26,558 nucleotides of DNA. Origin: Candidatus Hadarchaeum sp. GTDB taxonomy: Archaea; Hadarchaeota; Hadarchaeia; Hadarchaeales; Hadarchaeaceae. How positions within the stretch are numbered: the stretch's first letter is position 1; every line of letters starts with the position of its first letter. Location of the stretch: the NCBI RefSeq assembly GCF_038871235.1, contig NZ_JAVZIN010000013.1:1-26558 (forward strand), given 5' to 3'. Below, in pieces: positions 1-26,558 of this stretch. The notes under the pieces were generated by a model. That model was given only the letters and a program-made list of their open reading frames with translations. It did not search any database and had not been told where the DNA came from. Position numbers and translations under genes: made by a program.

Positions 1-393
1 CTGCTAAAGGAGTGGACTAAAGGGTGGGGAAAGGAATGGAGTAGAGAGATCATTAGCGCATACTCCCGCCAGCAGGGGGAGGCCTACCTAGCCCAAGACG
101 GTGGCAAAATCGTCGGGACCATCCTGCTGAGAAAAGAGGTCCGGGCGCTCGTCATCTATTTTCTCGTGGTCAAGAAAGAGGAGCGGCTGAAAAACATCGG
201 CAGCTCGCTGGTGAAGTTCGCTGAAGGAATTGCCAGAAGAGAAAAGAGAATCCTGCGGGTTGATGTGGCTAGGGAGTTCGAGGGAAATACCAGGTTTTAC
301 CTCAAGCTCGGTTTCAAAAAGTGTGGCCGGGTGAGGAACTTTTACCAGCAGGGCGACGAGCAAATCTTCCTCTACAAAGTGCCTAGTAAATAA
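1..393 (+). CDS. GNAT family N-acetyltransferase (5'-truncated by window edge)
   Basis: Frame 1 is open from base 1 to TAA at 391-393. It reads ...AYLAQDGGKIVGTILL...YFLVVKKEERLKNIGSSLV...FYLKLGFKKCGRVRNFY, matching GNAT motif A and the FY-x-K-LGF motif B of RimI-like proteins. Confidence 0.8.
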   Translation: MLKEWTKGWGKEWSREIISAYSRQQGEAYLAQDGGKIVGTILLRKEVRALVIYFLVVKKEERLKNIGSSLVKFAEGIARREKRILRVDVAREFEGNTRFYLKLGFKKCGRVRNFYQQGDEQIFLYKVPSK

Positions 394-1606
394 TCCCGAG
401 CACCGAGTCCATCCTCTTAATCGTCTCAATTGCTCTCCGCGCGTTGCCAGCACCTAGCCTACCTTTTTTCAACAGCTTCTCCAGATCTCGAACCAGCGAG
501 CAAAGCGAATCCATGGCCGCCGGGGTGTCGATGTCGTTGTTGATGTGGAAGGTGAAATCCGATAGGGCCTTTTCAATGAGCCTGTCGGCGACTTTGCTGT
601 CTTCTCCGGCTCTCACGCGCCTCAGGCCTTTAATCAGCGCCTTGCATCTGGAGATTTCCCGGCTAACTCTGCGCAGCTCCTTCAGGGTAAAGTTCAACCG
701 CCTCCGATAGTGCTGGGTGAGCAGGAACGCCCTGATGGCATCATACCCATAGTCCCTCCGCCTCAACTCCTCAACGGTGTAAAGCCGGCCCGCCGACTTG
801 CTCATCTTCCTTCCGTAGGCCATCAGGTGGCGGACGTGCATCCAGTACCTGGCCGGAATCTTCCCCGTAGCCCCGGCGCTCTGGGCGATCTCGTTCTCGT
901 GGTGGGAGAAGACGTTGTCGATGCCGCCCATGTGAATGTCGAAGGGAATACCCAAATAGCGGATGCTCATGGCGCTGCACTCGATGTGCCAACCCGGTCT
1001 GCCCTTACCCAGCTCGGTCACCCAGAAGATGTCACCGTCGCTTTTTCGCCACGCCTTCCAGAGGATGAAATCGCCGGCCTCAGACTGGAAGTAATCGTCC
1101 TTGTAAATCCTCCTGCCAAGAATGCCCCTGAACCTGTAGTGGGAGATCATACCATAACGTGGAAATCGGGAGACATCGAAGAAAATGTTTCCCCTCTCGT
1201 CGCGGTAGGCCAGCCCTTTCTTCATCAGCCTCTTGATCAGTTCAACCATAGGCTCGATATTCTCGGTGGCCCTCGGGTAGTGATCAGCAGGTATCAGTTT
1301 CAACCTGCGTGACTCCTCAAGAAACCTTCGCTCATTTTTACTCGCTATCTCCCTCAGCATTTTCATGCTGCCCTTAGCAGCTCGCACCATTTTGTCCTCG
1401 ATATCGGTAATGTTCATCACGTGGATCACCCGGTAGCCGTTGAAAAGCAGGACTCTCTTGACCACATCCTCAACCACATAGGTGCGGAAATTTCCGAGAT
1501 GGGGCGCGGAGTAAACGCTGGGACCACAGGTGTAGATGCGGACCTCACCCTTTCTGAGAGGAGCAAACTTCCTGACCTTCCCGGAAAGCGTGTCGTAGAC
1601 CAGCAT
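383..1606 (-). CDS. cysS: Cysteine--tRNA ligase or CysRS-like paralogue lacking the C-terminal anticodon-binding domain
   Basis: Has CGPSVY..HLGN (HIGH), GRPGWHIECSAM, HHENEIAQS and KMSKS. Likely start is ATG 1606 (MLVYDTLSG), with TTG 1618 as an alternative. Ends at ...DSVLGIIY. Confidence 0.85.
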   Translation of the reverse strand: MLVYDTLSGKVRKFAPLRKGEVRIYTCGPSVYSAPHLGNFRTYVVEDVVKRVLLFNGYRVIHVMNITDIEDKMVRAAKGSMKMLREIASKNERRFLEESRRLKLIPADHYPRATENIEPMVELIKRLMKKGLAYRDERGNIFFDVSRFPRYGMISHYRFRGILGRRIYKDDYFQSEAGDFILWKAWRKSDGDIFWVTELGKGRPGWHIECSAMSIRYLGIPFDIHMGGIDNVFSHHENEIAQSAGATGKIPARYWMHVRHLMAYGRKMSKSAGRLYTVEELRRRDYGYDAIRAFLLTQHYRRRLNFTLKELRRVSREISRCKALIKGLRRVRAGEDSKVADRLIEKALSDFTFHINNDIDTPAAMDSLCSLVRDLEKLLKKGRLGAGNARRAIETIKRMDSVLGIIY

Positions 1607-1666
1607 GTTTTCAAACAATCAAGGAACTCTTGACTTTTAATCCCAAGCCCTCAATTTTAACTCAAA

Positions 1667-1744
1667 TGGTGCTCCGGCCGGGATTTGAACCCGGGGCGCA
1701 GGCTCGAGAGGCCTGCATGTTTGACCGGCCTACACCACCGGAGC
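1667..1744 (-). tRNA. tRNA-Glu (anticodon CTC), CCA encoded, no intron
   Basis: Reverse complement is GCTCCGGTGGTGTAGGCCGGTCAAACATGCAGGCCTCTCGAGCCTGCGCCCCGGGTTCAAATCCCGGCCGGAGCACCA. Acceptor stem GCTCCGG/CCGGAGC, anticodon arm CAGGC-CTCTCGA-GCCTG, T-loop TTCAAAT. Confidence 0.97.
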
Positions 1745-1766
1745 ACCAAGATTACACTTTTTTTCA

Positions 1767-1783
1767 ATTGTTAAACTTTTTCT
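1767..1783 (-). promoter_or_regulatory. BRE/TATA promoter of tRNA-Glu
   Basis: Minus strand reads AGAAAAAGTTTAACAAT, a purine-rich BRE plus TATA-like box about 25-30 nt upstream of the mature tRNA 5' end. Confidence 0.55.
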
Positions 1784-1869
1784 ACCTAACAATAAGCGGC
1801 TTAATTCCTCTTTCCCAGCACGACAACAAAGAATGAAAAGCCAGAGAGCTAAGCTTGAAAAGGTGGAAC

Positions 1870-3414
1870 ATGAACAAAATTGGCACGGCCGCGATAGCTA
1901 TCGTTCTAGCAATCGCTATCTATTGGTCATTTTTTATCTTGCCGCCATCATTCGAGATCAGCGGCCTAGAAATAACACCTGCTGAAGCTGGACCGGGAGA
2001 GATGATTACCATATCTTTGGTGATCAATAACCGCGGGCTGATGTCCGGCGTGTACTCAGCCGACCTTTGGAGCGATAACGAGTTATTGGAATCCAGGACA
2101 ATTGAGGTCGCCGGAGGAGAGGTGAAATGGATATCTTTTACCATCACTCGAGAACTGCCGGGGACCTACCTTCTCAGAATCGGCAGTTTAGTGGGTGAGT
2201 TAAAAATCCTGCGCCCGCCTCAATTTGAAATCACCAATCTGAAGGTTGAGCCCCTAGAGGCAATAGCGGGAGAGAACATCACAGTCACGGCAACGGTGAA
2301 AAATCTGGGAGAAATGGAGGGAACTTACCTCGCCACCCTTACTATAAACGGCACTGTTCTTGAGTCGAAATCCATTACGTTGCCGGGCGGGCTCGCGGAA
2401 ACGGTCACGTTCACCTTCGCCGAAGACCCGGGAGTTTATTTAATCGATGTCGGTGGTCAGACCACCACCGTCACGGTGAAGCCCACCGTGATCTTGATTC
2501 AGCAGGAAACTGAAATCACCTCGGCTGAAAACATCATGCTGCATTTTGAGTGGAAATATAAAACCTGGGAGCTGAAATGGGATTTCTCCATTTCCAAAGA
2601 ACTTTATGATTACTACCGGAGCAGACCGAGGCCGCCAACGGGAAACTACTCGGTGTACGTCACCGACCCTAAGGACGACAACCTTCTCAAGGAGCTAGTG
2701 ATAAAATTCGGCGAAATCGTCTCAAAGTACAATTTTACCGAAACGGAGAAGATCAACTCCATGATCGCTTTCGTGCAGAGCTTGCCCTACACCCCGGACG
2801 AAATCTCCACCCCATACGACGAGTACCCCAGATATCCGCTTGAAACGCTGGTTGACGATGGCGGCGACTGCGAGGACTCATCCATCCTGCTGGCAGCGCT
2901 TCTCAACGCGATGGGTTACGATGTCGTTTTAATTGAGCTGAAGGACCACATGGGTGTTGGAATTTCAGGGGCCTTCTCTGGTTTTTACTACGAATTGGAG
3001 GGAACGAAATACTTCTACATTGAAACCACCGGCACGGGGTGGAAAATCGGGGAGCTGCCCGCTGAGTTCAGGGGCGCCAAGGCCACCTTGTATCCCATCG
3101 AGCCGATCCCGGTTTTAACCCACTCCTGGAAGGCAGAGCAGATAAGTTACCAAGTGCTTGAGCTCACGGTCACGGTGAAGAACGAGGGGACCGCAACCGC
3201 TGAAAACATCTACGTCTACGCCGGGTTCGACGCCGGCGGAGACATGGTGTGGAATCCCCAGAAGAGCGAAAGCTTTTCCCTGCCGCCTAATTCCGAGGCC
3301 CGCGTGACCCTACGGCTCACCATCCCTAAGGACAAGTATACGAGATTGATCGTCCAGATTCTCCTTGGAAACTACGTCACCGACCAGAGCTTCTCAGATT
3401 GGTTCAAGACCTAG
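1870..3414 (+). CDS. Membrane-anchored surface protein with CARDB/Ig-like repeats and a transglutaminase-like Cys-protease domain
   Basis: N-terminal hydrophobic helix, then two homologous repeats (PPSFEISGLEITP... and PPQFEITNLKVEP...). Catalytic-type motifs YPRYPLETL..GGDCEDSSILLAALL, DHMGVG and YIETT follow, then a C-terminal TVTVKNEG Ig-like domain. ATG 1870 follows the SD AGGTGG. Confidence 0.75.
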   Translation: MNKIGTAAIAIVLAIAIYWSFFILPPSFEISGLEITPAEAGPGEMITISLVINNRGLMSGVYSADLWSDNELLESRTIEVAGGEVKWISFTITRELPGTYLLRIGSLVGELKILRPPQFEITNLKVEPLEAIAGENITVTATVKNLGEMEGTYLATLTINGTVLESKSITLPGGLAETVTFTFAEDPGVYLIDVGGQTTTVTVKPTVILIQQETEITSAENIMLHFEWKYKTWELKWDFSISKELYDYYRSRPRPPTGNYSVYVTDPKDDNLLKELVIKFGEIVSKYNFTETEKINSMIAFVQSLPYTPDEISTPYDEYPRYPLETLVDDGGDCEDSSILLAALLNAMGYDVVLIELKDHMGVGISGAFSGFYYELEGTKYFYIETTGTGWKIGELPAEFRGAKATLYPIEPIPVLTHSWKAEQISYQVLELTVTVKNEGTATAENIYVYAGFDAGGDMVWNPQKSESFSLPPNSEARVTLRLTIPKDKYTRLIVQILLGNYVTDQSFSDWFKT

Positions 3415-3448
3415 CTCTAAAAACCGACACCTGCTGGTTCTTAGAAAC

Positions 3449-4147
3449 TCACCGCTGCAAGATTTTTTCCAGCTCCGGTCTCTTCCCAGCTTTAGGATAA
3501 AGGGGGCATGATTCATCGTTCTCAGGACACTTGCCAGCCATGACGCAACTCGGGCCCGCGTTCTCGAATATTTTCGGGGCTACCTTCTTCACCAGCTTAA
3601 GCATTTCATAGGCCAGTTCCCGGATCTCCCACTGGGCATGAGTACAGCACCTCAGCTTGAAGAAATTCATCAATGCCCGGGCGTTCATGGTGACGACTAT
3701 GTTTGCCGCGGCGGCGTTGGGGAGCAGGTAGCGCGCGTCCTCAACCGGAATCCCGCGCTCAATCAAGCTCAGGTAATCCCTCCAGGCGGCATCCATCGCA
3801 GCGATGAAGATCTTCTCGGCCTCCCTGTCCTTGGAAATCGTGGGGGGAACAATATAGTTCTTCTCCAGCTTCACCGCCCTCTGGCTCTGCTGGGAATAGC
3901 TAGCGATCCTGTGCCGGACGAGCTCATGGGTGCAGGCCCGGGAAACTCCTTCAACGCTAAAGGTAAAAGAAGCGTGCTCAATTACCGATTCGTGGCCGCG
4001 CTCCACGCAGACCTCCAAGCTCCGCAGCAGCTTGGATCTTTCCTCCTTGACGATTTCATCCGCTGGTTTTGTGGAGCGACAGGAACGGGCGGCTGCACCG
4101 GCAAGGGCATCGGGATCAGGGGTGTGAGCAATCAGCTTTACCTTCAT
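3449..4147 (-). CDS. thyX: FAD-dependent thymidylate synthase
   Basis: GHESVIEH, ThyX signature RHRIASYSQQSQR, EDARYLLP and HAQWEIR. Confidence 0.96.
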   Translation of the reverse strand: MKVKLIAHTPDPDALAGAAARSCRSTKPADEIVKEERSKLLRSLEVCVERGHESVIEHASFTFSVEGVSRACTHELVRHRIASYSQQSQRAVKLEKNYIVPPTISKDREAEKIFIAAMDAAWRDYLSLIERGIPVEDARYLLPNAAAANIVVTMNARALMNFFKLRCCTHAQWEIRELAYEMLKLVKKVAPKIFENAGPSCVMAGKCPENDESCPLYPKAGKRPELEKILQR

Positions 4148-4761
4148 GGGCTTTCCTCAATCTCAATAAGGGTGGCGAGATCCTTATCAGCGTAGAGTTT
4201 AGGCAGTGCCGGCTCGGTGCTGCCCGAATACTTCCCCTGATAGGGTTTTTCCGGCGGCGTCTCGGTCCTGAAGAAGACCATCTGGCCGATCCTAAGTCCT
4301 ACAGGCAGATAGTAGGGAACCGGAAGGTGATTGGTGATTTCAATCGTCCAGACGCCGTCAAAGCCCACGTCCCCCCAGCCAGCCCCTCTGACAATGTCTA
4401 TCCCCGTCCTTGCCAGCGAGGACCTGCAGCGGATCGAGGCGACGATGTCCTTTTTAGTCCCGACCCTCTCCAGCGTCGAGGCAATGACGAACCCATGAGG
4501 GGGCAGCCTGATGAACTTTCCTCGGACGATCTTCTTGCCCACGCGCAAAGTGGTCTCCTGGGCCTCGTTTCTCACGTAAGCCATGTCGACGGATTCCTTG
4601 ATGAAGGGGAAGAAGCCATCGATGTTGTTGTTGAAGGTGTAGAAGATCGGGCCGATGGAAAGATCATATCCGTTGGGCTGGAGCTTTCTCCGGTCAAATG
4701 GTTCTATGATGATGTTCCCCGCTGACATCTCCCTGAGGATGTCGCAATCTGAGAGCGGCAG
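4144..4761 (-). CDS. dcd: dCTP deaminase
   Basis: LQPNGYDL, RSSLARTG, GWGDVGFDG..TIEI, RIGQMVF and YQGKY. The conserved N-terminus (xLSD.DI) needs a start at CTG 4761, while the first ATG is at 4728. Confidence 0.9.
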   Translation of the reverse strand: MPLSDCDILREMSAGNIIIEPFDRRKLQPNGYDLSIGPIFYTFNNNIDGFFPFIKESVDMAYVRNEAQETTLRVGKKIVRGKFIRLPPHGFVIASTLERVGTKKDIVASIRCRSSLARTGIDIVRGAGWGDVGFDGVWTIEITNHLPVPYYLPVGLRIGQMVFFRTETPPEKPYQGKYSGSTEPALPKLYADKDLATLIEIEESP

Positions 4762-4771
4762 TGTCTCACCT

Positions 4772-5479
4772 CTAAATGTTCCTTACCTCAAAGCTTTTGA
4801 ACATTCCGCTTATCGCCTTTCGCGTCCTTTCGACGGCCTCACGGGGCCAAGGTGCCATCTGCTCAAACCGCGGGTCGACAGTGGAGTGAGGGGCAAACTG
4901 CTGAATCGCGTATCTTCTCGCCCCCCTCAGATAGGTGGCTATCTTGACAACATCGTCAGGCGAAAGCAGTTCGGGGACGAGGGTGGTCCTGAACTCATAA
5001 TCCACCGGGGAATTTCTGATCAGCTCAATGCTCTCGAGCACCCTCTCAAAAACAGCGCTATCGTCCACACCGGTCAACTCCCGGTAACGCTCCGGTGTTA
5101 ATGGGGCCTTGACGTCCATTGAGATGTAGTCAATCAGCCCGGAATTGATCAGGTCATCCAAAACTCTAGGATCGGAGCCGTTGGTTGCGACCGAAACTTG
5201 GAGCCCCTTCTCCTTTACCCGCCCGCAGAAATCTTTCAAATCAGGCTGTAGGGTCGGCTCCCCGCCGGTGATGGCTATCCCGTCCAGCCACTTTCGGCGC
5301 TTCTCCACCGCGGCGAAGATATCCTCCTCGGTGATCACGGGCATTGACTCCGGTCTGAGCACCAGGTCCCGATTCTGACACCAGGGGCACCTAAAGTTAC
5401 AACCGCCGGTGAAGACCACGGCAACGGCTTTGCCCGGAACCTCATTGAAGGAGATAGTAATCAACCCGTTGACTCTCGT
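4772..5479 (-). CDS. nrdG: Anaerobic ribonucleotide reductase activating protein (radical SAM)
   Basis: VFTGGCNFRCPWCQN, ITGGEPTLQ and YEFRTT, directly downstream of nrdD. Start is uncertain: ACG 5479 behind an SD, or TTG 5464. The ORF-track start at 5587 overlaps nrdD. Confidence 0.9.
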   Translation of the reverse strand, partial: TRVNGLITISFNEVPGKAVAVVFTGGCNFRCPWCQNRDLVLRPESMPVITEEDIFAAVEKRRKWLDGIAITGGEPTLQPDLKDFCGRVKEKGLQVSVATNGSDPRVLDDLINSGLIDYISMDVKAPLTPERYRELTGVDDSAVFERVLESIELIRNSPVDYEFRTTLVPELLSPDDVVKIATYLRGARRYAIQQFAPHSTVDPRFEQMAPWPREAVERTRKAISGMFKSFEVRNI

Positions 5480-5510
5480 GGTCTCACTTCCACCGGTAGT
5501 TATTATCGAT

Positions 5511-7556
5511 CTACCCGAAATACTTGCGCTGCCGGAACTCTTCCCGCTTACCGTCGCTCCAGTTGGCCACCGGGCGCAGGTAGCCAACCACGCGGGAGTA
5601 GACCTCGGTCTGCTTGCCGCACTGTGGACAGACCTTGTGCTCGCCCGGGAAGTAGCTGTGGTCCGGGCAAATGCTGAAGGTCGGTGTCAAGGTGAAATAG
5701 GGAAGGCGTGAGTTATTTGTCATCCGTTGAAGTAGCAGTTTCGCAGCCGAGCCCTGAATCCTTTCCCCGAGCCAGGTGTGAAACACGGTGCCGCCGGTGT
5801 AAAGCGTCTGAAGGTCCTCCTGATGCTCCAAGGCTTCCACCAAGTCAAGGCCGGAGTTGACGGGCAGCTGGCTTGAGTTGGTGTAGTAAGGCACCCTCTC
5901 ACCGGCAGTGATGATGTCCGGATATTTTCTCTTGTCAATCAGCGCCAGCCGGTAGCTGGTGCCCTCAGCCGGCGTGGCCTCAAGGTTATAGAGGTGACCC
6001 GTCTCCTCCTGGAACTCAACCAAACGCTGTCGCATGTGTTTCAGGACCCTGATGGCAAACTCCTTACCCTGATCTGTGGTGATATCCTGATCAAACAGGT
6101 TCAACAGGGCCTCATTCATTCCCACCAGACCGATAGTCGAGAAGTGCTGGTTCAGGTTGCCCAGATACCGCTTGGTGAAGGGAAGCAACCCGTTGTTCAT
6201 GTTCTTTTCCACGATCTCCCTCTTGATCTCGAGCGAGCGCTTGGCCAGCTCCATTATCTGATCCAGCCTCTCGAAGAACTCGTCCTCGTTCTTGGAGAGA
6301 TATCCCAGCCGGGGCATATTTATCGTGACCACGCCCATTGATCCCGTTGAGTCTCCAGCCCCGAAGAGACCTCCTGACATCTTGTTCCGGAGTTCCCTCA
6401 AATCAAGCCTAAGTCGGCAGCACATGCTGCGAACGTCGCTGGGTCTAAGATCGGAGTTGACGAAGTTCTGGAAGTAGGGCTGTCCGTACTTCGCCGTGGC
6501 CTCAAAGAGGATATCGGAAAGCGGGCTATCCCACTCGAAATCCTTGGTTATTGAGTAAGTGGGGATGGGGAAGGTGAAGGGACGCCCACTCATGTCGCCC
6601 TCAGAAAGAACCTCGATGAAGGCCCGGTTGATCATTTCCATCTCCTCAGTGAACTCTCCGTAGGTTCTGTCCAGCGGTTTACCGCCGACGATGGCTGGCT
6701 TGTTCACGAGGTCCGGTGGAACATTCAGATCAAGTGTCACGTTCGTGAAGGGGCACTGGCCGCCAAAGCGAGAGGTGACGTTCAGGTTAAAGACAAACTC
6801 CTGGATGGCCTGTTTCACCTCACCGTAGTCCATCTTATCCGCCCAAACGAATGGTGCCAAAAGAGTGTCGATCGAGTTGAAGGCCATCGCCCCGGCCCAC
6901 TCGTTGGACAGCGTGCCCATGAAGTTGACCATCTGCAAGAGCGCTGTGGTCAGGTGTTTTGGTGGGTTGGAGCCTATCCTGTTGGGAACACCGTTAAATC
7001 CCTCGACCAAAAGTTGCTGCAGCGACCAGCCAGCGCAGTAGCCGCAGATGCCACGACCCAAGTCATGAATGTGGAAATCACCATTGCTGTGGGCATCAGC
7101 CACCTCCATCGGATAAAGCTTGGAAAGCGTGTAGTTGGCGATTACCGTCGTGGAGATATGCTGTTCCAGACCGCTCAGCGAGAAGTCGATGTTGGCGTTC
7201 TCCCTTACCCTCCAGTCCATGTGTCCTATGTAGCTGTCCACGATGCGTTCGACCTCGAGGGAAGTCGAGCGAAGCTTTCTCAGCTCCTCCTGATGCTTGC
7301 GGTAAAGGATGTAGGCCTTGGCCGTGCGAGCATGACCGCGTTCGATTAAAACCTTCTCGACGATGTTGCCGATTTCCTCCGTGGAAACAATATCACCTTT
7401 ACACTGAGTCTGGATGATGGCAACAACCTCGTTTGCCAGTCTCTTGGCCATTTCACGGTCGCGCCCACCCACTGCCTGCGCCGATCTGAAAATCGATTCA
7501 ACTATCTTCTCCTGATTGAAATCCTCTATACTCCCATCTCTTTTTCTAACTTTCAA
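5511..7556 (-). CDS. nrdD: Class III anaerobic ribonucleoside-triphosphate reductase with N-terminal ATP cone
   Basis: ATP cone (VRKRDG...AKAYILYR), HIHDL, RSMCCRL, EATPAE, Zn site CPDH..CPQC and glycyl-radical loop YSRVVGYLRP. Confidence 0.97.
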   Translation of the reverse strand: MKVRKRDGSIEDFNQEKIVESIFRSAQAVGGRDREMAKRLANEVVAIIQTQCKGDIVSTEEIGNIVEKVLIERGHARTAKAYILYRKHQEELRKLRSTSLEVERIVDSYIGHMDWRVRENANIDFSLSGLEQHISTTVIANYTLSKLYPMEVADAHSNGDFHIHDLGRGICGYCAGWSLQQLLVEGFNGVPNRIGSNPPKHLTTALLQMVNFMGTLSNEWAGAMAFNSIDTLLAPFVWADKMDYGEVKQAIQEFVFNLNVTSRFGGQCPFTNVTLDLNVPPDLVNKPAIVGGKPLDRTYGEFTEEMEMINRAFIEVLSEGDMSGRPFTFPIPTYSITKDFEWDSPLSDILFEATAKYGQPYFQNFVNSDLRPSDVRSMCCRLRLDLRELRNKMSGGLFGAGDSTGSMGVVTINMPRLGYLSKNEDEFFERLDQIMELAKRSLEIKREIVEKNMNNGLLPFTKRYLGNLNQHFSTIGLVGMNEALLNLFDQDITTDQGKEFAIRVLKHMRQRLVEFQEETGHLYNLEATPAEGTSYRLALIDKRKYPDIITAGERVPYYTNSSQLPVNSGLDLVEALEHQEDLQTLYTGGTVFHTWLGERIQGSAAKLLLQRMTNNSRLPYFTLTPTFSICPDHSYFPGEHKVCPQCGKQTEVYSRVVGYLRPVANWSDGKREEFRQRKYFG

Positions 7557-7584
7557 AATCTCACTTCCTCCTTTACTTCAACGC

Positions 7585-7608
7585 GAAAATCTTTCCGGAC
7601 AGATTTTC
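7585..7608. promoter_or_regulatory. Near-perfect 24-bp palindrome upstream of nrdD (candidate operator or 5'-UTR hairpin)
   Basis: GAAAATCT-T-TCCGGA-C-AGATTTTC, with one mismatched pair, about 30 nt before the nrdD start. Confidence 0.45.
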
Positions 7609-7718
7609 CACTCTGCCCTGGCTGACTTAAAACAATTGGGTGCATCAATTACTTTTCTTCTGCTGACTAAAAAGATTTTCGCTTTTGTGAAAATTTTTCA
7701 TTTCTCTGAACAGACGGC

Positions 7719-8111
7719 CTATCTCTCCATCTCCTCAACCAACTTTTCGACTCTTATTCGAATTAACTCCCTGATCTCCCTGAATTTTTCAATCGATTTT
7801 CCGGCTGGATCCTCAATTCCCCAGTCCTCGGTCGGCACTAACGTTGCCGGACACAGTTCCCCTGAAATGCAACCCATAGTTATCACCCTATCAGCGGCTT
7901 CCAGCATTTCCCGCGTTATCATCTTGGGCTTGGCCGCGCTGATGTCGATGCCCACCTCCCTCATCACTTCAACTGCCATTGGGTTCACTGCAGCGGCGGG
8001 TTTTGTCCCAGCGCTTTCTGCCCTAGCCGACTTGGCCATCTTATTGAAAAAAGCCTCGGCCATCTGGCTTCTGGCCGAATTCTCCACGCAAACGAAAAGT
8101 ACCTTCTTCAT
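7719..8111 (-). CDS. arsC: Arsenate reductase, LMW-PTP/thioredoxin type
   Basis: P-loop CVENSARSQMAE, resolving cysteines in TMGC...CP, and WGIEDP. Start overlaps the upstream stop (ATGA). Confidence 0.88.
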   Translation of the reverse strand: MKKVLFVCVENSARSQMAEAFFNKMAKSARAESAGTKPAAAVNPMAVEVMREVGIDISAAKPKMITREMLEAADRVITMGCISGELCPATLVPTEDWGIEDPAGKSIEKFREIRELIRIRVEKLVEEMER

Positions 8112-9139
8112 TTCAGGATCTCCGCAATAGTTAGGTTCAAAACTATCTCGGCTATATCGCTGCTGTATTCGGCTATTCTCCTCAGGCTTTCGGATATCAA
8201 TCGAACATTTATTGAATCCTCGTGCGGAATTTCAAGCGTCAGTTTAGCCACCTTTTCCTCCAGCACCTTAGCTTTTTCCTTTTCCACGATTATCTCTTCG
8301 GCAAGATCATAATCCTCCTTAAACAGGGCTCCAACCGATTTTTCCAGCATCGTGTTAGCAAGATTGCTGAGGTTCAATATTCCTCGCAGCACATCCTTAC
8401 TAAGTGGTTTATTAATCAGCTTGACCCTTTCCGCGATCAAGGCCGCGTGGTCGGCAATTCTTTCCACGCTTTTAACTATCAGCCTGTAGCCGAGACAATC
8501 TCTGGCATTTCGCAAACCTATCTCCTTTATGGAACGTGGGTCTTGCACTGCCAATTTTATTTGTCTTATCACATACATGCTAAATCGATCAACCTCATTG
8601 TCCAGCCTGATCACCTCTTCAGCGGCGCCTTTGTCTAAACTTTCCAGAGCTGATATGGCGTCCCTCTGCATGGAGGAAGCGATCAAAAACATCCGTCTGA
8701 GGGCATCTCTGACGGAAAGCTCTGGATAGCTCAGCAACACCTGTATGGTCATCTCGTTTGGGGAATCGGCAATCAGCTCGGCTCCGACCAGCTTTTCCCT
8801 GACATAACTTTTTATGACCTCACGCTGTGGCGGTGAAAGCCTACCTTCAGCCATAAGATGAATCACGTGGTAACCGACAAGGTACAAGGAGACGACCTTT
8901 CTAGCCAGCTTATAGGGGTCATCGCTGGGGGAAATTTTAATCGTGGCCTCAGCTGCTTTCTTCTCTTCCTGAATTCTAGGTGGTAATATCTGAAGCGTGG
9001 AATCTTCAAGTCTTTTTACGACCAGACCATCGCCCGGCTTTATCCTATTTTCTTCGATCCAGTGCTTAGGCAGAGAAACTATGTAGGTGGACCCACCAGT
9101 TCTCTGCACTTTCCTAATCTCCCCTTTTATTTCCAACAC
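8108..9139 (-). CDS. Archaeal phosphate uptake regulator (AbrB-like DNA-binding domain plus PhoU repeats)
   Basis: N-terminal RKVQRTGGSTYIVSLPKHW (AbrB/SpoVT) and PhoU motifs ERIADHA and RRIAEYS. Divergent from pstS. Confidence 0.9.
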   Translation of the reverse strand: MLEIKGEIRKVQRTGGSTYIVSLPKHWIEENRIKPGDGLVVKRLEDSTLQILPPRIQEEKKAAEATIKISPSDDPYKLARKVVSLYLVGYHVIHLMAEGRLSPPQREVIKSYVREKLVGAELIADSPNEMTIQVLLSYPELSVRDALRRMFLIASSMQRDAISALESLDKGAAEEVIRLDNEVDRFSMYVIRQIKLAVQDPRSIKEIGLRNARDCLGYRLIVKSVERIADHAALIAERVKLINKPLSKDVLRGILNLSNLANTMLEKSVGALFKEDYDLAEEIIVEKEKAKVLEEKVAKLTLEIPHEDSINVRLISESLRRIAEYSSDIAEIVLNLTIAEILK

Positions 9140-9164
9140 ATCACCAATCAGCTTTTTTTTGTGA

Positions 9165-9250
9165 ACGTAAATATATATTTTTCCAAATAAAATAAATTAA
9201 TATATAGATTATTGGTAGAAACAATAAAAATAGCGTATTCTATATAAAAT
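9165..9250. promoter_or_regulatory. AT-rich divergent promoter region between the PhoU-type regulator and pstS
   Basis: Palindrome AAATATATATTT at 9169-9180 and inverted pair TATATAGA (9201-9208) / TCTATATA (9239-9246). Confidence 0.55.
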
Positions 9251-9260
9251 CGATGAGAAA

Positions 9261-10091
9261 ATGAAATCGAAAGTTATAGCGTCTGGAGTCTTGGTAGCGG
9301 CTGTCATCATTGCCTCTGCCATTTTATTGCAAGGAACCACCAATCAATCCTCCACGCCGAGATCAATAAACATCAAGGGTTCCACAACGGTACTGCCCAT
9401 AGCCCAAGCTGCCGCAGAAGCTTGGATGGACTCCCATCCCAACGACAAAATAATAGTTGAGGGCGGCGGCTCCGGCGTTGGCATTGCAGCCCTGATAGAC
9501 GGCACCTGTGACATAGCAAATTCATCGAGAACTTTGAAGGACGAGGAAAAACAGAAGGGCCTAATTGAACACCGAATTGCCTTGGATGCCGTTTGCGTGA
9601 TCGTTAACTCGCAGAACCCTGTTAACGGGCTAAGCTTGGAACAGGTGAAGGCGATATTCAAGGGTGAAATAACCAACTGGAGCGAGGTGGGAGGACCAAA
9701 TCTTGAAATAGTTGTTTACACCAGGGAATCAACATCCGGCACCTTCGAAACCTTTGAGACCAAGGTAATGAAACCCGACAACATCACCTTGCGGGCACTG
9801 ACCAAAACATCCAACGGAGAAATGGTTCAAGCGATCTCCGGAAATCCTAACGGCATCGGATACGTAGGTATAGGATACTTGGCTAACGCTACAGGCATTA
9901 AGGCATTGAAAATAAATGGAGTCGAGCCATCGACCAGCACGGTTCAAAGCGGAACTTTCCCCATTTCTAGGTATCTCTATATGATAACTAAAGGACAACC
10001 TGAGGGGCTAGTCAGGGACTTCATAGACTTCGTCACCAGCACCAGCGGACAAAAAATAGCTGAGGAACATGGCTTCGTTAAACTCCCATAG
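9261..10091 (+). CDS. pstS: Phosphate ABC transporter substrate-binding protein
   Basis: N-terminal anchor, GSTTVLP, GGGSGVG, DIANSSR, RESTSGT and FPISRYLY. Confidence 0.95.
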   Translation: MKSKVIASGVLVAAVIIASAILLQGTTNQSSTPRSINIKGSTTVLPIAQAAAEAWMDSHPNDKIIVEGGGSGVGIAALIDGTCDIANSSRTLKDEEKQKGLIEHRIALDAVCVIVNSQNPVNGLSLEQVKAIFKGEITNWSEVGGPNLEIVVYTRESTSGTFETFETKVMKPDNITLRALTKTSNGEMVQAISGNPNGIGYVGIGYLANATGIKALKINGVEPSTSTVQSGTFPISRYLYMITKGQPEGLVRDFIDFVTSTSGQKIAEEHGFVKLP

Positions 10092-10120
10092 GCCGCCAAA
10101 GGCGCGGCCTTCTTTTTTTT
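10090..10120 (+). terminator. GC hairpin plus U-tract between pstS and pstC
   Basis: AGGCCGC-CAAAGGC-GCGGCCT followed by TCTTTTTTTT. Confidence 0.6.
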
Positions 10121-10134
10121 AGAGGTTGAGGACT

Positions 10135-11010
10135 ATGAAAAAAATTAAAGTAAAATTCTCTGGAAGAATCCTCACAGCTATATTTGCCTCCATTTCCATT
10201 CTCGCCGTCTTCTTCATCTTTATCTTCATATTCTCGCAGGGGCTACCTCTTTTCACTGAAATTGGTCTGTCTGATTTCCTCTTCAATCTCACTTGGAGAC
10301 CAACCGCCTCGCCGCCTTCCTTCGGCATAATACCGCTGGTCTTGGGATCCCTCTTGGTCACTGGATTGGCCCTACTCATCTCCGTCCCCATCGGTCTTCT
10401 CGGAGCAATTTACATCGCGGAGATTGCCGGGTCTAAGGTCAGGGAACTGCTCAAACCTGTCATAGAAATACTTTCCGGAATCCCCTCGATCGTTTATGGT
10501 TTCTTTGGGCTGATCTTCCTAGTCCCCGCGATGCAGGCGACGTTTGGGTTACCTACAGGAGAAACCGCTCTGACGGGAGGGATAATCTTGGCAATAATGG
10601 TTCTTCCTACGATCCTGAGCATCGCCGAGGACGCGATGAGTTCAGTGCCGGCGGATTACAAAGAAGCCTCTCTGGCCTTAGGAGCAACCAAATGGAGAAC
10701 CATCAGAAGCGTGACGATACCGGCGGCGGCTTCGGGAATTGCTGCCGGCATCATCCTTGGCTTCGGCAGAGCTATTGGTGAAACCATCGCGGTAATGATG
10801 GTAACCGGAGGCTCACCAATAATTCCCACATCTATTTTTTCTCCCGTTAGAACAATGACCCAGACTATAGCCGCCGAGATGGGTGAGGCTGTCTTTGGCG
10901 GCTTACACTATAACTCACTTTTCGCCATCGGCATAGTTCTGTTCATCTTAACCTTTATCTTGAACTTGGTTGCGGTCAAGCTCATAAAAAAACATGGGGG
11001 CGGCAAATGA
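10135..11010 (+). CDS. pstC: Phosphate ABC transporter permease PstC
   Basis: Hydrophobic protein with LSGIPSIVYG, EASLALGATKW and RAIGETIAV. ATG 10135 follows GAGG. Confidence 0.95.
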   Translation: MKKIKVKFSGRILTAIFASISILAVFFIFIFIFSQGLPLFTEIGLSDFLFNLTWRPTASPPSFGIIPLVLGSLLVTGLALLISVPIGLLGAIYIAEIAGSKVRELLKPVIEILSGIPSIVYGFFGLIFLVPAMQATFGLPTGETALTGGIILAIMVLPTILSIAEDAMSSVPADYKEASLALGATKWRTIRSVTIPAAASGIAAGIILGFGRAIGETIAVMMVTGGSPIIPTSIFSPVRTMTQTIAAEMGEAVFGGLHYNSLFAIGIVLFILTFILNLVAVKLIKKHGGGK

Positions 11011-11861
11011 AGGCAAAAATTTGTCAGGCGCTAGGCATCTGGTCCTCCCGGATCGCGGTTTTAATTATCCTCTCAGTAATGGGCTACTTGCTCCTCCACA
11101 TTATTTTGAACGGAGTGGGCATCATCAGCTGGGACTTTCTGACCAAGCCGCCCGCCTCTGGGATGACGGGTGGTGGTATTTTCCCTGCCATCGTCGGCAC
11201 CCTTCTATTGGTAGCATTGGCAATAGCAATTTCACTGCCACTGGGTCTGATGTCCGCAATTTATCTGGTGGAATATTCGACCGAAAACAGCAAGTTTGTC
11301 AGGCTGGTAAACTCCGCGATATACAACCTTAACGGCGTCCCCTCAATAGTCTTCGGCCTTTTCGGGCTGGCCTTTTTTGTTAAATTTCTGGGTTTCGGCA
11401 CCTCCTTGCTCTCAGCGTCGCTCACGTTGTCTGTCATGATCCTGCCCACGGTAATCGTAACCTCGGTGGAATCTCTGAAAAGCGTACCCAATTCCTTCCG
11501 AGATGCCAGCATGGCACTGGGAGCCACTAAATGGCAAACGATATTAAAGGTAGTCTTACCGGCCGGTTTTCCTGGAATTATCACCGGCGCCATTCTGGGG
11601 GTGGGCAGGGCGGCTGGAGAAACTGCACCGATACTTTTTACGGGGGCTGTGTTCTACATGAGGGGTTTGCCGACATCGATCCTTGACCCGGTCATGGCCT
11701 TACCCTACCATCTTTTCGTTCTTGCCACAGAGCACCCAAACATCGCGAAGGTGACTCCCATTCAGTACGGTACGGCTTTGGTCCTCCTCCTTTTGGTCCT
11801 TTTCATTTCTCTAATTGCCGCCATCATTAGGTACCGTTACCGCCGCCGAAGGAAGTGGTAG
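11007..11861 (+). CDS. pstA: Phosphate ABC transporter permease PstA
   Basis: [20 protein letters not shown] and [13 protein letters not shown]. Confidence 0.95.
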
Positions 11862-11862
11862 G

Positions 11863-12618
11863 ATGAAAATCAAGGTGGAGACCAAAAATTTAAACGTTTG
11901 GTATGGCCAAAGCCACATCGTCAAGAACTTCTCCATCAAGATACCAGAGAAAAAAATCACGGCAATAATCGGGCCGTCGGGGTGCGGTAAATCAACCTTC
12001 ATAAAAACGCTCAACAGGATGGTGGAGTTGACGCCGGGCGCGAGGGTCAGCGGTGATGTTTTCGTGGACGACAAAAACATCTACGGGTCTAATGTCGACG
12101 CGACCGAAATTCGGTGGAAAATGGGGATGGTCTTCCAGAAGCCCAACCCATTTCCAAAATCCATATTTGAAAATGTGGCCTACGGTCCCAGAGTTCACCA
12201 CTTAGTTAGCAATGAAAAACTGGATCAACTGGTGGAGGAAAATCTAAAAAAGGCCGCGCTTTGGGAGGAGGTCAAGGATAGGCTCAGGATGTCAGCTTTT
12301 GAACTATCCGGTGGCCAGCAACAGCGCCTGTGCATAGCCCGGGCCTTGGCAGTTAACCCTGAGGTCATCTTAATGGATGAACCTTGTTCAGCTTTGGACC
12401 CGATCGCGACGACGAAAATTGAAGACCTTCTCTTTGACTTGAAAAAGAACTACACCATCGTCATCGTGACGCACAACTTGCAACAGGCGGCGCGGGTCTC
12501 TGACTTCACCGCCTTCATGTATTTGGGAACGCTCATCGAGTACGGAAAAACAGAGGAAATGTTTGAGAGGCCTAAAAATAAACAGACACAGGATTACATC
12601 ATGGGGAGATTTGGGTGA
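11863..12618 (+). CDS. pstB: Phosphate ABC transporter ATP-binding protein
   Basis: Walker [39 protein letters not shown] and C-terminal YIMGRFG. Confidence 0.97.
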
Positions 12619-13286
12619 AAGAACCAACCGTTAAAGTTAGAAAGAGGCTCTCCGAGGAGCTCGAGGAGCTGAAATCAATGATGATGGAAATGAGTTCACT
12701 AGCCACCGCCTCGGTAGAAAAAGCGGTCGGGAGCCTAGCCAAACAAGATGTCAATCTGGCGAACAAGGTGATAAAGGAGGATGACAAAATAGACGCTCTT
12801 GAACTCGAGATTGAAAACAAGTGCATGCATCTGATTGCCCTGCAGCAACCAATGGCAAAGGATCTTCGCGTTATTGGGTCTTGCCTAAAGATAATCACCG
12901 ACTTGGAGAGGGTGGGCGACCGGGCTGCTGACATCGCTCAAATTACCAAACAGCTCGCTGGTAGGCCCTTAATCAAACCGCTCGTTGACATCCCGAGGAT
13001 GGCGGAGCTTGCCATAGCTATGGTTAAGGACAGCGTCAGAGCTTTCAAGGAAGAGAATTCCCTGCTGGCTTGGGGCTTGGGTGAAAGGGACGATGAAGTG
13101 GACAAACTGGCCCATCAGGTCAACCGGGAGCTCTTTTCATTTGTCGTCGAAGACCCTAAGAAAATATCCGACGCCTTCCGCCTGATGTTTGTCGCTTCCT
13201 TCTTAGAGAGAATCGCCGATCATGCCACCAACATCGCCGAAAGAGTAATCTACATGGAAAGGGGGGAAAGGGTAAAAATAAACTGA
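12615..13286 (+). CDS. phoU: Phosphate signalling complex protein PhoU
   Basis: [16 protein letters not shown] and [13 protein letters not shown]. Confidence 0.95.
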
Positions 13287-13317
13287 ACTAAAAAAGGCCC
13301 CAAGTTACGTACAAAAT

Positions 13318-14928
13318 TCATTTCACTTTCCAAGAATTTGCCCTTGCTAAGGAAGCTTTTATAAAGGCATCAAAAACGGGAGCAGGTTTACCGGGCCTTG
13401 ATTTAAACTCCGGATGAAACTGTGTAGCTAGGAAAAACTTATGACCGGGCAGCTCAATAATTTCCATCCTTTTCCCATCCATGGACTTGCCTGAAAATCT
13501 CAATCCCTTTCTCTCGAGTCTTCCAATGTACTTGGGATTAACCTCATACCTGTGCCTGTGGCGTTCGCTTATCCTTTCTTTACCGTAAATCCGAAAAGCT
13601 AACGACCCTCTTTCTATTCGAATCTCATGAGAGCCAAGCCTCATTGTTCCACCCATCTCCAACACTTTCTTCTGTTCAGGGAGCAAATCTATAACAGGGT
13701 GATTGGTTTTGGGATCAAGTTCAGTGCTGTTGGCTCCTTTCAACCCAATACTTCGAGCAAACTCAACCACGGCCAGCTGGAATCCAAAGCAGAGGCCCAG
13801 AAAAGGAATTGAATGCTCCCTAGCGTGTTTTATCGCCGCTATCTTGCCCTCGCTGCCCCTCTGACCGAAGCCACCTGGCACCAGAACTCCATCGTAGCTT
13901 CGCAGCCTATCCAAATCTTCATTCGTTCTCAGCTGCTCGGCATCTATCCAGTCTATTTCAACCTTGCAGTTGTTGGCACCGGCGGCATGCTTCAGGGCCT
14001 CGTTGATGCTCAGATAAGTGTCGGGGAACCTGATATACTTGCCCACCATGGCGATCTTGACGACCTTGGTCGCACTGTCCATTTGTTCAACAACTTTTTT
14101 CCACTGGGATATGTTCTTACCTCGGTTCTCCAGACAAAGCCTCTCAACCAAGAGATCTCCCAAACCTTCCTCGTCAAGCAATAGAGGCAATCGGTAAACA
14201 TTACCAACATCGTGAGCACTGATGACGGCCCTCTCGGGAACGTTGCAGAAGAGCGAAATCTTCCGCTTCGCATTTTCGCTGAGAGGGATCTTGCTGCGGC
14301 AGATCAAGATGTCAGGAGATATCCCGGCTGCAAGAAGCTGTTTGACGCTGTGCTGGGTTGGTTTGGTCTTCTGCTCCCCGACAACGTCCAAGATGGGGAC
14401 TAAAGTGAGATGCACGAATGCCACATCCTCATGCTTTTCTTCCAAGGAAAGCTGCCTCATGGCCTCGATGAAAGGCATGCTCTCGATATCACCTACGGTG
14501 CCACCGACCTCGACCAAACAGATCTCGGCGTCACTTTCGCTAGCAACCTGTCGGATCCGGCTCTTAATGAGGTCCGTAACGTGTGGAATGATCTGAACCG
14601 TCTGTCCCAGATAGTCGCCCTTTCTCTCCTTCCTTATCACCTCTCCATAAATTTGGCCGGTGGTGATGTTGTGTTTCTTAGTCAGGTTCACGTCAAGGAA
14701 TCTCTCATAGTGTCCCATATCCAAGTCTATTTCGCCGCCATCATCCGTGACGAAAATCTCGCCGTGCTCAAAGGGATTTATCGTGCCGGCGTCGCAGTTG
14801 AGATAGGGATCGATCTTTATCGCCGTCACTCTATAGCCCCGGGATTGAAGAATTCTGCCTATGGAGGCAGTCGTTATTCCTTTTCCCAGACCGCTGATAA
14901 CACCGCCGATCATAATCACGTATTTCAT
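13318..14928 (-). CDS. pyrG: CTP synthase
   Basis: [18 protein letters not shown], glutaminase GLCFG, RHRHRYE and TQFHPE. ATG 14928 follows GGTG. Confidence 0.97.
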
Positions 14929-14932
14929 TTTC

Positions 14933-15835
14933 TCACACCTGGGCGATCCCGATGACCTCCTCAACACTTCTAAACTGGTGCCTGATCAAATAATCCTTTA
15001 TTCCCTTCTCTATCTCACGGAAAATTCCAATCCCGGTGATGGCCAAGGCTGAACCAACCTGCACCGCCCGAGCACCGGCCATGAGAAACTCCAGCGCTGT
15101 TCTCCAATCGCTGACGCCTCCACAGCCTATTATTGGAATCGAGAGCTTTTGATAAAGCTCAAAAACACAGCGCAGAGCTATGGGATGAATGGCTGGCCCC
15201 GAGAGACCGCCATAGACATTGGTGAGCACGGGTTTCCTAGCATCGACATCAATTGCTATGGCCTTGATGGTGTTAATAACAACCACCGCATCGGCTCCGG
15301 CATTCTGAGCGGAAACCGCTGACTCGGTTAATTTATCGCTTAGCCCCAGTTTAGCATAGACCGGTATGCTTAGTGCTCCACGGACCTGCTTCACGATTTT
15401 AGCGGCGGCGGCGGGATCGGCACCTATTTCCATTCCGTGTTTTTCCACGTGAGGGCAGGAAAGGTTCAGCTCAACGGCGTCAGCACCGGCTTCTTCAGCC
15501 CTTGCGCAAATCTCTTCAAACTCATCAATAGTCTTGCCAGCCACGCTGACGATGACTGGGACCCTGCCCTTTTTTGCTAAAGGTAGGTCTTCCCGCAGAT
15601 AGGCCTCATACCCGGGATTGGTCAGCCCCACCGCGTTGATTAAACCTCCATTAACTCCTACGATCACGGGCGTGGGATAACCTTCCCGCACCTCCTTCGT
15701 CAAGCTCTTTGTCACCACGGCTCCAGCGCCGCCCTCGGTAGCCGCGCGTTTCAGGAGTGAGCCGTTGCAAAGTACCCCTGAGGCTAGCATGATTGGGTTT
15801 CTCATTTTCAACTTACCTACTTTAATTCTCAACAT
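14933..15835 (-). CDS. pyrD: Dihydroorotate dehydrogenase family 1B catalytic subunit
   Basis: [26 protein letters not shown] and GGLSGPAI. Confidence 0.95.
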
Positions 15836-16683
15836 AAATTCACCCGAGCACCTGAAACCTCCCGCTTCCTTTTGCCAAAATCCGTTTTCAGAAGAATGGC
15901 ACCATCAAAAACTGGGCCGTCGGAACAAACCCGCAGACCCAAGGGATCCAGAACACACGAGCCACAGACACCAAACCCGCACTTCATGTAACGCTCTAAA
16001 GATGCCTGAACCCTGATCCCAAGTTTAACTCCCTGCCTAACCACTTCATACATCATTCTTTCCGGACCGCAGGTCAGTATCGCTTGATATCTTCTCTTTT
16101 TCAGCTCAGATTTCATGAGGTCCGTCACCAGCCCCATGCATCCTTCGGAACCATCCTCGGTCGCTACAACTGATCTTATCCCCATCTTACGCGCCTCAGC
16201 AACGAAAAGCAGTTCCTCTCCGCGTCTGGCTCCGAAAAGGAAAGTGCATCTGCCACCGGAACTGGATATCGCCTTGGCAGCGAAAATCAGGGGCGCAGTT
16301 CCGTACCCGCCCCCGACAAGAAGAAAGGATCTTCCTTTTAGGAAAAATCCATTACCGAAAGGGCCGCGCAGAAAAAGTCTGTCACCTTTATTCAGCCGGT
16401 GAAACTCTGCCGTGGTGGGGCCTTCATTAGAAATCGAGATTCTGATGAAACCCTCCCCAGCATCGGAAACGCTCATTGGGACCTCTTCGAAGCCAGGGAG
16501 CCAAACCATAAAGAACTGTCCGGGACAGGGTAACCTCGATGCGGTGTATTCGAGATAAAACGACTTCACCCTCGAGTTCTCATCAACCGTCTTTTTTATC
16601 CTCGCCGGCAAGAAACCGAAACGTTCAAATTGATTTTTCCCGACAACCTCGTCCTGAGTTCTGATTGATGATTTATCTCGCAA
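15829..16683 (-). CDS. pyrK: Dihydroorotate dehydrogenase electron transfer subunit
   Basis: PGQFFMVW, RGPFGNGF, GGGYG, and the 2Fe-2S motif MKCGFGVCGSC...VCSDGPVF. Confidence 0.93.
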   Translation of the reverse strand: MRDKSSIRTQDEVVGKNQFERFGFLPARIKKTVDENSRVKSFYLEYTASRLPCPGQFFMVWLPGFEEVPMSVSDAGEGFIRISISNEGPTTAEFHRLNKGDRLFLRGPFGNGFFLKGRSFLLVGGGYGTAPLIFAAKAISSSGGRCTFLFGARRGEELLFVAEARKMGIRSVVATEDGSEGCMGLVTDLMKSELKKRRYQAILTCGPERMMYEVVRQGVKLGIRVQASLERYMKCGFGVCGSCVLDPLGLRVCSDGPVFDGAILLKTDFGKRKREVSGARVNLC

Positions 16684-16719
16684 CTTTATCCCTCAGCAGG
16701 CACTAAACTAATCGATGCG

Positions 16720-18105
16720 CTAAAGGCTCTGAACATTTTTGCTCTCCTTGATGTACTTTATCACCTTTTCATAGTCCTCCTTGCCGATGAACCCGTTCAA
16801 GTAGAGTTCCTGCATCAACCGCGACGCTGTCATGAGAGAGATCAGTTTGACCCCTCTTTTGGCAAGATTCTGTGCTCCTCCTTGCTCACGGTCAACGAGC
16901 ACCATCGCATACTCCACCTTGCCGCCTCGCTCACGGATGGCCTCAATGGCCTTCAACAGGCTGCCTCCGGTGGTGACGGCATCATCCACGATCAGAACCG
17001 ATTCACCCGGGTTTATCACGCCCTCGATCAGGCTTTTGGTCCCATGAGTTCTTTCCTCCCTTCTGATGTAGAGGAACGGCTTATTCAGCTTATAAGCGAC
17101 CAAGGCACCTATCGGCACCCCTGCCGTGGCCACACCGGCGATCCTATCGAAGGAAAGACCGAGCGCCTTCAGCTCAGCGACGTAGGCGCTGGTTATCAGG
17201 TCAAAGAGGTCCTGATGGGAAGGAGTGGCCCTCAGGTCAATGTAATAGGGGCTCATTAATCCCGAGGTCAGCTTGAACTCGCCCACCATCACACAACGAT
17301 GCTTCGCCAGAGCCAATGCAATTTTCTGAATGTCGATGCCTATCTCCCTGATCTCCTTCAAAATTTCTTTGGCTCTGGCTGCAGGCGAAGGGGCTTGGGC
17401 GATGCTCCTGCCGATTATCTCATAGTCGGCACCGGCTGCCAGCGCCGAGCCAAAGCTCGCTCCCTGAGTGCCCACCCCGGGAGAAAAGATAATCGAAGAC
17501 GGATAAGCTTTCTTGGTGCTAGTAATCAGGTGGGGATAGGTGGCCGGCACAACGAAGCCATCCACGCCCGCTTTAGCCGCAATCTCCAAAAGTTCGTGGT
17601 AGTGTTTGTTAAGGTGCTCACTGGCACCGGGGTGGCTCATCGCACAAAGCCCCAGGACTCCCTTATCCATTTCCTCAGCAAGGCTAACCACCTCATCAAT
17701 TCCGCCTTTAATCCCGACCGCGGCATGGATAATAAGAGCATCAAAGCCAACGTCAAACAGCTGAGCAGCCTCAAGACTGTTGATATGACCTATGTCGGCC
17801 ATCTTGGGATCGCAGATGAAGAAGTAGCTTTTTCTGTAAGTGTTGATGATGTCCTCGACCAAGTCCAATCCCAGCCCGAAGATAAGGGGCAGACCTATTT
17901 TCACCCCCGAGACCAGACCATCAAGCTCCGCCAGAAGATTCTTGACTCTAGCTGCTGTGTTGAGCCTCTCCTTCAACCTCTCCTCAGAATTCTTCAGTGA
18001 ATAGGGGTTAAAGGGAGGGTCTAGCGCGAGCACAATCCTCGAGTCCGTCCTCTTCGTTATGTCCGATACCAGTTTTACAAACGTCTTGCTCAAAAGCCCG
18101 CCCAT
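16720..18105 (-). CDS. pyrF: Fused OMP decarboxylase (N-terminal) and orotate phosphoribosyltransferase (C-terminal), PyrF-PyrE
   Basis: OMPDC motifs LALD, DPKMADI, SPGVGTQG and IIGRSI, followed in frame by OPRT motifs FKLTSG..SPYYIDLR and LIVDDAVTTGGS. Confidence 0.92.
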   Translation of the reverse strand: MGGLLSKTFVKLVSDITKRTDSRIVLALDPPFNPYSLKNSEERLKERLNTAARVKNLLAELDGLVSGVKIGLPLIFGLGLDLVEDIINTYRKSYFFICDPKMADIGHINSLEAAQLFDVGFDALIIHAAVGIKGGIDEVVSLAEEMDKGVLGLCAMSHPGASEHLNKHYHELLEIAAKAGVDGFVVPATYPHLITSTKKAYPSSIIFSPGVGTQGASFGSALAAGADYEIIGRSIAQAPSPAARAKEILKEIREIGIDIQKIALALAKHRCVMVGEFKLTSGLMSPYYIDLRATPSHQDLFDLITSAYVAELKALGLSFDRIAGVATAGVPIGALVAYKLNKPFLYIRREERTHGTKSLIEGVINPGESVLIVDDAVTTGGSLLKAIEAIRERGGKVEYAMVLVDREQGGAQNLAKRGVKLISLMTASRLMQELYLNGFIGKEDYEKVIKYIKESKNVQSL

Positions 18106-18121
18106 AGTTTAGTATGGAAAG

Positions 18122-19219
18122 TCATAAAAAGGTTTTCGATAATCGGGAAGGTTTTCTCTCATCCTCACGAATAATTTTTCTCTTGACTCCCTCCATCCTC
18201 AGAATCTCAGCTCCACACCTGCACTTGCCCTCAATCAGGTTGGAAATATCTCCCGATCTATATCTCACCAAAGGCATGCATCTCCTGTTGAGGGTGGTAA
18301 AGACCAGCTCCCCCTCCTCACCGGGCTCCAAGACCTCACCCGATTCCGGGTCCACAATTTCCACAAAAAAATCCGCCTCATTTATGTGAAGACCATCTTG
18401 GGCCTTGCATTCGATCGACACAGCTAAGCCAGTTTCTATCGTCCCGTACTGGTCATAGGCATTGCAACCCCACACCGCTTCAACCTCCCTCCTGATCGAT
18501 TCATCAAAGGGAAAATAGTTACAACCGCGGCTCATGATGATCGATTTTATTCCAAGCCAGTCTAAATCGCGACCCTCGGCCAGTCCTGTGATCGCATAGA
18601 TGTAGGGATTCGATCCGATCAGCATGGTGGATTTATGCTCCACTATCTTCCGCACCTGCCCCTCCAGAAGGTCGTGACCAGTAACCACCGCCGAAGCTCC
18701 GCAGGCCTCCGCGGCCCTGCTGACTAGGTAATCACAGCCCCACTCGGCTTCAGGTGGAAACATTATTTGCAGCACGTCACCTCGCCTCAAGCCCAAGGTC
18801 CTGAGCGCGGCTGCTATTGAGGCGACGATTCTGTCCAACTCATCTTTGGTATAAAAAACACGTACCGAGTCAATGGTCCCATCAGCGGAAAATCCCCGGA
18901 AAATCTCACTCTGCGGCAAACAGCAGAAAAGCTGTGGCCTTCCGATCAGATCCCTTGGCTCCGTTAACGGAATTTTGGAAAAATCATCAAATGATTTTAT
19001 CTCATCGGTATCGATACCTGCAGCCGCATACAGGCTCCTGTAAAAGGGACTTTTTGCACCAGTGTATTTTATCACCTCGGAAAGCTTCAACAGATGATAT
19101 CTCTCAATATCTTCCCTCTTTATCGGTTGATCCTTATCAAGAGAGTATTTCCTTGTCATCTGACTCTCTCTAAAACTTCGATTTATTTCAGAGTGAATCC
19201 ATTTCTCTAGAAAGTTCAT
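18122..19219 (-). CDS. PaaK-like (phenylacetate-CoA ligase family) adenylate-forming protein with a degenerate P-loop
   Basis: SPFYR, DQYGTIETG, VEIVDP, GELVFTTL..MPLVRYRSGD and CRCG. Lacks a canonical TSGTTG motif and the C-terminal lid domain. Confidence 0.75.
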   Translation of the reverse strand: MNFLEKWIHSEINRSFRESQMTRKYSLDKDQPIKREDIERYHLLKLSEVIKYTGAKSPFYRSLYAAAGIDTDEIKSFDDFSKIPLTEPRDLIGRPQLFCCLPQSEIFRGFSADGTIDSVRVFYTKDELDRIVASIAAALRTLGLRRGDVLQIMFPPEAEWGCDYLVSRAAEACGASAVVTGHDLLEGQVRKIVEHKSTMLIGSNPYIYAITGLAEGRDLDWLGIKSIIMSRGCNYFPFDESIRREVEAVWGCNAYDQYGTIETGLAVSIECKAQDGLHINEADFFVEIVDPESGEVLEPGEEGELVFTTLNRRCMPLVRYRSGDISNLIEGKCRCGAEILRMEGVKRKIIREDERKPSRLSKTFL

Positions 19220-19315
19220 CCTTGGTCCCTAACTTTTGCTTTTATTATCGAATCCAAACTTTAAAGCGTGCTGGTCTATAATGATTACATCAGAAAAATT
19301 GGGATAGGTCCAAAA

Positions 19316-20290
19316 ATGAGACAAAAGGCAGTTTCCATCGACGTGACAAATAGATGCAACCTCCGCTGTCGGCACTGTTTCTTTTGGAGGGTAGAAAACC
19401 TAGGAGAACTGTCCATCGAAGGTTGGAAAGAGGTCTTGGGAAAGTTGCCTAAATTTCTTTACTGCTCTTGGGTGGGGGGAGAGCCTCTTCTCCGCAAAGA
19501 ACTCATAGAAACAGGAAAAAACAAGTTCCTCATTAATGAGGTGGTGACTAACGGTACTGTCCCCATACCTAGCTGGAACGATGTCTCCTTTTTCATCAGC
19601 ATCGACGGCACCAAACACTACCATGAAGTCATCAGAGGGAAGGGGACCTACGATCTGGCGAGGGAAAATATCAAAACCACCGGGGCTCGTTATCTGCTGC
19701 TGAACATGGTGGTAAACTCCCTGAACTACCGATCCATCGAAAAATTTGTTTCTGAATGGAGCAACTCGAAAGTACTGTGGGTAAAATTCAGCTTTTACAC
19801 GCCGTTCATCGGTGGGGAAAACTCGCTTTTTCTGCCGTTCAAAAAGAGGAATGAGATTATTGATAGAGTTTTGAAGCCGTTGAAGGAAAACTATGGAGAC
19901 TTCATCTTCATCTCGGATGCTCTACTGGAATCGATGAAATATCCCAACTGCTTAAAGGTAACTTCGGACTGCCCAGCTACCAAACTTATTCTCAGCCTAG
20001 ACAGCATGGGTAAAATAAAATACCGCAGCTGCGGCGGTAGAAGAGCCTGCTACATGGGTGCTGGAGCCATCTGCGAAAAATGCGGCCATATGACCCCCCA
20101 TTATCTCAGAGCAATCTACGAGATGGAAGACTGGGAAATAATCCGCAAATCCATCAAGCACATACCTAGAGGAGTGGCACTTAAAGCCATCAAGTCGTTG
20201 CTACCAAAAACTATCTGCAAAAAATTGTCTCGTGGAACCAACAAAGAACATATTGTGGAAAAACAAAACAAAGATGAGTTTAATGTCTGA
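19316..20290 (+). CDS. Radical SAM protein of unknown function with a Cys-rich C-terminal region
   Basis: DVTNRCNLRCRHCF, GGEPLL, TNG, SIDG..H..IRG and C-terminal C..C..C..CEKC. ATG 19316 is preferred over GTG 19268. Confidence 0.88.
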   Translation: MRQKAVSIDVTNRCNLRCRHCFFWRVENLGELSIEGWKEVLGKLPKFLYCSWVGGEPLLRKELIETGKNKFLINEVVTNGTVPIPSWNDVSFFISIDGTKHYHEVIRGKGTYDLARENIKTTGARYLLLNMVVNSLNYRSIEKFVSEWSNSKVLWVKFSFYTPFIGGENSLFLPFKKRNEIIDRVLKPLKENYGDFIFISDALLESMKYPNCLKVTSDCPATKLILSLDSMGKIKYRSCGGRRACYMGAGAICEKCGHMTPHYLRAIYEMEDWEIIRKSIKHIPRGVALKAIKSLLPKTICKKLSRGTNKEHIVEKQNKDEFNV

Positions 20291-21659
20291 AATAATCGGG
20301 AAGACATGGAGCCTCTGCCCCACTTGCTTGCGCAAAATACCTGCTAGGAAGACCATCGAGAATGACGCTGTCTATCTCGAAAAAGAATGCGCGGAACATG
20401 GCAAATTCAAAACCATCGTCTGGAGAGGTGCTAAACACTACCAAATTATAAACAAGTTTGAATCCATTAGAAAGGGCTCAAAGATTAGGCAAACTTCCGG
20501 AAAACAAGGGTGTCCTCTAGACTGCGGGCTCTGCCCCAACCACAAGCAGGACACTTGCCTGGTGGTCATGGAGGTAACCAACAAGTGCAATCTCAACTGC
20601 GTGGCCTGCTTTGCTGGCGCCGGTGAGGGATATCTCTACGAGCCAGACATTGGCCAGATCGAGAAGATGTACAAAATGCTGTTAAAGAGTTCCAAGCCCG
20701 TGTGCGTACAAATCAGCGGTGGTGAGCCAACCGTTCGTGAAGACCTGCCGGAAATAATTTCGCTGGGGAAAAAAATGGGAATAGATTACATCGAACTGAA
20801 CACCAACGGCTTAAAGTTGGCCGATGATCTCGAGTACCTGGACCTGCTTAAGCGGGCGGGCTTAGATGCCGTTTACCTCTCATTTGATGGCCTCACGCCG
20901 GATGTCTACCGCAAGATCTGCGGCGCGGATATACTTGATTCAAAGATAAAGGCGGTGGAAAACTGCGCCCGTGCTGGAATGGGTGTCATCCTTGTCCCGA
21001 AAATCATCAAATACATCAACCACGACCAGATTGGCGAGATAATAAATTTCGCCAAAAAATGGATCCCGACCGTTAAAGGGGTACACTTTCAGCCGCTCAG
21101 TTATTTTGGCAGACATCCGGGTCAACCGGACGATGATGAAAGGATAACCATTCCGGACCTGCTCAACGCCATCGAGGTACAGACAAAAGGTGAAATCAGA
21201 ACAGACAACTTCATTCCAACCTCCTGTCCCGACGTGCACTGCGACGCAAGATGTCTTTCCGTGCTGCTGGAAGACGGCAATCTCCTCCCATTAACCAGCC
21301 TTTCCAATATCCCGCCGCCAAGCTGCACCGATGTTCCCCAGCTAATCCGTGACTCCGTCGCCAGTCTCTGGAAGCTGGCACCTAGGAGTGAGCCTCCAAC
21401 CAAGCCGGGCGTGGCCCCGTGCAAGTGTAAGGCGGGCAGCTGGATGGAATTGGTCCAGAGAGCGACGGAGAACTATCTGACCATTTCAACAATGGCCTTT
21501 CAGGATGTTTGGAACATTGACCTCGAAAGGCTGGAAAAGTGCTGCATCCACGTCGCCACACCCGACCTGCGGCTGATACCCTTCTGCGCTTTCAACGTTA
21601 CCTCCTCAGGCGGTGCCTCCCTGTATCGACACCAAGTGCTGTCAAAATACGCAAAATGA
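20283..21659 (+). CDS. Multi-cluster radical SAM enzyme of the Tes/GDGT-MAS-related group (TrsS-like)
   Basis: N-terminal TWSLCPTC...ECAEHG, CPLDCGLCPNH, radical SAM motif CNLNCVAC, SGGEPT, and C-terminal AFQDVWNIDLERLEKCCIH...PFC. Confidence 0.85.
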   Translation: MSEIIGKTWSLCPTCLRKIPARKTIENDAVYLEKECAEHGKFKTIVWRGAKHYQIINKFESIRKGSKIRQTSGKQGCPLDCGLCPNHKQDTCLVVMEVTNKCNLNCVACFAGAGEGYLYEPDIGQIEKMYKMLLKSSKPVCVQISGGEPTVREDLPEIISLGKKMGIDYIELNTNGLKLADDLEYLDLLKRAGLDAVYLSFDGLTPDVYRKICGADILDSKIKAVENCARAGMGVILVPKIIKYINHDQIGEIINFAKKWIPTVKGVHFQPLSYFGRHPGQPDDDERITIPDLLNAIEVQTKGEIRTDNFIPTSCPDVHCDARCLSVLLEDGNLLPLTSLSNIPPPSCTDVPQLIRDSVASLWKLAPRSEPPTKPGVAPCKCKAGSWMELVQRATENYLTISTMAFQDVWNIDLERLEKCCIHVATPDLRLIPFCAFNVTSSGGASLYRHQVLSKYAK

Positions 21660-21729
21660 CTCAGGGATATTTGAAAATTCTCCCATCCTAACCATGCCAA
21701 AAGCGGGACGTTGTCAACTCAAATTTGGC

Positions 21730-22035
21730 TTATCTTGACGGATTTTCACCAAAGTCTTCATAGTAGCTGGAAAATATCTGGGAGGTGTAGGCGGCCAACT
21801 CCCGGGTGTCCTTTTTTGATGAGGTGACTCCGATTTGATTGATGGGAAACTCATCATCACACCTCGGGCAGCGGGTGTATTCACAGCCAAGGATGGCCTC
21901 CGGGCAGCCACGGCAGGCCACCGCCCTTGCATAGAAGATACTAAACTCAAACCCACACTTGGGACACCTCAAAGTCCTCGTGGTCTTAAGAAGTCGCGGA
22001 CTTCCACCCAGCTTCTCCAGACAACTCGAGAGCAT
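21730..22035 (-). CDS. Small Cys-rich metal-binding protein
   Basis: CPKC, CRGC..C and CPRC pairs in about 100 aa. ATG 22035 follows GGAG, and it is the last gene of the minus-strand operon. Confidence 0.7.
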   Translation of the reverse strand: MLSSCLEKLGGSPRLLKTTRTLRCPKCGFEFSIFYARAVACRGCPEAILGCEYTRCPRCDDEFPINQIGVTSSKKDTRELAAYTSQIFSSYYEDFGENPSR

Positions 22036-22047
22036 ACTTATCTCCAA

Positions 22048-22503
22048 TCAAGCCCTCTTTTTCTCGAACAAACACATGGCCGTGCAGAGCGTTTTGGTAA
22101 CTATATGCTCCTCAAAAAATCCCGTCCCACACTGTGGACAGGCCATCACCGGGGCCTGCCTCGTTATTCCTAAATAGGAGACATTCATGCTTGCGCGGAC
22201 GGTGTTTTTATTGCATTTTTCGCAGCGCCATGGCTGAACGTCGTCGAGGACTAAGTCGGTGACCTCCTTTTCATCCATCCGGTGGGAATAGGCCGTGACA
22301 ACATCGACCGCACCGTCCGAACGTTTATAAACCACGTAAACCGTGGTGGTCCCTATTTTCTTCTTGGCCAAGTTTTGGTCGTCAAGGATCAGCTTTTCCC
22401 GGGTCTCCTCCCCGTGCTGAACGACTTCCCTCAATTGCTCAACCGGGATGCCCCTCTCCTCAGCCAGCTTTTTTACCTCATCGCTTATGTTTATCTCCAT
22501 CAT
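22048..22503 (-). CDS. Two-domain small protein ending in a CxxC...CxxC module (DVU_1557-like)
   Basis: N-domain ends ...VVTAYSHRM. C-domain is WRCEKC...SYLG...CPQCG...FEKK. SD is GGGGTGA. The family resemblance is recalled, not searched. Confidence 0.65.
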   Translation of the reverse strand: MMEINISDEVKKLAEERGIPVEQLREVVQHGEETREKLILDDQNLAKKKIGTTTVYVVYKRSDGAVDVVTAYSHRMDEKEVTDLVLDDVQPWRCEKCNKNTVRASMNVSYLGITRQAPVMACPQCGTGFFEEHIVTKTLCTAMCLFEKKRA

Positions 22504-22509
22504 TTTCGA

Positions 22510-23616
22510 TCACCCCTCATATTTTCCAAAATCCCTCGCTGCCCTGACCATGGCGTGGATGCTTGATGGTGGCGATCCGTGAGGACACTCGCAGGCCAAA
22601 CCTGAGATGAAACCATTGGGGCTGTCCTTCGCGGCCAAAATCTGTTCCTTCGCCATCTCATAAACCTGAGTCGGTGAACCGGAAAAGGTCAAGGTGGTGT
22701 CTATGTTTCCCATCAAAGTGGCACGCTTGCCATAGAGCTGCTTCAGCTTCTCCAGCGGGAACGGCTTCCTGCCCTCGTATCCGACCTGCATGACGGTGAA
22801 TGGTGTGAAAATGGTGTCCTTCCACAGCTCCCAGTCCTTGGCATGGTTGCCGCAGTGGTGATACCAGATCTGCGGCCCGGCACCTATCTTGAGGGCCTTC
22901 TTGACCAGCTCTGAAACGTACTTCACACCGAACTCCTTGACCTGCTTCGGGCCCAGCAGGTCGCTGCCGGCAACCGTGGAACCGGTCACTATCATGGCAC
23001 TTCCGTACCTCTCAACCAAGGCCCTGCAGCCGTTGAGCGAGGTCTCCATAAACTTCTGGATCAATTTATGGCACAGCGGTGGATTTCTAATCGTCATCAC
23101 CAGAAATTTCTCCAAGCCTATGAGCTGAGATGCGTTTGCCTCGGGATGAAAGGCAAAATAGAGCGGAACGAACCAGTTGGGGTAGTTATCCCGCACGTAA
23201 TCAAAGGCCTCAACAAAGGAAGTGTAGGTGGGTCCCTTTTTGATCTCCTCCTCGCTAACGACCTCAAGCTTGTCGATGTCCTCGGGGGTCTTTATCGCGT
23301 TTTCCTTGATGTGTGGAGGCTGGTTCTCCCTCCACTCTAGCTTGTTCCCCATCTCCTGCTCCCAGACGTGAATGGTCGGCCACCAGTGGGCCACAGGTAT
23401 TAAGTCAAATGTCTCGTGGGCGGCGATGACGGAGGCAATGCCCTTCTTAGGGTTAAGGTACCACTCCTTGGCGGACATTCCGGCCAAGTACCCGGCCTCG
23501 GACAACAGAATGGGATCAACGTCAATTCTATCATAAGGCTTATCCACAAATGGCGCGGCGAATCTCTTTGTGGCATGCTCCACCCATTTGGGATCGGGAT
23601 CCACAATATACTTCAA
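22510..23616 (-). CDS. UroD-superfamily, MtaA/CmuA-like methylcobamide-dependent methyltransferase
   Basis: TIM-barrel size, IKTPEDIDKL, Zn-ligand pattern HHCG ... LACEC, LMGNID and HAMVRAAR. TTG start follows GGTGG. Confidence 0.75.
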   Translation of the reverse strand: MKYIVDPDPKWVEHATKRFAAPFVDKPYDRIDVDPILLSEAGYLAGMSAKEWYLNPKKGIASVIAAHETFDLIPVAHWWPTIHVWEQEMGNKLEWRENQPPHIKENAIKTPEDIDKLEVVSEEEIKKGPTYTSFVEAFDYVRDNYPNWFVPLYFAFHPEANASQLIGLEKFLVMTIRNPPLCHKLIQKFMETSLNGCRALVERYGSAMIVTGSTVAGSDLLGPKQVKEFGVKYVSELVKKALKIGAGPQIWYHHCGNHAKDWELWKDTIFTPFTVMQVGYEGRKPFPLEKLKQLYGKRATLMGNIDTTLTFSGSPTQVYEMAKEQILAAKDSPNGFISGLACECPHGSPPSSIHAMVRAARDFGKYEG

Positions 23617-23693
23617 ATCCCCACCAGTGATATCACGGTGTTACTCTTTTTTATCATTTTTGAAAAAGCTCCGAGGACATCTATCAAAGAAGA

Positions 23694-23723
23694 GGCGGGC
23701 CCGGTGGGATTTGAACCCACGAT
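23694..23723 (-). repeat. att site: duplicated 3' half of a tRNA (T-arm plus acceptor strand)
   Basis: Minus strand ATCGTGGGTTCAAATCCCACCGGGCCCGCC gives T-stem GTGGG/CCCAC, T-loop TTCAAAT, acceptor 3' strand CGGGCCC, discriminator G and CC. No matching 5' half is adjacent. Confidence 0.9.
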
Positions 23724-24594
23724 ATGCACCAGAGGGTTTGAGAAAAAGTTTGACCAAAAAGCGATTGAAGAAATTATGAGCCGTTTCAGGCAGCACCTCG
23801 AGATAGATTTGCTGAGAGCGCCGAGGACTGTTGACACCCATGTGAGGAACGCGCGGGAGTTTTTGGAGTTTGTGGCAAAGCCGCCGGAGCTGATAACCGC
23901 TGATGACGTGAGGAGCTATCTGGCGCAGCACCGACACCGACACCCCAACACCTACATGCACCGGCTGAAGGCGGTCCGGGTTTTCCTGCGCTACATTGGC
24001 AAGGAGGAGATCGGAAAAATGTTCAAGTTCCCGCGCCTGGAGCCGCCGTTTCAGGAAGCGCCCAAGGATGACGAGCTGGCAAAGTTCTACCAAGCGCTGG
24101 AGAGCCTGCACGATAAGGCCTTCTTCCTGGTGCTGGCCACAAGCGGGCTCAGATACAGCGAGGCGAAAAGCCTGAGAGTGGAGGATATCGACCTCGACAC
24201 CGGGATGGTGGTGCCGCACCGGAACGAGGTCAGGACCATCGGCACCAAGAACACCGGCATGACCTTCATCAACGGCGAGGCGCTCGAGGTGTTGAAGCAA
24301 TACCTGAAGGAGAGCGGCAAAAACAGCGGGCAAATTTTCGATGAGCTCAGAGGGAAATCGGGGACATGGTATAGATGGAAAATCGCGCGGGAGAAGTCTG
24401 GCACTAAAATCAGGCCCAAGGACCTGAGGCTTTGGTTCAACGTGAAAATGGCGCTGGCCGGTGTCCCAGATCGCTACGTTGACTTTTTCTGCGGCCGGGC
24501 CAGAAGGACCATCATCGCGCGGCATTACTCGGAATATTCGCCTGGGATCCTCAAAGAGATCTACAACAGGGCCGGGCTGAGGGTGCTGGGCTAG
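23695..24594 (+). CDS. int: SSV-type tyrosine integrase, C-terminal fragment int(C) split at the att site
   Basis: Begins with the tRNA-antisense peptide AGPVGFEPT, then a core-binding region. Catalytic residues are R (SGLRYSE), K (GTKN), KxxR (KDLR), R (CGRA) and Y (ARHY). First internal ATG is at 23776. Confidence 0.88.
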   Translation, partial: AGPVGFEPTICTRGFEKKFDQKAIEEIMSRFRQHLEIDLLRAPRTVDTHVRNAREFLEFVAKPPELITADDVRSYLAQHRHRHPNTYMHRLKAVRVFLRYIGKEEIGKMFKFPRLEPPFQEAPKDDELAKFYQALESLHDKAFFLVLATSGLRYSEAKSLRVEDIDLDTGMVVPHRNEVRTIGTKNTGMTFINGEALEVLKQYLKESGKNSGQIFDELRGKSGTWYRWKIAREKSGTKIRPKDLRLWFNVKMALAGVPDRYVDFFCGRARRTIIARHYSEYSPGILKEIYNRAGLRVLG

Positions 24595-24600
24595 GGCTGA

Positions 24601-24633
24601 GGCAGGCGCAGGGAGAGCGGCAGGCAGGGAGAG
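24601..24633 (+). repeat. Short imperfect tandem repeat downstream of the integrase
   Basis: GGCAGGCGCAGGGAGAG (24601-24617) and GGCAGGCAGGGAGAG (24619-24633). Confidence 0.5.
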
Positions 24634-24710
24634 AAATATAACAGTGTGATTAACGCAAATAATCTTAAAAAATCGCTCAGCCGAGTTTTAATTGGAAAAA
24701 ATTAAAAGAG

Positions 24711-24935
24711 GTGGTAAAAACGCGCGGCGCCATTGCGGTAATTTTCAGCAGCATCATCATGATCGCCGTGCTAGGCTGGGTCACCAACACCGTGCTGGGC
24801 AGCGTCCAAGCGGACAACGACATCCTCGGGGTCGAGTCGGCCCTGGCTACCTACGGACCCGTCGTCGTCACCATCACCATCATAGGCCTGTTCGTGCTCG
24901 GCGTTGGGGTGATGCTGAGGTTCCTGGTTGGATGA
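24711..24935 (+). CDS. Small two-hydrophobic-helix protein, candidate spindle-shaped-virus major capsid protein
   Basis: 74 aa: hydrophobic helix, polar linker (VQADND), G-x9-P, second hydrophobic helix, then a basic residue. It has its own AT-rich upstream region and a downstream T-tract. Confidence 0.6.
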   Translation: MVKTRGAIAVIFSSIIMIAVLGWVTNTVLGSVQADNDILGVESALATYGPVVVTITIIGLFVLGVGVMLRFLVG

Positions 24936-24949
24936 GGCCCTGAAGCTGA

Positions 24950-24981
24950 TTTTATTTTTTTTGACCTTTTTTTCATTTTTT
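24950..24981 (+). terminator. Oligo-T archaeal terminator
   Basis: TTTTATTTTTTTGACCTTTTTTTCATTTTTT directly after the small membrane gene. Confidence 0.6.
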
Positions 24982-25049
24982 ACTAACTGTCTCCCATCTG
25001 CTAATTTTTGGCACCATCATTTCTCCGAGTTGGGACAGGAGATAGATTA

Positions 25050-26069
25050 TTATGATTTGGTGATGCTCTTACCAAATAACTTAATCCAAGCGTCATTTAT
25101 CTGTTTCAAGTAAAACTCATATTTCTCCTTTGCTTGCTCTAATTTAGTGTGTCTTTTGTCATGGCCCGCGCATTTCTTTTCCTCTTTGATTTGTTTTTCT
25201 ATCTGTTCTTTTCCTTTCAAAAGCGCGGTGCTTCCTTCCTGGCAAAATTTAATCCACAATTGAATTAATTCTGGGTTTATCTCTGGAATTTGCTGTTTAA
25301 GTTCCTCAAGTTTTTCTATGGCCAATTTAGCCAAATAAGTCGTTTCGCTTTTCAGTTTGTTTTCCGTTTCCACATAAGTGAAATCTAATTCGTAAAAAAC
25401 ATCTATATTTTTTAAAAAGATTGGCGCGTATTCGTTGAAGTCAGAAATTGACGGTCGTTTTTTTACTGGGACCAACTGTTTGTTTTTGTAAAGAGCTAAA
25501 AGCGAGATAACTTCCAGAACAAGACTTGCGAGAAAAAGAGCGGGCCGAAGAGGAACTATACGGAAAAAATGCGTATAGTTGAGTTCTTTTGTTTTGGAGG
25601 TTTCATATTCCGCGGCGGCGTTTTTTATTGACATCCATTCAAATAGTGCGTGGCCGTTATTTCTCAAAAAATCTAAACATGTTTGATGACTGGCCGGCAC
25701 CTCTGCGGCTGCCTTTTCATTTTCTAGCCTAATTTCTTTAATTTTTTTCTTGAAAGCATCAAACAACACGAGTGCGTCATAAACCCATGGAACAGTAAAG
25801 ATAATGGGTCTAACCTCAAAATTCTGACTGGTAGGATATACTATTAGCGGCTTCCCTGCTGCGTGGACTTCTTGACGCGTTTCGATCAGTCCTGCCGCTT
25901 TCAATTTTCTTATGTGTTTAAGCATGCCTTGGGGCGTGATTTTGAAAAGATCGGCCAACTCAGTTAATTTCATTGGTCGTTCATATACTTTTTTTAGAAT
26001 CTCTTTTCTAATATTTGAAAGTATATTCGCGGTCATAATCGCACTTTCGTGAATTAAGTGTCTCTTCAT
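25050..26069 (-). CDS. ArsR-like winged-HTH protein with a large uncharacterised helical C-terminal region
   Basis: IRKEILKKVYERPMKLTELADLFKITPQGMLKHIRKLKAAGLI fits ArsR/HTH_20. The ORF is 339 codons of AT-rich DNA, and the start may be the second Met. Confidence 0.75.
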   Translation of the reverse strand: MKRHLIHESAIMTANILSNIRKEILKKVYERPMKLTELADLFKITPQGMLKHIRKLKAAGLIETRQEVHAAGKPLIVYPTSQNFEVRPIIFTVPWVYDALVLFDAFKKKIKEIRLENEKAAAEVPASHQTCLDFLRNNGHALFEWMSIKNAAAEYETSKTKELNYTHFFRIVPLRPALFLASLVLEVISLLALYKNKQLVPVKKRPSISDFNEYAPIFLKNIDVFYELDFTYVETENKLKSETTYLAKLAIEKLEELKQQIPEINPELIQLWIKFCQEGSTALLKGKEQIEKQIKEEKKCAGHDKRHTKLEQAKEKYEFYLKQINDAWIKLFGKSITKS

Positions 26070-26103
26070 GTTTAAATACTTTTTTGTTGTTTAAATTTTA
26101 TTT

Positions 26104-26145
26104 TTTAAACCAGAAAGGTTTAAATATTAGAAAACCAAAGTGGTT
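26104..26145. promoter_or_regulatory. Divergent promoter with two AACC-N5-GGTT palindromic operators
   Basis: AACC-AGAAA-GGTT at 26108-26120 extends to TTTAAACC/GGTTTAAA (26104-26124). AACC-AAAGT-GGTT is at 26133-26145. BRE-TATA GAAAGGTTTAAATA is at 26113-26126. Confidence 0.65.
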
Positions 26146-26162
26146 AATGAAGGTAGTAGGAT

Positions 26163-26342
26163 ATGGTAAAAAAAGTCCCGTTGGTGGCGTTGGTCCCGCG
26201 CGAGCTGAAAACTGCGCTTGAACTTGCGATCCTCGAGAAGCACGGCGTGGTTGGGAATAAAATCAGCCCCACCGTTGAGGCCATCATCCGTGAATGGATT
26301 GAGAAGAACCGGGGTGTGATCGCGAATGAGGAGCACGGATGA
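26163..26342 (+). CDS. Small ribbon-helix-helix (CopG/Arc-like) DNA-binding protein
   Basis: Not in the ORF track (59 aa): MVKKVPLVALVPRELKTALELAILEKHGVVGNKISPTVEAIIREWIEKNRGVIANEEHG. Pattern is strand, P-helix, turn, IS..VE..IREW helix. Confidence 0.65.
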   Translation: MVKKVPLVALVPRELKTALELAILEKHGVVGNKISPTVEAIIREWIEKNRGVIANEEHG

Positions 26343-26558
26343 TCATATCTACATAGCAAACAAACCGGCGGAAGCCTACGCGGTGGCCGTGCTTACTTCT
26401 TTTAGCCACGGGATCAAACGGGTGCGCATCCAGGGGCTGGGGCAGCAGGCGGGCAAAGTGCTGGCCGTGGCCAAGCTCCTTTCCGACACGGGGCAGGCCC
26501 GGATCGTTGAAATCAAGCCCATCACCAAAGAGGGCATCAAGGGCACTCTCGCCACACT
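26326..26558 (+). CDS. Divergent Alba-like nucleic-acid-binding protein (3'-truncated by window edge)
   Basis: Not in the ORF track: MRSTDDHIYIANKPAEAYAVAVLTSFSHGIKRVRIQGLGQQAGKVLAVAKLL... follows the Alba pattern (I-G-x-KP-xxx-Y...G...V-x-I-KARG-x-AI-x-KA). SD GGGGTG lies upstream. Confidence 0.65.
   Translation, partial: MRSTDDHIYIANKPAEAYAVAVLTSFSHGIKRVRIQGLGQQAGKVLAVAKLLSDTGQARIVEIKPITKEGIKGTLAT

What the first reader, a model, noticed from the sequence alone, without database searches (positions are those of the whole stretch)
23694..26558. tRNA-integrated element with a split SSV-type integrase: candidate novel archaeal provirus
Seen: a 30-bp tRNA 3' half on the minus strand is read in frame as AGPVGFEPT at the start of a tyrosine recombinase with the R..K..KxxR..R..Y set. 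It is followed by a capsid-like gene, a wHTH/RHH divergent pair and an Alba-like gene. Established: SSV1/pTN3-type integrases carry attP inside their own gene and are split into int(N) and int(C) on integration into a tRNA. Inference: this is the left boundary of a provirus or integrated plasmid in an anaerobic archaeon. The intact minus-strand tRNA (acceptor GGGCCCG, discriminator G, probably Arg or Lys) and int(N) should lie at the far right end.
Basis: partly seen in the sequence, partly recalled or inferred. Interest (0 to 1): 0.88.

Follow-up and report, generated by a model that had tools for sequence, protein, structure and literature searches.

The report
Mobile element inserted in tRNA-Arg gene
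A small mobile DNA element has inserted itself into an arginine tRNA gene of a hot-spring Hadarchaeum archaeon and cut its own integrase gene in two in doing so, a known archaeal trick seen here in a new host and with an unusual integrase; nothing shows that it is a virus.

Summary
The core observation holds. Window 23689-23728 is an exact 40-bp copy of the 3' part of a tRNA gene. It is read in frame (EEAGPVGFEPTIC) at the head of a tyrosine recombinase C-terminal part, Int(C). The window is a whole contig (C13). The predicted partner lies at the end of contig C9: an intact, two-intron tRNA-Arg(UCU) that holds the same 40 bp, overlapped by a 120-aa Int(N) reading the core in the same frame. 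Joined, they give a 376-aa integrase.

Three congeneric genomes have the empty site, with URO-D gene, tRNA and phosphoglucosamine mutase contiguous. This is therefore a real insertion, at least 5.1 kb long, with its middle unassembled. The host is Candidatus Hadarchaeum from hot springs.

The integrase is self-splitting ("suicidal", SSV-type) by behaviour. By sequence it is not in the SSV family: it lies nearer pNOB8 integrase and scores strongly against XerA, and it carries an N-terminal ribbon-helix-helix domain. At least 495 relatives were found in metagenome contigs.

The "provirus" and "capsid-like" readings are unsupported. The 74-aa protein is a two-helix membrane hairpin with one homolog and no viral match. 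Best label: cryptic integrated element.

The parts
22510..23616 (-). Host flank: URO-D-family (methyltransferase-like) gene, not part of the element
   Evidence: Pfam URO-D 2.5e-38. It is 95-96% identical (99% for a partial copy) in four congeners. In three of them it lies next to the tRNA and the PGM gene with no element between.
23689..23728 (.). attL: exact 40-bp core GAAGAGGCGGGCCCGGTGGGATTTGAACCCACGATATGCA. It is the antisense of tRNA-Arg from the last 3 nt of the anticodon stem through the T arm, acceptor and discriminator, plus 7 nt of 3' trailer.
   Evidence: Identical to C9:63309-63348. In sample X1 the core forms a separate 40-nt record at depth 29, between flanks at depth 11.2 and 10.3.
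23689..24594 (+). Int(C): the C-terminal 301 codons of the split integrase, with a SAM-like core-binding domain and the catalytic domain. It has no start codon of its own at the core; gene callers use a GTG at 23638.
   Evidence: (P0001). Y280 aligns with SSV1 Int Y314.
24711..24935 (+).
   Evidence: One non-self homolog, P0044, at 56% identity. AF2 model: helices 2-34 and 38-73, pLDDT 73. BFVD: 0 matches at E<=0.001. hhalign against SSV1 VP3: probability 0.4%.
25050..26069 (-). 339-aa ArsR-type winged-helix regulator with a long unknown C-terminal part. Compositional outlier: GC 37.5% against 54-60% for neighbouring element genes.
   Evidence: Pfam HTH_20 1.1e-08 and HTH_5 4.5e-06. Atlas hits are ArsR clusters only, scoring 0.88. 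GC. Contigs of the related strain in X3 give no cover of 25049-26231 and those of X4 almost none (depth 0.76-1.67 in two bins).
26163..26342 (+). 59-aa ORF divergent from the wHTH gene; an RHH-like pattern that is unverified
   Evidence: No family hit. Fold inconclusive.
26326..26558 (+). Divergent Alba-like gene; first 77 codons, cut by the contig end
   Evidence: PF01918 30 bits against a cut-off of 25. NCBIfam AlbA 31 bits, below its cut-off of 90. The host's own Alba is on C8 at 77.9 bits.

Best explanation
This is a cryptic integrated mobile element, at least 5.1 kb long, in the chromosome of a hot-spring Candidatus Hadarchaeum.

How it got there: a circular form carried a 376-aa tyrosine integrase gene. 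Its attP is a 40-bp copy of the 3' part of tRNA-Arg(UCU), lying inside the ORF at codons 76-89. That places it between an N-terminal ribbon-helix-helix domain and a XerA/pNOB8-like core-binding plus catalytic body. Site-specific recombination between attP and the tRNA gene (attB) inserted the element.

What the insertion left behind:
- An intact tRNA-Arg at attR (contig C9), overlapped antisense by Int(N), 120 aa.
- A 33-nt tRNA 3' fragment plus trailer at attL (window 23689-23728), followed by Int(C).

The integrase gene is therefore destroyed by its own reaction, the 'suicidal' or SSV-type mechanism. No other tyrosine recombinase gene was detected in the MAG. Excision would therefore need an intact copy from an episomal or incoming relative. 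This last step is inferred.

Shown here: the att duplication, the in-frame split, the intact tRNA, the empty site in relatives, and the presence of the catalytic residues.

Inferred: the circular intermediate, present-day mobility, and the roles of the cargo. That cargo comprises two small membrane proteins, an ArsR regulator, an Alba-like protein, and a 115-aa and other small ORFs.
For: (1) The exact 40-bp repeat occurs on two contigs, and on C9 it lies inside a full tRNA.
(2) Int(N) on C9 (L004:7766-8128, minus strand) and Int(C) read the core in the same frame. Int(N) residues 76-89 match window 23689-23730. 75 + 301 = 376 aa, within the 367-393 aa of the unsplit homologs P0007, P0021, P0017, P0005 and P0026.
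(3) Empty attB. In 3 of 3 informative congeners (G007, G002, G006) the C13 flank aligns only up to window 23728 and the C9 flank only up to the tRNA end. The two alignments overlap by about 35 nt. In the fourth congener (G001) the contig ends inside the URO-D gene.
(4) With two introns removed, the tRNA is a 75-nt tRNA-Arg(TCT) in G000 and its 3 orthologs. Differences between orthologs fall mostly in the proposed introns, with a few in the D- and T-loops.
(5) Catalytic set R155, K187, K244xxR247, R270, Y280. Profile alignment to SSV1 Int (probability 97%, E 9.7e-11) puts Y280 on the SSV1 nucleophile Y314 and our att peptide on SSV1's ADPPGFEPGTSG at residue 64. The SSV1 record annotates its integration site at those same codons.
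(6) The Int(N) ribbon-helix-helix is supported by Pfam CcdA, 25.9 bits against a cut-off of 22.4. It is 51% identical to the Int(N) of a mini-element in G009.
(7) The trait belongs to the family. 45 of 76 metagenome relatives with the region in view have an antisense T-arm at the equivalent place, against 0 of 181 control segments.
(8) In X1, element contigs have depths of 8.7-10.3 against 11.2 for the host flank. That fits a single integrated copy.
Against: - The middle of the element is missing. C13 and C9 ends do not overlap. An X1 contig runs 1204 nt beyond the window end. P0165 shows at least 17 more codons beyond the C9 end. Replication or virion genes could therefore lie in the gap.
- No attP junction or circular form was seen. 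The public contigs break inside the core, so neither the occupied nor the empty form could be bridged in the source sample.
- The 'K' of KxxR is not conserved across the family; it is Q or S in many members.
- The bulge-helix-bulge splice motifs of the two proposed tRNA introns were not verified.
Confidence: 0.85

Rival explanations
1. It is a provirus of a new, possibly spindle-shaped or other membrane-containing, archaeal virus. The 74-aa protein and perhaps the 81-aa two-helix protein on C9 would be its capsid proteins.
For: Capsid proteins of spindle-shaped viruses are small with two hydrophobic helices (recalled knowledge). The 74-aa product folds as such a hairpin, and a second two-helix ORF lies on C9. 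Self-splitting integrases were first found in fuselloviruses (PMC8371274, passages read). A relative of this integrase sits in a tailed provirus (L018; HK97-type head protein and protease hits), so viruses do use the family.
Against: - No PHROGs, Pfam or NCBIfam hit for any cargo gene beyond DNA-binding domains.
- BFVD fold search: 0 matches at E<=0.001, and no archaeal virus among the 50 matches listed.
- hhalign against SSV1 VP3: probability 0.4%.
- tblastn against the phage collection, which holds SSV1: one hit at E=6.
- Only 2 of 68 related loci have a small two-helix ORF downstream of the integrase.
- None of the 11 cargo or Int(N) queries except Int(N) itself was found in the 92 related loci searched.
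- Related bounded elements are 2.6-8.4 kb of unannotated genes.
Confidence: 0.12
2. It is an immobile, decaying remnant: a trapped element on its way to loss or domestication.
For: The only PF00589 match in the MAG is the split Int(C), so no intact integrase is at hand. Relatives show decay: G038:C2 and G003:C1 copies carry stops, and the att peptides of the G009 mini-element differ from each other.
Against: Both 40-bp cores are 100% identical. Int(N) and Int(C) have no internal stops, and all catalytic residues are kept. Three congeners at 83-88% flank identity lack the element, so the insertion is recent.
Confidence: 0.15
3. It is an assembly or binning artefact: the two contigs belong to different organisms, and the shared 40 bp is only a conserved tRNA end.
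For: tRNA 3' ends are conserved. Several other contexts of the same core exist in the samples (loose ends). The window is from a MAG.
Against: Both host flanks are contiguous around one tRNA in three congeners. The identity extends 7 nt beyond the tRNA, and both integrase halves read it in one frame. Depths of flank and element agree.
Confidence: 0.02

Closest known systems
SSV1 integrase and provirus (Fuselloviridae), the type I 'suicidal' integration paradigm
   Same: The att lies inside the int ORF at the same relative place: SSV1 codons 64-78 of 335, here 76-89 of 376. The target is the 3' part of a tRNA-Arg gene, with a 44-bp repeat in SSV1 and a 40-bp repeat here. The gene is split into Int(N) and Int(C). 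The catalytic Tyr aligns, Y314 with Y280, and the KxxR and GR motifs are shared (PMC3293823 and PMC8371274, passages read).
   Different: Homology is only remote: 22% identity, and tblastn against the phage collection, which holds SSV1, did not find it. SSV1 Int has full-length PF16795 (207 bits) plus PF07935. Ours has partial PF16795 (35 bits), PF00589, a SAM-like domain and an N-terminal RHH. No fusellovirus genes were found.
pNOB8-type and XerA recombinases (classical archaeal tyrosine recombinases)
   Same: These gave the strongest sequence scores. Profile A1 against pNOB8 Int: probability 99.3%, E 1.8e-20 over 258 columns, the best of the three integrases compared by hhalign. Against P. 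abyssi XerA (4a8e): hmmsearch E 4.7e-34 over the whole body. The architecture is the same: a SAM-like domain plus PF00589.
   Different: By definition those enzymes keep their gene intact on integration, or resolve chromosome dimers. Here the att is inside the gene. The NCBIfam XerA score of 90.9 bits is below its cut-off of 220. They have no N-terminal RHH.
pT26-2 and pTN3 families of suicidal integrases (Thermococcales plasmids)
   Same: They also split themselves on integration into tRNA genes in Euryarchaeota (PMC7253208 abstract; PMC8371274, passages and section 9).
   Different: They are more distant in sequence than pNOB8: pT26-2 Int gives probability 95.3%, E 2.4e-08 over 168 columns. 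pTN3 was not compared. Those elements are plasmids of 12-24 kb with known replication genes.
Small integrative plasmids with SSV-type integrases and thaumarchaeal cryptic integrated elements
   Same: These are small elements whose only recognisable mobility gene is a self-splitting integrase. Examples are the 5740-bp S. solfataricus P2 plasmid and the 6970-bp S. islandicus plasmid (the names pSSVi and pXZ1 are recalled). NitEve-E3, a cryptic integrated element, has a split SSV1-like integrase and no viral genes (PMC6563490, passage read).
   Different: The host phylum differs (Hadarchaeota) and so does the integrase family. There is no shared cargo.

Membership tests
Type I / SSV-type / 'suicidal' integrase (functional class) | The recombination site (attP) lies inside the integrase ORF | tested here: met
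   The 40-bp core is read in the same frame by Int(N) and Int(C).
Type I / SSV-type / 'suicidal' integrase (functional class) | Integration splits the gene into Int(N) and Int(C) at opposite ends of the element, next to direct repeats in a tRNA gene | tested here: met
   Int(C) is at C13 attL. Int(N) and the intact tRNA-Arg are at C9 attR. The site is empty in 3 congeners.
Type I / SSV-type / 'suicidal' integrase (functional class) | R...KxxR...Y consensus (She et al., as quoted in PMC8371274) | tested here: met
   R155, K244-D-L-R247 and Y280 are present in this protein, and Y280 aligns with SSV1 Y314. The K is not conserved in family alignment A1.
Type I / SSV-type / 'suicidal' integrase (functional class) | Catalyses integration and excision on its att site | not testable with these tools
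   This needs biochemistry. No attP or attB junction could be read from public contigs.
SSV integrase sequence family (Pfam PF16795 + PF07935) | Full-length Phage_integr_3 catalytic domain | tested here: not met
   35 bits over profile positions 94-147 of 161, against 207 bits over 2-161 for SSV1 Int.
SSV integrase sequence family (Pfam PF16795 + PF07935) | N-terminal SSV1_ORF_D-335 domain | tested here: not met
   Int(N) hits only the CcdA-like RHH. SSV1 Int hits PF07935 at 117.7 bits.
XerA (NCBIfam NF040815, equivalog) | Score above the curated cut-off of 220 bits | tested here: not met
   90.9 bits.
pNOB8-type (type II) integrase | The gene stays intact after integration, with att outside the ORF | tested here: not met
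   The gene is split, although this is the closest by sequence of the three integrases compared by hhalign.
Provirus of a spindle-shaped virus (Fuselloviridae-like) | VP1/VP3-type major capsid protein | tested here: inconclusive
   The two-helix topology is compatible. There is no sequence or fold similarity.
Provirus of a spindle-shaped virus (Fuselloviridae-like) | Other conserved fusellovirus genes (DnaA-like ATPase, end-filament protein) | tested here: inconclusive
   None found in the roughly 5 kb in hand. The unassembled middle could not be examined.
tRNA-Arg(UCU) gene as target | Cloverleaf with anticodon UCU after intron removal | tested here: met
   Rfam tRNA 43.5 bits. The two-intron model gives a 75-nt tRNA-Arg(TCT) in 4 of 4 orthologs. 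BHB motifs were not verified.
Alba (PF01918) | Score above Pfam's gathering cut-off | tested here: met
   30 bits against 25, but below the NCBIfam cut-offs. The gene is truncated by the contig end.

The most novel reading that the evidence does not exclude
The integrase represents a large, undescribed family of self-splitting integrases with three features. It sits on the XerA/pNOB8 side of the archaeal tyrosine-recombinase superfamily rather than with the SSV, pTN3 and pT26-2 families. It carries an N-terminal ribbon-helix-helix domain that survives integration as a stand-alone Int(N) protein. It is spread over many uncultured archaea (at least 495 metagenome contigs) on elements ranging from 2.6-kb mini-elements to tailed proviruses. 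If so, either the 'suicidal' architecture arose more than once or it is older and wider than the single recent origin in hyperthermophiles proposed in the 2021 review. In addition, the element itself could still prove to be the first virus or plasmid type defined for Hadarchaeota.
Probability: 0.3. Interest if true: 0.65.

Novelty: new variant of a known kind. Interest (0 to 1): 0.42.

Why it matters
Hadarchaeota are uncultured and their mobile elements are almost undescribed. My searches 'Hadarchaeota'+'provirus' (3 papers) and 'Hadarchaeota'+'integrase' (5 papers) turned up only one survey that counts a few proviruses. A cleanly delimited element with an exact att site, a known tRNA target and an empty site in sister species gives three things: a concrete handle for studying gene flow in this phylum, a candidate integration tool, and a test case for how integrases that destroy their own gene persist. 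The integrase's position nearer pNOB8 than the known self-splitting families, with a strong XerA match, bears on whether this odd architecture evolved once or several times.

Tried and rejected
Approaches that led nowhere or were rejected:
- **Capsid reading of the 74-aa gene.** Rejected as unsupported.
- **Alba gene and the 98-aa open ORF on C9 as two halves of one gene, which would make the contigs abut.** Rejected. The only representative hit, P0165, is a stand-alone 115-aa protein with 17 residues upstream of the C9 end.
- **Contig-end overlaps.** None between C13 and C9. Only C8/C16 (127 nt) and C4/C9 (22 nt) overlap.
- **Search for the element in other collections.**
  - No match of window 24600-26558 in 40 relatives.
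  - No relative of the wHTH gene in IMG/VR.
  - Single-protein integrase scans of genome and viral contigs gave only distant or no hits.
- **ARAGORN's own intron call, tRNA-Phe(GAA).** Rejected as implausible. Brute-force single-intron deletion was too noisy.
- **CRISPR.** One array on C1 with 19 spacers; none matches the element parts in hand. The best match is 16 nt.
- **Laid public contigs.** They break inside the att core, so they say nothing about attP, attB or a circle. An X3 contig covering the flank up to 23728 runs on for 89 nt unlike the window, and I could not see those letters. The lack of cover of 25049-26231 in X3 and the near-lack in X4 is only a hint.
- **Terminal repeats in five IntC...IntN contigs.** None found, so they are not circular assemblies.

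- The look-up of encoding contigs: closed and not called. The 362-kb contig that carries an identical 74-aa gene could therefore not be fetched.
- Supplements of papers were not seen. Table S1 of PMC8371274 could show whether this family was already binned.

Full report
**What is at the coordinates**

The window is the whole of contig C13 of a 1.205-Mb, 16-contig assembly estimated 94.75% complete. It occurs exactly twice in the assembly, at C13:23694-23723 and C9:63314-63343. A 2-mismatch relative lies on C10, and the reversed control pattern gave no match. Extending both copies gives an exact 40-bp repeat, window 23689-23728 = C9:63309-63348. The frame through the core reads EEAGPVGFEPTIC and stays open for 301 codons to the stop at 24594. 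The product hits Pfam Phage_integrase (1.5e-12), Phage_int_SAM_4 (1e-08) and, over residues 231-283 only, Phage_integr_3 (1.6e-08). PHROGs calls it an integrase (1.4e-21).

**The predicted partner exists**

On C9 the second copy lies inside a full tRNA (Rfam RF00005, 43.5 bits against a gathering score of 29). The copy sits 2.1 kb from the contig end. On the opposite strand a 120-aa ORF (L004:7766-8128, minus strand) starts with MPEYVC, reads the same core in the same frame (...RVEEAGPVGFEPTIC), then runs on antisense through the tRNA. Its residues 76-89 match window 23689-23730.

The two halves therefore add up to 75 + 301 = 376 aa. This sits within the 367-393 aa of five longer, apparently unsplit homologs (P0007, P0021, P0017, P0005, P0026). 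P0005 may instead be a fusion with an upstream gene, because its N-terminus has P-loop hits. Int(N) carries a ribbon-helix-helix domain (Pfam CcdA, 25.9 bits against a cut-off of 22.4).

**It is an insertion**

The host gene left of the core is a URO-D-family gene. The gene beside the tRNA on C9 is a phosphoglucosamine mutase. I fetched the URO-D locus from the four congeners that have it and aligned both junctions.
- In G007, G002 and G006 the C13 side aligns only up to window 23728.
- In the same three genomes the C9 side aligns only up to the tRNA 3' end.
- The two alignments overlap by about 35 nt in each genome.

In these genomes URO-D, tRNA and PGM are therefore contiguous and no element is present. 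The fourth congener (G001) has a contig that ends inside URO-D. This is the empty attB.

**Target tRNA**

ARAGORN's own reading (Phe, 10-nt intron) is not credible. Comparing four orthologs and the C10 paralog shows two variable blocks. Removing a block of 17-19 nt after position 29 and a block of 12-14 nt at 37/38 gives a 75-nt tRNA in each sequence. ARAGORN calls these Arg(TCT) in 4 of 4 orthologs and Arg(TCG) in the paralog. I did not verify bulge-helix-bulge motifs. The att core covers the tRNA from the last three bases of the anticodon stem to the discriminator, plus 7 nt of trailer. It lies downstream of both introns.

**Host**

Homologs of the PGM at 95-84% identity are named Candidatus Hadarchaeum or Hadarchaeaceae. 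The holders among public runs are hot-spring metagenomes. The label 'Candidatus Hodarchaeaceae' on a same-family MAG looks like a naming slip: P0009 is identical to an ORF of G009, and P0127 carries the same label among Hadarchaeales hits.

**What kind of integrase**

By behaviour it meets the definition of type I, SSV-type or 'suicidal' integrases given in PMC8371274 (passages read). The att is inside the gene, the gene is split on integration, and the R...KxxR...Y consensus is present (R155, K244xxR247, Y280).

A profile of 16 family members (A1) aligns with SSV1 Int at probability 97%, E 9.7e-11. That alignment puts Y280 on the SSV1 nucleophile Y314. It also puts our att peptide on SSV1's ADPPGFEPGTSG at residue 64. 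The SSV1 record annotates its 44-bp integration site at the same place.

By sequence, however, the family scores better against classical recombinases:

| Compared with | Method | Result |
|---|---|---|
| P. abyssi XerA (4a8e) | hmmsearch of PDB | E 4.7e-34 over the whole body |
| SSV1 Int structures | hmmsearch of PDB | about 2e-05 over 49 residues |
| pNOB8 Int | hhalign | probability 99.3%, E 1.8e-20 |
| SSV1 Int | hhalign | probability 97.0%, E 9.7e-11 |
| pT26-2 Int | hhalign | probability 95.3%, E 2.4e-08 |

The two methods are not strictly comparable. SSV1 Int has full-length PF16795 (207 bits) plus PF07935. Ours has neither in full. It is also not XerA: NCBIfam gives 90.9 bits against a cut-off of 220. 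Section 9 of the review (read) says the self-splitting families carry PF16795 and arose once. This family does not fit that description neatly.

**A family trait**

A metagenome scan with A1 gave at least 495 confirmed relatives, of which 80 were kept.
- In 44 of 80 the att-equivalent position is within 300 nt of a contig end.
- In 45 of the 76 with the region in view an antisense T-arm stands there, against 0 of 181 control segments.
- Upstream peptides such as RARWDLNP, GRERFELS and PDRIRT are translated tRNA ends.
- Unsplit forms with an RHH followed by a tRNA-like stretch occur in L074, L083 and L093.
- Five contigs of 3.5-8.4 kb start with Int(C) and end with an Int(N)-like ORF. They have no terminal repeats and unannotated cargo.

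In G009, of the same family, Int(C) and Int(N) lie only about 1.4 kb apart around a HEPN gene. Its Int(N) is 51% identical to ours over the RHH. The one IMG/VR relative sits in a tailed provirus with HK97-type head protein and protease. The integrase therefore does not tell what kind of element carries it. Among 41 Hadarchaeales genomes, G000 included, 15 have a match at E<=0.001.

**Cargo: virus or not**

Assembled parts in the window:
- A 74-aa two-helix protein.
- A 339-aa ArsR-type regulator.
- A 59-aa ORF.
- A truncated, divergent Alba-like gene.

Assembled parts on C9:
- A 98-aa open ORF, which is 115 aa in the near-identical P0165.
- A small ORF I guessed to be AbrB-like, with no family hit.
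- An 81-aa two-helix protein.
- A 68-aa CxxC ORF.
- Int(N).

Evidence on the 74-aa protein:
- One non-self homolog, at 56% identity.
- It folds as a helical hairpin (pLDDT 73).
- No BFVD match at E<=0.001.
- No similarity to SSV1 VP3 (probability 0.4%).
- No credible hit in the phage collection.

No replication, packaging or structural gene was recognised. None of the cargo was found in the 92 related loci searched or in 40 relatives (for 24600-26558). The fitting label is 'cryptic integrated element', in the sense of PMC6563490 (passages read). A virus remains possible because the middle is missing.

**Size and state**

The two pieces hold 2870 + 2137 bp, and the contig ends do not overlap. 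An X1 contig runs 1204 nt past the window end and an X2 contig 517 nt. P0165 adds at least 51 nt beyond the C9 end. The element is therefore at least about 5.1 kb.

Depths in X1 are 11.2 for the host flank and 8.7-10.3 for element contigs. The 40-nt core is a separate record at depth 29, and other tRNA contexts contribute to that figure. Because public contigs break in the core, neither attP nor attB could be assessed in the source sample.

The cores are identical and both halves are free of stops, so the insertion is recent. The MAG has no other PF00589 match, so excision would need an intact copy from elsewhere. That is the situation the review describes for such integrases.

**Verdict**

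The 'provirus' and 'capsid' claims are not supported. The case is a new host and a new sequence variant of a known mechanism.

Noticed in passing
G000 contig C9:63237-63343 and C10:2631-2739 (outside the window): The target tRNA-Arg(UCU) and its paralog tRNA-Arg(UCG) each appear to carry two short introns. One is at the non-canonical position 29/30 (17-19 nt) and one at 37/38 (12-14 nt). ARAGORN misreads both genes as Phe.
   Followed up: partly
whole G000 and 40 relatives: No genome of this order reaches the NCBIfam XerA equivalog cut-off (0 of 41, G000 included). Several few-contig genomes have no match at all. In G000 the split Int(C) is the only PF00589 match. Hadarchaeales may lack a canonical XerA.
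   Followed up: partly
window 25050-26162: The ArsR-type gene and its upstream spacer are strongly AT-rich (GC 37.5% and 22.6%) inside an element of 54-60% GC. Contigs of a roughly 95%-identical strain in another study (X3, X4) cover the integrase and 74-aa genes, and X3 also the Alba gene, but X3 gives no cover of this stretch and X4 almost none. This suggests a recently acquired cargo gene.
   Followed up: partly
G000 contig C1:1-1450: CRISPR array at a contig start, with at least 20 copies of a 37-bp repeat and 19 spacers of 34-38 nt. None matches the element parts or any fetched locus.
   Followed up: yes
L099 (G009:C1) 8266-10884: A mini-element of about 2.6 kb in a same-family genome. 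Int(C) and Int(N) of the same integrase family flank a single HEPN-domain gene, and their att peptides already differ.
   Followed up: partly
G004:C97 (L100) 1759-4142: Two integrase copies of this family lie in tandem on one 7.7-kb contig of a congener, one of them with a TGA inside. This may be a tandem integration at one site.
   Followed up: no
names: MAGs that GTDB places in the Hadarchaeaceae carry the NCBI label 'Candidatus Hodarchaeaceae archaeon', an Asgard family. This looks like a naming mix-up that could mislead host assignments.
   Followed up: partly
window 23115-23728 in run X3 (record 19): A 700-nt contig of a related strain covers the host flank up to the end of the att core, then runs on for 89 nt unlike the window. 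The five bases before its core equal those on the Int(N) side of G000. It may be an empty site or another junction; the letters were not shown.
   Followed up: no
L018 (IMGVR_UViG_3300035179_000508): A 26-kb predicted viral contig encodes a 34%-identical integrase of this family next to an HK97-type major head protein, a head maturation protease and an HNH endonuclease. It is a tailed archaeal provirus using the same integrase family.
   Followed up: partly

Follow-up and report, generated by a model that had tools for sequence, protein, structure and literature searches.

The coat proteins of spindle-shaped archaeal viruses such as SSV1 (VP1 and VP3) and His1 (VP21) are about 70-90 amino acids long and comprise two hydrophobic helices, a polar loop of 14-32 residues and a very short tail. 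The loop of SSV1 VP3 is longer than that of VP1 and is rich in T, S and N. Small hydrophobic hairpins of two helices are also formed by the VirB2/TrbC and CedA1 pilins. The Hadarchaeota are a phylum of hot springs and the subsurface from which, to our knowledge, no virus has been isolated.

The SSVs and the plasmids pTN3 and pT26-2 have an integrase of the suicidal type, in which the attachment site lies within the integrase gene and the gene is divided into two parts, Int(N) and Int(C), when the element inserts itself in a tRNA gene. In the available text of PMC8371274, this type is described as exclusive to archaea, where it is found in fuselloviruses and in the two plasmids; its consensus is given as R..KxxR..Y, and the hosts named for such elements are Sulfolobales, Thermococcales, Archaeoglobales and Methanosarcinales. 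Because it is also borne by plasmids, the suicidal integrase marks an archaeal mobile element and not specifically a virus. In PAV1, small membrane proteins are interleaved with genes for an ATPase, ORF375, and for ORF678, a Laminin_G_3/concanavalin-like protein. According to the available text of PMC3543421, PAV1 has a plasmid-like half, to which ORF375 is assigned, and ORF375-like ATPases are shared with pTN2-type plasmids.

Here, we analysed a window of 26,558 nucleotides, which is the entire contig C13 of a 16-contig, 1.2-Mb assembly (G000) of a Candidatus Hadarchaeum species. The window encodes a two-helix hairpin protein of 74 amino acids, P0001, a membrane protein of a mobile element with an SSV-type integrase. 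The layout of P0001 is that of the spindle-virus coat proteins, and its family includes long forms with an additional domain, predicted to be folded, in the loop.

An element integrated in a tRNA gene

Most of the window consists of housekeeping genes, among them nrdD, pyr genes, pst and CTP synthase (Pfam), and the sequencing runs that contain its DNA are hot-spring metagenomes. Over its 40 nt, the segment 23689-23728, on the reverse strand, duplicates the T-arm and acceptor stem at the 3' end of a tRNA gene, with 40 of 40 positions matching nucleotides 63309-63348 of another contig of the assembly, C9. There, these nucleotides belong to a complete tRNA gene with an apparent intron. In the relatives G007, G006 and G002, homology to the window stops exactly at position 23728 and continues into the C9 tRNA and its neighbours; in G007, the window-side and C9-side homologies overlap by 35 nt. 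The site is uninterrupted, or empty, in all three relatives examined. Based on the 40-nt duplicate and these empty sites, the element sits in the tRNA gene: a mobile element is integrated at the 3' end of this gene, and P0001 lies just inside its left border, where 23689-23728 is the left attachment site. A mobile element had been supposed when only the sequence was read, and the duplicate, the empty sites and the split integrase described below confirm it.

The element extends from position 23729 of the window to the end of the contig and, after a gap, from position 65445 of C9 back to 63349. It is cut by the contig end, and about 4.9 kb of it are visible. A Logan contig from run X1 extends 1204 nt past the window end; in this run, the depth of the element (8.7-10.3) is similar to that of the host part (11.2). 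An exact 50-mer from the window end was not found in metagenome contigs.

The target tRNA gene on C9, at about 63235-63348 (L011 ~5236-5349), has matching acceptor-stem ends and an extra internal stretch, which is the apparent intron. ARAGORN called 22 tRNAs in the whole assembly, and this gene was not among them.

The integrase

The forward-strand segment 23689-24594 encodes Int(C), which is the catalytic portion, located C-terminally, of a tyrosine integrase of the suicidal SSV type. It matches the Pfam families Phage_integrase (2.7e-12), Phage_int_SAM_4 (1.7e-8) and Phage_integr_3 (PF16795, 3.7e-8), and the catalytic motifs GLRYSE, KDLR (KxxR) and RHYSEY, with a C-terminal Y, can be read in its sequence. 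The frame of Int(C) passes through the attachment site (AGPVGFEPTIC), and so does the frame of the Int(N) reading frame, which is found on C9 at the other end of the element. When Int(N) and Int(C) are joined in silico, they give a protein of 376 amino acids, and an unsplit homologue from G053:C102 can be aligned to this junction protein from residue 25 to residue 375 with an E-value of 9e-32.

The integrase is of the suicidal SSV type, split into Int(C) in the window and Int(N) on C9. As in the SSVs, pTN3 and pT26-2, the attachment site is inside the gene, the two parts flank an element integrated in a tRNA gene, and both PF16795 and the R..KxxR..Y pattern are present. It differs from these integrases in its host, which belongs to the Hadarchaeota, and in the N-terminal part of Int(N), which has a CcdA/RHH-like stretch. 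Homologues of this integrase were found in 16 of the 66 genomes of the phylum. In two of them, the DNA between the split halves is only about 2.6 kb (G009) and 4.7 kb (G053) long and consists of unrelated cargo. Whatever P0001 does, the locus extends the suicidal SSV-type integrases to Hadarchaeota, and the empty-site controls support this extension.

In the two tiny elements, which correspond to L048 12605-15223 (G009) and L054 9175-13870 (G053), the attachment repeats are derived from tRNA and are read through in frame.

Gene and predicted structure of P0001

The reading frame of P0001 (24711-24935, forward strand) is one of 126 in the window that encode at least 50 amino acids. It has a GTG start, and its product of 74 amino acids includes LGVESALATYGPVVVTI. 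It is a real gene, beyond a chance reading frame, because a homologue of 82 amino acids with 56% identity exists and because a profile search recovers a family of related proteins. The 70 nt located 5' of the gene are AT-rich, and the region 24640-24710 (forward strand) comprises TATA-like words and a Shine-Dalgarno-like word, GAGGTG, that overlaps the GTG start (window 24708-24722). An in-frame ACG is found at 24720, 6 nt past the GTG. Since GAGGTG overlaps the GTG and this ACG is in frame, the true start of P0001 may be located three codons later. Four T-runs follow the stop codon; these oligo-T tracts (24936-24992, forward strand) were read as an archaeal-type terminator. The AT-rich region and the T-runs, all identified by reading, agree with the proposal of the sequence-only reading that P0001 is expressed as its own unit.

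In the AlphaFold2 model, which was made from an alignment of 11 rows and has a mean pLDDT of 72, P0001 is composed of two helices, residues 5-31 and 41-73, connected by a short polar linker. The two hydrophobic helices and the polar linker that had been noticed in the sequence are reproduced by this model. P0001 can be described as a small integral membrane protein whose two hydrophobic helices are linked by a short, probably exposed loop.

The P0001 family

The family of P0001 is rare: an exhaustive profile search of 1,835,955,588 representatives (1.84 billion) returned 19 proteins at E ≤ 1e-3, of which 8 were at E ≤ 1e-10. Its distribution is sporadic, with members in 2 of the 66 genomes of the phylum, the source assembly included. 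Searches of IMG/VR, of JGI metagenome contigs and of species-representative genomes recovered no member. A protein identical to P0001 is encoded on a contig of 362 kb, and the family members P0005, P0017 and P0022 are encoded on JGI contigs of 8.2, 14.1 and 4.3 kb, respectively. P0001 had no match in Pfam, PHROGs, NCBIfam or PADLOC, and a tblastn search of phage and archaeal-virus records gave one match, with E = 1. The PDB sequences, searched with the family profile, yielded PsbY only (E 0.048), which was judged a chance match.

The alignment of the family reveals the common motifs AVLGWV, NDxLGV, YGP and, at the C-terminus, LRYLGVV. The proteins can be divided into short forms of 72-118 amino acids and long forms of 171-257 amino acids. 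In many short forms, a variable leader at the N-terminus, often ending in G, precedes the helix. The long forms have the helix at their very start, and an insert of 100-180 residues separates their helix 1 from the NDxLGV motif. This insert is rich in T, N and D, is nearly free of K and R and has 1-5 NxS/T sequons. In the model of a long form (pLDDT 58 overall and 73-84 in the core), the insert is predicted to be a β-sandwich located between the two helices. Comparison of this model, with its mean pLDDT of 58, to the PDB by Foldseek gave generic β-sandwich or jelly-roll matches only, with TM values of 0.25-0.34. These matches, which include the tip of lambda gpJ, the sugar-binding domain of Fbs1 and CBM61, serve as a lead only. 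A loop that is exposed and tolerates insertions, as these models predict, would suit a surface lattice better than a pilin, a toxin or a holin.

Comparison with the coat proteins of spindle-shaped viruses

P0001 has the layout of VP1 and VP3, in which a short polar loop separates two hydrophobic helices in a protein of about 70-90 amino acids, and it shares with these proteins and with His1 VP21 the very short tail and carriage by an archaeal mobile element. The likeness in size and hairpin layout to fusellovirus and His1 coat proteins, from which the sequence-only reading had started, is therefore upheld. The loop varies in the P0001 family, as it does between SSV1 VP3 and VP1. The family differs from the known coat proteins in its motifs NDxLGV, YGP and LRYLGVV and in having long forms with a β-domain, predicted to be folded, in the loop.

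A second difference is found in the sequence comparisons. Nine members of the family (P0001, P0003, P0005, P0007, P0009, P0010, P0017 and the 86-aa and 252-aa proteins of G018) were scanned against PF06281 and PF25665, and none matched at E ≤ 10. In the control, PF06281 was matched by SSV1 VP3 (1.8e-38) and SSV1 VP1 (2.4e-19), and PF25665 by His1 VP21 (1.5e-37). The hhalign probabilities of the family were 0.7% with His1 VP21, 0.23% with SSV1 VP3 and 0.14% with SSV1 VP1, and the comparison of the family profile to a His1-like profile of 14 sequences gave 0.6%. The same His1-like profile finds SSV1 VP1 with a probability of 53% and an E-value of 1.4e-4, over both helices; the method is therefore able to detect a known distant link. 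Because the HMM and profile tests are negative while the positive control works, P0001 cannot, at the level of sequence comparison, be assigned to the VP1/VP3 or His1 coat families, and the membership suggested earlier does not hold. Part of that suggestion was a shared G-x9-P spacing. The SSV1 VP1 segment TGTNATLLNLVPLFYIL is indeed present in the SSV1 record, in the reading frame 12567-13001, and its G-x9-P spacing is the same as in P0001; however, hhalign aligns exactly this stretch with a probability of only 0.14%, so that the spacing stands and its significance does not.

The coat protein of PAV1, ORF121, which had also been put forward for comparison, matches the family at background level: the hhalign probability is 1.2%, and the score was reached by 3 of 36 background two-TM reading frames of the same genome and by 2 of 100 shuffles. 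The structural search proposed in the sequence-only reading gave no support either, as the P0001 monomer had no Foldseek match at E ≤ 0.001 among the viral models of BFVD. A two-helix hairpin is a fold too simple to be discriminated by structure search.

The nearest feature neighbours of P0001 in the ESM Atlas are viral clusters, and they bear the names of these coat proteins. The first named cluster is 'His1 virus capsid protein domain-containing', with 194 of 256 features and a score of 0.91; in 100 cases, chance alone produces a score of 0.9 in 4-10. It is followed by a VP1-like cluster, 29% of whose members have PF06281, and by a cluster in which 11% of the members have His1_capsid, both at 0.88.

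A second genomic context

The only other genomic context of the P0001 family in the phylum is contig G018:C42 (20.5 kb; L015, L027). In this contig, a short form of 86 amino acids adjoins a long form of 252 amino acids, as tandem paralogues. On the same strand, 5' of this pair, are multi-TM proteins of 104 and 122 amino acids. Also encoded upstream on this strand are a protein of 1138 amino acids, which has DUF2341 and is anchored in the membrane at its C-terminus, a third two-TM hairpin, which has the motif DNSLGV, and a coiled-coil protein of 1037 amino acids. DUF2341 is a member of the concanavalin-like clan. Other products of the contig are two integrases, a CAAX protease, a Walker-A protein of 601 amino acids and a P-loop ATPase of 372 amino acids, which is homologous to PAV1 ORF375 over nearly its full length (blastp 1.6e-12).

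G018:C42 resembles PAV1 in its ORF375-like ATPase, in its giant membrane-anchored DUF2341 protein and in the interleaving of small membrane proteins with such genes. The match to the ORF375-type ATPase is direct, and the candidate adhesin is recognized by DUF2341 only; neither gene is seen in the element of the window. The 1138-aa protein has no direct match to PAV1 ORF676 or ORF678, and the region upstream of the ATPase did not reveal an ORF137. The other PAV1 proteins had no blastp or phmmer match on the G018 contig at E ≤ 0.01 and none in the source assembly at 1e-3. Further points of difference from PAV1 are the background-level match of P0001 to ORF121 and the location of ORF375 in the plasmid-like half of the virus. 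When the 1138-, 1037-, 601- and 372-aa proteins were compared to phage records, two marginal partial matches only were obtained, and a comparison of the 601- and 372-aa proteins to PDB sequences gave nothing useful. Judged by its genes, G018:C42 looks like a mobile element throughout and represents a candidate Hadarchaeota virus.

Other genes of the element

Downstream of P0001, the reverse-strand segment 25050-26069, a stretch of low GC (0.38), encodes a protein of 339 amino acids with an N-terminal ArsR-type winged helix (Pfam HTH_20 1.1e-8, HTH_5 4.5e-6). A reading frame of 59 amino acids (26163-26342, forward strand) was described as ribbon-helix-helix-like by reading only; it overlaps the next gene and had no match in Pfam, NCBIfam or PADLOC. 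This next gene (26326-26558, forward strand), which is cut by the contig end, is Alba-like (Pfam Alba 4.5e-7; NCBIfam AlbA 2.1e-7, below cut-off), and tblastn found no other match to it in the assembly. The part of the element on C9 encodes a small zinc-finger-like protein, further unannotated reading frames and a second two-helix hairpin. This second hairpin (81 amino acids; L011 6149-6394, reverse strand) is located at the other end of the element, and its helix 1 is weakly similar to the P0001 family (hhalign probability 16%).

In the visible 4.9 kb, Pfam and PADLOC detect no adhesin, ATPase, VirB4/VirD4, conjugation or defence family. Tail or adhesin genes and an AAA ATPase, which the sequence-only reading had listed as companions to look for, were not detected in this part. 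The conjugation genes that it had named as evidence to the contrary were likewise not detected, either in the visible element or in G018:C42. The 19 spacers of the CRISPR array in the source assembly did not match the element, G018:C42 or the integrase-bearing loci; the longest exact match was 16 nt.

The Alba-like gene was considered as a marker of the host-side border and rejected, as the empty site of the relatives places it inside the element. A contig of run X2 shares segment 26295-26558 and differs to the left of 26295, and the ribbon-helix-helix-like/Alba pair is therefore also found in another context.

Possible role of P0001

We propose that P0001 is a structural, coat-like protein, possibly of a new coat-protein family. 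This is the best single explanation, and we assign it a probability of about 0.45. The element entered the 3' end of the tRNA gene by means of its suicidal integrase. P0001 would be a building block of a membrane-associated particle, made by a non-tailed archaeal virus-like element as a virion or a virus-like vesicle, and would act as a functional analogue of the hairpin coat proteins of spindle-shaped viruses. In such a self-assembled particle, the helices of P0001 would pack side by side with the loop outward, and the long paralogues would display their β-sandwich domain in the loop. The coat-like role is favoured by the viral language-model neighbours, by the context in G018:C42 and by the predicted β-sandwich in the loop of the long forms. 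It is also favoured by the sporadic carriage on mobile elements, the suicidal integrase, the dimensions of the hairpin and the second, weakly similar hairpin at the other end of the element. The kinds of genes seen in G018:C42 are also those of the PAV1 and His1 structural modules. Several results speak against this role: no family profile is matched, Foldseek gave 0 matches, the visible 4.9 kb has no adhesin or ATPase, ORF375 lies in the plasmid-like half of PAV1, IMG/VR has no member of the family and no CRISPR spacer matches.

Close behind the coat-like role ranks a non-structural one, which we regard as a serious though somewhat weaker candidate: P0001 may be a membrane protein that an integrative plasmid or a small cryptic integrative element carries as cargo or as an accessory, with no part in a virion, and may function in superinfection exclusion, in membrane remodelling or as a small toxin- or holin-like protein. 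P0001 appears to be a stand-alone transcription unit adjoining the integrase, and the visible element otherwise encodes DNA-binding proteins only. As the integrase relatives in G009 and G053 bracket 2.6-4.7 kb of unrelated DNA, P0001 could be mere cargo; suicidal integrases are also described on plasmids in the available text of PMC8371274, and ORF375-like ATPases in pTN2-type plasmids in that of PMC3543421. However, the helices and loop motifs of the family are strongly conserved and short and long paralogues occur in tandem, its nearest language-model neighbours are coat-like viral clusters, and the G018 gene lies among adhesin-like and small membrane proteins. A β-sandwich inserted in the loop, as predicted by the model, would be hard to reconcile with a toxin or holin. 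It is improbable that P0001 is instead a very divergent true homologue of the SSV1 VP1/VP3-His1 VP21 superfamily, and the element a fusellovirus- or halspivirus-like lemon-shaped provirus. The size and layout are the same, the Atlas neighbours carry the names of these families, and the integrase is of the SSV type, but the HMM and profile-profile tests are negative where the same method recovers the link between SSV1 and His1. Moreover, the G-x9-P stretch has no significant alignment, and no DnaA-like ATPase, VP4-like or protein-primed polymerase gene was seen in the window or in G018:C42.

The two hydrophobic helices of P0001 and the leader of many short forms, which is variable and often ends in G, are also features expected of a pilin, either a conjugative one of the VirB2/TrbC or CedA1 type or an archaeal type IV pilin-like surface protein. 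We consider this very improbable. The window, the C9 tail and G018:C42 have no Pfam match to VirB4, VirD4, TraG, a HerA-type ATPase or a pilin family, and neither context of the P0001 family shows a transfer ATPase or channel gene. The G is preceded by variable residues (R, P, G, T) rather than by the K/R of class III signal peptides, and the long forms begin at the helix. Type IV pilins are characterized by a single N-terminal helix, whereas the conserved second helix is always present in the P0001 family. The loop insertions set the family apart from VirB2/TrbC and CedA1 pilins, and we know of no VirB2-type pilin with a domain of 100-180 amino acids inserted in the loop.

With the coat-like role as the preferred reading, it is possible that the element encodes a lemon-shaped virion, as the sequence-only reading had supposed. 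The language-model neighbours and the context in G018:C42 are in keeping with this idea, and the family tests and visible gene content speak against it. A bolder version of the coat-like role appears rather doubtful to us. In this version, P0001 would found a new hairpin coat family of PAV1-like or spindle-shaped Hadarchaeota viruses, in which the short form makes the shell, the tandem long form displays a receptor- or glycan-binding β-sandwich, and the proviruses use suicidal integrases. If P0001 is a coat protein, it provides a first handle on the non-tailed viruses of Hadarchaeota and adds, to the few hairpin capsid proteins, a family with a built-in display domain. If it is mere cargo, the cryptic element simply carries an ordinary gene for a small membrane protein.

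Other features of the genome

The CRISPR array of the assembly is located at the start of contig C1 (31-1416) and consists of 20 repeats of 33 nt and 19 spacers. In relatives, short DNA matches were considered as CRISPR spacers and rejected, as they are located in ordinary genes and not in arrays. Both ends of contig C16 (10.9 kb, GC 0.46) match the right end of contig C8 in inverted orientation, over 127-149 nt with 96-100% identity, which suggests a segment flanked by inverted repeats. In the housekeeping part of the window, segment 16720-18105 (reverse strand) is a single reading frame of 461 amino acids with OMP decarboxylase and phosphoribosyltransferase domains, an apparent PyrF-PyrE fusion.
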